64,000 nucleotides of DNA from Desulfomicrobium sp. (lineage in GTDB: Bacteria > Desulfobacterota > Desulfovibrionia > Desulfovibrionales > Desulfomicrobiaceae): contig JAXGMI010000001.1 of the NCBI GenBank assembly GCA_040768745.1, positions 1,184,001 to 1,248,000 on the forward strand, read 5' to 3'. The first letter of the stretch is position 1. Each line of letters starts with the position of its first letter. The notes beneath the pieces are model-generated. The model saw only the letters and a list, made by a program, of their open reading frames with translations. It did not search any database and was not told where the DNA came from. Position numbers and translations under genes: made by a program. This document shows, one piece after another, positions 1 through 64,000 of this stretch.

Positions 1-56
1 GGCGCCCCCCGGAAGTTGAATGGATAACGATCTGAAATCAGGAAAGAGGAAAGCAA

Positions 57-85
57 CGAAAAGGCCCGGTTGATCCGGGCCTTCG
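57..85 (-). terminator. Rho-independent terminator after ppiD
   Basis: Minus strand reads AAGGCCCGG-ATCAA-CCGGGCCTT then TTCGTT, directly after the stop at 87. Confidence 0.7.
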
Positions 86-86
86 A

Positions 87-1982
87 TCAGTTTTCGATGA
101 CGGCCGGGTTGGTGATGCGGATATCGGCCTTGGCTCTCATTTCCGAAACAGCGGCCTGCACGACCTGCTGTTCGGCCCGCTGATTGAGGGCGTTAAGCCA
201 GATTTCTTTCTCCTGTTCCCACTCGTCGACTGCAGGAGGCGTGGTTCTTACGGCTCTGGCCAGAACGTAGCCATCGGTGAATGCGTAGCTTTCCGGCAAC
301 CATGTGCCGGGTTCCGCCTTGAATGCAGCCGCAACCAGCCCAGGGTTGGCACCCAGACCGGGTATGGAACCCTGGCGTCCGAAAGGAGCTGTCTCTGTTG
401 CCTTGGCGCCACCGGTGCCACCCCCCCGCAGGGTTGCCAAGTCGTTGTCCGCCTGAATCTTGGCCATTTTCAAGGCCTCTTCCCTGACCACCGCGGCCGA
501 GATAGCTTCCTTGACCTCGTTCAGGGTTTTGGTGGTGGCCGCAGTCTGCTCCACCTTGGTGGCCAGCAGATACCCATCCTTGAGGGTCAGAGGGGATTGG
601 GTGGTGGCATTCAGAGGCAGCTCGAAAAGGGTAGCCACGTTTTCCGGGGCTAATTCCGGCAATTCACGGGGAGCTCGCTCTCTGGTGAAGAACTCTGATT
701 CCTGGACCTCACGCTTGAGCCCGATGCTTTTGGCGATTGATTGCAGACCTTCCCCGGCCAGGATCAGCTCCAGGGCCTGATCCAGACGGTCCTGCAACGT
801 CTCTGCCGCACGGTCCTGGGCCAGCAGCGTCTTGATTGCTGCTTCGACATCGGCGTATGCTTGATAACCAGCCGGCTTCTTGTCCTCCACTTTGATCAAA
901 TGGATTCCGAACTGCGTCCGCACGGGTTCACTGACCGAGCTCTTTTCAAGGGCAAACGCCGCATCTTCGAAGGCCTTGACCATCCTGCCCCGGCCAAACC
1001 AGCCCAGTGTCCCTCCGTTTTCGTTGCCGGAAGGATCCTCGGTATATTTCGCGGCCACATCGTGGAACGATTTCCCGGCCTTGAGTTCTGCCTGAGCTGC
1101 CTTGATCTTGGCCATGGCTTTGGCGACATCCGCTTCTGGCGCGCCATCATCCACGCGGACGAGGATGTGGCGGGCGTTGACCTGTTCCTCGATCCTGAAG
1201 TCGTCCTTGTGCTCTGCGTAATACGTTTCCGCTTCTGAACCAGTGACGGAGCTTTCGTCAGACAGCGTTGCGGGGTTCAGCTCCAGATAGGCAATCCTGG
1301 CCAGTGCCGGAACAGCGTATTCGGCTTTGTGCGCCTCATAGTAGGCAGCAATTTTGTCGTCCGTGGCCTTGACCTGGTCCTGAAAGCGGGCCCACGGATA
1401 CATCACGTAGGAAACAACTGCAGTGCTGCGGCTGTAGGTGTGGAAATCCCTGGCCTGATCCTCGTTCAGTCGCCCAGGCAGTCCCAGATAGGTGACGAGC
1501 TTGTCCATGATCAAGGTGCGCATGAAATCGGATTCAAATCTCCCAGGGGTGAGGTTGTTGGCCTGGAGCACCTTTTGGTAGGTCGCCGCGTCAAACACCT
1601 TGCCCTCATTCTGGAATGCCGGGATCAGGTGGATCTCTTTGGCCAACTCTTCCTTGGACACGGTCAGGCCGAGGACCGCTGCCTCTTGCAGCATCAACTC
1701 CTCGGTGATCATTTGTTCAAGGATTTGTTTTTTGAAACCCATCTGGGCCAGGATTTCAGCCGTCAGATTGGGATTCTGACTGCGGGCCATCTCCAGGCTG
1801 CGTTGCAGCCTGTCCTGGTACTGGGAAAAAATGATGGGGATATCGTTGACTGTGGCTACCACGCTGCCTTTGTCATTCTGCATGCGGTTCATGCCGAAGG
1901 CCAAGACAAAGACAGCTATGATAATTCCGAAAAGAATTTTTATTCCCCAACTCTGGGCGCCGCGGCGCAGGATATCGAGCAT
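87..1982 (-). CDS. ppiD: PpiD-like periplasmic chaperone / peptidyl-prolyl isomerase (SurA N-terminal + parvulin domain)
   Basis: N-terminal TM anchor, SurA_N-like region, parvulin motifs ARHILV, GGTLGWF and PVRTQFGIHLIKV; 631 aa. Confidence 0.9.
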   Translation of the reverse strand: MLDILRRGAQSWGIKILFGIIIAVFVLAFGMNRMQNDKGSVVATVNDIPIIFSQYQDRLQRSLEMARSQNPNLTAEILAQMGFKKQILEQMITEELMLQEAAVLGLTVSKEELAKEIHLIPAFQNEGKVFDAATYQKVLQANNLTPGRFESDFMRTLIMDKLVTYLGLPGRLNEDQARDFHTYSRSTAVVSYVMYPWARFQDQVKATDDKIAAYYEAHKAEYAVPALARIAYLELNPATLSDESSVTGSEAETYYAEHKDDFRIEEQVNARHILVRVDDGAPEADVAKAMAKIKAAQAELKAGKSFHDVAAKYTEDPSGNENGGTLGWFGRGRMVKAFEDAAFALEKSSVSEPVRTQFGIHLIKVEDKKPAGYQAYADVEAAIKTLLAQDRAAETLQDRLDQALELILAGEGLQSIAKSIGLKREVQESEFFTRERAPRELPELAPENVATLFELPLNATTQSPLTLKDGYLLATKVEQTAATTKTLNEVKEAISAAVVREEALKMAKIQADNDLATLRGGGTGGAKATETAPFGRQGSIPGLGANPGLVAAAFKAEPGTWLPESYAFTDGYVLARAVRTTPPAVDEWEQEKEIWLNALNQRAEQQVVQAAVSEMRAKADIRITNPAVIEN

Positions 1983-2050
1983 TGATTCTCCGACAACGGT
2001 TCTGGGTTGTAATGGAAGCGGGAAGCCTTCGAGTCGAGTTTCCCGGGATG

Positions 2051-3973
2051 TTATTTCTGTCTGTCGTTCACGTAATTGAGCAAACCGCCCGCCTTGATAA
2101 TGGCTATCTCTCCACCCGTCAAATCGTGGAAGAGCTTGAGCTTTGTCCCGCGGGAGGTTGTGGCCTCCAGTGATGTGTCTGGGGCCAGGTCCATGAGATC
2201 TATTTTGAGGATTTCTCCCTCGGCCAGGGGTTCGTAGTCCGCAGGATTGTCCAGGATCAATGGCAGAATGCCAAAGTTGATGAGATTGGCCTTGTGGATC
2301 CGCGCAAAGGACTTGGCCACGACGACACGGACCCCGAGATGGCGAGGGGCCAAGGCCGCATGCTCACGGCTTGAACCCTGCCCGTAGTTTTCCCCTCCAA
2401 GGATAAGCCCTTGCCCGGCTTGTTCAGCCCGGGCCACGAAATCCTGGTCCACTCGTTCAAAGACGTGTTTGCTGATGGCCGGGATGTTCGAGCGGAGGGC
2501 GGTGATAGCCGCTCCGGCAGGCATGATGTGGTCCGTTGTGATGTTGTCGCCGACCTTGATCAGCACGGGCAGTTCGAGGCTCTTAGGTAACCGGCTGAAA
2601 GGGGAAAGGGCGACGATGTTCGGCCCGCGCAGTATTTTCACCTGCGAACCGTCCGCGGGTGGGTACGCAAAAAGGTTGCGGATGGATGGAGCTTTTTGGG
2701 GCAGCGAGGGTGCGGACACAGATTTTGTCCAACTGTCCGGGTTCGTGAACTTTCCGTTCACGGCGCAAAATGCGGCGGTTATGGGACTGACCAGATAGAT
2801 CTGGCCATCCTGAGTGCCGCTGCGTCCTTCGAAATTGCGATTGAAGGTCCGGGCACTGACTCCACCGCTGTTGGGCGAGCCGCCCATGCCAATACATGGG
2901 CCGCACGTGCATTCCATGAGCCGTCCGCCGGCATCGAGAATGGGATCAAGCAGGCCTTCGCGCATGAGCATCTTCAGTACCTGTTTGGATCCGGGGGACA
3001 GAAGCAGGTCGGTGTTGGGTGCGAGATGTTCTCCTTTGAGGATCTGAGCCACACTCTGCAAGTCCGAGAACGAGGAGTTGGTGCAGGAGCCGATGGCCAC
3101 CTGATCCACGGCCAATCCGTCCAGTTCGGCCACAGGCACTACCCTGTCGGGCATGTGCGGTTGGGCGGCCAAGGGGATGATGGAGCTCAGGTCAATGATC
3201 AGCTCATGGTCGTACCGGGCATCCTCGTCGGCGGCGAGAGGGGTGAAATCCTGCTCACGCCCCATGAGTTTGAGGAAATCTCGGGTCTGTCCATCGCTCG
3301 GGAATATGGACGTCGTGGCACCCAATTCCGCGCCCATGTTGGTGATGGTGGCTCGCTCGGGTACGCTCAGGGTGGCCACTCCAGGTCCGCAGTATTCCAT
3401 GACTGCGCCCACGCCACCCTTGACGGAAAGGAGTCCGAGGAGATGCAGGATGACATCCTTGGCCGAGGCGTAGCCCGAAAGTTTGCCGATCAGCCAGATT
3501 TTGAACACCTTGGGCATGGTGATGGAATATGGTTCGCCGGCCATGGCCAGGGCCACGGACAGTCCCCCCGCGCCCATGGCCAGGGAGCCGATTCCTCCAG
3601 CTGTGGGGGTATGCGAGTCAGAGCCAATCAGAGTTTTGCCGGGAACTGCAAAGTTTTCCAGATGCAGTTGGTGGCAAATGCCCGTGCCCGGGGGGGAGAA
3701 AATGATTCCGTACTTGGCCGCGATACTGCGCAGGAATCGGTGGTCGTCAGGGTTCCGGAAGCCCATCTGCAGGGTGTTGTGGTCCACGTAGCTGACGGAC
3801 AGCTCGGTTTTGACCCTGGGCAGGCCAATGGCTTCCCATTGGAGGTAGGCCATGGTTCCTGTGGCGTCCTGGGTCAAGGTCTGGTCTATCTTGATGGCCA
3901 CCTCGCCGCCGGGCGTCATGTTGCCGTCCACGAGGTGCGCTGCGATAATTTTTTGGGTTAAATTTTGCTTCAT
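2051..3973 (-). CDS. acnA: Aconitate hydratase
   Basis: Motifs TQDATG, DSHT, IGSCTN, CGPCIG, TFNRNF, TTDHI, GSSREHA; start moved to ATG 3973 (MKQNL) behind an AAGGAG RBS. Confidence 0.9.
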   Translation of the reverse strand: MKQNLTQKIIAAHLVDGNMTPGGEVAIKIDQTLTQDATGTMAYLQWEAIGLPRVKTELSVSYVDHNTLQMGFRNPDDHRFLRSIAAKYGIIFSPPGTGICHQLHLENFAVPGKTLIGSDSHTPTAGGIGSLAMGAGGLSVALAMAGEPYSITMPKVFKIWLIGKLSGYASAKDVILHLLGLLSVKGGVGAVMEYCGPGVATLSVPERATITNMGAELGATTSIFPSDGQTRDFLKLMGREQDFTPLAADEDARYDHELIIDLSSIIPLAAQPHMPDRVVPVAELDGLAVDQVAIGSCTNSSFSDLQSVAQILKGEHLAPNTDLLLSPGSKQVLKMLMREGLLDPILDAGGRLMECTCGPCIGMGGSPNSGGVSARTFNRNFEGRSGTQDGQIYLVSPITAAFCAVNGKFTNPDSWTKSVSAPSLPQKAPSIRNLFAYPPADGSQVKILRGPNIVALSPFSRLPKSLELPVLIKVGDNITTDHIMPAGAAITALRSNIPAISKHVFERVDQDFVARAEQAGQGLILGGENYGQGSSREHAALAPRHLGVRVVVAKSFARIHKANLINFGILPLILDNPADYEPLAEGEILKIDLMDLAPDTSLEATTSRGTKLKLFHDLTGGEIAIIKAGGLLNYVNDRQK

Positions 3974-4042
3974 GCCAACTCCTTGTCGTGAAAATACGAA
4001 AAAAATTATCCCCCAGTCTCGACTGGGGGCCACCCTTGAGGT

Positions 4043-4291
4043 CTACCAGGTTGATTTCAGGCGGCGCAGCTTGGCCTGCAGGAACTGGATTTCAGTGTCC
4101 AGGCGAAGGTTATCCTGCTGCAGGTGGAAAATGCGTTCGTGGTAGCACACGCCGTTTGCAGGATTTTCCTCCATCAGCAGAAGCTTGACCTCTGCCTGAA
4201 CGGCGGCTTGTTCGTGCTGGAGGCACTCAATCTCGTGTTCGGTGGCCTCAATCAGCTGTGATTCGGATCCGTTTGCGCTTTGGCTTGTCAT
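4043..4291 (-). CDS. Small coiled-coil hypothetical protein
   Basis: Helical, charged ORF co-oriented between the CM-fusion gene and aconitase; start uncertain (4291 or 4315). Confidence 0.55.
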   Translation of the reverse strand: MTSQSANGSESQLIEATEHEIECLQHEQAAVQAEVKLLLMEENPANGVCYHERIFHLQQDNLRLDTEIQFLQAKLRRLKSTW

Positions 4292-5888
4292 GGTCTGGTT
4301 CATCTGCGGGTTCATCGTTGCGGGGTGGATGAATGAAGTTTTGAGGTTCAGGGAGGTTCATGAATATTTTCCAGAACCACGGCCATGCCGAGGAGATATT
4401 GTCTGCATTGGCCATGCAGATGCCGGGAAGAGTAAACGAAATAAGGGCGCCGGCCAAGGTCCAGTAGGGCCCGGGACTTCTCCATGGGGATTCGGTGCCC
4501 TTTTTGACTCCAGGCAAGCCAAGGTGGAGCACTCCAGATTCCATGGAATAGCCGATGCCAAAATTTTCCAGAAGGTCCTGTGCGAGCTCAGCATCCTCGC
4601 GGGAGGTGTCGAGGGTAATTGAACACTTGGTCTTGAGGCCCAGGGCCATGGCCAGGATGAGGGGAAGGTATTCCTGGCATGAGGAGACATCGATTAAAAG
4701 GTGTTTGGGCCGATGTCCCATACGGGACGTGATCTGATCCGGGCCGACCGTGATTCGCACCCCGAATTCATAGACGATGTCCATGACGTCCTGCAGATAC
4801 GGGAGGTGTTCTGGCCACTTCCCCTGCAGCCGTACCGTGCCATCCGCAAAGAAGGGCAAAACCAGGAGGTAGAGGCTCATCAAGGGGTCGACGGGTATGT
4901 CCACTCTGGACACATCGAGATTGATGGGAGCTGGCGGAATGATCAGATTTATGCCTTCAAACTGGAGCTCCGGCAGATACTGCTGCAAAAAAAAGATGCC
5001 CTTACGCAGCAGCTTGCTGTTCCAGTAGGAATCGTGCAGCCGGATGGAAAGTCCGGCCTTGAAAGTGGTGGCCGCGACTGCCAGGGCCAAGATGAATTTT
5101 TTGGACAGGCCTGGCGGAATGGTGATTGAGGCGGGAAGCTGACCACTGGTCTCGACCCGAACGGGCAGTCCGTTGCTGTGTGGCTCGACGATGGTCAGCC
5201 TGGCGCCCAGTTGCGGCAGAATTTCTTGGACCGGGCGAACGTCGTGGATTTTCAGTTTAGTCGAACCTGTGAACTTGACGCGGGTGACCTGGCCCAGGGA
5301 CAGGCAGAGGAGCAGATAAAAGTGGAACTTGCTCTGCCCGGCATAGAGGATCTTGTTGTCCATGGTCCAGCCGGGGACTGGCTGGGTGGTGCATTGCCGG
5401 TTCTGAAAATTGAGATTGAAGCCGCAAAGATTGAGGGCGTTGATCAGTTCCAGCGAGATATCGTTGCTTTGGAACGGGGCTATGGTCAATGGTGTAGAAC
5501 TTGTGGCGCCCAGAAAAAACATCATGCTCCGGAGGATTTGGTCTCGGGGTGCATCCAGTTCTATGTTGACTGGTTTTCTTCTGGGAAAGAGGCACAGCGG
5601 CTTTTCGCCGGATGAATTGCGTTCAACCCGCGCGTAGGCGAGGTTGTTGGACAGGTGAAAGATTTTTTTCAGTAGCTGGGGCTCGAGATTTTCGCCCGCA
5701 GAACTGTCTCGCCAGACCTGCCACAGCTGTTTTTCCTGGGCAGGGTCTGTGATGCCTAAGTTTTTGGACCGCCTCGATGCCGCGGCCCTGGCCAAAAGAT
5801 TGGTGCGAGCGACAAGGGTCGTGACGAGTTTCTCGTCCAGTTGCGCCAACTCCTGAGTCAAGGGCAGTGAAGAGCGTTTTTCGGCCAT
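4248..5888 (-). CDS. Chorismate mutase (AroQ-like) domain fused to a degenerate EPSP-synthase-like domain
   Basis: N-terminus LAQLDEKLVTTLVAR...DPAQEKQL resembles AroQ; the rest has EPSPS-like segments (VKFTGSTKLK, LPQLGARL, SSAWPWFW); start at MAEKRSS. Confidence 0.65.
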   Translation of the reverse strand: MAEKRSSLPLTQELAQLDEKLVTTLVARTNLLARAAASRRSKNLGITDPAQEKQLWQVWRDSSAGENLEPQLLKKIFHLSNNLAYARVERNSSGEKPLCLFPRRKPVNIELDAPRDQILRSMMFFLGATSSTPLTIAPFQSNDISLELINALNLCGFNLNFQNRQCTTQPVPGWTMDNKILYAGQSKFHFYLLLCLSLGQVTRVKFTGSTKLKIHDVRPVQEILPQLGARLTIVEPHSNGLPVRVETSGQLPASITIPPGLSKKFILALAVAATTFKAGLSIRLHDSYWNSKLLRKGIFFLQQYLPELQFEGINLIIPPAPINLDVSRVDIPVDPLMSLYLLVLPFFADGTVRLQGKWPEHLPYLQDVMDIVYEFGVRITVGPDQITSRMGHRPKHLLIDVSSCQEYLPLILAMALGLKTKCSITLDTSREDAELAQDLLENFGIGYSMESGVLHLGLPGVKKGTESPWRSPGPYWTLAGALISFTLPGICMANADNISSAWPWFWKIFMNLPEPQNFIHPPRNDEPADEPDHDKPKRKRIRITAD

Positions 5889-6053
5889 GGGGATAAATAT
5901 CGGGCTAGGAGGTTGTGTGACCGCGAGAGCGAATTCATGCGGTTTGATGACTTCGAGGCACACACTTAACAACAAGATGGCTCGCATGGCAAGCAAAGAA
6001 TGCATATATTTCAAATAATTCCTTGGTATATTTGACAGCAATGACTCAGGGGA

Positions 6054-6203
6054 TAGTTTAACTTTCATCAAAGTTGACTTGGCTTTGTGAAGAGGTGATC
6101 AAATATTTTCCGAGGTTGATAAAAAAATCACAAAAGGGTTGACAACGTGGCAGATGCGAAGCAAATTGGGGCCTCATCCCGTTGTTTGTGAAATTATAAA
6201 CAA
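6054..6203 (+). promoter_or_regulatory. Cluster of Rex-like operators and a sigma70 -35 box upstream of sat
   Basis: 18-mers like TTGTGAA-N4-TTCACAA at 6085-6102, 6116-6133 and 6186-6203, weak one at 6054-6071; TTGACA at 6139-6144. Confidence 0.7.
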
Positions 6204-6227
6204 ACTATATTTAGGAGGATCCGCATT

Positions 6228-7496
6228 ATGGCTCTCGTACCCCCTCATGGTGGAAAAGGTTTGGTTTGCTGTCTGCTTCAGGGTGCTGAACTGGCTGCCG
6301 AACAGAAAAAGGCCACAACTCTGAAGAAGATCGAAATCAGCCCCCGCGCCAAGGGCGATTTGATTATGATGGGAATTGGTGGCTTCAGCCCGCTGAGCGG
6401 TTTCATGACCAAGGCTGACTGGAAGTCCGTGTGCGAAAAGTTCACGCTGGCCGACGGAACCTTCTGGCCCGTGCCTGTGACCCTGGACACTGACGAAGCG
6501 GTGAAAGTCGGTGAAGAGATTGCGCTGTTTGACCCCAAGAAGGGTGTGTTCATGGCGACCATGAAGGTCACCGAAGTCTATGAAATGACCGAGGCCGACA
6601 AGAAGTGGGAATGCGAAAAGGTTTACAAGGGCAAGGGCGAAGAGTCTGCAGACGACAAGTTCTGGGAAATCGCCCCGAAGGATCATCCCGGTGTCCAGAT
6701 GGTTCTGGCGCAGAAGAAGTACAATGTGGCCGGCCCGGTCAAGGTCCTGTCTGAGGGCGATTATCGCGAGAGATTCCCCGGTTGCTACATGTCCCCGGCC
6801 GAAGCCCGCAAGACCTTCGAGGAAAAGGGCTGGAGCAAGGTTGCTGCTCTGCAGCTGCGCAACCCCATGCACCGCTCCCATGAATTCCTGGCCAAGATCG
6901 CCGTGGAAGTCTGCGACGGCGTATTCATTCACTCCCTGGTCGGCAACCTGAAGCCCGGCGATATTCCGGCCGAAGTACGCATCAAGTGTATCGACACGTT
7001 GATCGACAAGTACTTTGTGAAGGCCAATGTGGTGCAGGGCGGCTATCCCCTGGATATGCGCTATGCCGGTCCCCGTGAAGGCCTGCTGCACGCCACTTTC
7101 CGTCAGAACTACGGCGTGTCCGACATGCTGATCGGACGCGACCATGCCGGTGTCGGCGATTTCTATGGTTTGTTCGAGGCGCAGGAGATCTTTGACCGCA
7201 TTCCCAAGAATCTGGGGCCCGGCAAGGATCTGATCACGCAGCCCATGAAGATCGACTGGACCTTCTACTGCTACAAGTGTGATGGCATGGCCTCCCTGCG
7301 TACCTGTCCGCACGGCAAGGAAGACCGCGTTGTCCTGTCCGGCACCAAGCTGCGCAAGGCCCTGTCCGAAGGAGCTCCCGTCGCAGATCACTTCGGCCGT
7401 GACGAAGTCCTGGACATCCTGCGCGAGTACTATTCCAGCTTGACCGAAAAGGTTGAAATCAAGATGCAGAGCCACGCTGCCGCAACCAAGATGTAA
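6228..7496 (+). CDS. sat: Sulfate adenylyltransferase (dissimilatory ATP sulfurylase)
   Basis: [24 protein letters not shown] and LSGTKLRK motifs; AGGAGG RBS; upstream of aprBA. Confidence 0.97.
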
Positions 7497-7512
7497 TTGT
7501 TTAATCCTGTCT

Positions 7513-7541
7513 CCCGGGAAGGAGTCGTCCTCCTTCCCGGG
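7513..7541 (+). terminator. GC-rich hairpin after sat (weak terminator or mRNA stabiliser)
   Basis: CCCGGGAAGGAG-TCGTC-CTCCTTCCCGGG perfect 12-bp stem, no immediate U-tract. Confidence 0.5.
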
Positions 7542-7588
7542 TCGAGTTTGATGCGCGCGGGGCGAGCCCACCTGCGTCCGCTACTGGG

Positions 7589-7625
7589 TTGACAGCGTGA
7601 ATACGCTTTGATAAAAGATTCACAA
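7589..7625 (+). promoter_or_regulatory. aprBA promoter with overlapping Rex-like operator
   Basis: TTGACA at 7589-7594; TTGATAA-AAGA-TTCACAA at 7608-7625 covers the expected -10 region. Confidence 0.7.
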
Positions 7626-7699
7626 GCATTATGCTTGGGAGTTGTCTGTTTTGTTCGGGCCTGTGGCTAAGTAGTTTAAACTATTTAATTGGAGGAATT

Positions 7700-8188
7700 A
7701 TGCCAACCTTTGTTGATCCAGCAAAGTGTGATGGGTGCAAGGGCGGTGAAAAGACTGCCTGCATGTACATCTGTCCTAATGACCTGATGATCCTGGACCC
7801 GGTTGAGATGAAGGCCTACAACCAGGAGCCGTCCGCTTGCTGGGAATGTTATTCCTGCGTTAAGATTTGCCCCCAGGGCGCCATCACCGCTCGTCCTTAT
7901 GCTGACTTCGCCCCCATGGGTGGCACCTGTATCCCGCTGCGCGGCGCCGAGGACATCATGTGGACCGTCCAGTTCCGCAACGGCGAAGTGAAACGCTTCA
8001 AGTTCCCCATCCGCACCACGGTGGAGGGTTCCATCAAGCCGTATGATGGCAAGCCCGAAGGCGCGGATCTGGAAAACGAACTGCTGTTCACTGAAACAGC
8101 CCTGAAGCTCCCCAAAGAGGCTTTGGGCAAGAAGTTCGAGGTCGGTGAAGCAGATCTGAAGGTCACCTTCAAGTCGGCCGTTGCCTAA
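7700..8188 (+). CDS. aprB: Adenylylsulfate reductase beta subunit
   Basis: MPTFVDPAKCDGC...CMYICP and CWECYSCVKICP ferredoxin motifs; GGAGG RBS before ATG 7700. Confidence 0.97.
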   Translation: MPTFVDPAKCDGCKGGEKTACMYICPNDLMILDPVEMKAYNQEPSACWECYSCVKICPQGAITARPYADFAPMGGTCIPLRGAEDIMWTVQFRNGEVKRFKFPIRTTVEGSIKPYDGKPEGADLENELLFTETALKLPKEALGKKFEVGEADLKVTFKSAVA

Positions 8189-8227
8189 TTCAGGGCTTTC
8201 TAACGCAAGAAATTTCAGGAGGAACAC

Positions 8228-10213
8228 ATGCCTCAGATTCCCGTTAAAGAAACGATCAAGGGTTTGGCCCTGGCCGAGCCGGAACTGGTTGAGCTTGAAA
8301 CCGACGTCCTTATGGTCGGTGGTGGCATGGGCAACTGTGGCGCGGCCTTCGAGGCCTGCCGCTGGGCTGACAAATTGGGCGTGAAAGTGCTGCTGGTCGA
8401 CAAGGCTGCCATCGATCGGGGTGGTGCTGTTGCCCAGGGTCTGTCCGCCATCAATACCTACATCGGCGAGAACGAGGCCGATGATTACGTGCGCATGGTC
8501 CGCACCGACCTCATGGGTCTGGTCCGCGAAGATCTGATCTTCGACCTGGGCCGCCACGTCGACGATTCAGTCCATCTGTTTGAAGAGTGGGGCCTGCCCT
8601 GCTGGATCAAGAAAGATGGGAAAAACCTGGACGGCGCGCAGGCCAAGAAAGAAGGCCTGTCCCTGCGCAAGGGCGACGCCCCGGTCCGTTCCGGCCGTTG
8701 GCAGATCATGATCAACGGTGAGTCCTACAAGGTCATCGTTGCTGAAGCCGCCAAGAACGCCCTGGGCCAGGATCGCTACATCGAGCGTCTCTTCATCGTG
8801 AAACTGCTTCTGGACGCCAAGGTCCCGAACCAGATCGCCGGTGCCGTGGGCTTCTCTGTTCGCGAAAATAAAGTGTATGTCATCAAGGCCAAGGCCATGT
8901 CCGTGGCTTGTGGTGGCGCCGTCAACGTATACCGTCCCCGGTCCACCGGTGAAGGTCTCGGTCGCGCATGGTATCCTGTTTGGAACGCTGGTTCCACATA
9001 CACCATGTGCGCCCAGGTCGGTGCTGAGATGACCATGATGGAAAACCGTTTCGTCCCCGCCCGCTTCAAAGACGGATACGGGCCGGTCGGCGCATGGTTC
9101 CTGCTCTTCAAGGCCAAAGCCACCAATTCCAAGGGCGAAGACTACTGTGTCACCAACCGCGCCATGCTGAAGCCTTACGAGGATCGCGGTTACGCCAAGG
9201 GACACGTCATTCCCACATGTCTGCGCAACCACATGATGCTGCGTGAAATGCGCGAAGGCCGCGGGCCCATCTATATGGACACCGCTACCGCGCTGAATAC
9301 CACCTTCGCGACACTGTCCAAGGCCGAGCAGAAGCACCTTGAGTCAGAAGCTTGGGAAGACTTCCTGGATATGTGTGTTGGTCAGGCCAACCTGTGGGCG
9401 GCCATGAACATCAAGCCCGAAGAACGCGGCTCCGAAATCATGCCCACTGAGCCCTATCTGCTCGGATCGCACTCCGGCTGCTGCGGCATCTGGGTTTCCG
9501 GCCCGAACGAACCCTGGGTTCCGGAAGAATACAAAGTCAAGGCTGCCAACGGGAAGGTCTACAACCGCATGACCACGGTCAACGGTCTGTTCACCTGCGC
9601 TGACGGCGTCGGTGCTTCCGGTCACAAGTTCTCCTCCGGCTCCCACGCCGAAGGCCGCATCGTCGGCAAGCAGTTAGTCCGCTACGCCGTCGATCACAAA
9701 GACTTCAAGCCCGCGCTGAACATCTCGGCCGCTGACCTGAAGAAGGAAATCTACCAGCCCTGGTACACCTACGAGCAGTTCAAGGGCGCATCCACTGATC
9801 CGGTCGTCAACCCGAACTACATCTCCCCGAACAACTTCATGATGCGCCTGATCAAGGCCACCGATGAATACGGCGGGGGTGTTTCTACCCTGTACACCAC
9901 TTCTGACAGGCTGCTCGACACCGGCTTCGCCCTGCTCGACATGCTGGAAGAAGACTCCAAGAAGCTGGCTGCCCGCGACCTGCACGAGTTGCTGCGTTGC
10001 TGGGAACAGTACCACAGACTGTGGACCGTGCGGCTGCACATGCAGCACATCCGTTTCCGCCAGGAAAGCCGTTACCCCGGTTTCTACTATCGCGCAGACT
10101 TCATGGGTCTGGACGATTCCAAGTGGAAGTGCTTCGTTAACTCCAAGTTCAATCCGGCCACTGGTGAAACCGTTATCTTCAAGAAAAATTACTACCAGAT
10201 CATCCCTGACTAG
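8228..10213 (+). CDS. aprA: Adenylylsulfate reductase alpha subunit
   Basis: FAD-binding GGGMG, AVAQGLSAIN, WQIMINGE, GHKFSSGS and ESRYPG motifs. Confidence 0.97.
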   Translation: MPQIPVKETIKGLALAEPELVELETDVLMVGGGMGNCGAAFEACRWADKLGVKVLLVDKAAIDRGGAVAQGLSAINTYIGENEADDYVRMVRTDLMGLVREDLIFDLGRHVDDSVHLFEEWGLPCWIKKDGKNLDGAQAKKEGLSLRKGDAPVRSGRWQIMINGESYKVIVAEAAKNALGQDRYIERLFIVKLLLDAKVPNQIAGAVGFSVRENKVYVIKAKAMSVACGGAVNVYRPRSTGEGLGRAWYPVWNAGSTYTMCAQVGAEMTMMENRFVPARFKDGYGPVGAWFLLFKAKATNSKGEDYCVTNRAMLKPYEDRGYAKGHVIPTCLRNHMMLREMREGRGPIYMDTATALNTTFATLSKAEQKHLESEAWEDFLDMCVGQANLWAAMNIKPEERGSEIMPTEPYLLGSHSGCCGIWVSGPNEPWVPEEYKVKAANGKVYNRMTTVNGLFTCADGVGASGHKFSSGSHAEGRIVGKQLVRYAVDHKDFKPALNISAADLKKEIYQPWYTYEQFKGASTDPVVNPNYISPNNFMMRLIKATDEYGGGVSTLYTTSDRLLDTGFALLDMLEEDSKKLAARDLHELLRCWEQYHRLWTVRLHMQHIRFRQESRYPGFYYRADFMGLDDSKWKCFVNSKFNPATGETVIFKKNYYQIIPD

Positions 10214-10223
10214 TTTATGGGCC

Positions 10224-10256
10224 AAAAGGCTGCGGGCTCGTCCCGCAGCCTTTTTT
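10224..10256 (+). terminator. Rho-independent terminator after aprA
   Basis: AAAAGGCTGCGGG-CTCGT-CCCGCAGCCTTTTTT. Confidence 0.85.
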
Positions 10257-10374
10257 CTGTATCAGGAAATAGAATGGTCTACGTATGATCTGTAACTTTT
10301 GGTAGTTATAGATCATGCTTGGGCCATTCTATTCATTTTTATGGCCTTCAACATAATGTTCTGGGAGGAGTCGA

Positions 10375-11616
10375 ATGGCTAGCAACAGCATACTTGTCAT
10401 CGGTGGTGGATTCGCAGGACTCACCGCCGCCCTTGAGGCCGCTGAGATCGGTCACGAGGTCTTCATTGTCGAGAAGACCCCGTTTCTGGGTGGACGTGTT
10501 ATGCAGCTGAACAAATATTTCCCCAAGCTGTGTCCACCATCATGCGGTTTGGAAATTCAGTATCAGCGGATCAAGAACAACCCCAACGTAAAGTTTTTCA
10601 CCCAGGCCGAAGTGACCAAGGTGGAAGGCAGCGTAGGGAACTACGACGTCTCGGTTAGGATCAAACCCAGGTATGCGGGAGCCAGCAGCCCTGATCTTTC
10701 TGATCTTTGCGCCAGTTTAACAGGTGAAACGTGCAACGAATTCGAATTCGGTCTGGCCACGCGCAAGCCGGTCTACATGGATGCACCTTTCGCCTTTCCG
10801 CAGCGTTACGTGGTTGATAAAGCCAATTTGACCGAGGCGGACAAGAACCTGGTTCACAAGTGCGACTTCCTGGACCTGACTGAGGAAGAGAAGAACATTA
10901 CCCTGAATGTGGGATCCATTGTCATTGCCACGGGATGGAAGCCGTATGATGTCACAAAGTTGAGCAATCTTGGGGCGGGAAACGTCAAGAATTGCATCAC
11001 AAACATGCAGATGGAGCGTCTGGCTTCCCCGTATGGGCCGACAGACGGCAAAATTCTCCGCCCTTCGGACGGACGCGCCCCGCAGAAGGTCGCGTTTGTG
11101 CAGTGTGCGGGGTCAAGGGATGAAAACCATCTTCATTACTGCTCCTACATCTGTTGCATGGCTTCGCTCAAGCAGGCCCAATATGTCCGCGAACAGTGCC
11201 CAGATGCAGAGGTGACGATTTATTACATCGATTTGCGCACACCAGGTCGCTACGACAATTTTGCCAAGAAAATTCTGGCTGACGAAAAGATTTTTGCCGT
11301 CAAAGGCAAAGTCGCGGCTGTCGAGCAGGACAAGGCTGGAGACGATGTCTGGGTCACTGTGGAAGACGCGGTCTCCTGCGCCAAATCTGTCGAACGATTT
11401 GATCTCGTAGTTCTGGCCACAGGAATGCAGCCCAGCCTGGCTGGCGCGGCCCTGCCCATTGATGTGCCTGTCGATGCCGAAGGGTTCATTGTTGGGGGGG
11501 AAGAAAAAGGGATTTTCGCCGCAGGCTGTGCCAAACAACCTCTGGACGTGATGAAGTCGGCCCAGTCTGCCACGGGCGCGGCTATGAAAGCGATTCAGAC
11601 GGTGAGGGGGAGGTAG
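10375..11616 (+). CDS. qmoA: QmoA, HdrA-like flavoprotein
   Basis: VIGGGFAG, KYFPKLCPPSCG, QCAGSRD, CSYICC; follows aprA. Confidence 0.95.
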   Translation: MASNSILVIGGGFAGLTAALEAAEIGHEVFIVEKTPFLGGRVMQLNKYFPKLCPPSCGLEIQYQRIKNNPNVKFFTQAEVTKVEGSVGNYDVSVRIKPRYAGASSPDLSDLCASLTGETCNEFEFGLATRKPVYMDAPFAFPQRYVVDKANLTEADKNLVHKCDFLDLTEEEKNITLNVGSIVIATGWKPYDVTKLSNLGAGNVKNCITNMQMERLASPYGPTDGKILRPSDGRAPQKVAFVQCAGSRDENHLHYCSYICCMASLKQAQYVREQCPDAEVTIYYIDLRTPGRYDNFAKKILADEKIFAVKGKVAAVEQDKAGDDVWVTVEDAVSCAKSVERFDLVVLATGMQPSLAGAALPIDVPVDAEGFIVGGEEKGIFAAGCAKQPLDVMKSAQSATGAAMKAIQTVRGR

Positions 11617-11619
11617 GAC

Positions 11620-13914
11620 ATGGCCGACAAGATTGGTGTATATTTTGACGAGTCGACCCTCAGCGGGGCTCTCGAGATCCAGAAACTGTGCGAGGGCGTA
11701 CAGAAGAAATGGAGCGATTTGTGTCCCGTGGTGAAGGTGCATCCGCGGCTTGCAAGCGCGGAAGGCAGAGCCATGATCCAGGCGGACATCGACGCCGGTA
11801 CGATCAACGCTGTCTGCATCTGCGGGTCTTCGCCCCGTGTTGATTGGGATTTCTACCAGTTCGGAAAAGACGTGCTGGTGGATCGCGTCAACCTCCGTGA
11901 ATTCTGTGTCCTGAGTTACAAAGATCCAGGCGGACAGCCAATGGTGTCTGGCCAGACACCGGAATTGCTGCACAAGATGGCCAACGACTACGTCAACATG
12001 GGCGTGATCAAGCTGCAAAAGGCCAACTTGCCGGACGGTGGCGCCATCGATGTGGTCAAGCGCGTGCTGGTCATCGGCGGCGGTTGGGCCGGTCTTTCCG
12101 CAGCCCTTGATGTCGCGTCGGTGGGATACGACGTCACCCTGGTGGAAAAAAAGGACGTGCTCGGTGGGGCCGCAGCAGGGATGTACAAGACCATACCCTT
12201 CAAATACCCCTATGACGCGGCCCACGCCACGGGCGTGGAAAAGAAGATCGCCGAAGTACAGTCATGTGAAAAGATAGAAGTGCTCCTCGGCAGCGAGGTT
12301 GCAAGCATTGCCGGTGCGCCTGGCAATTACGAGGTTGCGATCAAAACCGGCGGCGAAGAAAAAGTCCTGGGCATCGGCTCCGTGATTCTGGCTACGGGAT
12401 GGCTGCCTCAGGATACGTCCTTCCTCAAGCCACTGGGTTACGGAAAACTGAAAAACGTGATCACCTCGCGGGAATTCGAAGAGATGGCCAAGGCTGGAGC
12501 CATTGTCCGGAAATCTGATGGGACGAAGCCTGCCAAGGTTATGTTCCTTTTGGGATATGGCAGCAAGATGGACCAATTCGAGGTCAAGGAGCAGCAGGCA
12601 CGTGCAGCCGCCCTGGCGGCTGCCGAGGAAAAGAAAGAAACCGATGATACCCCCAAGACCAACTTCATCAAGCAGGACACCTACAAACACCTAGCTTACA
12701 GTTCGGAACTCACGTCGCTGACGGCCCTGAAGCAGGCCAACTACGTGCGCGAGTTCGTGCCTGGTGGTGTGGCCATGGTTGTCTATGAGCACATGATGGT
12801 TCCCGGATTGAACGAGCTTTACTATAAGGCCGCCCAGAACGATGCCAGTGTCATGATGACCAAGGGCGTCATCGAGGAAGTGCGCGATGGCGGCGATGGG
12901 GATATCGTGGTTGTCTTGAGAGACACCCTGCTGGGTTCAAAAGTCGAGATCGAGGTGAACATGCTGGTTCTGCCCACCGGCATGGTGCCGACGACAGCCA
13001 TCGATCCCATCCTCAAACTGAAGTACCGCCAGGGTCCGGCCATGCCTGACCTGGAACTGTTCAGCGGTTACGCCGACTCCAATTACATCTGCTTCCCCTA
13101 CGAAACCCGCCGGACCGGCATCTATGCCGCAGGTACCGTGCGCCAGCCCATGACTCTGGCCGCAGCAGAGGTGGATGCTGCGGGTGCAGCCCTGAAAGCC
13201 ATCCAGTGTCTGGAATCGGCCAACCGCGGCATGGCGGTGCATCCCCGATCTGGCGACCTCTCCTTCCCCAAGTTCAATCTGGTGCGCTGCACCCAGTGCA
13301 AGCGCTGCACCGAGGAATGTCCCTTTGGGGCCCTGGATGAGGATGAGAAGGGCAACCCGATGCCCAACACCTCTCGCTGCCGTCGTTGCGGCACGTGCAT
13401 GGGCGCCTGCCCGGAACGCGTCATTTCCTTTGACAACTACAACGTCGACCAGATCGGGTCCATGATCAAGGCCGTTGAGGTGCCTGATGACATGGCTGTG
13501 GGCGGTCCGCGCATGCTCATCCTGGCCTGCGAGAATGACGCTTATCCTGCACTCGACATGGCGGCTTTGCGTGGCAAGAAGTGGAGTCCCTATGTGCGCA
13601 TCGTGCCAGTGCGCTGCCTTGGTTCTGTCAACACCATCTGGATTGCAGACGCCATGTCCAAGGGAACGGATGGCTGCCTGCTCCTGGGCTGCAAATACGG
13701 GGAGGACTACCAGTGCCACTTCGTGAAAGGCTCGGAGTTGTGCAACCGGCGCATGGCCAACGTGGGCGAAACCTTGGGCAAGCTTGGCATTGAAACCGAA
13801 CGGGTACGGCAGCTGCAAGTCGCCATTGACGAATATGACAAGGTCCCGCAGATGATCGACGAGTTTGTTGAGGAAATCATCAAACTTGGACCCAACCCGT
13901 TCAAGGGATACTAG
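11620..13914 (+). CDS. qmoB: QmoB, HdrA-like flavoprotein with ferredoxin and MvhD domains
   Basis: VIGGGWAG, CTQCKRCTEECP, CRRCGTCMGACP, and MvhD-like C-terminus (VRCLGS, CHFVKG). Confidence 0.95.
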   Translation: MADKIGVYFDESTLSGALEIQKLCEGVQKKWSDLCPVVKVHPRLASAEGRAMIQADIDAGTINAVCICGSSPRVDWDFYQFGKDVLVDRVNLREFCVLSYKDPGGQPMVSGQTPELLHKMANDYVNMGVIKLQKANLPDGGAIDVVKRVLVIGGGWAGLSAALDVASVGYDVTLVEKKDVLGGAAAGMYKTIPFKYPYDAAHATGVEKKIAEVQSCEKIEVLLGSEVASIAGAPGNYEVAIKTGGEEKVLGIGSVILATGWLPQDTSFLKPLGYGKLKNVITSREFEEMAKAGAIVRKSDGTKPAKVMFLLGYGSKMDQFEVKEQQARAAALAAAEEKKETDDTPKTNFIKQDTYKHLAYSSELTSLTALKQANYVREFVPGGVAMVVYEHMMVPGLNELYYKAAQNDASVMMTKGVIEEVRDGGDGDIVVVLRDTLLGSKVEIEVNMLVLPTGMVPTTAIDPILKLKYRQGPAMPDLELFSGYADSNYICFPYETRRTGIYAAGTVRQPMTLAAAEVDAAGAALKAIQCLESANRGMAVHPRSGDLSFPKFNLVRCTQCKRCTEECPFGALDEDEKGNPMPNTSRCRRCGTCMGACPERVISFDNYNVDQIGSMIKAVEVPDDMAVGGPRMLILACENDAYPALDMAALRGKKWSPYVRIVPVRCLGSVNTIWIADAMSKGTDGCLLLGCKYGEDYQCHFVKGSELCNRRMANVGETLGKLGIETERVRQLQVAIDEYDKVPQMIDEFVEEIIKLGPNPFKGY

Positions 13915-13925
13915 GAGGAGCATGT

Positions 13926-15152
13926 ATGTCCAAAACAACAAAAATTGAGCCCAATCTGCAGTTCGTGAAGGAATTGCAGGAGGTTGGTGGCGTTGATCTG
14001 AAGAAATGCTACCAGTGCGCTACCTGCTCCGTCGCATGCCCCATGTCTCCTGCCGACAACCCGTATCCACGCAAGGAAATGGTTTGGGCTCAGTGGGGCT
14101 TGAAGGACAAGCTGGTCAACGACATCGACATCTGGCTGTGCCACAACTGCGGCACCTGTTCCGAATTGTGTCCGCGCGGGGCCAAACCGGGTGACCTGCT
14201 GGCCGCGTTGCGCAACATGACCTACCGCAAGCTCGTCCCGCCCTCCATCATCGGCGAGTGGATGAGTTCGCCAAAGCATCTGCCTATCCTGGCGGGTATC
14301 CCGGCGGTTATCTTCGCGCTCATCTGGATGATCCGGGCCGCCATTGTCGGCACCTTTTTTCCGGTTACGGAAGAAGGCAAGATTGTATACGGCAACCTCT
14401 TTCCCGGGGATTTCACCATTGATCCGCTGTTCGGGTTGGTGGCCATCTGCGTGGCCATCTGCTTCGGGCTGGGCATCAAGAACATGATAGACGGATTCAA
14501 GGCCAATGTGCCGCAGACATTTGTCATCGGCTACAAGAAGCCTTCCCTGAAAGATGCGATCATCGACACCATCAAATTCGATATCCTGCAACACTCCCGC
14601 TTCAAGAACTGTGTGGACAGCCCGGCCGATGAGGAGCGGGTCAAGGGCCACCAGATCTTGTTCTATGGGTTCGTGGCCTGCTTTATTGTGACTTCAATCG
14701 TGGCCATGGCGCATTGGGGCGGAAAGGTCGTGCATCTGCTGGAGCCTGTCGGGCACACCCCCATGCCGCTGTGGCATCCGGTCAAGATCCTGGCCAACGT
14801 CGGCGCCATACTCCTTGTTACGGGGCTGACCCTGCTGACCCGCCGCCGCCTGAACGCGGACACCCAAAAGTCCCGGTCCAACTATTATGACTGGTACCTG
14901 CTGGGCGTGATCTGGGCGGTTACCCTGACCGGCATTGGGTCGGAAGTGTTCCGTCTGGCCGGCGTGGCACCCCTGGCCTTCTTCACCTATTATCTCCATT
15001 TGGTCAGCATTTTCATGCTGATCGCGTACCTGCCCTGGTCCAAGCTGGGGCACTTGGTGTACCGTACCACGGCCCTCATTTACGCCCGGTACATTGGCCG
15101 TTTGCCCAGTGGTGAAAAGCTCATCGAAGACGATAAAATCTTAGTTATTTAA
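13926..15152 (+). CDS. qmoC: QmoC, Fe-S plus heme-b membrane subunit
   Basis: CYQCATCSVACP and CHNCGTCSELCP followed by multiple TM helices; PWSKLGHLVYR. Confidence 0.95.
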   Translation: MSKTTKIEPNLQFVKELQEVGGVDLKKCYQCATCSVACPMSPADNPYPRKEMVWAQWGLKDKLVNDIDIWLCHNCGTCSELCPRGAKPGDLLAALRNMTYRKLVPPSIIGEWMSSPKHLPILAGIPAVIFALIWMIRAAIVGTFFPVTEEGKIVYGNLFPGDFTIDPLFGLVAICVAICFGLGIKNMIDGFKANVPQTFVIGYKKPSLKDAIIDTIKFDILQHSRFKNCVDSPADEERVKGHQILFYGFVACFIVTSIVAMAHWGGKVVHLLEPVGHTPMPLWHPVKILANVGAILLVTGLTLLTRRRLNADTQKSRSNYYDWYLLGVIWAVTLTGIGSEVFRLAGVAPLAFFTYYLHLVSIFMLIAYLPWSKLGHLVYRTTALIYARYIGRLPSGEKLIEDDKILVI

Positions 15153-15167
15153 TTAAAGGAGGACATC

Positions 15168-15836
15168 ATGTCTGAAGCTCGCAAGATTTTTCCCATGGAC
15201 ACCTTTGTGGCCTACCTGAAGGGTGATGGCAGCGCCAATGTTGCCGAAATGCTCTCCTATCTGACCCAGAAGGATCTCGATGCCGATTTCACTCCATTTG
15301 CCGCGGCTCTGACCAAGGCGTGGATCTACGAGCAGCATCCGGAATTGACCAAGATGTCCAAGGGACAGGTCGTCGAACTCGGCCAGTCCGTATCCGTGGC
15401 GCCCATGCCCGTGAAATCCAAGGCCGAAGTGGACGAGGTGTTCGCCAAACTGGCAGACTACAAGGGGCAGATTAATGCCAAGGCTGCCAAAATCGATGAG
15501 CTGACCAAGGCCCTGGCCGCCAAGGACGCCGAAATTGCCGCCCTGGCTGCCAAAGTCAAGGAATTCGAAGGCCAGAAAAAGGGCGAGGCCGAAGCCCTGT
15601 TCGTGACCACCGAAGCGCGCATTGTCGAGTTCACCGGCAAGCTGGAAGCCCTGCTGAAAGAAGTCGAGGAAGTGAAGAAGACCGGTGTCGTTGTCGCTGG
15701 CGTGGCTGGCGTCGCCGCCGCTGCGGGCGCTGCTCCTGCGGGAGAATCTGCCGGGGCCCCGGCAGAAGTCGGCGCCGGTGACGACTTTGGTTTTTCGGGT
15801 GGCGCCCAGGATCCTTTTGCCGACGCCAAATGGTAA
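15168..15836 (+). CDS. Conserved qmo-associated protein (QmoD / DVU0851-like)
   Basis: Last gene of the qmo operon, AGGAGG RBS, coiled coil and Ala/Gly-rich tail ending DPFADAKW. Confidence 0.75.
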   Translation: MSEARKIFPMDTFVAYLKGDGSANVAEMLSYLTQKDLDADFTPFAAALTKAWIYEQHPELTKMSKGQVVELGQSVSVAPMPVKSKAEVDEVFAKLADYKGQINAKAAKIDELTKALAAKDAEIAALAAKVKEFEGQKKGEAEALFVTTEARIVEFTGKLEALLKEVEEVKKTGVVVAGVAGVAAAAGAAPAGESAGAPAEVGAGDDFGFSGGAQDPFADAKW

Positions 15837-15860
15837 GACTCGTTCAGTCCTGAAAGATGA

Positions 15861-15892
15861 AAGGCTTCTCCTCCGGGAGGAGCCTTTTTTTT
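15861..15892 (+). terminator. Rho-independent terminator of the qmo operon
   Basis: AAGGCTTCTCCTCCGGGAGGAGCC followed by a T8 tract. Confidence 0.85.
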
Positions 15893-16197
15893 GGCGTTCG
15901 TCAGGCAGAGCGAATCCAATTTGGAGTTGATCATCCTTCACGCACGAATGCGAAATGCACTAGCCGGACCGCGAGGGTGTCCAGGAATGTATCTGAAGGA
16001 GACTGCAGGCAAATCTGGCCAGACAACCAGAAATCCCAGGCAGGAGCGCGGCTCGGATGCAGAGAACACATGCCCGCTGGTTTGGAGAGAAAGCCTTCCC
16101 CCTGTTTTGATGACGCACTCAGGGAATATACAGGGGTTGCTGGGTCGGTGTAATTCTGTAACGCTGCGGCTGACATCAGAGATTGACGGAGGACGGA

Positions 16198-16698
16198 ATG
16201 AAGTACTGGCTGATCAAATCAGAGCCCGGGTGTTTTTCCATCGATGATCTTGCCGCGGCTCCGCAGCAGACCACATGCTGGGACGGGGTGCGCAACTACC
16301 AAGCCCGCAATTTCATGCGTGACGAGATGAGCCCAGGGGACTTGGTTCTTTTCTATCACAGCGTAACAGATCCATGCGTGGTCGGTATCGCCAGGGTGGT
16401 ACGGGAGAGCTACCCGGATCATACTGCGTGGAATCCGGACGACACGCATTACGACCCGAGATCCACGCCGCAAAAGCCACTTTGGTTCATGGTCGATGTG
16501 CAATTCGTGGAAAAGTTTTCGTGTCCAGTTCCCTTGGCCATGCTCCGTGGGGTGAAGGGGCTGGAAAAGATGGAGGTCCTGAAAAAAGGCTCGCGGCTGT
16601 CCGTCATGCCGGTGACGGAAAAGGAGTTCATCATCGTGTCGAGCCTGGGAAACGGGTGTGCAGGAGAGCGCAAGGAGGACAGGCGCTCTCAGCATTAA
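16198..16698 (+). CDS. EVE domain protein (PUA-like)
   Basis: MKYWLIKSEP, WDGVRNYQARNFMR, FYHS and RLSVMPV signature motifs; GGAGG RBS. Confidence 0.9.
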   Translation: MKYWLIKSEPGCFSIDDLAAAPQQTTCWDGVRNYQARNFMRDEMSPGDLVLFYHSVTDPCVVGIARVVRESYPDHTAWNPDDTHYDPRSTPQKPLWFMVDVQFVEKFSCPVPLAMLRGVKGLEKMEVLKKGSRLSVMPVTEKEFIIVSSLGNGCAGERKEDRRSQH

Positions 16699-16894
16699 TG
16701 GGACAAACTCAGGGAAATGGAAGGGAAGGATGTTCCTTCCGTCCCGGAGTTGTACCCGGGAAACAGTGGGTGCCTGCCATGAAGTCTCCACCTGACTGAC
16801 GCTGATCCGCAACATGGGACAGGTAGGTTGCGTCAACTGTTGGGTGTCTTGTCCGGATGGTCCGGACGGACCGGTCCAACAGAAGGAGGCATCA

Positions 16895-17132
16895 ATGACG
16901 CACCCCAGAAGAATTCAACACGGAATCGAGGTCCAGCTGCGGGAAAAATCCAGGGCAATCGAGGTGGAAAACAATGCACTGCGCGAGATGATGCGCCAGG
17001 ACAGGGTCCCGGAGCCGGATCTGGCAGACCAGGCCTGCGCCGCTTCCTCCCAGAACTGGATCATGGTACGCTACAACCGCAACATCACGCTGCTGAGGGA
17101 CATCAGCGTCGCCCTGAAGGCCATTGACAACG
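16895..17132 (+). pseudogene. 5' fragment of a DksA/TraR-family gene (zinc finger lost)
   Basis: GGAGG RBS; PDLADQA acidic tip and LLRDISVALKAIDN coiled coil, but no CxxC...CxxC afterwards. Confidence 0.65.
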
Positions 17133-17678
17133 CTGGCCCTGGCCGCGGCCCTCTATCTGGCCCTGGAGCAGAAGGACAACCCCTACCGCAAGATCTATCT
17201 GGTCAAGCCGGTCATCGAGATCGGGGCCAAGCTCGGCTACCTTGAGGAAAAGATGGCGCCCTACGTGCGCTACATCGGGGATCTGCTCATGAAGCTCCAC
17301 GATCTGCGTCCTGCCAACCGCATCTTTGCCGACAGCGAGGGTGGCAATTTCCGATACAACCCCAAACGGTTCGAAATCCTGCCCATCGCCTTCATACGCG
17401 GCATGAACCTGGAGAATGCGGTGGTCATCATTGATGAGATGCAGAACCTCTCGCGGGCGGAAACCCGGGCGCTTCTGACCCGCATGGGCGAGAACGTGAA
17501 GTGCATCTGCCTGGGTGACACCCGCCAGGTCGACAACCCCTACCTGAACGAGTCCAACAACGGCCTGAACTGGACCGTGAAGATGCTCAAGGGCCTGCCT
17601 GGCTACGGACACATCGTGCTGAAGGGCGAGCGTTCGCGCGGACCCATCACGGATATGGTCATCAGGACCGGGTTGTAG
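17126..17678 (+). pseudogene. 3' fragment of a PhoH-family ATPase gene
   Basis: Begins at (GK)TTLALAAAL just after the missing Walker A; keeps FIRGMNL, IIDEMQN and GDTRQVD; GYL-EEKM lacks the usual PGD segment. Confidence 0.75.
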
Positions 17679-17830
17679 GAGCCCAATGGGATTCCTCGCC
17701 GGCAATCTGCTGGGTGGAAACGGGGTCCAGGCACGCTGCGGATTCTGCGTGATGACCACGGATCCCGGCTGGACCGGGTCGAACTGGTGGCCTTGCGGGT
17801 GGGCCAGGGCATCGGATCTGGTGACTCTTG

Positions 17831-18025
17831 CTATTTCGGCACCTCAGGCCCACAGACGTCGCGGCTCGCGGCGAGTTTGTCTTTCCAGACCTTGAGCACT
17901 TCCAAATAGGCGGCGAAACGTTGCCGGTCCTCGTTGTTCTCCGCTTCGCGCAGTTGCGTTTCGGCCTTGCCGATCAGTGCGTCCAGGTATTTCGGGTCCG
18001 TGAACCCGTGCAGGATGTGGCTCAT
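17831..18025 (-). CDS. Small hypothetical protein
   Basis: GAAGGA RBS before ATG 18025; helical 64-aa product. Confidence 0.45.
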   Translation of the reverse strand: MSHILHGFTDPKYLDALIGKAETQLREAENNEDRQRFAAYLEVLKVWKDKLAASRDVCGPEVPK

Positions 18026-18552
18026 TCGTGTCCTTCGGGGCGCTGCGGCGCCCAGTTGCCTATGGTGTAAGTACAGAAAGATCCTCGGGTTCAGAAGACT
18101 TCTCCGGTTGGAGAGACCATGGACCAGGTTGCGGCGCAATACGCCTGGGGAGCAAACATGGGTTTCCACCAGTTCGCTGAACAACGCTTGTAAATTGTTC
18201 ACGGACTGCACTCCGTCAAGGGTTGCCATGGCGATCGTCCAGCCTTCTCAATCAGTGATGGTTGCTGCAGCAGAGATGCCAGAGGGCCTTTATGGACAGC
18301 ACACGGTCTTTGGATTGGGATGCCTGATTCCAATTCCGAGGCGAAAAGGATAGGAAAACGGGGATCTTTGCCGTAAAGGGCATGACGAAACGGTGTGCGA
18401 TGGGCAGTGTCATCCCCGGAAAAGGGCATCCATGCTTGGTTTACAGGATTGGGTGCGTGGGTTGCAAAAGCCTGCCTTTTTCCGTGGCGGACATTCCTTC
18501 GAACCGATCCCAGGCCTTGCTCGCGTATTGAACCGGTAATCGAGGAGCATTC

Positions 18553-19032
18553 ATGCGTCATACCATCTCGGCCCTGGTCCAGAATAAACCTGGGGTTCTG
18601 GCCGCTCTGGCCGCAGGCTTTCAACACCACGGCATCAACATCCGGTCCATTTCCTGCGCTGAAACCGAGCGCGAGGACGTTTCGCGCATGATTCTTTGCG
18701 TTGAGGCCTCGGTAGAGGAAGTTCGGGCCATCACCGCGGAAATAGGGTCCCTGGATTTTGTGCTCGGCATGGAGAACCTTTCTGGCCAGGAGCTCATCGA
18801 CCGCGAACTGGTCATGATCAAGGTGCAGATCACCAAGGAGACGGTCAGTCAGATTCTCCAGATTTTCGAGGTGTTTCGGGCCAATGTCATCGATATGGGG
18901 AACGAGACCATCTCGGCAGAACTTTCGGCGCCCCAGGCCAAGGTGGCTGGTCTCATACGCATTCTGGCCCCCCATGGCATCCGGTCCCTGAGCCGTACCG
19001 GCCTCATCGCCCTGTCACGAGGTGACGGCTGA
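18553..19032 (+). CDS. ilvN: Acetolactate synthase small-subunit-like ACT protein
   Basis: MRHTISALVQNKPGVL, NIRSIS, RELVMIKV and SRTGLIAL motifs; GAGGAG RBS. Confidence 0.8.
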   Translation: MRHTISALVQNKPGVLAALAAGFQHHGINIRSISCAETEREDVSRMILCVEASVEEVRAITAEIGSLDFVLGMENLSGQELIDRELVMIKVQITKETVSQILQIFEVFRANVIDMGNETISAELSAPQAKVAGLIRILAPHGIRSLSRTGLIALSRGDG

Positions 19033-19946
19033 TGGCCACCGTGACCTCTTTGGACCGCATGGTCGATGGGGTCCGCGCCAGGGCGTCTTCGGCCAGGGTG
19101 GTCATCGCCGCCTGCGCTGACCCCAACGCCGTGCTGGCCGTCCTTGAAGCCCAGCGTCAGGGCCTGGCTGAACCAGTCTTTGTCGGCGATGTGGAGGGCA
19201 TGAGGAGGCTTCCCGAGCTTGCGGCCGAAGATTTTTCCCGTTTTGAATGCCTGCATGAATCGGATATCGGGGTCGCACTGAGACGCTCCCTCGACATGCT
19301 GCAGGAGGGCAGCGCAGAGTTTTTGATGAAGGGGGGGGTGAAGACCGACGTGTTGTTGAGAGCCGTGCTGAGCCGAAGGCAGGGCGATCAGGGTCTTCTG
19401 AGTCATATAGGCGTCTTCCCCCACCCGCGCGAGGAGCGCCTGCTCATCGTCACCGACGCGGGCGTGAACATTTCGCCTACGCTGACGCGCAAGATCGACA
19501 TCATCAACAACGCGGTCAAGGTGGCCAAGAAGCTCGGCATGAATCCTCCCAGAGTGGCCGTGCTGTCGGCCACGGAAAAAGTCTCCTACCAGGATATGGC
19601 TTCCAGCAAGGATGCAGACATTCTGGCCAAACTCTGCCGCATGGGGATTTTTGGTGACGCCCTTGTCGGGGGGCCGTTTGCCCTCGATATCGCCGTTTCG
19701 GAAGAGAAGGCTCGGACCAAGGGGGTGGATCATCCGGTGGCTGGACATGCGGACATCCTTTGTGCCCCCAACATCGTGACCGGAAACGTGCTCTACAAGG
19801 CGGTGACCAGCCTCATGGATCTGCCCATGGCCGGTGTTGTGGTCGGAGCCAGGTATCCGCTGGTGGTCCCCTCACGCGGCGATTCCGATCGCTCCAAGTT
19901 CTATGCGCTGGCCCTGGCCGCCTATCTTGCCGGCACGGACATATGA
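19032..19946 (+). CDS. Phosphate butyryl/acetyltransferase family protein
   Basis: LMKGGVKT, TDAGVNI, GPFALDIAVS, PNIVTGN and SRGDS motifs; start overlaps the ilvN stop (TGATG). Confidence 0.85.
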   Translation: MATVTSLDRMVDGVRARASSARVVIAACADPNAVLAVLEAQRQGLAEPVFVGDVEGMRRLPELAAEDFSRFECLHESDIGVALRRSLDMLQEGSAEFLMKGGVKTDVLLRAVLSRRQGDQGLLSHIGVFPHPREERLLIVTDAGVNISPTLTRKIDIINNAVKVAKKLGMNPPRVAVLSATEKVSYQDMASSKDADILAKLCRMGIFGDALVGGPFALDIAVSEEKARTKGVDHPVAGHADILCAPNIVTGNVLYKAVTSLMDLPMAGVVVGARYPLVVPSRGDSDRSKFYALALAAYLAGTDI

Positions 19947-20029
19947 GCGCCGGTTCCGACGCCGCTCCCCTCCCTCCCCACTTTGAGCGATGCCGTATTT
20001 CACATTCAATATTCTGAAATAGTGAGAAT

Positions 20030-20083
20030 AAAGCACTCCGCCTGGCCGGGTGCCCTTGACTGGGTTCTGTGCCGTCTTAACAT
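20030..20083 (+). promoter_or_regulatory. Degenerate CIRCE (HrcA operator) and sigma70 promoter of hsp20
   Basis: AAAGCACTC-N9-GGGTGCCCT at 20030-20056, then TTGACT-N16-TAACAT at 20056-20083. Confidence 0.55.
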
Positions 20084-20151
20084 TTGAATGATCCGGTGAT
20101 TATCCGGAGCAGTGAAACACTTTGAAGACAGGTCGCGGAAGGAGGTTGACC

Positions 20152-20589
20152 ATGACACTGATGAAATGGGATCCTTGGCGGGAAATAGAGGACATGTTTG
20201 ATCGGTACACGAAAGCTGTTGGTGTGCCACGCGGTGGACAGGAGGCGTTGGCCTCCAGCGACTGGTCCCCGCGGGTGGACATCTCCGAGACGGAAACAGC
20301 CTTTCTGATCAATGCAGATATTCCCGGAGTGGAGAAGGACCAGGTCAAGGTGTCCGTCGAGAACGGGGTGTTGACAATCCAGGGCGAGCGCAAGAGCGAG
20401 AAGGAAGAAAAAGGCAAGAAGTTCCACCGCGTGGAACGGTTTATGGGAACCTTTGTGCGGCGCTTCACTGTGCCGGACAACGTTGACCCCGATGGAATAA
20501 AGGCCACGTTCAAGGATGGCATGCTCCAGCTGCATCTGCCCAAGTCTGAGAAGACACGACCCAAGGCCATCGACATTCACGTCGAATGA
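20152..20589 (+). CDS. Hsp20 / alpha-crystallin small heat-shock protein
   Basis: WSPRVDISE, ADIPGV, ATFKDGML and C-terminal IDI motif; GGAGG RBS. Confidence 0.92.
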   Translation: MTLMKWDPWREIEDMFDRYTKAVGVPRGGQEALASSDWSPRVDISETETAFLINADIPGVEKDQVKVSVENGVLTIQGERKSEKEEKGKKFHRVERFMGTFVRRFTVPDNVDPDGIKATFKDGMLQLHLPKSEKTRPKAIDIHVE

Positions 20590-20622
20590 ATGACCCGTGA
20601 AAATCCCGCCTGAAGCTCACCA

Positions 20623-20650
20623 GAGGACCGGCCTGAAAACCGGTCCTTTC
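20623..20650. terminator. Hairpin between convergent genes
   Basis: AGGACCGG-CCTGAAAA-CCGGTCCT followed by TTC. Confidence 0.55.
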
Positions 20651-21485
20651 ATTTTCCAATGGCGGAGGCGGTCCGTGCGAGCAGCTCTTCGAGCAGCATG
20701 GCGGCTTCCCTGGCGTGTTTGGGCAGTGTGTCCAATTCCCGCAGCATCCGACCGATGAGCGGGTCGATGGATGGACCGGCATCGCATTCCGGACGATCCG
20801 TCAGCCTGGTGCTGAAGAAGTTCCACGCCAGTGGCGCATCGGGGTTGCGAAACGGCCAATCCAGTCTGGTGCGCAACAGCCGGGCCACTGCCGTCAGGCT
20901 GTGATCAGAGAGAACGGAAAGGCCGATCGTGCGTTGCAAACGGGCCTCCAGGGCGCCGAGGGCTGCGGCAATGAATCTGTGCTCGGGTATGATGAGCCCG
21001 TACTCAAACCAGTCTTCCAGCCCAGCGCGCACCAGAAGCTTCCACCGCGGTTCCAGTTCGGCATAGGTCGGACAGAAATAGAGCCTGCAGGCCGCTCCAC
21101 CGTAAAAACTCAGACCACGCCAGTCCACCCCGCAGTTTCCTGCAGCCAGCGGATGCAGCATGCAGCCGATGCGTTCACCATCATTTGTGATCATGCCGGC
21201 AAAGACGCAGTGATGGAACTCCGGCACAGGATGGTCCTGGCCTTCAAGTACTGAACGGTCGAGCGCAAACCCCAGAATGGCGTCAATTTTTCGAGGGACT
21301 TTGGCGAATTCCGCTGCCCGTTGGAGGAGCAACTGTCGCAAACCTTCGCGGGTCACGCCGCGCAGGTTGTAGAGCCCGCAGCAGCTGCCACAGGAAATCC
21401 GGTTTCCGACCTGGCAGAGATAGACTCCGCCACGGACCTGTTCATCTTCGGAAAGAATTGGCATGGTGATTTTCATATGTGGCAT
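20649..21485 (-). CDS. Cys-rich hypothetical protein (possible metal/Fe-S binding)
   Basis: LCQ, SCGSCCGLYN, HHCVFAG, GCMLHP and CRLYFCP motifs; start uncertain. Confidence 0.7.
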   Translation of the reverse strand: MPHMKITMPILSEDEQVRGGVYLCQVGNRISCGSCCGLYNLRGVTREGLRQLLLQRAAEFAKVPRKIDAILGFALDRSVLEGQDHPVPEFHHCVFAGMITNDGERIGCMLHPLAAGNCGVDWRGLSFYGGAACRLYFCPTYAELEPRWKLLVRAGLEDWFEYGLIIPEHRFIAAALGALEARLQRTIGLSVLSDHSLTAVARLLRTRLDWPFRNPDAPLAWNFFSTRLTDRPECDAGPSIDPLIGRMLRELDTLPKHAREAAMLLEELLARTASAIGK

Positions 21486-21560
21486 GGTTCTTCCTGGATC
21501 TCACGCCGCCGCCTTTGTGCTTTCACACATCAGGATCCCTGCCGCGTTTTTGGAGACCGC

Positions 21561-22019
21561 ATGACCCTGCACCGCCTGCATCGCATCCAGACCATACCCG
21601 TGCCCCAGGATGTGGCCTGGGCCTTTTTCTCCGATCCGCTCAACCTTGCCGCCATCACTCCGCCATGGCTGGATTTCCGTGTCACAGGACCTCCTCCCTC
21701 GCCCATGTACGGCGGACAAATCCTGACCTATACTGTTTGTCCCCTGCCAAGATTGCGGATGCGCTGGGTCACGGAGATCAGCCATGTGCGAAGGCCCGAT
21801 TTTTTCGTCGATCAGCAGAGGCTGGGGCCATACCGCCTGTGGCATCACCAGCATCTGTTCAGATCCGTGGCAGAAGGTACGGAAATGGAGGATGTGGTCC
21901 ACTATGCCCTGCCGTTCTGGCCTTTGGGCGAACTGGGGCGGACCATGGTCGCGGCGCGACTCGATGCTATTTTTGAGTTCCGGCGGCAAACATTGGCGCG
22001 GATGTTCGGACAGACCTGA
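21561..22019 (+). CDS. SRPBCC family protein
   Basis: AWAFFSDPLNLAAITPP, FVDQQRLGPYRLWHHQHLF, MEDVVHY; GGAG RBS. Confidence 0.85.
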   Translation: MTLHRLHRIQTIPVPQDVAWAFFSDPLNLAAITPPWLDFRVTGPPPSPMYGGQILTYTVCPLPRLRMRWVTEISHVRRPDFFVDQQRLGPYRLWHHQHLFRSVAEGTEMEDVVHYALPFWPLGELGRTMVAARLDAIFEFRRQTLARMFGQT

Positions 22020-22070
22020 GCTGCCACTCTCGCCGCTGTGGTGCCGAAACCCGTGGTAGCCCCAGGGGAG

Positions 22071-23144
22071 TCATGGCCGCTCCTGCCTGCATTGCTGCAG
22101 TTTTTCCTCGATTCTTTTCTGGACGATACTCGTCAGCACGCCAGCCCCCAGAATGAACATGCTGGCCAGTCCGGTGGTCACCTCGCCACCGGGCAGATGA
22201 TGGCCCGCAGCGGACATGAACATGACCAGGACCAGGAATCCAATGGCCCAGAAGGCCGCCGGTTCCAGGTACTTGTACTGCTCCAGGGTGCCCTTTTCCA
22301 CGAGGTAGACGGTCATGGAGCGCACGAAGAGGGCACCGATGCCCAGACCGATGGCGATGAGCCAGAATTTGTTGGTGATGGCGAAGGCCGCCACCACGCC
22401 GTCGAAGGAGAAGCTGCTGTCCAGCACCTCCAGGTAGAGAAAGCCGACCAACCCGTTCCTTTCCGCCACGGTGACGATGTCGCCGCCGCCCACGATGTGC
22501 TTGAGCACGTCGATCAGGGCGTGCACGGCGAAGCCGCTCAGGGAGCTGATCATGAAGAGGTATCGTTCCGTCGACGGGATGAAGTAGGTCGTCAGCATGA
22601 CCAAGCCGATGGTCATGCTGGCCGCTGCGTTTTCGACGCTGCCGGCCTTGACGAAGAATTTTTCGATGACGGGCAGCCAGTGCGTCTCCTTCTCCTTGTT
22701 CAGGAAATAGGTCAGGGCGACGATGAGCAGGAAGGTGCCGCCGAAACCCATGATGCCCATGTGGCTGCCTTCCATGATGTGGCGGTATTCGTCGGGCTGG
22801 GTGGTAGCGATGACCCAGGACTGGCCGAAGGGCATGTCCCCGGCCACGGAGACGATGAGGATGGGGAAGAGGACGCGCATGCCGAAGACGGCGATGGCGA
22901 TGCCCACGGTCAGAAACATGATCCGCCAGAATGGGGTCATGACCCGCAGCACCGTGGCGTTGACCACGGCGTTGTCCAGAGAGACGCATGTTTCCAGGCA
23001 GGCCAGCAGGGTCGTGGTCAGAAGAAATGCGAGTCCAGCAGGGATACCGCCAGTATGGTAGCCGAGAAAAAAAGCTCCGCTCAATCCCAGGATGGACAGG
23101 ATGATCGATTCGAGAAAATAGCTGATCGTGCTGCGCTGAGACAT
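22071..23144 (-). CDS. DUF475 / TerC-like integral membrane protein
   Basis: LETCVSLDNAVVNA, YLEVLDSSFSFDGVVAAFA and YLEPAAFWAI motifs; GAGG RBS. Confidence 0.85.
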   Translation of the reverse strand: MSQRSTISYFLESIILSILGLSGAFFLGYHTGGIPAGLAFLLTTTLLACLETCVSLDNAVVNATVLRVMTPFWRIMFLTVGIAIAVFGMRVLFPILIVSVAGDMPFGQSWVIATTQPDEYRHIMEGSHMGIMGFGGTFLLIVALTYFLNKEKETHWLPVIEKFFVKAGSVENAAASMTIGLVMLTTYFIPSTERYLFMISSLSGFAVHALIDVLKHIVGGGDIVTVAERNGLVGFLYLEVLDSSFSFDGVVAAFAITNKFWLIAIGLGIGALFVRSMTVYLVEKGTLEQYKYLEPAAFWAIGFLVLVMFMSAAGHHLPGGEVTTGLASMFILGAGVLTSIVQKRIEEKLQQCRQERP

Positions 23145-23738
23145 GGCGGCACCTCATTGTTGATTTAAAAGTTGGGAAAAAGATTCCTGATGGGGCTATT
23201 CCCGGACCAACTAACAGTCAAGCCCCGCGCTGAAATACAGGTTCCGGGGTGGGTGAACTCCTCTGACATGATTTTTGAGACAGGGGAGAGCCCGGAAAGC
23301 AACCCTGCATCCAGCGGGTACTGATTTCGCAATCAGTATGGCAGCCCGGACCGCAAGACGTGGCTTCGGGTTGTCCCAAAGCAGTTCCGAAGATTTTTCA
23401 AAAGGTCCAGAGGATTTTTTGTTCACGCCACGTCGTTAATCCGGAGGAGCAGCGGAATCGGTCGGGAGCCCTTGCGTTTTCCGGGCGTGCATTTTTCCGG
23501 GAGAATAATTCTTTCGTATGCAACGGGTGACGATTTTGGATGCATGCCTCTTGTGGGATTATGCACGATAGGTTATACATCCCGCGGTTGCATATAACCT
23601 ATATCCAACGCAGGGAGGGAATGATTTTTTCAGGGAGAGGAACAGGGGTGTTCAAACATGAGGCATGTATTCAGGCTGGAGCAATCCGATTTTCTTGGCA
23701 GCTAACTCGTCACCACATTGCGGAATTGGGGAGGTTGT

Positions 23739-25493
23739 ATGGCGGATGATTCGGCAAGAGACGACAAGAACATTGTCGTCATTGAAAGCGGAAAAACCAC
23801 ACTCAAGGATCTTTACACCAAAGAGGATTGGATGGCCATCTGGTTGGGGTTTCTGATCCTCATCTGCGGAGTTGTCGTTTTCATGTCCCGGCCTCCGGCC
23901 AACATGGAAGCTGAATTTGCGAAGCACAATGGCATCATGAAGGAAGAGGCGGCAAAGGCACCATTCAAAACCATCGCCTGGAACAAGGCGTCCATGGCCA
24001 AGAAGAAGATCAGCGCCGGCAATGAAGAGTATGCCAAGGGCCTGAAGAATTTCCTGGCTGCGCCCAGCAACTGGTCCAGTAATCCTCTTGATGCGTTGTA
24101 TTCTTCACAGGAAGCTGCGGACGCCAAGAACGCTGCCGCCAAGGATGCCTTCGACAAGGCCAAATCGGCCGAGGAGGCTGCATTGGCCAAGGCCCAGGCT
24201 TCGGAAGCCGCTGCCGCTGGCGCTGCGTTCAAGGACGAAACCCTGAACAAGGCTGCCGAGAGTGACATCAACGCCTGGGTTGCCACGGTGGACAAAACAT
24301 CCAAGGCCAAATCCAAGGCCAGTGCGAAACCATTCAACAGGATCCCCTACCTTGCTGGTCTGGCCATTGCCCTGGCCTTGTTTTTTGGCATGGGCAAAGC
24401 CATTATGGGTGAATCCTTTGGGAGTTTCCTCACCGGCTTTTTCTTCGTGTTCATCCTGGCCGTACTGGCATACATGGCTGAAACCCAGGCCCTGATGAAA
24501 CACTGGGGCTTTGGCTTTCCTCTGTGGGCCATTGTTTTTGGCATGCTCATTTCCAATACAATCGGTACTCCCAAGTGGGTGGTGCCGGCTGTGCAGACCG
24601 AGTACTACATCAAGACAGGCCTGGTGCTACTGGGTGCGGAAATCCTGTTCAGCAAGATGTTGGCCATTGGCAAGCCGGGCATTTTCGTGGCCTGGGTGTG
24701 CACCCCCATCACCCTGATCCTCACCTATTGGTTCGGCCAGAAGATTCTGAAAATGCCGTCCAAAACCCTGAACATGACTATCTCCGCGGATATGTCCGTC
24801 TGCGGCGTTTCAGCCGCCATCGCCACAGCAGCGGCCTGCAAGGCAAAGAAAGAGGAACTGACCCTGGCCATCGGCTTGTCCATGATCTTTACGGCGGTGT
24901 GCATGGTCGGTCAGCCCGCCTTTGCCAAACTGGTGGGTTTGCCGGAAGTCCTGGCGGGAGCCTGGATGGGCTCCACCATTGATTCCACGGGCGCAGTGGC
25001 CGCTGCAGGGGCGTTTTATGGCCAGAAGGCTTTGTATGTGGCCGCCACCATCAAGATGATCCAGAACGTGCTCATCGGCGTGACGGCCTTTTGCGTTGCA
25101 CTCTACTGGTGTACAAAAGTGGAAAATATCCCCGGCCAGAAAGTCAGTGGGTGGGAAATCTGGCATCGGTTCCCCAAGTTCGTACTCGGTTTCATCGCGG
25201 CTTCCATCATCTTCTCCTTCATGTTCAACGCGCTTGGAAACGATTACAGCACGGCGGTAATCGACCATGGCACAATCCGAGGTTTCACCCGACTGCTCCG
25301 CGAATGGTTCTTCGCTCTGGCCTTCACCTCCATCGGTTTGGAAACCAACTTCCAGGAGTTCAAACCGCATTTCAAGGGAGGCAAGCCGGCCACGCTGTAT
25401 ATCTTTGGCCAGACATTCCAGCTCACCCTGACCCTCATCGTCGGCTACATCATGTTCTATGTGGTCTTCCCCGAGGTGACTGCGAGTCTGTAA
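23739..25493 (+). CDS. YeiH / putative sulfate exporter (PSE) family transporter, copy 1
   Basis: [31 protein letters not shown] and RFPKFVLGF motifs; long Ala/Lys-rich insert after TM1. Confidence 0.88.
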   Translation: MADDSARDDKNIVVIESGKTTLKDLYTKEDWMAIWLGFLILICGVVVFMSRPPANMEAEFAKHNGIMKEEAAKAPFKTIAWNKASMAKKKISAGNEEYAKGLKNFLAAPSNWSSNPLDALYSSQEAADAKNAAAKDAFDKAKSAEEAALAKAQASEAAAAGAAFKDETLNKAAESDINAWVATVDKTSKAKSKASAKPFNRIPYLAGLAIALALFFGMGKAIMGESFGSFLTGFFFVFILAVLAYMAETQALMKHWGFGFPLWAIVFGMLISNTIGTPKWVVPAVQTEYYIKTGLVLLGAEILFSKMLAIGKPGIFVAWVCTPITLILTYWFGQKILKMPSKTLNMTISADMSVCGVSAAIATAAACKAKKEELTLAIGLSMIFTAVCMVGQPAFAKLVGLPEVLAGAWMGSTIDSTGAVAAAGAFYGQKALYVAATIKMIQNVLIGVTAFCVALYWCTKVENIPGQKVSGWEIWHRFPKFVLGFIAASIIFSFMFNALGNDYSTAVIDHGTIRGFTRLLREWFFALAFTSIGLETNFQEFKPHFKGGKPATLYIFGQTFQLTLTLIVGYIMFYVVFPEVTASL

Positions 25494-25496
25494 AAA

Positions 25497-25793
25497 ATGA
25501 ATCAGGAGCAATCCAACAGTCCAACAACCTCCTGCGGGGTTCCGGCCCCGCAGGAGCGCCTCCATGCCTGGCTCAAGCTTTTGGCCGGAGCCATGGCTGT
25601 CCTGGGGTTCATATTCGGCATCGGGACTCTGGCCAGCTACCTGCCAGGGGCCAAGCACATGGCGCAGGTGATCGAAGAGCGCGACCTCAGGGCCACAGCC
25701 ATTTTCTACACCGATTTCAAGGAATCAGCCGAGGGTTCCGAATACATCCGAGACTGTCTGGAGTACCCGCCAGACAGAACGTCACAGCGCTAA
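25497..25793 (+). CDS. Small single-TM protein coupled to YeiH copy 1
   Basis: 3 bp after the YeiH stop; TM helix then LRATAIFYTD...EGSEYI; paralogous to 45542-45775. Confidence 0.75.
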   Translation: MNQEQSNSPTTSCGVPAPQERLHAWLKLLAGAMAVLGFIFGIGTLASYLPGAKHMAQVIEERDLRATAIFYTDFKESAEGSEYIRDCLEYPPDRTSQR

Positions 25794-25886
25794 GAAGGAC
25801 TGTCTGCTCCATTTTGCTGGACAGGCGATGCGACAGTTTGCGCATTCCATCTCCACGCATAACGCATGGATGGCGCTTGGCCGGGC

Positions 25887-27047
25887 CTACCACTTCCGTT
25901 CGTATTTGTTCCTGAGCAGGATGGCGATGGCATTCATGGACAGCAGCACGGCCAGCAGCACAATGATGCCGGCCGAGGTCCGCTCCGTGAAGGCGCGCAT
26001 GGACTCCGCCGACCAGACGTAGATCTGGGCCGGCAGGACCGTGGCCGCGCTGGTCAGGCCGCGGGGCATGTCCTGGATGTAGGCCACCATGCCGATGATG
26101 AGGAGCGGAGCCGTCTCGCCGATGGCCCGGGCCAGGCCGATGATGGTCCCCGTCAGGATGCCGGGCAGGGACAGGGGCAGGACGTGGTCCCAGACCACCT
26201 GCCAGTGGGTCGCGCCCAGGGCCAGGGCGCCCTTGCGGATGGAGTCGGGGATGGCCCGGATGGCCGCGCGGGTGGCGATGATGATGACCGGCAGGGTCAT
26301 CAGCGCCAGGGTCAGGCCGCCGACCAGGGCCGAGGAGCGCGGCAGGCCCAGGAAGTTGATGAAGATGGCCAGGCCGAGCAGGCCGAAGAGGATGGACGGG
26401 ATGGCCGCGAGGTTGTTGATGTTCACTTCGACGATGTGCATCAGCCGGTTGTCCGGGGCGAACTCCTCCAGGTAGATGGCGGCCATGACCCCGGCCGGGA
26501 AGCTGAAGATGAACGTGATGGCCAGCAGGTAGACCGTGCCCACGGCGGCCGACAGGATGCCGGCCATCTCCGGCAGCTTGGAGTCGCCGTTGGCGAAGAA
26601 GCCGGTGTTGAAGACCTTCTTGATCTGTCCGGCGGCCCGGAGTTCGTCCACCAGGGCGGTCTCCTGGGGCTTGAGCCGGTTGGCTTTGCCCTTGACGTAC
26701 TGGTCCACCTCGGCGTTGGCCAGGACCCAGAGCGTCTGCGTGTGACCCAGGAGTTGCGGGTTCTCGCGCAGCTGCATGGGCAGGACGCGGGTCACCCCGC
26801 GGCTGACCAGGCGGGAAATTTTGGGGTCCAGGGCCGAGATGGGGTTGTCGAAGATCTCCTGGGTGAAGGTGACCTGCGCCTGGATCTCGGTCTGCTGGAA
26901 GGCCGTGTAGCCCTGGCGGACGATGTCCGTGAAGAAGATGACCAGGAAGATGCCGGCCACGGACAGGGCCATGTAGGACAGGGCCTTGAACTGGGCCTCG
27001 CCGTTTTTGCGTTTGCGCAGGCTGCGCGGGTCGATGGGCATGGTCAT
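25887..27047 (-). CDS. pstA: Phosphate ABC transporter permease PstA
   Basis: YLEEFA, NLAAIPSILFG, EAA-type loop ALALGAT, ARAIGETAP. Confidence 0.93.
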   Translation of the reverse strand: MTMPIDPRSLRKRKNGEAQFKALSYMALSVAGIFLVIFFTDIVRQGYTAFQQTEIQAQVTFTQEIFDNPISALDPKISRLVSRGVTRVLPMQLRENPQLLGHTQTLWVLANAEVDQYVKGKANRLKPQETALVDELRAAGQIKKVFNTGFFANGDSKLPEMAGILSAAVGTVYLLAITFIFSFPAGVMAAIYLEEFAPDNRLMHIVEVNINNLAAIPSILFGLLGLAIFINFLGLPRSSALVGGLTLALMTLPVIIIATRAAIRAIPDSIRKGALALGATHWQVVWDHVLPLSLPGILTGTIIGLARAIGETAPLLIIGMVAYIQDMPRGLTSAATVLPAQIYVWSAESMRAFTERTSAGIIVLLAVLLSMNAIAILLRNKYERKW

Positions 27048-27056
27048 GGCGGGCTC

Positions 27057-28286
27057 CTATTCGTAGCGTTGCCGGAACTTGCGGATGACGGTCAGGGAGA
27101 TGATGTTCAGCCCCAGGGTCAGGACCAGGAGGACCAGCCCCAGGCCGAAGGCGGCCAGGGTCTCCGGGCTGTCGAAGGACTGGTCCCCCGTCAGGGCGTC
27201 GACGATGCGCACGTTGACCGTGGTCATCCCCACCAGCGGGTTCCAGGTCAGGTTGGGCTGCAGCCCGGCGGCCATGACCACGATCATGGTTTCGCCCACG
27301 GCCCGGGACACGGCCAGCAGGCAGGCCGAGACGATGCCGGGCAGGGCGGCGGGCAGGATGACGCGCTTGATGGTCTCGGACCGGTAGGCGCCCAGGGCCA
27401 GGGAGCCCTCGCGCAGGCTCTGAGGGACAGAGCTGATCACGTCGTCGGACAGGGACGAGACGAGCGGGATGATCATGATGCCCATGACCAGACCGGGGCT
27501 CAGGGCGTTGGTGAAATCCGCCTGCAGACCGACGGCTTCGGCCATCCGCACGATGAACGGGCTGACGGTGATGGCGGCGAAGAACCCGTAGACCACGGTG
27601 GGGATGCCGGCCAGGATCTCCAGGGCGGGCTTGGCCACGCGCCTGGTGGCCAGGGACGCGTACTCGGACATGCAGATGGCCGAGAAGAGCCCCACCGGGA
27701 TGGCCACGCACATGGCGATGGCCGTGATCATGAACGTGCCAGCAAAAAGCGGGACCGACCCGAAGAGCGGCTGGACTTTCCCGTCCGGGCCGACGGTGGC
27801 CGCGTCGGGGTTCCATTCGCGCCCTGTCAGGAAGTCCCAGAAATCGACGATGCGGAGAAAGTGCACCGCCTCGAAGACGATGGACAGGACGATGCCGATG
27901 GTCGTCAGGATGGAGATGAGGGAGGCCAGGAGCAGGACGCGGGTGATGGTTTTCTCCAGGACCACGCGCACCCGCATGGCCGGTTTGATGGCCGCAAGCG
28001 CCAGCCACATGCTCCCCGCGCCCAGGAAGAGGCCCGAGGCCGCGAGCATGGTCCATGGGACCTCGAACAGGTCGAACAGGTCGAGGATCGACCCGGCCGC
28101 GCTGATGGCGATGGCCGGCATGAACATCCGCGTCACGGCGTACCAGCCGAACAGGTTTTCCGAGGCCTTGAACAGGGCCGAGGGGTCCTGCTGGCTGCGG
28201 ATTGTCCTGCGGCCAAGCAGGTAGGCGACCAGGGCCAGGGGCAGGAACCCGGTGAACAGGTATTGGGCCAGATAGGTTGTGGTCAC
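27057..28286 (-). CDS. pstC: Phosphate ABC transporter permease PstC
   Basis: LEILAGIPTVVYG, LREGSLALGA, SRAVGETMIV; GTG start. Confidence 0.93.
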   Translation of the reverse strand: MTTTYLAQYLFTGFLPLALVAYLLGRRTIRSQQDPSALFKASENLFGWYAVTRMFMPAIAISAAGSILDLFDLFEVPWTMLAASGLFLGAGSMWLALAAIKPAMRVRVVLEKTITRVLLLASLISILTTIGIVLSIVFEAVHFLRIVDFWDFLTGREWNPDAATVGPDGKVQPLFGSVPLFAGTFMITAIAMCVAIPVGLFSAICMSEYASLATRRVAKPALEILAGIPTVVYGFFAAITVSPFIVRMAEAVGLQADFTNALSPGLVMGIMIIPLVSSLSDDVISSVPQSLREGSLALGAYRSETIKRVILPAALPGIVSACLLAVSRAVGETMIVVMAAGLQPNLTWNPLVGMTTVNVRIVDALTGDQSFDSPETLAAFGLGLVLLVLTLGLNIISLTVIRKFRQRYE

Positions 28287-28379
28287 GAGAAACCTCGCTT
28301 GTTGTCGAGCGCGCCGATGGGCCGGGTCGCTGTCGCACTCCCCGGCCCATCGGCATTTCGGATGCGGATGCTATGGACT

Positions 28380-29399
28380 CTATTTGTGTTTCAGCTCGTC
28401 GAGCGTCAGCTTCTTCTTGGCCAGCACGTCCGCACGGACCTTGGCGCGGGCGTCGTCAGGCAGCGGGATGAGGCCGATGCCCTTCAGCAGGCCGTCCTTG
28501 CCGATCATCTTTTCGCTCATGAACAGCTCCACGTATTCCTTCAGGCCGGGGATGGCGTCGTAGTGGGCGTTCTTGATGTAGAAGTACAGGGAGCGGGAGA
28601 TGGGGTACTTGCCGGAGGCGACGGTCTCGGGGCTGGGCTCGACGCCATTGACAGCCGCGGCCTGGATGGTGTCGGCGTTCTCTTCCAGGAAGCTGTAGCC
28701 GAAGATGCCGAAGGCGTCCTTGTCCTTGGACAGCTTCTGGACGATCAGGTTGTCGTTCTCGCCGGCGGGCACGTAGGCGCTGTCCTGGCGGATCTTCTTG
28801 TATCCCTTCTCGTAGCCCTCGATCTTGCCGCAGACCTTTTCGACGACCATTTCCTCGAAGGCGTCGCGGGTGCCGGAAGAGGTGGGCGGGCCGTAGAAGA
28901 CGATCTTGCGGGCAGGGAGTTTGGCGTTGATTTCGTTCCAGGTCTTATACGGGTTGGGCACGATCTTGCCGTCAACCGGCACATCGGCGGCCACGGCCTT
29001 GGCCAGCTCCTCAAGGGTGATGCTCATGGGCGCGTTGCCCTTGTTCTGGGCGATGGCGATGCCGTCGAAGCCGACCTTGGCTTCGGTGATGTCCGTGACG
29101 CCGTTCTTCTCGGCGGCTTCGAACTCGCTGTCCTTCATGCGGCGGGAGGAGTTGGCGATGTCGGGGGTGTTGGGTCCCATGCCGGCGCCAAACAGCTTGT
29201 GGCCTCCGCCGGAACCGGTGGACTCGACCACAGGGGCGGGGAACTTGGTGGTCGCGCCCAGCTCTTCGGCCACGTAGCTGGAGAAGGGGAAGACCGTGGA
29301 CGAGCCGGTGACCTTGACCTGGTCGCGGGCGTGGGCCATGCCGCTGCCGACGACCAGCAGAGCCAGGGCGATGAGGGATTTTTTCAGGAAACGGTTCAT
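28380..29399 (-). CDS. pstS: Phosphate-binding periplasmic protein
   Basis: Signal peptide, GSSTVFP, STGSGGG, SGTRDAF and YPISRSL motifs; AGGAGG RBS. Confidence 0.93.
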   Translation of the reverse strand: MNRFLKKSLIALALLVVGSGMAHARDQVKVTGSSTVFPFSSYVAEELGATTKFPAPVVESTGSGGGHKLFGAGMGPNTPDIANSSRRMKDSEFEAAEKNGVTDITEAKVGFDGIAIAQNKGNAPMSITLEELAKAVAADVPVDGKIVPNPYKTWNEINAKLPARKIVFYGPPTSSGTRDAFEEMVVEKVCGKIEGYEKGYKKIRQDSAYVPAGENDNLIVQKLSKDKDAFGIFGYSFLEENADTIQAAAVNGVEPSPETVASGKYPISRSLYFYIKNAHYDAIPGLKEYVELFMSEKMIGKDGLLKGIGLIPLPDDARAKVRADVLAKKKLTLDELKHK

Positions 29400-29467
29400 G
29401 TGTGCCTCCTTGGCGATGTTTCGATTCAGATTCGCTTGATGCGTTGATAAGCTGTCTAGAGAAGGTT

Positions 29468-29506
29468 TGTTACAGGATGTTGAGGCTATTGTGACGACTG
29501 TGTGAC
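29468..29506 (-). promoter_or_regulatory. Pho boxes upstream of pstS
   Basis: Minus strand GTCACA-N5-GTCACA-N5-CTCAAC-N5-GTAACA, exact 11-bp period. Confidence 0.8.
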
Positions 29507-29768
29507 ATTGATCGGCTGGAGAGCGTATCGCAGACGTTTGTTTTGCAGCTTTGCGGAAGTCTGCAAAACAAGATTCCGCATGATGGAGATCAAGGTTTGG
29601 ACAGCCATGGATGAGGCCATGACAAGGGCGGTCCCTGTGCTTTGGCGGCCTGGACCCTGCGGTTGACTCTTATGTTTTCGGGAATGAGGTCGGGTTCTGC
29701 AGCCCGCGAGAAAAATGGAGAAAGGTTCGATTGATTGAGCGTGCCGATGGTGAGTTGCCAGGGCAGAA

Positions 29769-30977
29769 TCAGAAACTGGTGATACCCTCAACATCTCGGG
29801 TTGTCTGCCAGAACCACGGAATAGCCGCGACCAGCAGCAGGGACATCAGGAAAAAACCCCACCCGTAGCCCAGTGCCCCGACCAGCAGCCCTCCGAGGAT
29901 GGGGCCCGAGGCGTGCCCGACATCGAAGATGGTTCCGAACACGCCCATGGCCGTGCCGTAGTGGCGGGCTTTGCACAGGTCCGCGACCATGGCCGCCGAG
30001 GACGAGGTGACCAGGGCCTCGCCGAAGCCAAAGAGCAGGCAGGCCGGGACCAGGGCCCAGAATCCCATGAGGTGCGGGACAAGGGCGAAGGGCAGGGCGC
30101 AGGAGAGAAGGCCAGCCACGATCAACGGACGCCTGCCGTAGCGGTCCGAAACCCTGCCCATGACCGGCTTGGCCAGCATGGTCACGACCACCTGCACGGC
30201 CCACAAAAGGCCCGCCTCGAAGGCCGAGAGCCCGGCCACCGTCACCGCGTAGATCGGCAGAAACGCCTCCAGCGCGCCCATGGTCATGTTCTGCACGCCC
30301 TCCATGGCCGAGGCGGCGACCACGCGCCTGTCGCCGCCCACTTCCCTGATCCCCGACACGAATTGCTCCATGCGGGAGGCGAAGCCGACGCCGGATGGGG
30401 CTTCGTCCTTGAGCAGAACCTTGAATCCGAGGAGCAGTGATGCCAGCCCCGTTACGGCCACGATGGCGTACACGGTGCGGAAGGTCGCGTCCGTGGCCCC
30501 GTCGGCTCCGCCCATGAGGGAGACGATGAGTCCGCCCACGGGCGCCCCGGCCAGGGTGCCGATGATGGCCACGGATGAGAACCAGGACAGCATCTCACCC
30601 TTGCGCTCCCCGGCCACGTCGGCCACCACGGCCATGGCCACGGGCCCGTACACGGCCGTGGCGAAGCCGTGCAGGAAGCGCACGGCGACCAGCATTGGGT
30701 AACTGTCGATGAGGAAATAGGCGAAGGGGACGAAGGCGAAGAAGCACAGGCCGGCCAGCATGGTCCGCCTGCGTCCGATGACGTCCGACAGCGCACCGGC
30801 CGGGAGTTTGAAGAAGATGCCTGTCACAGTTGATATGCCGACGGCCAACCCGATGGCTTCGGGGCCCGCGCCGAGGTACATGGCGAAGAGGGGCAGCACC
30901 GGGTTGCGGGCCAGGGCGTAGGAGAAGCGGGCCAGGAATCCCACGGAGCACAGAGCGCTGATCAGGTTTCGGTTCAT
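29769..30977 (-). CDS. MFS transporter
   Basis: MFS motif A twice (GALSDVIGRR, GRVSDRYGRR), about 12 TM; start at MNRNL. Confidence 0.9.
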   Translation of the reverse strand: MNRNLISALCSVGFLARFSYALARNPVLPLFAMYLGAGPEAIGLAVGISTVTGIFFKLPAGALSDVIGRRRTMLAGLCFFAFVPFAYFLIDSYPMLVAVRFLHGFATAVYGPVAMAVVADVAGERKGEMLSWFSSVAIIGTLAGAPVGGLIVSLMGGADGATDATFRTVYAIVAVTGLASLLLGFKVLLKDEAPSGVGFASRMEQFVSGIREVGGDRRVVAASAMEGVQNMTMGALEAFLPIYAVTVAGLSAFEAGLLWAVQVVVTMLAKPVMGRVSDRYGRRPLIVAGLLSCALPFALVPHLMGFWALVPACLLFGFGEALVTSSSAAMVADLCKARHYGTAMGVFGTIFDVGHASGPILGGLLVGALGYGWGFFLMSLLLVAAIPWFWQTTRDVEGITSF

Positions 30978-31098
30978 GGCGTATTTCTTTTCGGGCGGTC
31001 GTAAGAATGTTTTCCAAGGCTCGGTTCGCATCCGGGAACGGCGCGGGAAGCGATGGTTGTTTGTTGCAATTGAAATATTTTCATTCGTGTTAAAAAGT

Positions 31099-31137
31099 CA
31101 ATTGCCATTTTCAAAATACTTATATATATGGCAGTTG
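31099..31137 (+). promoter_or_regulatory. Inverted-repeat operator overlapping the chr promoter
   Basis: CAATTGCCAT-N19-ATGGCAGTTG (9/10 match) containing TTGCCA-N17-TATATG in an AT-rich spacer. Confidence 0.5.
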
Positions 31138-31242
31138 CTAGATAGGATAATTTGATCGGGCGGGTTGCCCCGTCGAACCGATGGAAGGAACTTTCGTCTG
31201 ATGCCGTTTCGGCGCGAAATCATGATTCAGGAGGAATCTCGC

Positions 31243-31560
31243 ATGGCAAATACGCTTACGCCTCGGGAATTGAAGACGCTCATTGCAGCGTCCGACGTCA
31301 CGTTGCTCGATGTCCGTCGCAGGAGCGATCGCGAGTCCGGCCCTGCCGGCATCCCCGGGGCCGTCTGGAAGGACCCGGAGCATGTCGAGGCATGGTCTTC
31401 GGAACTGCCGAAAGACAGGCCGGTGGTCATCTACTGCGTGCGCGGCGGTTCCGTCAGCGCATCGGTGCAGGCCGCGCTGAAGGCAAGGGATTTCGAGGTC
31501 AGGTTCGTGGAAGGCGGGCTGGCCGCCTGGGAAACCCAAGGGTCGGGAGAAGGTGATTGA
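31243..31560 (+). CDS. Rhodanese-domain protein (ChrE-like)
   Basis: LLDVRR, IPGA, VIYCVRGG and VEGGLAAW motifs; AGGAGG RBS; first gene of the chr cluster. Confidence 0.85.
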   Translation: MANTLTPRELKTLIAASDVTLLDVRRRSDRESGPAGIPGAVWKDPEHVEAWSSELPKDRPVVIYCVRGGSVSASVQAALKARDFEVRFVEGGLAAWETQGSGEGD

Positions 31561-31561
31561 G

Positions 31562-32563
31562 ATGGCCGAAGGCAATGACGTGAACTGGCTCCTGTGCATC
31601 CACAACATCCCGCCCAAGCCGGCCTACCTGCGGGCCAAGGCGGCGCGCAGGCTGGCGGCCCTGGGGGCCGTGGCGGTCAAGAACGCCGTCTACGTGCTGC
31701 CCCACGGCGAACGGCAGCGCGACGGGCTGGTCTGGCTGGCCAAGGAGATCGAGGAGGGCGGCGGGCGGGCCTACGTCTGCGGGGCGCGGTTCGACGTGTC
31801 CGGCGGCGGCATCGACGACACCCACATCAGGAGCCTCTTCGTGGACGCCCGCGACGCGGACTACCGCAGCCTCGGCGCGGAGTTTCAGCCCCTTTTCGAG
31901 ACCCTCGGCGACCCGCAGGGTGAAAACGCCCCGGACGCGGCCGAGGTCCAGGGCTGGGTCGGCCAGCTGCGCGCCCGCTACGACGCCGTGCTGGCCATAG
32001 ACTACTTCGGCGCGCCGGGCCGGGAGGTGGTCGAGGGCATCCTGGCCGGGGCAGGGCGCTGGCTGCGCATGAGGGCCCTGACCGGCGGGCCCGGCGACGA
32101 GGTCCTGGACCCTTCCCTGTACCGGGGGAGAACCTGGGTGACCCGGCCCAGCGTGCACGTGGACCGCATCGCCTCGGCCTGGCTCATCCGGCGCTTCATC
32201 GACCCGCAGGCGGCCTTCCGCTTCGACGCCAGGGTCCATGGCCCGGGGGACATCCGCTTCGACATGACCGAGGCCGAATTCACCCACGAGGGCAGCCAGT
32301 GCACCTTCGAGGTCATGGTCCGGCGCTTCGGGTTCGAGTCCGACCCGGCCCTGACGGTCCTGAGCCAGGTCATCCACGACATCGACCTTGACGAGTCCGC
32401 CCCGTCGCGCCCCGAGTCGGCCGGCGTGGCCGCCCTGCTGAACGGCATCTGCCTGTGCACGGACAGCGACCTCGAGCGCGTGGAACGGGGCGGAAGCCTC
32501 CTGGACGGGCTGTTCGAACACTTCGACCGGACCTGCGGCCGCGCGGGGCGGGAGGGCGCATGA
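31562..32563 (+). CDS. chrB: Chromate resistance regulator ChrB
   Basis: AIDYF, WVTRPSVHVDRIASAWLIRRFID, FTHEGSQCTFE and IHDID motifs. Confidence 0.9.
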   Translation: MAEGNDVNWLLCIHNIPPKPAYLRAKAARRLAALGAVAVKNAVYVLPHGERQRDGLVWLAKEIEEGGGRAYVCGARFDVSGGGIDDTHIRSLFVDARDADYRSLGAEFQPLFETLGDPQGENAPDAAEVQGWVGQLRARYDAVLAIDYFGAPGREVVEGILAGAGRWLRMRALTGGPGDEVLDPSLYRGRTWVTRPSVHVDRIASAWLIRRFIDPQAAFRFDARVHGPGDIRFDMTEAEFTHEGSQCTFEVMVRRFGFESDPALTVLSQVIHDIDLDESAPSRPESAGVAALLNGICLCTDSDLERVERGGSLLDGLFEHFDRTCGRAGREGA

Positions 32564-33894
32564 CGACAACGAACCGGTCGACCCTTGCCGAAGCATTTTG
32601 GACCTGGCTGCGCATCGGCTTGCTGAGTTTCGGCGGACCTGCCGGGCAGATCGCCATGATGCACAAGACGCTGGTCGAGGACAAAAAGTGGATCAGCAAC
32701 GAACGCTTCCTGCACGCCCTCAACTACTGCCATTTCCTGCCGGGGCCCGAGGCCCAGCAACTGGCGACGTACGTCGGCTGGCTCAAGCACCGGACGCTGG
32801 GCGGGCTCATGGCCGGCGGCCTTTTCGTGCTGCCGGGGTTTTTCGTCATCCTGGTGCTGAGCGCCCTGTATGCCGCCTACCGTGAAGTGCCGGCGGTTGA
32901 CGCCCTGTTTTACGGTCTCAAACCAGCCGTGCTGGCCATTGTCGTCGGGGCCGTGCTGCGCATGGGGTCCAAGACGTTGAAATCCGGATTCGCCTTGGCT
33001 TTGGCCGCGGTCGCCTTCATGGCCTTGTTCGCGTTTGCCGTGCCGTTCCCCGTGGTGGTCTTCGGTGCGGCCCTGATCGGTTGGGTCCGGTCACGCGGGC
33101 CAGTGGATCAGGCCTGCACCGTTGCCTGCGGGGACGAGGAGGAGGTGCCCGAGCACGCCAAGCCAAGTGCCGCGCGCTCCCTCCGGGTCCTGGTCACCTG
33201 GATTCCCCTGTGGCTCGGTCCGGTGCTGCTCACGGGACTCCTGCTTGGCTGGGACAACGTCTATGCCCGGTTGGCCGTGTTCTTCAGCAAGATGGCCGTG
33301 GTCACCTTCGGCGGGGCCTACGCCGTGCTGAGCTACGTGACCCAGCAGGCGGTGGAGCACTACGCCTGGCTGACCCCGGCGGACATGATCAGCGGGCTGG
33401 CCTTGGCCGAGACCACGCCCGGTCCCCTCATCCTGGTTCTTGAGTACGTCGGCTTCATGGCCGCCTATGCCAGCCCCGGAGCGCTGCATCCCTTCGTCGC
33501 CGGAGCCCTGGGCGCTACCCTGACGGTCTGGGTGACCTTTGCGCCCTGCTTCCTGTGGATCTTTCTCGGCGCGCCCTACATGGAGGCCGTGCGGGCCAAC
33601 CGCAGCCTCTCCGCCGCCCTGTCCGGCGTGACGGCGGCGGTGGTCGGGGTCATCCTGAATCTGTCGGTCTGGTTCGGGCTGCACACGCTCTTCGGCCAGG
33701 TGGGCTCGTGGCATGGCCCCCTGGGGCTGCGCCTGCCGGTTCCCGTCCTGTCCAGCCTGGATTTCTGGGCCCTGGCCCTGGCGGTGGCCGCGACCCTGGC
33801 CATGACCCGCTTCAAGCTCGGCATGGGCGCGACCCTGGCCGGGTGCGCCGGCCTGGGCTGGGCGGTGCGCATGGCGACGCAATCGATCATGTAA
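32560..33894 (+). CDS. chrA: Chromate efflux transporter ChrA
   Basis: SFGGPAGQIA, LPGPEAQQLA, TFGGAYAVL and ETTPGP motifs; ATGA overlap with chrB. Confidence 0.95.
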   Translation: MTTTNRSTLAEAFWTWLRIGLLSFGGPAGQIAMMHKTLVEDKKWISNERFLHALNYCHFLPGPEAQQLATYVGWLKHRTLGGLMAGGLFVLPGFFVILVLSALYAAYREVPAVDALFYGLKPAVLAIVVGAVLRMGSKTLKSGFALALAAVAFMALFAFAVPFPVVVFGAALIGWVRSRGPVDQACTVACGDEEEVPEHAKPSAARSLRVLVTWIPLWLGPVLLTGLLLGWDNVYARLAVFFSKMAVVTFGGAYAVLSYVTQQAVEHYAWLTPADMISGLALAETTPGPLILVLEYVGFMAAYASPGALHPFVAGALGATLTVWVTFAPCFLWIFLGAPYMEAVRANRSLSAALSGVTAAVVGVILNLSVWFGLHTLFGQVGSWHGPLGLRLPVPVLSSLDFWALALAVAATLAMTRFKLGMGATLAGCAGLGWAVRMATQSIM

Positions 33895-33903
33895 GGAGAT
33901 AAA

Positions 33904-34158
33904 GTGGAATATCTTGTCATCTGTCTGTCCAGCCTGGCCGTTTCCGGGCTGACCCTCTTTTCGGGCTTTGGCCTGGGCACTGTGCTGACCCCGGTCATGG
34001 CCCTCTTCTTTCCCATCGAGACGGCCGTGGCCGCCACCGCGGTGGTGCATTTCGCAGTAAAGGCCATTGCACGGAGTATGCTGGACGTCACCGTGCCGGT
34101 CTTCCCCATCTGCAGACCGGGCGTTTGGTGCTCCGGGGGGAACCTGCTCGGAAGATGA
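33904..34158 (+). pseudogene. Truncated TSUP (TauE/SafE) exporter
   Basis: AAGGAG RBS; LTLFSGFGLGTVLTPV...AVAATAVVHF TSUP N-terminus, similarity lost after about 50 codons. Confidence 0.65.
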
Positions 34159-34188
34159 GCCGATCAGACTGAAAAAAGGCGATTTCGG

Positions 34189-34509
34189 CTAAAAATTGAT
34201 GATCCTGTCTGCCAGTTTGACCTGCTCATAAAGGAACTTCATGTTCGACAGCCTGACATGTTCGCTCGCGTCCACACCGTGGACGCCCAGGCATTTACCT
34301 CAGGCGGCGAGGACCCCGTCACTCAAGGCGAAGAGTTTGGCCTGCTCTGCCAAGGGGAAGGCCTCGCTGTCACCCGCATACAGATCGACCGCCGGACCAT
34401 TCAGGAAGAGGGTGACGTCCTCGCCTTCGGCCAGCAAAAAGTTGCCGAACCTGACTGCGTTCCATTTTATTTCCGGATCGTTGCTCGAAAGAATGAGAAG
34501 TATCTGCAT
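34189..34509 (-). CDS. DsrE-family selenoprotein (UxxC; Sec codon TGA at 34300-34302)
   Basis: DsrE-like N-terminus; reading through TGA gives AA-U-GKC plus a DsrE-like end (ADRIINF) to TAG at 34189; SECIS-like hairpin follows the TGA. Confidence 0.85.
34268..34286 (-). promoter_or_regulatory. Bacterial SECIS-like hairpin
   Basis: GCGTCCAC-GGT-GTGGACGC; loop starts with G, 21 nt after the UGA. Confidence 0.75.
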
Positions 34510-34672
34510 TGTCACTCCGCGAGAATGTTGAGTTCAGAAATAGATTATGGATTCTTCAGTGTAAAGGTCTGCGTGCGGCGGCTTCTCTATTGAGGACAGT
34601 AGGGATGTGCGGATGAAGCAACGCCCCTTCGGGACTGGACCGGGCTGGCCCGCGCCCAGTACAGGATTGCCC

Positions 34673-35431
34673 ATGGAAAAAGACGCCCTCGACTGCATCG
34701 GATACTGCCGGGATTGCGGGCAGGAGCACTGCCTGCCCGCCGCCCCGGCTCTGGACGCGGCGCGGGAACTCCTGGCCGACATGGAGAGGCACAGAAGCAT
34801 TGGCCTGGGTATGGATGACGACCCGCGCTTGCATCTGGGCTATCTGTCCGGCCCGGCCCGGGGCCAGATGTTCGGGGTGCTGCTCGCCCGCGACGATTCC
34901 GGGCGGGAACACGTGCTGAAGGCTTTTTCCGGTCAGTACAACGGGGTCTGGGAGGTGCCGGGCTGGGTTCCTCCGATTCTCGATCCGGCCGCATTCGAAC
35001 GGGTCATCCAAAGCGATGAGCCGCGCATCAAGGCCCTGACCCGCGAGATAGACCTTCTCGCTTCCACTGCTCCGGTCCGTGTTCGTTTGATGGCGGAGCG
35101 ACGGCAACTCTCCCAAGGCCTCATGGCCCGCATCTTCGATCTCTACTGGCTGACCAATTTACGGGGCCAGACCCGTTCCCTGGCCGAGATCTTCCTCGGT
35201 TCGGGCATGCCCACGGGCACGGGCGAATGCTGCGCGCCCAAGCTCCTGCATTTTGCGGCCACCCATGGGCTCATACCCGTGGGGCTGGCCGAATTCTACG
35301 TGGGCCGCGAGAACCGCTCCGGCACCCGCAGCCACGGCGAGTTTTATGCCCCATGCGCGGAAAAGTGCCGGCCGATTTTAGGATTTCTGCTTTGCGGCAG
35401 GGATCGTCACGGCGAAGACACATCGCGGTGA
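34673..35431 (+). CDS. Stand-alone homologue of the N-terminal (deaminase-like) domain of long RluA/TrcP-type enzymes
   Basis: GQMFGVL, AFSG, WVPP, GTGECCAPKLL, LAEFY and FYAPCAEKCRPILG motifs; no pseudouridine synthase domain; alternative start 34607. Confidence 0.7.
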   Translation: MEKDALDCIGYCRDCGQEHCLPAAPALDAARELLADMERHRSIGLGMDDDPRLHLGYLSGPARGQMFGVLLARDDSGREHVLKAFSGQYNGVWEVPGWVPPILDPAAFERVIQSDEPRIKALTREIDLLASTAPVRVRLMAERRQLSQGLMARIFDLYWLTNLRGQTRSLAEIFLGSGMPTGTGECCAPKLLHFAATHGLIPVGLAEFYVGRENRSGTRSHGEFYAPCAEKCRPILGFLLCGRDRHGEDTSR

Positions 35432-35543
35432 CGGATTGTGTCTGGCACAAAATGCGGGTTTGAAGGCCTTCGGAGGCGACACGGCTGTTTAACTGGGTTC
35501 TCTGATCCTTGCCACCCTGTCGGTCTTGCGGCAAGCCTTCCCC

Positions 35544-36920
35544 ATGCCAGTCACAACCACCAGGACCATCTACCGGCGCATCCTGAAGGTTTCCATGCCG
35601 CTGGTGGCCAGTCTGGCGGCGACCACGGTCATGGAGTTCACGGACCGCCTGTTTCTGGCCCGCTATTCCCTGGACGCCATTGCCGCCGCCACGCCGGCCG
35701 GAATCATGGCCCTGCTGGCCATGACCATCTTTGTCGGCACGGCCGGGTATGTGGCGGTTTTCGTCGCCCAGTACAAGGGACAGGGGCGCTACGACCTGAT
35801 TGGCCGCATCGTCTGGCAGGGCGTCTATGTCGCGGCTTTGGGCGCCGTGGTTCTGGGGGCGCTGGCCCTGCGTGCCGAGGATATCTTCCGCTGGGGCGGG
35901 CATCCGGAGGTCTTGCGGGATCTGGAGGCGACCTATTTCCGCGTGCTGTGCTGGGGCGCCGGCATCCACCTGCTTGGCGCGGCCCTGGGCGGATTCTTCA
36001 CCGGCCTGGGCCGTACGCGCGTGGTCATGCTGGCCAACGTGACCGGAATGGTCGTGAACATTCCCCTGGACTACTGCCTGATCAACGGCGTCGGTCCATT
36101 TCCGCAGTGGGGCATTTTCGGGGCAGGCTTGGCCACGGCCATGAGCTGGGGGGTAATCACGCTCATCCTGGGTCTGGCCATGCTCCGGCCGGAACACGCC
36201 GGATTTCGCTTCCGCTCGGACTGGGGCTTCCGTTTCCGGCTCTGGCTACGCCTGCTGCGTTACGGTCTGCCCAGCGGCATGGAATTCTTTCTCGACATCC
36301 TCGGTTTCACGGTCTTCGTTTTCGTGGTCGGCCGTCTGGGCACCCTGGAACTGGCCGCGACCAATATCGCCCTCAATGTCAACGCCCTGGCCTTCATGCC
36401 CCTGGTTGGCTTTTCCATGGGCACCAGCACCCTGGTCGGCCAGGCCATGGGCGCGGGCCGTCCGGACGAGGTGCCCATGGTCGTGCGCGCCAGCCTGATC
36501 CTGACCTTTGCCTATCTGGGCGCGCTGTCGGCGATCTTCCTTCTGGCGCCCGGTCCCGTACTGTACCTGTTCCAGCCGCGTGACATGGACCCGGCTGCCT
36601 TTGCTGCCGTGGCCGAGATGGGCCGGGTCCTGCTCATGATCGTGGTCGCCTACCTCTTTTTCGACGGGGTCAGCTTCATCGTCTACGCCGCCCTGAAAGG
36701 GGCCGGGGACACCATGTTTGTCATGGTCTCGCGTCTCGGGCTGGTGCTGGCGGTCATGGTCGGACCACTGGTCCTCGGGGTGTGGCTGGGTCTGGGCCTG
36801 TATTATTTCTGGGGCGTGAGCTGCACCTTTCTGGTGCTCTTGTCCGTGGTCGGCTGGTGGCGCTACAGGCAGGGCAAGTGGCGGAACATGCTGGTGGTCG
36901 AGTGGACGCGACCCCAGTAA
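35544..36920 (+). CDS. MATE family efflux transporter
   Basis: FTDRLFLA, VAQYKG, NIPLDYCLING, GAGLAT and ALKGAGDT motifs; about 12 TM. Confidence 0.92.
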   Translation: MPVTTTRTIYRRILKVSMPLVASLAATTVMEFTDRLFLARYSLDAIAAATPAGIMALLAMTIFVGTAGYVAVFVAQYKGQGRYDLIGRIVWQGVYVAALGAVVLGALALRAEDIFRWGGHPEVLRDLEATYFRVLCWGAGIHLLGAALGGFFTGLGRTRVVMLANVTGMVVNIPLDYCLINGVGPFPQWGIFGAGLATAMSWGVITLILGLAMLRPEHAGFRFRSDWGFRFRLWLRLLRYGLPSGMEFFLDILGFTVFVFVVGRLGTLELAATNIALNVNALAFMPLVGFSMGTSTLVGQAMGAGRPDEVPMVVRASLILTFAYLGALSAIFLLAPGPVLYLFQPRDMDPAAFAAVAEMGRVLLMIVVAYLFFDGVSFIVYAALKGAGDTMFVMVSRLGLVLAVMVGPLVLGVWLGLGLYYFWGVSCTFLVLLSVVGWWRYRQGKWRNMLVVEWTRPQ

Positions 36921-37065
36921 GTCCAGAAGGCATGGAAAGATTCTGACGGGATGGAAAAACAAAGGGTGACGGGGATGACGGACGGGACCTGAAGGGACCG
37001 CCTCATTCCTGTGACACAGGCATGGCGCGTGAGAGCAGAGTGCCTGGATTGGCTCGGTGGAGGAT

Positions 37066-37115
37066 GTTACAGGAAATTCATGACACTGTCACAATGCTGT
37101 CACACGATTCCCATA
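37066..37115 (+). promoter_or_regulatory. Pho boxes upstream of phoB
   Basis: GTTACA, TTCATG, GTCACA, GTCACA, CCCATA at 37066, 37077, 37088, 37099 and 37110 (11-bp period). Confidence 0.8.
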
Positions 37116-37161
37116 TGAAAGGACGGTAAAGAAAAAGTCCTGCCGTTAGGAAGGGGGAGGC

Positions 37162-37857
37162 ATGGCCCAGAAGATAGTGGTCGTCGAGGACGAGCCTGAC
37201 ATCGCCAACCTGTTGGCGTTCCATCTGAAGTCCAACGGGTATGACTGTTTTGTCGTCCGCGATGGGAAAAAGGGGCTGCAATTGGCCCAGACCGAACGGC
37301 CGGATCTGGTTTTACTGGACCTCATGCTGCCGGGCATGAGCGGGGTCGATGTCTGCAAGGCGTTGAAAGGCGCTGCCGAAACGTCGCACATTCCTATTGT
37401 CATGCTGACAGCCAGAGGAGATGAAGTGGACCGGATTCTCGGTTTTGAACTCGGGGTCGACGATTACGTGGTCAAGCCATTCAGTCCGCGGGAACTGATG
37501 CTGCGGATCAAGACAGTGCTGCGTCGTAACGCGAACATCCAGCCCAAGGTCGCTCATTGGCAGCGAGAGGGCCTGGTGGCAGATTTCGAGGCCTATGCCT
37601 TGCTGGTGGACGGCGAAGATGCGCATCTGACCCCTACGGAATTCAATCTGCTGGGAGAGTTCATCCGCAACGAGGGCAAGGTTCTGTCCCGCGAGCAGCT
37701 GCTGAGCAATGCCTGGGGCTATGAATTCGAAGGCTACTCGCGCACCGTGGATACCCATGTCCGCCGCCTGCGCAAGAAACTCGGGCCCTATGCCGACTGG
37801 CTGGAGACGGTCCGCGGCATCGGGTACCGCATGAAACGTGAAAATCAGGCGGATTGA
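37162..37857 (+). CDS. phoB: OmpR-family response regulator PhoB
   Basis: VVEDE, LLDLMLP, KPFSPREL, RTVDTHVRRLRKKL and ETVRGIGY motifs; precedes phoR-pstB-phoU. Confidence 0.9.
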   Translation: MAQKIVVVEDEPDIANLLAFHLKSNGYDCFVVRDGKKGLQLAQTERPDLVLLDLMLPGMSGVDVCKALKGAAETSHIPIVMLTARGDEVDRILGFELGVDDYVVKPFSPRELMLRIKTVLRRNANIQPKVAHWQREGLVADFEAYALLVDGEDAHLTPTEFNLLGEFIRNEGKVLSREQLLSNAWGYEFEGYSRTVDTHVRRLRKKLGPYADWLETVRGIGYRMKRENQAD

Positions 37858-39680
37858 GGCTTGGCATGATAGCAACCACATTTTCCCTCCGTGACCGGCT
37901 GGCCCTGTCATTCGGCCTCATCCTTCTGCTGACCATGGGGCTTCCCTTGTACTATCTGCACCGACATCTGGAGCAGACTGTGGAGCAGGAGGCCAGGGAG
38001 GGCGCGTTGAGGGATCTCCGGGCCGTGGACTGGGTGCTGCTGACCAGCAGGTCGCCCTCGCTGGAAGCGCTGGGGGAGACCCTGCGCACCCTGGCCGCGC
38101 GCATGGATCTGCGCATCACCTACATGGACGAGTCAGGCAGGGTCTTGACTGACTCAGGGATGACCAAGGATCAGGTCGGTCAGCTCGAAAGCCATCTGCA
38201 ACGGCCCGAAGTTGCAGAGGCGGTGGCCCGGGGAGCAGGCACAAGCATGCGCTACAGCGACACCCTGGGGCAGTATTTGATGTATGCGGCCCAGACCCAC
38301 TCCGGCCATGGAGAGGTGTCCATGGGCATACTGCGCATTGCGCGACCCATGAGCCAGATACGGGGCACCACAGACCGCCTCTACGGGCGAGCCGGCTGGG
38401 TAATGGCCGGCAGCATCCTGCTGGCTTTTGCCCTTGCCTCTCTGGTGTCCCGGTATGTTGTCCGGTCCATCTCATCGGTGGCCCAGGCCGCTTCGGATAT
38501 CGGCCAGGGCGACCCGGGCAGGCGCATTCGGATTTCTCCCAGCAAGGAGCTCGCCCCTCTGGTATCGGCATTCAACAACATGGCCGAGCGCATTGAGCTC
38601 AACGTGCAGACCATCACCAAGCAGAAAATGGAGTCCGAGGCCGTCCTGAACGGAATGAAGGCCGGGGTCATCGTGCTGGACGGGAGAGGGCATATCCTGC
38701 GCGGCAACTATGCGGCCCAGGAAATTTTTCCTGGTCTTCCGGCCTACGCCGGCCGGAAGCCCATGGAGGTCGCCCGCATCCAGGATTTGCAGGACGCGTG
38801 CGACGCGGCCTTGTCCCGCCGCAAGGCAGGGGATTTTTCCCAGGCCAGTCTGGAAGTGAATCTGCAGAGCGGGAAATGGTTTGAAGTTTCCATCGTCCCG
38901 ATCAAGGGTGATGCGGAACCTGGGGCCATCATGGTCTTTCACGACATAACCGAGATCAGGCGGGTGGAGCAGATCCGCCGAGACTTCGTAGCCAATGTCT
39001 CCCATGAACTGCGCACGCCGTTGACCTCGATCAAGGGATATGCCGAAACCCTGATGGCCATGGATGCATACGATGCGGAGCTAACGAGATCCTTTCTGGA
39101 AGTCATTCTGCGCAACGGCAACCACATGAACGCCATGCTCGACGACCTGCTGCAGCTTTCCCGCCTGGAGCATGCCAAACAGCGGTTGGACGTGATCGCG
39201 GTGGATCCGTCCTCGGCCATGTATTCGGCCTGGAAAAGCTGTCAGCCCCTGCGCAAGCATATCGATTTCATCAACGACGTGCCCGAGTCCGCCCCACCGG
39301 TGCGTGCCAACTTCGAGCAGTTGGTGCAGGTTTTCCGCAACGTCCTGGAGAACGCGGTCAAGTACGTGCCCGAGGCCAACGCCAGGATTCACGTACATGC
39401 CGCCGTCAACGGTTCCAGTCTGGATATCTGCATTGATGACAACGGGGCGGGCATTCCCCGGGAGGATCAGGCCCGAATTTTCGAACGTTTCTACCGGGTA
39501 GAAAAGGACCGCAACAGCGCTGTGGGCGGTACCGGTCTGGGTCTGGCCATCTGCCGCCACATCATGGTCAACCATGGCGGCCGGATCACGGCCCAGAGCC
39601 CGGTGCCGGAGACGGGCACCGGATCCAGATTCATCATCACATTGCCCCTGGCCGGGCAGAGCGCAGAGGAAAAGTCATGA
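37854..39680 (+). CDS. phoR: Phosphate sensor histidine kinase PhoR
   Basis: 2 [25 protein letters not shown]-box, [15 protein letters not shown]. Confidence 0.88.
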
Positions 39681-40438
39681 CAGAGCAGGTCAAGGTTTCG
39701 TGCAGAAATCTTCATTTTTACTATTCAGATTTTCACGCCCTGCAGGACATCACATTTGACATGTACCAGCATCAGGCCACGGCCCTGATCGGTCCGTCCG
39801 GATGCGGCAAGTCGACATTCCTGCGCTGCATCAACCGGATGAACGATCTCATTGCCGGGGTCAGGGTCGAAGGGTCATTGACCATGGACGGCCAGGATCT
39901 GAACGATCCTGCCCACGATGTGGTGGTGCTGCGGCGGCGGGTGGGCATGGTCTTCCAGAAGCCCAACCCCTTTCCCAAGAGCATTTACGAAAACGTCGCC
40001 TATGGATTGCGAGTCAACGGGGTCAGCGACCGCAATTTCATCGATACCCGGGTCGAGGAGAGTCTCAAACTGGCCGCACTCTGGGATGAGGTCAAGGACC
40101 GCCTGGATCAGTCGGGTCTGAGTCTGTCAGGGGGGCAGCAGCAGAGGCTGTGCATCGCCAGGGCCATGGCCGTGGAGCCCGAGGTATTGCTCATGGACGA
40201 GCCGGCATCGGCCCTGGATCCCATTGCCACGCAGAAGATCGAGGAACTGATCCACGAACTGAAGAGCAGCTTCACCATCATCATTGTCACGCATTCCATG
40301 CAGCAGGCAGCCCGCGTTTCCGACAGGACGGCTTTTTTCTACATGGGGCGGCTCATCGAGGTCGGTCCCACGAGCAAGCTGTTCACGCGGCCGGAGAACA
40401 AACAGACCGAGGATTACATCACTGGCCGATTCGGCTGA
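39677..40438 (+). CDS. pstB: Phosphate ABC transporter ATPase
   Basis: [40 protein letters not shown]. Confidence 0.95.
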
Positions 40439-40482
40439 TGCGGCCCTGCGGGGTTGCATGAAATTTTATAAGGATGTGAAAT

Positions 40483-41154
40483 ATGTATACGCATTTGCAT
40501 GAAGAAATCGAGGCATTGAAACTCAAGGTGCTGAAGATGGCGGCCCTGACCGAAGAAGCGGTGGGCAAGGCCGTCAGGTCCTATGTCAAGAAGGATCTGT
40601 ACCTCGCCGAAGAGGTTCAGGACGGGGATGTCCAGGTCAACCGTCTGGATGTGGAGATCGATGAACTGGCCCTCAGGCTTCTGGCCCTGGAGCAACCTGT
40701 GGCCGGGGATCTGCGTTTCATCCTGGGATGCATGCGCATCAGTGTGGATCTGGAGCGCGTCGCCGACGAGGCAGTCAATATCGCGGAGCGATCCATCATG
40801 CTGAGTTCTCGCCCCCCATTGCCTTTTCAGGATGATGTGGCGGAAATGGGAGGGAAGGCCATGGCCATGCTCCAGCATGCGATCCAGGCCTTTACCTCGG
40901 GCAATGTGGAGGCGGCCCTGCAGGTCTGCAGCCTGGACAACGAGGTCGACGTCCTGAACCACAAGAACATGCGCAAGGTCATTGAATACATGATCCATGA
41001 GACACCGGCCATCGAGCGCTCCGTGCACACCATCATCCTGATCCGCCGCCTGGAACGCATCGGGGATCTGGCCACGAATATCGCCGAATCCGTTGTCTTC
41101 ATTTCAGAGGGCGTGAACATCAAGCACAAGCGCTATTTTGACGAGCACCAATAA
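40483..41154 (+). CDS. phoU: Phosphate signalling protein PhoU
   Basis: QPVAGDLR, DLERVAD and LERIGDLATNIAE repeats. Confidence 0.93.
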   Translation: MYTHLHEEIEALKLKVLKMAALTEEAVGKAVRSYVKKDLYLAEEVQDGDVQVNRLDVEIDELALRLLALEQPVAGDLRFILGCMRISVDLERVADEAVNIAERSIMLSSRPPLPFQDDVAEMGGKAMAMLQHAIQAFTSGNVEAALQVCSLDNEVDVLNHKNMRKVIEYMIHETPAIERSVHTIILIRRLERIGDLATNIAESVVFISEGVNIKHKRYFDEHQ

Positions 41155-41193
41155 CAGGTCCGCGCATGGAAGCGCAGACAGGTCACGGCGAAA

Positions 41194-41225
41194 AATCCCC
41201 GCCAGGAAGTTTCCTGGCGGGGATT
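41194..41225 (+). terminator. Hairpin terminator after phoU
   Basis: AATCCCCGCCAGGAA-GT-TTCCTGGCGGGGATT then GTGTTT. Confidence 0.7.
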
Positions 41226-41386
41226 GTGTTTGCGGACCGGATGGGATTCGCCGGCGGAAGCCGAACCAGACTGGCTTGACCGGGGCATTCTGTGCCGGAC
41301 TCTGGTCGGCGAAGCGATTCCCGATGTTGCCATGCGACAGGCAACGCAGTAGGTGAAGCAAAATTTTTGATAATGGAGGAAAGCGC

Positions 41387-42682
41387 ATGTTCCGCGCCCT
41401 TTTCGCGTGCCTTCTTGTCCTGTCGGGGGTTGTCTCTGCCCATGCCTACGACTATCCGATCAAGGACCCCTATATGGCCACAATCATGGGTACACCTCCG
41501 CAGTATGAGTACCCTTTGGGGGATATCCGACCGGCAACATTCAAGGATCTGAATCCACTCAAGGATCTGGGCGCCATCCGTGGCCGGGAGATACTTTTGA
41601 AGGAGCGGCCGGTGCCGGACATTCTCTGGTACGAGGATACCCTGCAGTACTCCGTGGCCCTGCAGCGCAGAGTGGCTCCCCTGCTTTTCGTCATCGCCGG
41701 GACAGGATCCTCGCATCAGTCAGGCACCTGCCGCTACCTGCAGGACGTGTTCTATCGAGCGGGCTTCCATGTGGTCTGCCTGTCCTCCCCGACGTACCCC
41801 AATTTCGTGGTCAGCGTCTCTTCCACCCAGGTACCGGGCTATATTCCGCATGATGTGGCCGATCTGTACGCAAGCATGGACGCCATCGCCAACGAGATCG
41901 GCCGGGACAGAATCAACGGCTTTCATCTGACCGGATTCAGCCTGGGCGGGACCCAGTCCGCCTTTCTGGCGGAGCTGGACCAGCGGGAAAAGCGTTTTGG
42001 ATTCGGCAAGGTGTTGCTTCTCAATCCGGCTGTGAACCTGCTGACCTCGGTATCCATCCTGGACCACATGCTGGCGGACAACGTCACTGACCGGGCCGAG
42101 GCTGCGCGGATGGTGGCCGCCCTTGTGCAGGAATTGTCTGAAGCCTATCGCTCCAGTGACGAGGTCAATTTCGGGGATGAGTTTCTCTTTACGTTGTTTG
42201 ACAGCCGGCCATTGTCGGAAAAGGAACTGAAGATTCTGATCGGCGTGGCCTTCCGTCTTTCCCTGGCGTCCATGGTCTTTACCAGCGATGTCTGCACCGG
42301 AGCCGGATATATCGTTCCCAGGGGACATGTGGTGACACGGGAGGAGCCTCTTTCGCCCTATCTTGATGCGGCCGTAAGCGTAAGTTTTGACGATTACGTC
42401 GAGGAATACCTGATGCCGTTCCTGGCCTTTCACGACCCGACCATCACTCGCCAGAAGGCTCTGGCCGCATGCAGTCTGGAGGCCATTGCCCCGTTCCTGC
42501 GCACGAGCTCCAATGTGGCGGTCATGACCAACGCTGACGATCCGATCCTGACCCGGGACAATCTGTCCTTTCTCTCCCGAACATTCGGTCCGCGTCTGAC
42601 CCTTTATCCGGTCGGCGGGCACGGCGGCAATCTGCGCTATCGTGACAACGTAGCGGCCATGCTGGATTATTTCCGGAAGTGA
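41387..42682 (+). CDS. Exported alpha/beta-hydrolase fold protein
   Basis: Signal peptide (SAHA), GFSLG nucleophile elbow, NADD, GGHGG. Confidence 0.8.
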   Translation: MFRALFACLLVLSGVVSAHAYDYPIKDPYMATIMGTPPQYEYPLGDIRPATFKDLNPLKDLGAIRGREILLKERPVPDILWYEDTLQYSVALQRRVAPLLFVIAGTGSSHQSGTCRYLQDVFYRAGFHVVCLSSPTYPNFVVSVSSTQVPGYIPHDVADLYASMDAIANEIGRDRINGFHLTGFSLGGTQSAFLAELDQREKRFGFGKVLLLNPAVNLLTSVSILDHMLADNVTDRAEAARMVAALVQELSEAYRSSDEVNFGDEFLFTLFDSRPLSEKELKILIGVAFRLSLASMVFTSDVCTGAGYIVPRGHVVTREEPLSPYLDAAVSVSFDDYVEEYLMPFLAFHDPTITRQKALAACSLEAIAPFLRTSSNVAVMTNADDPILTRDNLSFLSRTFGPRLTLYPVGGHGGNLRYRDNVAAMLDYFRK

Positions 42683-43446
42683 GAACGACCATGCGCATAC
42701 TTTTTCTCATTGTTCTGTTTGTCAGTGTCGTTGGTTGTGCAAGTGCTCCCGAACACCGGCCCGGGCCGTTTCAGGCTCCCGTGCATCGGGGTCTGGCAGA
42801 AGATTCGGCAGTGGAGCGTCCGTTCCTGGTGGAAGACCCCTGGGAAGGATTCAACCGCCGTATGTACCATTTCAACGCCCAGCTGGACCGCTACGTCTAT
42901 CTGCCGGTAGTCAATGTGTACGAAGAGATACTACCTGACCCAGTGCAGCAGGGTGTATCCAATATTTTCAACAATCTCAAAGAGATTTCCATCTTCGTGA
43001 ACTCTGTCCTGCAGGGCAAGGCCAAGAAGGCGTCCGTGTCCCTGGGGCGGTTCATATTCAACACGACCATCGGGGTGGGGGGCCTTTTTGACGTGCTCGG
43101 CAACGGGGGCATCCCCCAGGAGCAGGAAGATTTCGGACAGACCCTGGGTTTTTGGGGAGCTCCAGCAGGCCCCTATCTCATCCTTCCGGTGTTCGGCCCC
43201 TCCAATGTCCGCGATACCGGAGGGTTGGCCGTGGATGCGGTCATGAACCTCAACCCTGCGGACATGTTCTTCGATGGCATGGGCTGGGCCGCCCGCAGCA
43301 CGGCCACCACGGGGGTGTATTCAGTCAAGGCCGTGGACGCGCGGCATCAGGTCAAGTTCCGTTACTACGAGACCGGCAGCCCCTTTGAGTATCAACTCGT
43401 CCGATTTTTCTCGAGCAAGAAGCGGGAGTTGGACATCCATAAATAG
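42679..43446 (+). CDS. mlaA: VacJ/MlaA family lipoprotein
   Basis: Lipobox VVGC, DPWEGFNR, NTTIGVGGLFD, EDFGQTLG, GPYLILPVFGPSNVRD. Confidence 0.9.
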   Translation: MRTTMRILFLIVLFVSVVGCASAPEHRPGPFQAPVHRGLAEDSAVERPFLVEDPWEGFNRRMYHFNAQLDRYVYLPVVNVYEEILPDPVQQGVSNIFNNLKEISIFVNSVLQGKAKKASVSLGRFIFNTTIGVGGLFDVLGNGGIPQEQEDFGQTLGFWGAPAGPYLILPVFGPSNVRDTGGLAVDAVMNLNPADMFFDGMGWAARSTATTGVYSVKAVDARHQVKFRYYETGSPFEYQLVRFFSSKKRELDIHK

Positions 43447-43467
43447 GCCTCGCACATCTCTCCGTCC

Positions 43468-43517
43468 TCCGGCGGGGAAGCCGCGTCGTTGCGGTTTTCC
43501 CGCCGGATTCGTTTTTT
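43468..43517 (+). terminator. Terminator after mlaA
   Basis: TCCGGCGGGGAAGCCGC...GCGGTTTTCCCGCCGGA followed by TTCGTTTTTT. Confidence 0.6.
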
Positions 43518-43564
43518 CCGGTCAAACATTGTCCTGCCACGTCGGAGCAGCAGCCCCTGATGCG

Positions 43565-43582
43565 TGCAAACCCAGGTTTGCA
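43565..43582. promoter_or_regulatory. Putative enhancer (UAS) for a sigma54 activator
   Basis: Perfect palindrome TGCAAACC-CA-GGTTTGCA about 85-100 bp upstream of the -24/-12 element; a second TGCAAA half-site 21 bp later. Confidence 0.65.
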
Positions 43583-43664
43583 ACTGCAAAGGCAAGGTAC
43601 GACCCGTTGATTGCCCTTATTACATAGTCAGCTGTGATTGTTGATGTTTTATGGAGCGGGTGAT

Positions 43665-43680
43665 TGGTACGCCTTTTGAT
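43665..43680 (+). promoter_or_regulatory. sigma54 (-24/-12) promoter of YeiH copy 2
   Basis: TGGTACG-CCTT-TTGAT against consensus TGGCACG-N4-TTGCW, spacing correct (GA instead of GC at -12). Confidence 0.7.
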
Positions 43681-43744
43681 AGAAGGATCCTGAGAAGTGC
43701 CCGTAGCGGGAAGGATTTTCAATCAGCAGGAGGAAGAAACACCC

Positions 43745-45487
43745 ATGGCCCAAGACAGCAACGTCGTCATTGACCACGGCAAGAGCCAGTGGTCGGACTT
43801 GTGGAAGAAAGAGGACTACCTGGCCATCTGGCTCGGCTTCATTATCATCGCCGTGTGCATCCTGGCCTACACCAGCTTCGGCCCCAAGGATGAATTCGCC
43901 GCAAAGATCCAGGCCGCCAATGAGATCCAGGCCGCCGAGGCGGCCAAGGCCCCCTTCAAGACCATCGCCTGGTACAAGGCTCAGGACGACAAGGGCAAGC
44001 TCCGGGGGAGTAGCACCCCCTTCGGCAAGTTCGCCGCGCACTGGACCAAGAAGCCGGGTGCCTGGACGTCCAACCCCCTCGACGCTTTGATGCAGAGTGA
44101 AGAGCAGGCCAAGGCCAAGAATGAAAAGGCCATGCCCAAGTATGAAGAGGCCAAGGGCAAGGCCGAGGCCGCGCTGACCGCCGCCGTTGCCGCCGAGGAA
44201 GCCGCCGCTGGCGCCATGTTCAAAGACACGGCCTTGAACGAAGACGCTTCCGCCAAGATCAAGGCCTGGCGTGACGCCAACAAGGCCGCCGGCGACGCCA
44301 AGAAGAAGACCGAGAACAAGGCCTTCAACCTGATCCCCAGTCTCATCGGTTTGTGCGTGTTCCTGGCCCTGGCCTTCGGCGTGGGCATCGCCATGATGGG
44401 CAAGAACATGATGGAGTTCGTACAGGGCTTCACCATGGTCTTCCTGGTCGCCGTTCTGGCCTATGTACTGGGCGGCCAGGCCATCTCCAAGCAGTACGGT
44501 TTCGGCGCCGAGGCCTGGGGCGTGGTCCTGGGCATGCTCATCGCCAACACCGTGGGCACCCCCAAATGGGTGCTGCCGTCCTGCCAGGTCGAGTTCTTCA
44601 TCAAGACCGGCCTCGTGCTCCTGGGCGCCGAGGTCCTCTTCAACAAGATCGTGGCCATCGGCATCCCCGGCATCTTCGTGGCCTGGGTCGTCACGCCCAT
44701 TGTCATCGTCGTGACCTACGCTTTTGGTCAGACCATACTGAAGATGCCTTCGCGGACCCTGAACATCGTCATCTCCGCCGACATGTCGGTCTGCGGCACC
44801 TCCGCGGCCATCGCCACGGCGGCGGCCTGCCGGGCCAAGAAGGAGGAGCTGACCCTGTCCATCGGCCTGTCCCTGGTCTTCACCGCCATCATGATGATCG
44901 CCATGCCGGCCTTCATCAAGGCCGTGGGCATGCCCGAGGTCCTTGGCGGGGCCTGGATGGGCGGCACCATCGACTCCACCGGCGCGGTGGCCGCGGCCGG
45001 CGCGTTCCTGGGACAGAAGGCCATGTACGTGGCCGCGACCATCAAGATGATCCAGAACGTCATGATCGGCGTGACGGCCTTCTGCGTCGCGCTCTACTGG
45101 GTCACCAAGGTCGAGGCCACCGAAACGGGCCACACCGTCGGGGCTGGCGAAATCTGGCATCGCTTCCCCAAGTTCGTGCTGGGCTTCATCGCCGCATCCA
45201 TCATGTTCTCGATCCTGGATCAGGGCATGGGCAAGGACCTGGGCGACGCGGTCATGGAACATGGCATCGTGCGCGGCGGGACCAGGCTCCTGCGCGACTG
45301 GTTCTTCGCCCTGTCCTTCGCCGCCATCGGCCTGTCCACCAACTTCCGCGAGCTGGCCAAGTACTTCAAGGGCGGCAAGCCGGTCATCCTGTACGTCTGC
45401 GGCCAGAGCTTCAACCTGGCCCTGACCCTGGCCATGGCCTACGTCATGTTCTACGTGGTCTTCCCGGAAATCACGGCCAAGATCTAA
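43745..45487 (+). CDS. YeiH / putative sulfate exporter family transporter, copy 2
   Basis: Collinear paralog of 23739-25493 with the same motifs and Ala/Lys-rich insert; AGGAGG RBS. Confidence 0.88.
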
Positions 45488-45497
45488 AACCACATAT

Positions 45498-45525
45498 CGG
45501 CCGGGAGGGTTCGCCCTCCCGGCCG
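45498..45525 (+). other. Intra-operon GC hairpin with UUCG loop (likely mRNA stabiliser)
   Basis: CGGCCGGGAGGG-TTCG-CCCTCCCGGCCG with no U-tract. Confidence 0.5.
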
Positions 45526-45541
45526 CACAGGACCCCAAGCC

Positions 45542-45775
45542 ATGAACCCACAAAGCTTGCCCGTGCGACTGAGGAATTTCGTCCTGGCCCTGGGCATGGC
45601 CCTGGCCTTCGTCTATCTCTTCCTGCCCATGCTGACCAACTCCGTCGGGGTGCTGCACCGCATGTCTCTGTACCTGGCGGACAACGGCATCGACCCCACG
45701 CGGTACTACTACACCGACGTGGAGCAGGTGAAGGAAGGGGAGAACTATCTGTACGAGGTTCTCAAGCAGCGATGA
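45542..45775 (+). CDS. Small single-TM protein coupled to YeiH copy 2
   Basis: TM helix then IDPTRYYYTD...EGENYL; paralog of 25497-25793. Confidence 0.78.
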   Translation: MNPQSLPVRLRNFVLALGMALAFVYLFLPMLTNSVGVLHRMSLYLADNGIDPTRYYYTDVEQVKEGENYLYEVLKQR

Positions 45776-45939
45776 ACGCCACCGCTCCCGGCCGGCCGCC
45801 TCGTCCGGCCCTTGCCAGTCCACCCCGTCTCGTCTAATCGAATTCGTGAGGCGCCCGTCCACCGGCGGCGCGCCCTCCCGGCCCGATCATCTCCGTCCGC
45901 CGCTCCTCCGCCGAAGCGGCACTGGTCCCAGGCAGGCCC

Positions 45940-48357
45940 ATGCATATCCCGAAGCCTTTGAGAATACAGACCAAGTTCGTCTCCGGCCTGCTCGTTGCCG
46001 CCCTCATCCTGGGCATCGGTTTCTCCACCGGGTTCTACCTGCACATGAAGAACGTCCTCGAGGAGGAGGTCCAGGACAAGGCCCTGCTCATCTTCAAGAA
46101 CGTGGACTCCATCCAGCACTACGTGCGCGACGTGCTCCGGCCGGCCATGTACGAGCGCCTGCCGGCGACCTTCGTCATCGAGGCCATGTCCTCCTCCTAC
46201 ATCTCCCGGACCATCATGGCCTCCATCAACGACGACCACGAGGGCGTGGTCTACCGCCGCGTGGCCATCGAGGCGCGCAACCCGGCCTATGAGGCCAACG
46301 TCCACGAGCGGGACCTGATCGGCTATTTCCGCGCCAATCCGGAACAGACCCTCTGGCAGGGCTACAAGACCATGGACGACGAGAGGTACTACATCAAGGC
46401 CCGCGCCGTGCGCTTCGACGAGAGCTGCATGTACTGCCACGGGCAGCCCGAGGACGCGCCGCCCGAGCTGGCCTCTCTCTACGGGGGCAGAGGGTTCGGC
46501 AAGGAGCTGGGCGCCATCGCCGGCGTGGATTTCGTGGGCATCTCCGTGCACAGCAGCGTGGGCCGTGTGCAGCAGACCATCCTGACCTACTTCTCCTTTT
46601 TCGCCTTCGGGGCTCTTCTCTTTTTTTCGGCCACCAACGTCCTGTTCCGGGTGCTCGTGGTCAACAACCTGAAGCGTCTGAACAACGTCTTCCGGCGCAA
46701 CGTGGCCGACGCCGAGGGGTCGGCCATCCTGCGCAAGCTGGAACAGGGCGACGAGATCGAGGAACTGGTCGAAGGCATGGAGCAGATGGGGGATCACCTC
46801 TACGAGGCCCGGCGCCAGCTTCAGGACTACGCCGAGAACCTGCGTCGCATGGTCGACGAACGCACCGACGAGCTGTCCCACGAGGCGGCCGCCCGACAGG
46901 CCGACGTGCAGCTCTTTGTCAGCCTCCTCGACGACATGCGCCGCAGCGGTTCGCGCTCCGAGCTGTGGCGCCTGGCCCTGCCCCAGATTTGCAGGAGGTT
47001 CGAGGCCAGCCGCATCGCCTATGTCTGCACCATGGCCTCCCAGAATTATTTCGTCTGGCCCGAGTCGGACGAGAGCCCCGAGATGCCCGAGGATTTCGTT
47101 GGGGCGCTGACCAGCAGCGCCTGCGTGCTGTCCGGTTCGAGGATATTCGTGCCCGTCGAATCCAGTTCGGGCAACGCCGAGGGCATTCTCTGCCTGTACT
47201 GGGAGACCGAGGCCGAAGCCTCCCGCCACGACCAGGGCGTGCTGCAGGCCCTGGGCCGCCAGCTCGGCACGGCGGCGGAAAACCTGACAGCCATCGACAG
47301 CCTCATCCGGCAGATGAACGTGCTGGAGACTATCGTCGAGGGCATCACCGACCCCCTGGCCCTCATGGATTCGAGTTGCGCCGTGCTGACCGTGAACCAG
47401 GCCGCCCGCAACCTGACCTCGGAACTGACGGACGGGCAGCGCACGGACGGGAACATGCTGGCCATCTTCTACGACCCCGAGGTCGGGCAGTGCCCCATGC
47501 TGGAGGCCATCCGCCGCGGGACCCCGGACCAGCGTGAAGTGGAGCTGCCCGGCGGGCGCTCCTTCTCCCTGTCCATGTACCCGGCCCGCGGCCAGGGCGG
47601 CCAGACGGACTGCGTGGTGGTCTACGTGCGGGAGACCACGATGGAGAAGCGGATGCGCGCCCAGGTCTGGCATTCCGAGAAGATGGCCACCGTGGGCAAG
47701 CTCACGGCCGGTCTGGCCCACGAGATCAACAACCCCCTCGGGGTCATCCTCTGCTACGCCGGCCTCCTGCGGCAGGTCATCACGGACCCGCAGCAGGTCG
47801 CGGACCTGGATGTCATCGAGCGCCACACCCGGCAGGCGCAGCGCGTCCTGCAGGAGCTCCTCAACTTCGCCCGGCCCAAGACTGCCGGTTCGGGCACGGC
47901 CGACGCCTGCGGCGTGGCCGCCTCGGTCCGGGACGTCTTTTCCGTGCAAGCGGCCAAAAAAAGCGCGCGGCTCTGGCTTGATTGTCCGGCCGAGCCGCTC
48001 ATGGTCCGCATGGGCATCGGGGAACTCGAGCAGGTCGTCAGCAACCTCGTCATCAACGCCGTGGACGCGGTGGCCGAGGAGGGCGGCGAGATCGCGATCC
48101 GTGTCCGGTCGGCGGACAGCCGGGTGGCCATCATCGTGGAGGACAACGGTCCGGGCGTGTCTGCCGAGGATGCGCCGCACTTATTCGACCCCTTCTATTC
48201 CACCAAGGCCATCGGCGCCGGCACTGGCCTGGGCCTGACCGTGGTCTACGGCATGGTCCGCGACGCGGACGGCGAGGTCGCCGTGGAGCGCTCGCCCATG
48301 GGCGGGGCACGGTTCACGGTCCTGCTCCCGCCGGCCGCGGCCGAAGCCCTGCAGTGA
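45940..48357 (+). CDS. Sensor histidine kinase with periplasmic c-type heme (DUF3365-like) domain
   Basis: Periplasmic YRRVA..ARNP and CMYCH heme motif between two TMs, PAS-like region, AHEINNPL, GTGLGL. Confidence 0.88.
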   Translation: MHIPKPLRIQTKFVSGLLVAALILGIGFSTGFYLHMKNVLEEEVQDKALLIFKNVDSIQHYVRDVLRPAMYERLPATFVIEAMSSSYISRTIMASINDDHEGVVYRRVAIEARNPAYEANVHERDLIGYFRANPEQTLWQGYKTMDDERYYIKARAVRFDESCMYCHGQPEDAPPELASLYGGRGFGKELGAIAGVDFVGISVHSSVGRVQQTILTYFSFFAFGALLFFSATNVLFRVLVVNNLKRLNNVFRRNVADAEGSAILRKLEQGDEIEELVEGMEQMGDHLYEARRQLQDYAENLRRMVDERTDELSHEAAARQADVQLFVSLLDDMRRSGSRSELWRLALPQICRRFEASRIAYVCTMASQNYFVWPESDESPEMPEDFVGALTSSACVLSGSRIFVPVESSSGNAEGILCLYWETEAEASRHDQGVLQALGRQLGTAAENLTAIDSLIRQMNVLETIVEGITDPLALMDSSCAVLTVNQAARNLTSELTDGQRTDGNMLAIFYDPEVGQCPMLEAIRRGTPDQREVELPGGRSFSLSMYPARGQGGQTDCVVVYVRETTMEKRMRAQVWHSEKMATVGKLTAGLAHEINNPLGVILCYAGLLRQVITDPQQVADLDVIERHTRQAQRVLQELLNFARPKTAGSGTADACGVAASVRDVFSVQAAKKSARLWLDCPAEPLMVRMGIGELEQVVSNLVINAVDAVAEEGGEIAIRVRSADSRVAIIVEDNGPGVSAEDAPHLFDPFYSTKAIGAGTGLGLTVVYGMVRDADGEVAVERSPMGGARFTVLLPPAAAEALQ

Positions 48358-48370
48358 GGATGCCCGACAC

Positions 48371-49810
48371 ATGAACATGACAGCAGCGAACCATCACATT
48401 CAAGGGTTGCGGGTCGTCATCGTCGACGACGAGGCGGATTTCGCGCGCGGCCTGGCACGACTCGTCGGGGGCCGTTTTCCCGGTCTCGACGCGGTCGCCG
48501 TGCACAGCGGCGGCGAGGCGTTGCGCGTGCTGGCGGAAAAGCCGGCCCAGCTCATGATCACGGACCTGCGCATGCCGGAGATGACCGGGTTGCAACTCCT
48601 GAACCAGGCATTGGCCGTGCAGCCAGAGTTGAGCATGGTCGTACTCACGGCCTACGGGACCATCGAGACGGCCGTGGAGGCCCTGCGGGCCGGGGCCTAT
48701 GATTTCCTGACCAAGCCCATCGAACAGGATCAGCTCATCCGGGTGGTCGAGAAGGGGCTGGAGCGCAGCCGGCTGCTGGAGGAAAACAGCCGTCTGCGCC
48801 AGATTCTGGCCAGCAAGGAAGCGGGAGGGGAGCTGATCGGCGAGGGAACGGCCATGCGGCAGCTGAAGCGGACCATCGCGGCCGTGGCCCAGTCGGAGTA
48901 CACGGTCCTGGTCCGGGGTGAATCGGGCACGGGCAAGGAACTGGTGGCGCGCATGATCCATCATCTGGGGTCGAGGGCGGCTAGGCCGTTCCTGGCGGTC
49001 AACTGCCCGTCCATCCCCGAGAATCTGCTCGAAAGCGAGCTTTTCGGCCACGCCAAGGGATCCTTCACCGGCGCCGACCGCGACCACAAGGGGCTTTTCG
49101 CCGCCGCCGACAAGGGGACCATCCACCTCGACGAAATCGGCGACATCTCCCCGGCCGTGCAGACCAAGCTTCTGCGCGTGCTGCAGGAGGGCGAGGTCCG
49201 GCCCGTGGGTTCGAACCGCTCCGTGAAGGTCGACGTGCGCGTCATAGCCTCCACCAATCAGGACCTCGAGGCCGCCCTGAAGGCCAAGACCTTCCGGGAG
49301 GACCTCTACTACCGTCTGAACGTGCTCTCCATCACCCTGTTGCCCCTGCGGGACCGGTCCGAGGACATCCCGCTCCTGGCCGGGCATTTCTTCCGCGTGG
49401 CCTGCCGCGAGATGGGGCTGGCCGAGAAGACGGTGGACCCGGAGGTCCTGCACTGGATGGCGGGCAACCCCTGGCCCGGCAACGTGCGCGAACTGCAGAA
49501 CTTCGTGCGCCGGCTGACGGTCTTCGCCCCTTCGGACCGCGTGGACATGGGCCTAGTCCGTCTGGTGTGCCAGGACGGGTGCCTGCCCGTCCCCATGCCG
49601 GTCTGCGTTCCCGCGCCGCAGGCGCCCCTGGGGGATTACAAGGCCGCCAAGGCCGAGGTCGTCAACGCCTTCACCCTGGCCTACGTGCACGAGGTGCTGG
49701 CCCAGACCAAGGGCAACGTGTCGGAGGCCGCCAGGATCTCCGGCCTGTCGCGCGTGGCCCTGCAGAAGATTCTGGCCCGTCTGGGCGAGGATGCCTGGAA
49801 ATTTCGCTGA
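48371..49810 (+). CDS. NtrC-family sigma54-dependent response regulator
   Basis: Receiver domain, GESGTGKE, ESELFGH.KGSFTGA, FREDLYYRL, WPGNVREL, Fis-type HTH. Confidence 0.93.
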   Translation: MNMTAANHHIQGLRVVIVDDEADFARGLARLVGGRFPGLDAVAVHSGGEALRVLAEKPAQLMITDLRMPEMTGLQLLNQALAVQPELSMVVLTAYGTIETAVEALRAGAYDFLTKPIEQDQLIRVVEKGLERSRLLEENSRLRQILASKEAGGELIGEGTAMRQLKRTIAAVAQSEYTVLVRGESGTGKELVARMIHHLGSRAARPFLAVNCPSIPENLLESELFGHAKGSFTGADRDHKGLFAAADKGTIHLDEIGDISPAVQTKLLRVLQEGEVRPVGSNRSVKVDVRVIASTNQDLEAALKAKTFREDLYYRLNVLSITLLPLRDRSEDIPLLAGHFFRVACREMGLAEKTVDPEVLHWMAGNPWPGNVRELQNFVRRLTVFAPSDRVDMGLVRLVCQDGCLPVPMPVCVPAPQAPLGDYKAAKAEVVNAFTLAYVHEVLAQTKGNVSEAARISGLSRVALQKILARLGEDAWKFR

Positions 49811-49970
49811 ACGACACCCTGCGTCCTGAACTCTCCGGCCCAGGTCCAGGGCTGATGAGAAGCTGTGTTGAGCAGGACCCCGGCCGAACCGGACCGGCGT
49901 TCCGGACGATTCCGTGCATGGGCGGTGGCCCGATCGCACCGTGATCTTCCAGGACTCAATGTCGGCCAAT

Positions 49971-50462
49971 CTAAATCCGCTCACCCAGGTCTTCGCTGTC
50001 CCGGAAAACGACCCCCCTGATTCTCCTGTCTCGCGCCATTTTGAATGTCGACGTGAATTCGAGCACCGGCCGTTCCTGTTCATTGTAAACTATCGCCTGT
50101 CCCTGCACGATCCTGTCTTCCTGCGACACTACCCGGGCTCTGGCAATGACAACTCCCTGTTTGACCGGATACAGAAATACGGTTTCCAGAGAAATCGTTG
50201 CAAAATGGGTCCCCGGAGGCACAAGGCTCTTGATTGCCATGACGACGGCGGTATCCGCCAGGCTGACAAGTGCCCCGCCGTGCATCAGTCCGGCTCCCTG
50301 GGCGAGGTCGATGCGAAAAGGCATGGACAACACCGCACGTCCTCCAGCCGCTTCGACAATTTTCATATCCAGCAATCGTTCGAACGGTGCGCAACTGATC
50401 CAGGCCCCCATCTCGATCAGGTGCGGTCCTGTAAGCCCGGCGGGTTCTGATTTATCCTCCAC
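49971..50462 (-). CDS. PaaI-family hotdog-fold thioesterase
   Basis: GLMHGGALVSLADTA motif; GTG start behind GAGGAG. Confidence 0.85.
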   Translation of the reverse strand: MEDKSEPAGLTGPHLIEMGAWISCAPFERLLDMKIVEAAGGRAVLSMPFRIDLAQGAGLMHGGALVSLADTAVVMAIKSLVPPGTHFATISLETVFLYPVKQGVVIARARVVSQEDRIVQGQAIVYNEQERPVLEFTSTFKMARDRRIRGVVFRDSEDLGERI

Positions 50463-50772
50463 ACTCCTCTCCTCATATGTTGCAGAAACCATCACACGGA
50501 TACCCTGCATGCCCGAGGGGACCACAGCACGAACAAGTTGTGCAAACCAGCCCCGCCAAGATCTTCGTATGATTTAACGTAATGTCATTTCTCACGATAA
50601 GCGCAAGCATAAAGGTGGGCTGCTTGTGGTACAGCAGCGGGAGGGAAACCGATCATTGGGCAGAGCGGCAGCTCCCCATCGGATGACGCTGGCTGACAGG
50701 AGCACAAGCCAAGGCTTTGCTTTTCAAGGCGAGAGCAATGTTCTATAAAATACGCACATACAGGGAGGTAGC

Positions 50773-51327
50773 ATGATCACATTTCTTGTTCTTCTGGGAT
50801 TGGTGGCCGGGATAGTGCTGTGGGCCATTGGCATTTACAATGGCCTGGTACGCAAGCGGAACATGGTTGAAGAGGCCTGGAGCGGCATCGATGTGCAGCT
50901 CAAGAGGCGCACGGACCTGATTCCGAACCTGGTGTCCACGGTCAAGGCCTATGCGGCCCATGAAAAGGAAACCCTGGAAGAGGTGGTGCGGCTGCGAAAT
51001 CTGGCCCAGAACGCCCATGGCGTGGGGGAAACGGCCCAGGCCCAGGGGCTGCTGGGAGCGGCCTTGGGTAAGCTCATCGCCCTGGCAGAGAGCTATCCGG
51101 ATTTGAAGGCCAATACGAATTTTGCGCAACTTCAATCCACGTTGCAGGAAATCGAGGAGCAGATCCAGCTTTCCCGCCGCTACTACAACGGGGCGGCGCG
51201 CGATCTGAACATTGCCGTGGAATCTTTCCCGTCCAACCTGGTGGCCGGGCGTTTCGGGTTCGAGAAGGCGGAGTTCTTCGAGCTGGAGAACCTGGCCGAC
51301 CGGGCAGTTCCCTCCGTGGGGTTCTAG
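50773..51327 (+). CDS. lemA: LemA family protein
   Basis: YNGLV, IDVQLKRRTDLIPNLV, ESYPDLKAN, RRYYN, FPSNLVA. Confidence 0.93.
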   Translation: MITFLVLLGLVAGIVLWAIGIYNGLVRKRNMVEEAWSGIDVQLKRRTDLIPNLVSTVKAYAAHEKETLEEVVRLRNLAQNAHGVGETAQAQGLLGAALGKLIALAESYPDLKANTNFAQLQSTLQEIEEQIQLSRRYYNGAARDLNIAVESFPSNLVAGRFGFEKAEFFELENLADRAVPSVGF

Positions 51328-51332
51328 AAGCG

Positions 51333-53207
51333 ATGCTGCCACGCCGGATTGTCCTCTTCGCCCTCCTGGCGCTGCTGACTGCAGCTTCGCCTCTCGGGGC
51401 CGAAACCGAACGCATCCTCGATTTTTCCTCCACGGTGATCGTCAATGCAGACAGTTCTCTGCTCGTGTCCGAGACCATCACGGTGCTGGCCACGGGAGAT
51501 CAGATCAAGCGCGGCATCGTGCGGGAGTTCCCGACCGTCTACACCACGTCATCAGGCCAGACGGTCCGGGTCGGTTTCGATTTGGTGGACGTGCACCGCG
51601 ACGGACATGCCGAACCCTATCACACGGAAGACCGCATCAACGGCGTGGCCATCTACGTCGGGGACAAGAACGTGTTCCTCAGTCCCGGCTCCTATACATA
51701 CACCCTGGTATACAAGACCACGCGGCAGCTTGGTTTTTTCGAGAACTATGACGAATTGTACTGGAACGTGAACGGCAATGGCTGGCGCCTGCCTTTGGAC
51801 AAGGTCAGCTGCGAGGTCCATTTGCCGGACGGGGCCAAGGTTCTGGAGGCCGTGTCCTACGAAGGACCACAAGGAAGCACGGAAAGCCGCCGATTCAAGG
51901 GGGGGGAAAGCAGTATCACCATGGCTTCCTCGCGCCCCTACGGACTGGGCGAAGGGCTGACCATTGCCGTGTCCTGGCCCAAGGGTTTCGTGACCCCTCC
52001 CACGGCATCGGAACTGGCCAAGGGGTACGTTTCCGGTCGCGGGGCGTTGGTGCCTGCCGTGGGAGGTGGAGCGCTGCTGCTGCTCTATTACGTCCTCGCC
52101 TGGCTGAAGGTGGGGCGAGACCCGGCCAAGGGGGTCATCATCCCCCGCTTTGAGCCGCCCAAGGGATTTTCTCCAGCCATGGTCCGCATGCTCTGGAGCA
52201 TGAAGTTCGACAACACCGCCTTCACCGCCGGCATCGTGAACATGGCGGTCAAAGGCGGACTGGTCATCAGGGAGGATGATCAGATGCGCCTCGAGCTCGC
52301 CAAACAGCCACCAGCTCGGCTTTCCGCCGGGGAAAAGGCGGCCTGGGACGAGTTGCGCAAGGCGGGCGGGAGCATCGTGCTCAAGAACACCAACCATCAG
52401 GTCCTGAACAGGGCCCGGCAGGTGATGAAGGACAAGTTGCACAAGGAGCTGGCCCAGAACTATTTCGTGACCAATTCTGGTTGGGTTGCTCCAGGGGTCG
52501 TCATCACCCTGGCTACCGTCGCGGCCATGGCCTGGACCGCTCCGGAGCCCATGGCTCTGCTTTTCATCAGCGTTTGGCTGACGGGATGGACGTTCGGGTG
52601 CTCCTTGTTGCTCCGACAGGCGTGGCGGGCCTGGCAGGCCAGGGGCGTGATGGGCAAGGTGTCGGCCCTGTTCCTTTCTCTCTTCTCCATTCCGTTTCTG
52701 ACTGGAGAGGTGGCCGGGCTGAGCTTTTTCGGGATGCAGGCCGGCTTGCCGCCGACGTTCGTGTTCCTGGTCATGGTTCTGATGAATGCCCTCTTTTATG
52801 AGCTCCTCAAAGCGCCGACGCGCATTGGTCGCCAGGTCCTGGACGAGATTGAGGGGCTCAGGGCCTATCTCTCGGTGGCTGAGGAAGACCGTCTCAATTT
52901 CATTCATCCACCGGAAGAAACCCCTGAACTTTTTGAAAAATTTTTGCCGTATGCCATGGCTCTGGGGGTGGAGAACGAATGGGGCGAGCGTTTCGCCGGC
53001 ATCCTGAGTCGGGCCGGGTATGCACCGGGGTGGTATGCAGGGCCGCTCTGGAGCCACATGCATCCTGGCGGGTTCGCCTCAGGCCTGAGCAGCGGGATTT
53101 CGTCGTCCGTGTCCTCGGCCTCGGCAGCGCCGGGCTCGTCCTCGGGCACCAGCGGCGGCGGCTCCTCTGGTGGAGGCGGTGGCGGTGGCGGTGGCGGTGG
53201 ATGGTAA
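51333..53207 (+). CDS. DUF2207 family membrane protein
   Basis: DELYWNVNG, FEKFLPYAMALGV and Gly/Ser tail ending GGGGW; typical lemA neighbour. Confidence 0.88.
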   Translation: MLPRRIVLFALLALLTAASPLGAETERILDFSSTVIVNADSSLLVSETITVLATGDQIKRGIVREFPTVYTTSSGQTVRVGFDLVDVHRDGHAEPYHTEDRINGVAIYVGDKNVFLSPGSYTYTLVYKTTRQLGFFENYDELYWNVNGNGWRLPLDKVSCEVHLPDGAKVLEAVSYEGPQGSTESRRFKGGESSITMASSRPYGLGEGLTIAVSWPKGFVTPPTASELAKGYVSGRGALVPAVGGGALLLLYYVLAWLKVGRDPAKGVIIPRFEPPKGFSPAMVRMLWSMKFDNTAFTAGIVNMAVKGGLVIREDDQMRLELAKQPPARLSAGEKAAWDELRKAGGSIVLKNTNHQVLNRARQVMKDKLHKELAQNYFVTNSGWVAPGVVITLATVAAMAWTAPEPMALLFISVWLTGWTFGCSLLLRQAWRAWQARGVMGKVSALFLSLFSIPFLTGEVAGLSFFGMQAGLPPTFVFLVMVLMNALFYELLKAPTRIGRQVLDEIEGLRAYLSVAEEDRLNFIHPPEETPELFEKFLPYAMALGVENEWGERFAGILSRAGYAPGWYAGPLWSHMHPGGFASGLSSGISSSVSSASAAPGSSSGTSGGGSSGGGGGGGGGGGW

Positions 53208-53223
53208 AAATTGTTCCAGGAGA

Positions 53224-53252
53224 GGAGCCGCTTCTCTGGGGCGGCCTTTTTT
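53224..53252 (+). terminator. Terminator after the DUF2207 gene
   Basis: GCCGCTTC-TCT-GGGGCGGC followed by CTTTTTT. Confidence 0.6.
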
Positions 53253-53255
53253 CTG

Positions 53256-53432
53256 TCAAATCCCCAGGCCTTTGATGTAGGCCACGTAATCCTCCAGGAT
53301 CACCTCCAGCCCAGCGGCCTTGATGTCCAAGAGTTCAAGCTGAACGGCCTCAGGACTGGTGGCCAAGTCCAGATCCGGGGTGTGCTTGGCGCCGATGCCC
53401 GCCTTGGCCAGGGTTTTGGCCAGACTGACCAT
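53256..53432 (-). pseudogene. 58-codon remnant ORF, possibly the C-terminus of an HDOD-type signalling protein
   Basis: MVSLAKTLAKAGIG...LEVILEDYVAYIKGLGI with coding-like codon use; frame closed by an upstream TGA. Confidence 0.3.
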
Positions 53433-53500
53433 GAGGCCGATAATCCATGATGTTCATGGCTGCTTGGTTTGGGCCCTGAGACACGACCAGACGAAGACTG

Positions 53501-55237
53501 TCATAGATTGTGGTCGCTTGCAGCATGCCGCGGCAGGCGGACATGAAAGGCCGTGCCATGGCCAGGGACGGAATCGACCGAGATGGAAGCCCCCATGCCG
53601 GCCAGGATGTCCCGGCAGATGGCCAGACCCAGTCCTGTGCCCTTGCCCATGGGTTTGGTGGTGAAAAAGGGTTCGAAAATCCGGGGCAGGACATCTGCAG
53701 GTATTCCCTGTCCGGTATCTTCCACATCGATGCTGATATAGTCGCTGTCCTGCCGGGCCCGAAGAAGCACCCTGCCACCTGGTCCGGCAATGGCGTCGAT
53801 GGCGTTGTTGACTAGGTTGAGAATGACCTGCTGCAGTTCAGTGGCGGAGGCAACCACCTCTCCCAGGTCATGACCGAGATCCAGGGTCACCGCCACGCCC
53901 TGCTGCTTGGCCTTGTGACGGGTAAACCCGACGATATCCTGGAGCAGGGCATGGACCTGGACCAAGGGGGTCATGCTGTCGGTTTTACGGGCAAAGTTCA
54001 GAAGCTTCTGAGTGATATCCCGACAGCGGTGACCCTGGGTGACGATGGTTTTCAGGGAGGCATGGATCTCGGTCATGTTCTCCTCGCTTTGAGGGTCGTC
54101 GGACTTGAGCAAGTCTTCAATCCAGCCCGAATTTTCCATCATGATGGCCAGGGGGTTGTTAATCTCGTGGGCGATGTTGGCCGCCAGTTCGCCGATGGAA
54201 GCCAGTTTTCCCGCCTCGACCATCTGCCTCTGCATCTGCTGTTGCAGGAGTTCGGCCTTGCGCAGACGGTCCTCCTTACGTCTGACGGCAATGAGGGCGG
54301 TGGTTGCGATGCCGAGGCCGCCGAGCAGGATGGCCGCCGCAGTCAGGATGCGGATCGTGCCCAGGGCACCCAGGGCCTCGGACTTGGGCTGCCGGAAGAC
54401 CAGAATGCTTCCGTCGGTTCTGAGGGGGGCACACGCATACCATTGGGCTTCGCCTCGGGCATCGTCCATTTCCACCACGGTGGGCCGATTTTCCGGAAAA
54501 ACCTGTCTGGACAGGGATTGGGCGGTTGCCAGGGAGGTGGAGTCCTGGTCGGCAGCAGCCACGCCAAAGGTTCCGCTCTGCCCCAGGATGAAGGCATTGC
54601 CAGATCCGCCAGGATAGAAGACGCGGATTTTATCCACGATCTGTCGCGGATCCAGGTGTGCACGCAGGACCCACGCAGTCTTTTGATCCGGTATGCGCAC
54701 CGAGACAAAAACAGGGGAATTCCCTGAGGAAATGCCGCTGACAAGAGTGGGGCGGGTCACGGCCTGTTGAAACCACGATTCCTTGGATTGATCCGGCTCG
54801 TCGGGGTGGGCTCCGGCGTGGGCGATAACCTGTCCCGATGCGTTGAGGAGATCCAGGTCCGTGAAGAGCCCAGGATGTACATGCTGCAGCGCGAGCAGGC
54901 GGTCACGCAGGATGTTGGGTTGGGCGAGGGTCTCCACCGGAGAGAAAGATGCCTCCTGCAGGAGGCTGGAGATCTTTTCCGCCAGAAACGAATCAATGGC
55001 CCGGGCGCTCCGCAGGGTCTGGTCGCCAAGCAGGGTCTTTGCTTTTTCCAGATACGCGATGTCATAGAAGACAGCGAGTGCCCCCAGGCACAGGAGGGGC
55101 AGGATCCCGGCCATGAGCACAATGATCGACAGGTGGCCGGTTACGAGGCGGGGGGTACTTCTTTTTCCACGGCCTGCGCGGGATGTCTCGATCGGGATGG
55201 TTTGTGGAGTTGGGCTGCTGGGGGGAAGGCTGCTCAT
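53501..55237 (-). CDS. Orphan sensor histidine kinase (Cache-like periplasmic domain)
   Basis: 2 TM, KLASIGELAANIAHEINNPL, QVILNLVNNA, FEPFFTTK, GTGLGL. Confidence 0.88.
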   Translation of the reverse strand: MSSLPPSSPTPQTIPIETSRAGRGKRSTPRLVTGHLSIIVLMAGILPLLCLGALAVFYDIAYLEKAKTLLGDQTLRSARAIDSFLAEKISSLLQEASFSPVETLAQPNILRDRLLALQHVHPGLFTDLDLLNASGQVIAHAGAHPDEPDQSKESWFQQAVTRPTLVSGISSGNSPVFVSVRIPDQKTAWVLRAHLDPRQIVDKIRVFYPGGSGNAFILGQSGTFGVAAADQDSTSLATAQSLSRQVFPENRPTVVEMDDARGEAQWYACAPLRTDGSILVFRQPKSEALGALGTIRILTAAAILLGGLGIATTALIAVRRKEDRLRKAELLQQQMQRQMVEAGKLASIGELAANIAHEINNPLAIMMENSGWIEDLLKSDDPQSEENMTEIHASLKTIVTQGHRCRDITQKLLNFARKTDSMTPLVQVHALLQDIVGFTRHKAKQQGVAVTLDLGHDLGEVVASATELQQVILNLVNNAIDAIAGPGGRVLLRARQDSDYISIDVEDTGQGIPADVLPRIFEPFFTTKPMGKGTGLGLAICRDILAGMGASISVDSVPGHGTAFHVRLPRHAASDHNL

Positions 55238-55485
55238 GGGTCCCGGTTTTTTATGTTGTTCCGCCAGGCATTGAGGGGGGCGCAACATCCCTGGCCGGTA
55301 TGCTGATTACGGCGGATCGTGTCCCCCGATTCTTTCTCCGTCATGGTCTGGCAGAGATATCTTCCTGCTTCCTCGCTCCAGAACAGCTCCGGGCAACGGG
55401 GCAGATACCCGTGCCGATGCAGTGAATCGGTACACTGATCGTGCAAGCAGCACCACCCGCATCCAACGCAGGGGAGATACGTCAT
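55234..55485 (-). CDS. Small Cys-rich protein (CxxCGxCC)
   Basis: GAGGAG RBS; MTYLPCVGCGWCCLHDQC...CPEL...YLC...GCC; stop overlaps the kinase ATG. Confidence 0.7.
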   Translation of the reverse strand: MTYLPCVGCGWCCLHDQCTDSLHRHGYLPRCPELFWSEEAGRYLCQTMTEKESGDTIRRNQHTGQGCCAPLNAWRNNIKNRDP

Positions 55486-55676
55486 GGCGATTCTCCTCTG
55501 GATGTGGGGGGGAAGCGTCGGGCGCAACGGGATTCCGATGGAACCTTGGAAAAAGGCTAACCCAAGGCCGTTGAGGGGTAAAGGAGTTTCTGTTCTGTGG
55601 TGGCAAGTGTGCAGGCCATATGCATTCTCGAGGGAGGGTCCGCCCGGACCGAAGGCGGTCCGGGCGGACGGGGGCG

Positions 55677-58319
55677 TCATTTGCCGCCCAGGATGTTGGG
55701 GTGGTGGAACTCGTCCAGCATTTCCTCGGTGTGGCACACGGCGCAGTTGCCACCCGAGCCAATGGGACCCGGAGCACCCTGGTACTGCAGGGGCTGGATG
55801 GCATCGAGGTCGGGGTGGAACGGGTTCACGGCCGGGTACTCGGCGTGGGTCGGTCCGTGGCAGGCCTCGCACATGAGCCCCGCGTCGTCGCTGCGGGTGC
55901 GGTAGAGCCCCTCGGGGCCGCGCACCCAGTGGTTGAAGGCCGAGTCGCCCTGCGGGGCGGCGAAGTCCAGGTGGCAGGTCAGGCAGTCGGGCTCGTCCTT
56001 CCAGGGTTGGCGCGGCGAGATCTCCTCCACCGTGGCCACGAGTCTGGGCTTGATATGCCGCATGAGCCGGTCGGCCTTGGCCTTGCCCGCTTCTTTCTCG
56101 GCCTTCAGCAGGGACAGAGCGTGGTCTTCCAGGGTGCCGTGACAGTTGACGCAGGTCAGTCCGGCCTGCGAGGCGTGCACGCCGCGGGCGCAGCGCGTGT
56201 GGCTGTCCGGACCCGTGGGGTGGCAGGCGTGGCAGGCCAGGGCGTCTTCCATGCCGGTCATGTAGTTGGCGTGGAAGCCGTGGATGGAGGCGGGCAGATT
56301 CAGTAGTTCCGGCTTGCCGGCGGCGTTCAGCAGCGGGTCCGGGTGGCAGCTCTGGCAGAGCACGGGCTTGCCGCCTTCGGCCTGAATCAGCAGGTTAGTC
56401 TTGTGCCGGCGGTCGTGTCGGGCCAGGACGTCCGAGGCGGTCAGGGCGGAGATGCCCGTGACCCCGTCGCGCCGCCATTCGCCGCCGTGGCATTTGCGGC
56501 AGCCGATCTCCGTGGAGATGGGCGCCACGACCCTGGTCATGGCCAGGAGTTCGCCGCTGGAGGCGTCCCGGGCCTCAATGGTAAAGACGGGGTAGGGGTT
56601 GACCCCGCCACCGTCGGGGTAGGGCAGCACAGGGATGCCGTCGGCCACGAAGGTCAGGTTCTTTTCATTGAGCTTCATCTCGCCCGACAGACCCAGCCCC
56701 TTGGCGCTCACGTTGGCCGGCAGCTCCTTGCCAAGCAGGGACGGCGCATATTTCCAGAAGTCTACGTGCTTGCTTGGGTTTTCGAAGCCCGCCGGCGGGA
56801 GGTAGGTGAGCTTCACGGCCTGGGTCACGATCTCGGGCCGCGTGTCGCGGCGTACGAGCTGGGCCACCAGGGCACTGCCCGGAGGGAGAAAGGAGAAATG
56901 CGCGTCGCTGTCGGAGATGCACTTTTCGCCGAGGGTGCACCAGGCCAGCAGCACGTACTTGCAGTTCTCCGCATCGAAGGGCGGGATTTCGAGGGCGGCT
57001 TCGGGACGCGCGAGGGCTTCCGCGGCCGCGGTTTTTTTGCCGTGCAATCCCTCCACGATATACGAAGCCAGGGCGCCCCGCTCCAGTTCCGTGCCGGCGA
57101 AACGCGGCATGTAGGAGTGGATCTTGCCCATGCCGCGGATCATGGACTCCATGGCGAACCGGCCGAACACGGCTGTCAGGGGCTTGATGTCGTTCAGGGG
57201 GCCGCCGATGGAGTGGCAGGAGGCGCACTGGCCTCGGAAGATCTCTTTCCCAGCGTCCAGGGCGTTATCGGGGGTGACTTCCTGGTTGCGGTTCCAGCCC
57301 GACGTTGCCAGGAAGCCCTGCTTGGAGATGGCCTCCTCGGTCCCGGCCAGGATGGCGTTGGAGTACATGTGTCCGTAGATGAGGTACGGCCTGCGGCCGG
57401 CTTCACGCATCCACTCGAAGCAGCCCATGTACAGGAGGCCGATGACGAGCAGGGTCACGGCCATGGGGCGCTTGACGGCGGCCGGCATGCGGATGGCCAT
57501 GGCGAGGCCGCCGGCGAAGAGCAGGGCGGAGATCTGGACGAAGCCCTTGAGGAAGGGCGCGATCTCGGGGTTAGCGCCGAGGATCATGGCCCTGGGCCCT
57601 TCAGGCAGGACCTGCAGGTACCACCATCCCGACAGGAGCAGCACCCCGAAGGGCAGCAGGAGCCACAGGGCGCAGTAGCGGACCATGGTTTCGCGGGTCG
57701 GCGCGTCCTTTTCCCAGGTGGCCGTGACGAAGCCGTAGAGCCCGGCGAACATCAGGGCGATGCAGGTTCTGAAGACCAGGGCCGGCCAGAAGGTCGGGTT
57801 GAAGAAGCCGTCCCAGAAGTCCCGCGTGGCCGGCCAGTCGCCGGGGGTGAGCATGAAGCCGATGATGCCGTTGATCATGAACAGCGACATCCAGCCGAAG
57901 AAGAAATAGAGCCAGCCCATGGCGAGGTGGTTGCGGCGGCTCATCCTGCCGAAGGTGTAGTAGTAGATGAACAGGGACACGATTTCGCCGAGGAAGAAGA
58001 CCCATTCGATGGCCCATCCGAAGACGAAGGTGTGGATGAGGCTCACGGTGGCCGCCGGTGCGACCAGGGAAATGATGAACCAGATGCCGACGCCGGTGAT
58101 GCCGCCCAGGACCATGGTCACCAGCAGGAAGAATTTGGTGTGCCGTTTGGCGTAGTCCATGATTTCCGGCGACTGGCGCCGGTAGGCCAGAAGTTCCGTC
58201 AACACGAGGAAAAGGCCGCCGCCCACGGCGAAGTGGGCGATGTAGACGTGAAAGACGGAAATCAGGGCGATGAGCAGGCCGCCGCCGGCCCAGTGGAGTT
58301 CCCAGATCGGAAAGTTCAT
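55677..58319 (-). CDS. Cytochrome bd subunit-I-like membrane protein fused to a multiheme cytochrome c region (8 CxxCH)
   Basis: CydA-like VFHVYIAHFAVG, AIEWVFF, GFMLTP and EWMREAGRRPY; CASCH, CRKCH, CQSCH, CHACH, CVNCH, CLTCH, CEACH, CAVCH. Confidence 0.85.
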   Translation of the reverse strand: MNFPIWELHWAGGGLLIALISVFHVYIAHFAVGGGLFLVLTELLAYRRQSPEIMDYAKRHTKFFLLVTMVLGGITGVGIWFIISLVAPAATVSLIHTFVFGWAIEWVFFLGEIVSLFIYYYTFGRMSRRNHLAMGWLYFFFGWMSLFMINGIIGFMLTPGDWPATRDFWDGFFNPTFWPALVFRTCIALMFAGLYGFVTATWEKDAPTRETMVRYCALWLLLPFGVLLLSGWWYLQVLPEGPRAMILGANPEIAPFLKGFVQISALLFAGGLAMAIRMPAAVKRPMAVTLLVIGLLYMGCFEWMREAGRRPYLIYGHMYSNAILAGTEEAISKQGFLATSGWNRNQEVTPDNALDAGKEIFRGQCASCHSIGGPLNDIKPLTAVFGRFAMESMIRGMGKIHSYMPRFAGTELERGALASYIVEGLHGKKTAAAEALARPEAALEIPPFDAENCKYVLLAWCTLGEKCISDSDAHFSFLPPGSALVAQLVRRDTRPEIVTQAVKLTYLPPAGFENPSKHVDFWKYAPSLLGKELPANVSAKGLGLSGEMKLNEKNLTFVADGIPVLPYPDGGGVNPYPVFTIEARDASSGELLAMTRVVAPISTEIGCRKCHGGEWRRDGVTGISALTASDVLARHDRRHKTNLLIQAEGGKPVLCQSCHPDPLLNAAGKPELLNLPASIHGFHANYMTGMEDALACHACHPTGPDSHTRCARGVHASQAGLTCVNCHGTLEDHALSLLKAEKEAGKAKADRLMRHIKPRLVATVEEISPRQPWKDEPDCLTCHLDFAAPQGDSAFNHWVRGPEGLYRTRSDDAGLMCEACHGPTHAEYPAVNPFHPDLDAIQPLQYQGAPGPIGSGGNCAVCHTEEMLDEFHHPNILGGK

Positions 58320-59380
58320 GAGCGCACCTCCGTGTCGGTGGAAGCCGTTTTGAGCATCCAGGCGACGATGACGAGTCCGGCCGCCAGGGTCAGGACGAAA
58401 AGGACGAAGGGCAGGTATTCGCCGGTCACGACGCGGTCGCTGACCTGGAAATACGGGCTCAGGTACGCATCCCGGACCATGTCACGCAGGTAGACCATGA
58501 GCGAAATGGTGGTCACGGAGATGATGGCCGTGGTGCGAACGTTGTAGCGCAGGGCGTTGCTGATGCTGAAGATTCCGAGGGTTGCGCCAGCGGCGAAGAC
58601 CAGCGTGTGGGGCAGGGAGCCGCCCAGCAGGAGGTGCGAGATGCGCTCGGGCAGGGCCGTGAGGAACCACAGCCCCAGGGCCATCTGTACAACCGTGGAG
58701 AAGGCGTACCAGTTCATGCCGTGCCGGATCCAGTGCGTGGCCTGCGGGTCGCTCGTGCGGCACGAGTAGATCAGGGCCAGGGCCAGGCCGCCCAGGGCCG
58801 TGGACGAGGCGACGATGTGCAGGAAGCGCGGCAGCACGGTCGGATCCGAGAGGTTGAGGATGGTCCCGCCGGGATTGTCGAAATATCCGGTCCAGGTCTC
58901 GGGGTTCAGCATGAGGGTCATGTTGTTGGTGAAAATGAAGGCCGTGGCCAGCAGGCAGGCGGTCGTCACGCCGATGAATACGGTCTTCAGCCCGCCCAGG
59001 GACGGGTAGCGGAAGTCGTAGATGTAGGCGCTGCCGTACGCGGCGATGACCAGTCCGACGACGGCCAACCAGTAGACGGCCATGAGCACGCTGCTCGTGT
59101 ACAGGAACTGCCCGTAGAGGACCTGCATGAAGAGCAGCGGCGCCACGCCGAAGTTGACGGCGAAGGCGATGGTGAAGGGCAGCTTGACGGAGATGGTCGT
59201 GGTCAGGGGCTCGGTCTCCCGTTTCCCGCGCAGGTGGTGGACCAGAGCGATGATAGATGCCCCGAGCATGACATTCATGACCAGGATGTGGAGGATGAAC
59301 GTGAGCACCTGGAAGAGGTAGAACCAGCCCCACTCCACGGGAATGGGGAGGGCTTGGGGAATGAGACGAGTGGGGTCCAT
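58316..59380 (-). CDS. Partner membrane subunit (CydA'-like)
   Basis: About 9 TM, TFILHILVMN, NFGVAPLLFMQVLY, PRFLHI; ATGA coupling to the multiheme gene. Confidence 0.75.
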   Translation of the reverse strand: MDPTRLIPQALPIPVEWGWFYLFQVLTFILHILVMNVMLGASIIALVHHLRGKRETEPLTTTISVKLPFTIAFAVNFGVAPLLFMQVLYGQFLYTSSVLMAVYWLAVVGLVIAAYGSAYIYDFRYPSLGGLKTVFIGVTTACLLATAFIFTNNMTLMLNPETWTGYFDNPGGTILNLSDPTVLPRFLHIVASSTALGGLALALIYSCRTSDPQATHWIRHGMNWYAFSTVVQMALGLWFLTALPERISHLLLGGSLPHTLVFAAGATLGIFSISNALRYNVRTTAIISVTTISLMVYLRDMVRDAYLSPYFQVSDRVVTGEYLPFVLFVLTLAAGLVIVAWMLKTASTDTEVRS

Positions 59381-59603
59381 GGGCCTCTCCTTGTTGAAAT
59401 GTACGCCGCATCAGGAATTGCCAAGATCAGGATGATCCTGATTATCCTATTTGTCGATCTGCGTCAAAAATTGCTGAGTTGGAGCACACTTGCGGCTGTG
59501 AAAACTCTGCGCTCGCAGCCGGAGTGTCCCGTGGGCATGAAGGTTGGATCGCGGGCTGTCAGCCAAGAAAAAACCCGCGCTTGTGGCACGGGCGTGATTT
59601 CTG

Positions 59604-59681
59604 TGGCGTCCCCAAGGGGATTTGAACCCCTGTTATCGGCGTGAAAGGCCGGTGTCCTGGACCTAGCTAGACGATGGGGAC
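59604..59681 (-). tRNA. tRNA-Glu(TTC)
   Basis: GTCCCCA...CCGGC-CTTTCAC-GCCGA...GGTTCAAATCC...TGGGGACGCCA cloverleaf with encoded CCA. Confidence 0.93.
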
Positions 59682-59702
59682 GCAGGCTGCGTCGAGAAAA
59701 AG

Positions 59703-59778
59703 TGGCGTCCCCAAGGGGGTTTGAACCCCTGTTAGCGGCGTGAGAGGCCGCCGTCCTAGGCCACTAGACGATGGGGAC
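59703..59778 (-). tRNA. tRNA-Glu(CTC)
   Basis: GCGGC-CTCTCAC-GCCGC anticodon arm, T-loop TTCAAAC, CCA end. Confidence 0.95.
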
Positions 59779-59787
59779 GCATGTATT

Positions 59788-59863
59788 TGGTGGGCCGTGA
59801 AGGGATCGAACCTTCGACTCTCTGCTTAAAAGGCAGATACTCTACCGTCTGAGTTAACGGCCC
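59788..59863 (-). tRNA. tRNA-Lys(TTT)
   Basis: GGGCCGT...TCTGC-CTTTTAA-GCAGA...TTCGATC...ACGGCCCACCA. Confidence 0.95.
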
Positions 59864-59923
59864 CGAAAGAGAAAACGCTTCTATAGGGGGCCGCCGTTCC
59901 TTGTCAAGCCGGAAAACAGGATT

Positions 59924-61198
59924 TCACATCCCTATCCGTTCCAGCCCGCCCAGATAGGGGCGCAAGATTTCAGGGACGATGATGGAGCCGTCAGCCTGCT
60001 GATAATTTTCCAGGATTGCTACCATGGTCCGGCCAACAGCCAGGCCCGAGCCGTTCAGGGTGTGCACCAGCCTGCTCTTCTTGGCTCCGGCAGGCTTGAA
60101 GCGGATGCCGGCCCGACGGGCCTGGAAATCCTCGAAATTGGAGCAGGATGAAATCTCCCTGTACTTGTTTTGGCCAGGGAGCCAGACCTCGATGTCGTAG
60201 GTCTTGGCCGAGGAGAAGCCCAGATCCCCCGAGCACAGGGTGACCACCCGGTAGTGCAGACCCAGCTTCTGCAGGATGCTTTCGGCATGGCCCAGGAGTT
60301 TTTCCAGTTCGGCATAGGAGGAGTCCGGGTGAACAAAGCGCACCAATTCGACCTTGTCGAATTGGTGCTGGCGGATCATGCCCTTGGTGTCCTTGCCGTA
60401 GGAACCTGCTTCGGACCGGAAGCACGGGGTGAAGGCGCAGATGGTCACGGGCAGTTGGCTTTCGGCCAGGGTCTCGTCCCGGTAGATGTTTGTGACCGGC
60501 ACCTCGGCCGTGGGGATGAGGTAGTAGTTCGTGTTTTCGAGATGGAAGAGGTCTTCTTCAAATTTGGGCAACTGGCCCGTACCCATGAGGCTTTCGCGGT
60601 TGACAATGACCGGGGGCATAACTTCATTATACCCGTTTTCCCGCGTCTGCACATCGAGCATAAAGCTGATGAGGGCCCGTTCCATGCGTGCAGCCCAGCC
60701 CTTGAGGATGACGAACCGGCTGCCCGTGATCTTGGCTGCGGTTTCGAAGTCGAGTCCGCCCAGGGCCGTCCCCAGTTCCCAGTGCTCTTTGGGCTGAAAA
60801 TCGAAGGCAGGTTTCTGACCCCACATCTTGACCTGCACATTGCTGCTTTCATCGTTCCCTTCGGGGACCGACGGGTGCGGCACATTGGGGATGGACATGA
60901 TCCATTCCAGGGTCTGCTCGTCGATGTCCTTGAGCTTCTCGTCCAACGCCTTGATCCGAGTAGCCATGGCGCCGAGTTCCTCCAGCAGATCGTCAGCGCT
61001 TTCCCCGGTCTTTTTTCTGCGGCTGATTTCTCCCGAGGCCTGGTTGCGGTTGGCCTTCAAGTCCTCAACTTCCAGGAGCAGGTCACGGCGCTTCTGATCG
61101 ATGGCCAGAAACTGGTCCAGATCGAGCGAGCTGCGCCGCTTGCGCAGGGCGTCGCGTACGTCATGGGTATTGGAACGAACAAATTTGATGTCCAGCAT
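59924..61198 (-). CDS. serS: Seryl-tRNA synthetase
   Basis: [43 protein letters not shown]. Confidence 0.97.
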
Positions 61199-61408
61199 GG
61201 AGAGGTCCTTGTCGTGGTTTCGAGGCCGCCTCAGTGTTCGGCGGATGTGGTTTTGCGGCGAAATGAATAGCCTGCCTCGGGCTGGACCACAAGCAGGTGA
61301 TTCTGCGTGACGTGATTTTTTTTCGTTTCTTCCCTTGACTTCCCTTTGCCAGGGATTAATTGGGCCTCTGTCTTGTGCGGGCTGGAGTCGGATTTCCAGC
61401 CTTGTACG

Positions 61409-61435
61409 TTGGCACTCTCAAGGTCGAAGTGCCAA
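61409..61435 (+). promoter_or_regulatory. CIRCE element (HrcA operator) of groESL
   Basis: TTGGCACTC-N9-AAGTGCCAA. Confidence 0.85.
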
Positions 61436-61483
61436 GAATAGTACCTATACGGAAGAAATTCTTAAACATCTTGGAGGAAAAAC

Positions 61484-61774
61484 ATGAAGCTCAGACCTCT
61501 GCACGACCGTATTCTGGTCAAGCGTCTCGACGAGGAACAGGTCACCAAGGGTGGCATCATCATTCCCGATTCCGCAAAGGAAAAGCCCATCAAGGGTGAA
61601 GTCGTTGCCGCCGGTCCCGGCAAGACCGCGGATGACGGAAAGCTGATCGCGATGAACGTGAAGGTTGGCGACAAGGTCATCTTCAACAAGTATGCAGGAA
61701 CCGAAGTGAAGATCGACGGCGATGAAATGCTCATCATGCGCGAAGACGACATTCTTGCTGTAATCGAAGCCTAA
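61484..61774 (+). CDS. groES: Co-chaperonin GroES
   Basis: [25 protein letters not shown]. Confidence 0.97.
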
Positions 61775-61780
61775 ATTTAA

Positions 61781-63430
<1,650 letters not shown>

Positions 63431-63450
63431 TCCCCCCTTTCACACAGATG

Positions 63451-63477
63451 AAAAAGGCCGGCTTTCCGGCCTTTTTC
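63451..63477. terminator. Bidirectional terminator after groEL
   Basis: AAAAAGGCCGG-CTTT-CCGGCCTTTTT. Confidence 0.85.
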
Positions 63478-63602
63478 ATTTCTTGGGTCCGGGCTGAGAA
63501 TATCTCAACCGCAGGCACAGGACCTCGCGCCGTCACAGACACCCTCTCCCAGATATCCGGTCTTGAGTTAGCAGTCTGGCACCTGGAGGAATAGGCCCAG
63601 AT

Positions 63603-63791
63603 CTATTTATCGACAATTTTACACTCTGGGTTGGGGCACCACCATTCCTCGCCATCCCCGGAGATGGCCTTCACTTCGTTCGACTCAAGCATGGCGGCAG
63701 ATTGGCCGTCTAATTCTTTGCATTTTCGACCGGTGAGCTTCTTTTTGTTGTCTCCGGCCAGGGGCAGCTTCTGCATTTGTTTTTCCGACAT
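63603..63791 (-). CDS. Small hypothetical protein with a CPNPEC motif
   Basis: AAGGAGG RBS 6 nt before ATG; 62 aa with KC...WWCPNPEC. Confidence 0.55.
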   Translation of the reverse strand: MSEKQMQKLPLAGDNKKKLTGRKCKELDGQSAAMLESNEVKAISGDGEEWWCPNPECKIVDK

Positions 63792-64000
63792 GGCAAACCT
63801 CCTTGGAATTGCAAACTATATAATGATATGCACTGGAGCGCAGGAAGACAACATGGTGCGGATGGGGCAAAATCTGGCCATAGAAGGCTGACCTTGGTTG
63901 ATATCTTTCCTCGTCTATCGGGAAACAGGCATCAGGTTGTACTCCCCGCCTTGGAGCGGTGGCATGGATGGTCATGGATGCTGCCGAACTTTCGAAAGGA

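Follow-up and report, generated by a model that had tools for sequence, protein, structure and literature searches.

A TrcP-type cytidine deaminase without an adjacent pseudouridine synthase in Desulfomicrobium, a candidate free-standing tRNA C-to-U editor

TrcP and the Desulfomicrobium locus

Among bacterial tRNA C-to-U editors, only TrcP from Vibrio cholerae has, to our knowledge, been characterised. The E. coli enzyme RluA is the synthase for pseudouridine-32 in tRNA and for pseudouridine-746 in 23S rRNA. TrcP (VCA0104) was shown to convert C32 of tRNA-Tyr to pseudouridine (Kimura et al., 2022; PMC9553926). Its CDA (cytidine deaminase) domain consists of residues 1-114 and 250-339 with a long helical tRNA-tethering domain between the two halves; zinc is bound by C282, C324 and C328 and E303 is the catalytic glutamate (PMC9553926). 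The isolated N-terminal part (TrcP-NTD) is sufficient for full conversion of C32 to U in vitro, and V. cholerae NTD and CTD supplied as separate proteins formed no pseudouridine (PMC9553926). RluA is normally inactive on tRNA-Tyr and a TrcP-NTD-RluA chimera pseudouridylates U32 of this tRNA (PMC9553926). All homologues are said to carry both NTD and CTD, and it was argued that their linkage is necessary for substrate channelling (PMC9553926). Supplementary Data 7 contains Desulfomicrobium 'hypothetical proteins' that match V. cholerae TrcP-NTD with E-values of 1e-20 to 1e-16, and in Supplementary Data 8 D. baculatum is scored as being without homologue (PMC9553926). The family was therefore touched there but not described (PMC9553926). 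A description of unfused or split TrcP forms was found neither in a literature search nor in the available text of PMC9553926.

The DNA analysed here, referred to as the window, is a stretch of 64,000 nucleotides from Desulfomicrobium sp. Translation of the deaminase gene yields 252 residues followed by TGA (Table 1). An alternative GTG start at 34607 would add 22 residues, and the alignments of relatives begin at residues 1-7 of the 252-aa ORF. A first-pass annotation, made from the sequence alone, had reported a series of TrcP-like motifs, and the full series is present in the translation: a script located GQMFGVL at residue 64, AFSG at 84, WVPP at 98, ERRQLS at 142, GECCAPK at 184, AEFY at 206 and PCAEKC at 227, and NLRGQTRSLAEIF, the remainder of GTGECCAPKLL and FYAPCAEKCRPILGFL were found by eye. 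The ORF was also said to end shortly after PCxxxC, and the stop indeed lies 20 residues beyond C232.

The absence of a pseudouridine synthase, claimed in the same annotation, holds as well: none is fused or adjacent, the 252-aa protein has no PF00849 match, and a tblastn search with 165 TrcP-type synthase tails against the whole window revealed no synthase remnant, the best score being 28.5 bits. The deaminase ORF is followed after 94 nt by a gene for a MATE efflux protein.

The divergently transcribed neighbour had been described as a selenoprotein gene, which is plausible. The ORF at 34192-34515 (-) is DsrE/DsrF-like and reaches its full length of 108 aa only if the in-frame TGA codon 72 is read as selenocysteine; the read-through ORF matches Pfam DsrE with 32.6 bits over residues 5-108 and contains the motif AA-U-GKC, and the source genome carries a tRNA-SeC gene. 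Other genomes of the genus do not have this selenoprotein candidate next to their deaminase gene. Further upstream, window positions 31553-33894 (+) encode a ChrB-like regulator (31553-32563) and the chromate transporter ChrA (32455-33894). These genes are located in a region of raised G+C content (0.65-0.68 over 26-34 kb versus 0.53-0.59 in the first 26 kb) that may be an acquired chromate-resistance segment. Downstream, at 37162-39680 (+), an OmpR/PhoB-type response regulator (Pfam Response_reg and Trans_reg_C) overlaps by 4 nt with an ORF of 608 aa, which from its sequence is a putative sensor histidine kinase; both are also found in the locus of the closest relative (L011). A toxin-type deaminase was considered and rejected, as no adjacent immunity-like gene or secretion domain was noticed.

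Table 1. Features of the deaminase locus, with positions in the window.
Feature	Position	Strand	Basis or remark
AGGA, likely ribosome-binding site 7 nt ahead of ATG 34673	34663..34666	+	read from sequence
Orphan TrcP-NTD-type cytidine deaminase ORF (predicted), 252 aa and TGA stop	34673..35431	+	ORF, homologues, AF2 model
CRDCGQEHC, residues 12-20, turn between two short strands	34706..34732	+	C12, C15 and H19 are proposed zinc ligands
Helical hairpin inside the globular domain, residues 105-155	34985..35137	+	short counterpart of the TrcP tRNA-tethering helical domain
Predicted catalytic core: C186, E207, C228, C232	35228..35368	+	spacing and invariance compared with TrcP
C241, proposed fourth ligand of the CCHC site	35393..35395	+	conservation and co-variation
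MATE efflux gene, occupies the synthase slot of relatives	35526..36920	+	Pfam MatE, 160 bits; context, not part of the enzyme

Homology, catalytic residues and predicted fold

At E<=1e-3, a word-indexed search with the 252-aa protein yielded 1460 matches in the size range of 138-441 aa and 950 in that of 442-2000 aa, and an exhaustive search yielded 1289 cluster representatives; with such large numbers of matching proteins the motif series is not due to chance. The best short relatives are 'hypothetical proteins' of about 250 aa from Desulfomicrobium, other Desulfovibrionales and cable bacteria. One of these proteins (P0051), 66% identical to the 252-aa protein, shares its species name with one match in Supplementary Data 7 of PMC9553926. 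The long relatives, among the matches listed, cover 41-98% of the query (most of them more than 75%) with 39-57% identity, and 119 of the 120 that were listed out of the 950 contain PF00849, the RluA-type pseudouridine synthase domain. For fused RluA proteins E-values of 1.6e-70 to 4.6e-41 against the 252-aa protein were obtained. PF00849 was furthermore found in 39 of 144 representatives scanned out of the best 150 of the 1289.

The assignment to the TrcP-NTD type made in the first-pass annotation is borne out, the homology being clear and the zinc and glutamate residues being in register: C186, E207, C228 and C232 show the spacing (21/42/46) of C282, E303, C324 and C328 in TrcP. Conservation of these residues was analysed in an HMM alignment of 468 homologues, in which proteins with a tail of at least 150 residues were taken as fused (169) and those with a tail of fewer than 40 residues as unfused (293). 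No fused homologue lacks any of the four residues (169 of 169), and among the 293 unfused ones each is kept in 289-291 (E207 in 290), the exceptions being gaps in fragments. The ORF is an intact, selection-maintained member of the TrcP N-terminal cytidine deaminase family, and its subgroup is distinguished by a helical hairpin that is short and by an additional CCHC motif.

The 252-aa protein does not fall into the classical CDA family (PF00383): it has no match to the profile, it contains PCxxxC and it lacks the [HC]xE motif. In classical CDAs the glutamate lies within [HC]xE, whereas here the predicted catalytic glutamate is on a strand 21 residues past the first cysteine, and the helical insert and the N-terminal knuckle are further differences. 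Blasticidin S deaminase and the tetrameric cytidine deaminases of PF00383 show no detectable sequence similarity to it, and the four PF00383 proteins of the source genome are encoded elsewhere. The 252-aa protein matched no family of Pfam or NCBIfam at E<=10 and no PDB sequence, and nothing links it by sequence to classical deaminases. In profile searches against PDB, alignment A1 matched a designed ThreeFoil protein (E 0.0015, no significant single stretch), and alignment A3 gave no match.

An AlphaFold2 model built from an 84-row alignment has a mean pLDDT of 95.4. It starts with a beta-hairpin (strands 8-12 and 17-21), helix 24-40 and strands 64-73 and 79-85, continues with helices 105-128 and 134-155, two short strands and helix 187-197, which is headed by C186, and ends with strand 201-211, which carries E207, and helix 233-240 headed by PC228xxxC232. 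The predicted zinc ligands are thereby placed at the N-termini of two helices that flank one strand. Such a helix-strand-helix placing of the zinc ligands is typical of deaminases. Foldseek searches of the PDB with the whole model and with its C-terminal half gave no match at E<=0.001, a VIA-align search with the whole model matched only helical hairpins (over residues 103-159), and the ESM Atlas returned only the deaminase's own family. The fold searches resulted in one weak structural match, to a small-molecule deaminase.

The short helical linker suggested earlier is recovered in the model as the two helices 105-128 and 134-155. An insert splitting the globular domain is thus shared with TrcP, as are the homologous CDA domain and the spacing of the zinc-binding cysteines and the glutamate. 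In contrast to TrcP, with three long helices and an insert of at least 130 residues, the hairpin here has two helices of about 22 residues and the insert about 85 residues, and the protein lacks a synthase domain and the locus an adjacent synthase gene. Among the 468 homologues, WVPP and the first zinc cysteine are fewer than 100 residues apart in 394 and at least 130 residues apart in 56.

The extra N-terminal CxxC-x3-HC motif pointed out in the first-pass annotation is present at residues 12-20, but it is not special to unfused forms, and C20 has to be removed from it: this residue is not conserved, and the partner of CxxC-x3-H is C241 and not the adjacent C20. In alignment A1, conservation reaches at least 90% at each of C12, C15, H19 and C241. 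They also co-vary, all four being present in 308 sequences and neither the CCH triad nor C241 in 96, with CCH lacking C241 in 7 and C241 lacking CCH in 8. It is proposed from this pattern that the four residues form a structural CCHC zinc knuckle, which would tie the N-terminal hairpin to the C-terminal helix. As CxxC-x3-H occurs in 72 of 169 fused homologues, 70 of which also have C241, it marks a subgroup and not the unfused state. The motif is mostly missing from the long-insert fused clade.

Arrangement in relatives and retention in the genus

For the architecture survey the best 80 genome loci were used; reading frames were followed and flanks were searched with the 165 synthase tails of fused homologues. 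A true fusion is present in nine loci, one of which is cut by a contig end (L061 and L088 are counted as fusions by reading frame). A separate RluA-type ORF starts at or overlaps the CDA stop in 47 loci and lies nearly always in another frame than the CDA, no synthase is found within at least 900 nt downstream in 18, the flank is too short in four and two run off the contig. The two-gene operon, found in 47 of 80 loci, is accordingly the usual state among close relatives, and the split operon as the majority form appears to be unreported, PMC9553926 making no mention of it. The stand-alone architecture put forward in the first-pass annotation consequently stands for this gene and for its genus, but most close relatives outside the genus have an RluA-type gene directly downstream or fused. 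An RluA domain downstream in relatives, which that annotation would have taken as a sign of truncation, is therefore found in part, as a separate ORF in 47 and as a fusion in 9 of the 80 loci. Apart from lineage-specific synteny no neighbours are conserved; the largest clusters occur in 23, 15 and 14 of the 80 loci. In one Maridesulfovibrio genome, a dedicated synthase is encoded about 17 kb from the deaminase.

Split operons and short-hairpin fusions occur in Desulfobulbales, Desulfovibrionaceae, Spirochaetota, Kiritimatiellota and Myxococcota. These forms share the subgroup (42-67% identity), the short hairpin and, for the most part, the CCHC motif with the deaminase of the window, but have retained a dedicated RluA-type synthase, which has been lost in the genus of the window. 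In a FastTree analysis of 121 CDA domains, which included 35 randomly drawn fused proteins and from which the off-contig and short-flank loci and 16 of the 22 genus loci are absent, the fusions with a long insert are united in a single clade (16 rows, support 99). The remaining 105 rows are short-hairpin forms, among which fused, split and orphan arrangements are intermingled. The deaminase of the window belongs to a genus clade of 8 rows that contains orphans only (support 100) and is nested within relatives with split operons from the same family and order. Bacteroidota, Fibrobacterota and one unclassified bacterium make up another orphan clade of 8 rows (support 99). At least seven changes of the orphan label are forced by the starred branches of this tree. 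Tree and locus arrangements point to two genes or a fusion as the normal state of the family, from which the orphan state is derived.

Adjacent synthase ORFs that look frameshifted or shortened were seen in two to four loci. Among these are L026 and L086, in which the synthase behind the deaminase looks broken or frameshifted, with matches over two frames and ORFs of 71 and 122 aa. The two loci may be intermediates toward the orphan state or assembly errors.

Retention of the gene was followed in an order sample of 151 genomes, 34 of which have it. Within the genus it is found in 23 of the 24 other genomes with 64-77% identity. Of 22 genus loci 18 have a flank of at least 1100 nt; none of the 18 has a synthase behind the deaminase, and in 14 of them the MATE gene follows downstream. 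Among the 23 matching genomes, 22 have an intact reading frame, although in two of these 22 (G033 and G132) it is cut by a contig end. The exception, G043, has only a 51-residue deaminase piece with an internal TAG, and in G110 (91% complete) neither the deaminase nor a canonical RluA was found. Both cases may reflect joint loss and decay or assembly gaps. The median dN/dS is 0.235 over 170 pairs of 19 genus sequences (the window and 18 of the 22 loci), and a value of about 0.23 represents purifying selection with moderate constraint only. A reading of the ORF as truncation or pseudogene was rejected, since intact copies occur throughout the genus and no remnant of a synthase was found in the window.

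Partner synthases, candidate tRNA target and competing readings

Nine PF00849 genes are encoded in the source genome. All 165 TrcP-type tails match best at G000 C2:546946-547644, with a median of 146 bits compared to 90 for the next gene. The encoded protein reaches 263.9 bits on the NCBIfam RluA equivalog NF007543 (cut-off 286). A quick tree, based on 35 of the 165 fused and 41 of the 47 adjacent sequences, places it with E. coli RluA (SH-aLRT 98); the fused and adjacent synthases make up a clade of 73 rows (support 89) to which it does not belong. Thus, a dedicated TrcP-type synthase was not found in the source genome, and the best match is an unlinked canonical RluA on contig C2. This gene is orthologue-like with respect to E. 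coli RluA and in principle able to act on U32, but it is separate from the deaminase, on another contig and outside the TrcP-type synthase clade. A complex prediction for the deaminase with the genome's own RluA, run without controls, scored 0.00 against a mark of 0.32. Outside the window, at G000 C2:469507-471225 (-), a protein of 572 aa combines an RluD-like synthase with a C-terminal P-loop part (GLTGAAGSGKS) that from its sequence looks like a dephospho-CoA kinase.

In the order sample, scores on the RluA model fall into three classes. Values of 216-267 bits are obtained for the window's genome, for 23 of the 24 other genus genomes and for two sister-genus genomes without deaminase. Eleven genomes score 139-163 bits, namely all ten deaminase-bearing genomes outside the genus and one with a match at a contig start. 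Scores of 116-136 bits come almost all from frames of 447-818 aa (one of 270 aa) and represent a widespread RluD-like fusion. Every CDA-bearing genome of the order sample, 34 of 34, has an RluA-subfamily enzyme, ten of the TrcP type and 24 canonical (the genus), these genomes being kin, so that the number of independent events is small. A best score of 87-99 bits, in neither class, was obtained for each of five further orphan genomes (Pedobacter, two other Bacteroidota, a Fibrobacteria MAG and a Desulfurivibrionaceae MAG); they lack an RluA-type enzyme, and the synthase may hence not be needed.

The tRNA-Tyr of the source genome has the loop CUGUAAA with C32 and A37, and miaA and miaB are present. 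The C32 loop together with miaA/miaB matches the substrate context reported for V. cholerae (PMC9553926). As C32 is found in 41 of 63 predicted tRNAs, the target site is not pinned down. The comparison of RNA with the genome that had been suggested as a check for C-to-U sites did not reveal editing: tRNA-Tyr position 32 (L145:607) is covered in metatranscriptome contigs of three of four runs (X1, X2 and X7) and no letter but C is read, and for none of the four runs, which come from two studies, is a C-to-T change listed within the tRNA Thr-Tyr-Gly stretch of 1201 nt. The unedited contigs are weak evidence against constitutive editing of tRNA Thr-Tyr-Gly, as contigs drop minor variants and may originate from precursors, DNA or other strains, and as editing is perhaps conditional. 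A T32 tRNA-Tyr pattern matched 10 of 151 genomes, which is the level of the reversed-pattern control.

By homology with TrcP, zinc bound to C186, C228 and C232 is predicted to activate a water molecule, with E207 predicted to shuttle the proton. A cytidine of a folded tRNA, held in part by the basic helical hairpin, would be deaminated to uridine, the likeliest edited site being the anticodon-loop C32 and the first candidate being tRNA-Tyr with its loop CUGUAAA. The dedicated RluA-type synthase that most relatives have in fused form or as the next gene would then convert U32 to pseudouridine. As this partner is gone in the genus, the product would be either U32 or, if the unlinked canonical RluA acts on it in trans, pseudouridine, and as the hairpin is much shorter than the tRNA-Tyr-tethering domain of TrcP, the target may differ. 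By analogy with V. cholerae TrcP, the protein is probably a Zn-dependent tRNA C-to-U editor. A broader reading, to which slightly less than an even chance is given, is that bacterial C-to-U tRNA editing can be free-standing, in this genus and, independently, in the clade of Bacteroidota and Fibrobacterota that lacks RluA-type enzymes, leaving U and not pseudouridine; the TrcP system would be modular, its fused, split and orphan forms changing repeatedly into one another, with the split form and not the published fusion commonest among relatives.

It is possible, if rather doubtful, that the orphan instead performs one half of a two-enzyme route from C to pseudouridine, making U32 on which the unlinked canonical RluA, in a complex with the deaminase or not, replaces the lost synthase. 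After editing, the tRNA-Tyr loop would read UUGUAAA, which fits the preferred loop of RluA. The RluA-subfamily enzyme in all 34 CDA-bearing genomes of the order sample and the lack of both genes in G110 agree with such a pairing, but the co-occurring genomes are kin and not independent, and the five other orphan genomes have no RluA-type enzyme. Moreover, the sister genus (G023, G122) has canonical RluA without the deaminase, so that RluA may serve ordinary targets only. In V. cholerae, the TrcP-NTD-RluA chimera acting on tRNA-Tyr U32 speaks for this route, but the lack of pseudouridine with NTD and CTD apart, together with the normal inactivity of RluA on tRNA-Tyr, argues against completion in trans (PMC9553926). 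An active deaminase with a different substrate, such as another tRNA or position, rRNA, mRNA, a free nucleoside or an antibiotic-like cytosine compound as for blasticidin S deaminase, is unlikely. In its favour, the hairpin is short and a putative zinc knuckle is added compared with TrcP proper, C32 is unedited in the tRNA-Tyr contigs, the one weak structural match is to a small-molecule deaminase and a MATE efflux gene adjoins the deaminase in 14 of 18 genus loci. However, the MATE linkage is limited to the genus (five other loci have a MATE gene 3-5 kb upstream), and the subgroup is linked to RNA because most relatives have this short-hairpin CCHC form in one protein or one operon with an RNA pseudouridine synthase. 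Finally, loss of the partner synthase, a dN/dS of 0.23 that is not very low, the G043 fragment with its internal TAG and the unedited RNA contigs would be in line with a relic that no longer edits and is slowly decaying or kept for an RNA-binding or chaperone role. This is regarded as quite improbable, as the frame is intact in 22 of 23 matching genus genomes, the catalytic cysteines and glutamate are invariant, the orphan state has persisted through a genus-wide radiation at 64-77% identity, and Bacteroidota and Fibrobacterota have an orphan clade of their own (8 rows).

In the nearest relatives, deaminase and synthase are mostly encoded as separate genes, which bears on the claim in PMC9553926 that the two domains always occur together. 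Whole lineages keep the deaminase under selection after loss of the dedicated synthase, some of them without any RluA-type enzyme. If the orphan enzymes are active as the preferred reading of tRNA C-to-U editing suggests, bacterial tRNA C-to-U recoding would be more widespread and more modular than reported, and these proteins of about 250 residues would constitute compact natural RNA cytidine deaminases that are convenient for biochemistry. With the orphan lineages, nature also provides a clean test of whether the edit requires pseudouridylation in order to function.

A tRNA cluster is encoded in the window at 59604-59863 (-) (C1:1243604-1243863); its tRNAs, Glu(TTC), Glu(CTC) and Lys(TTT), each have C32.
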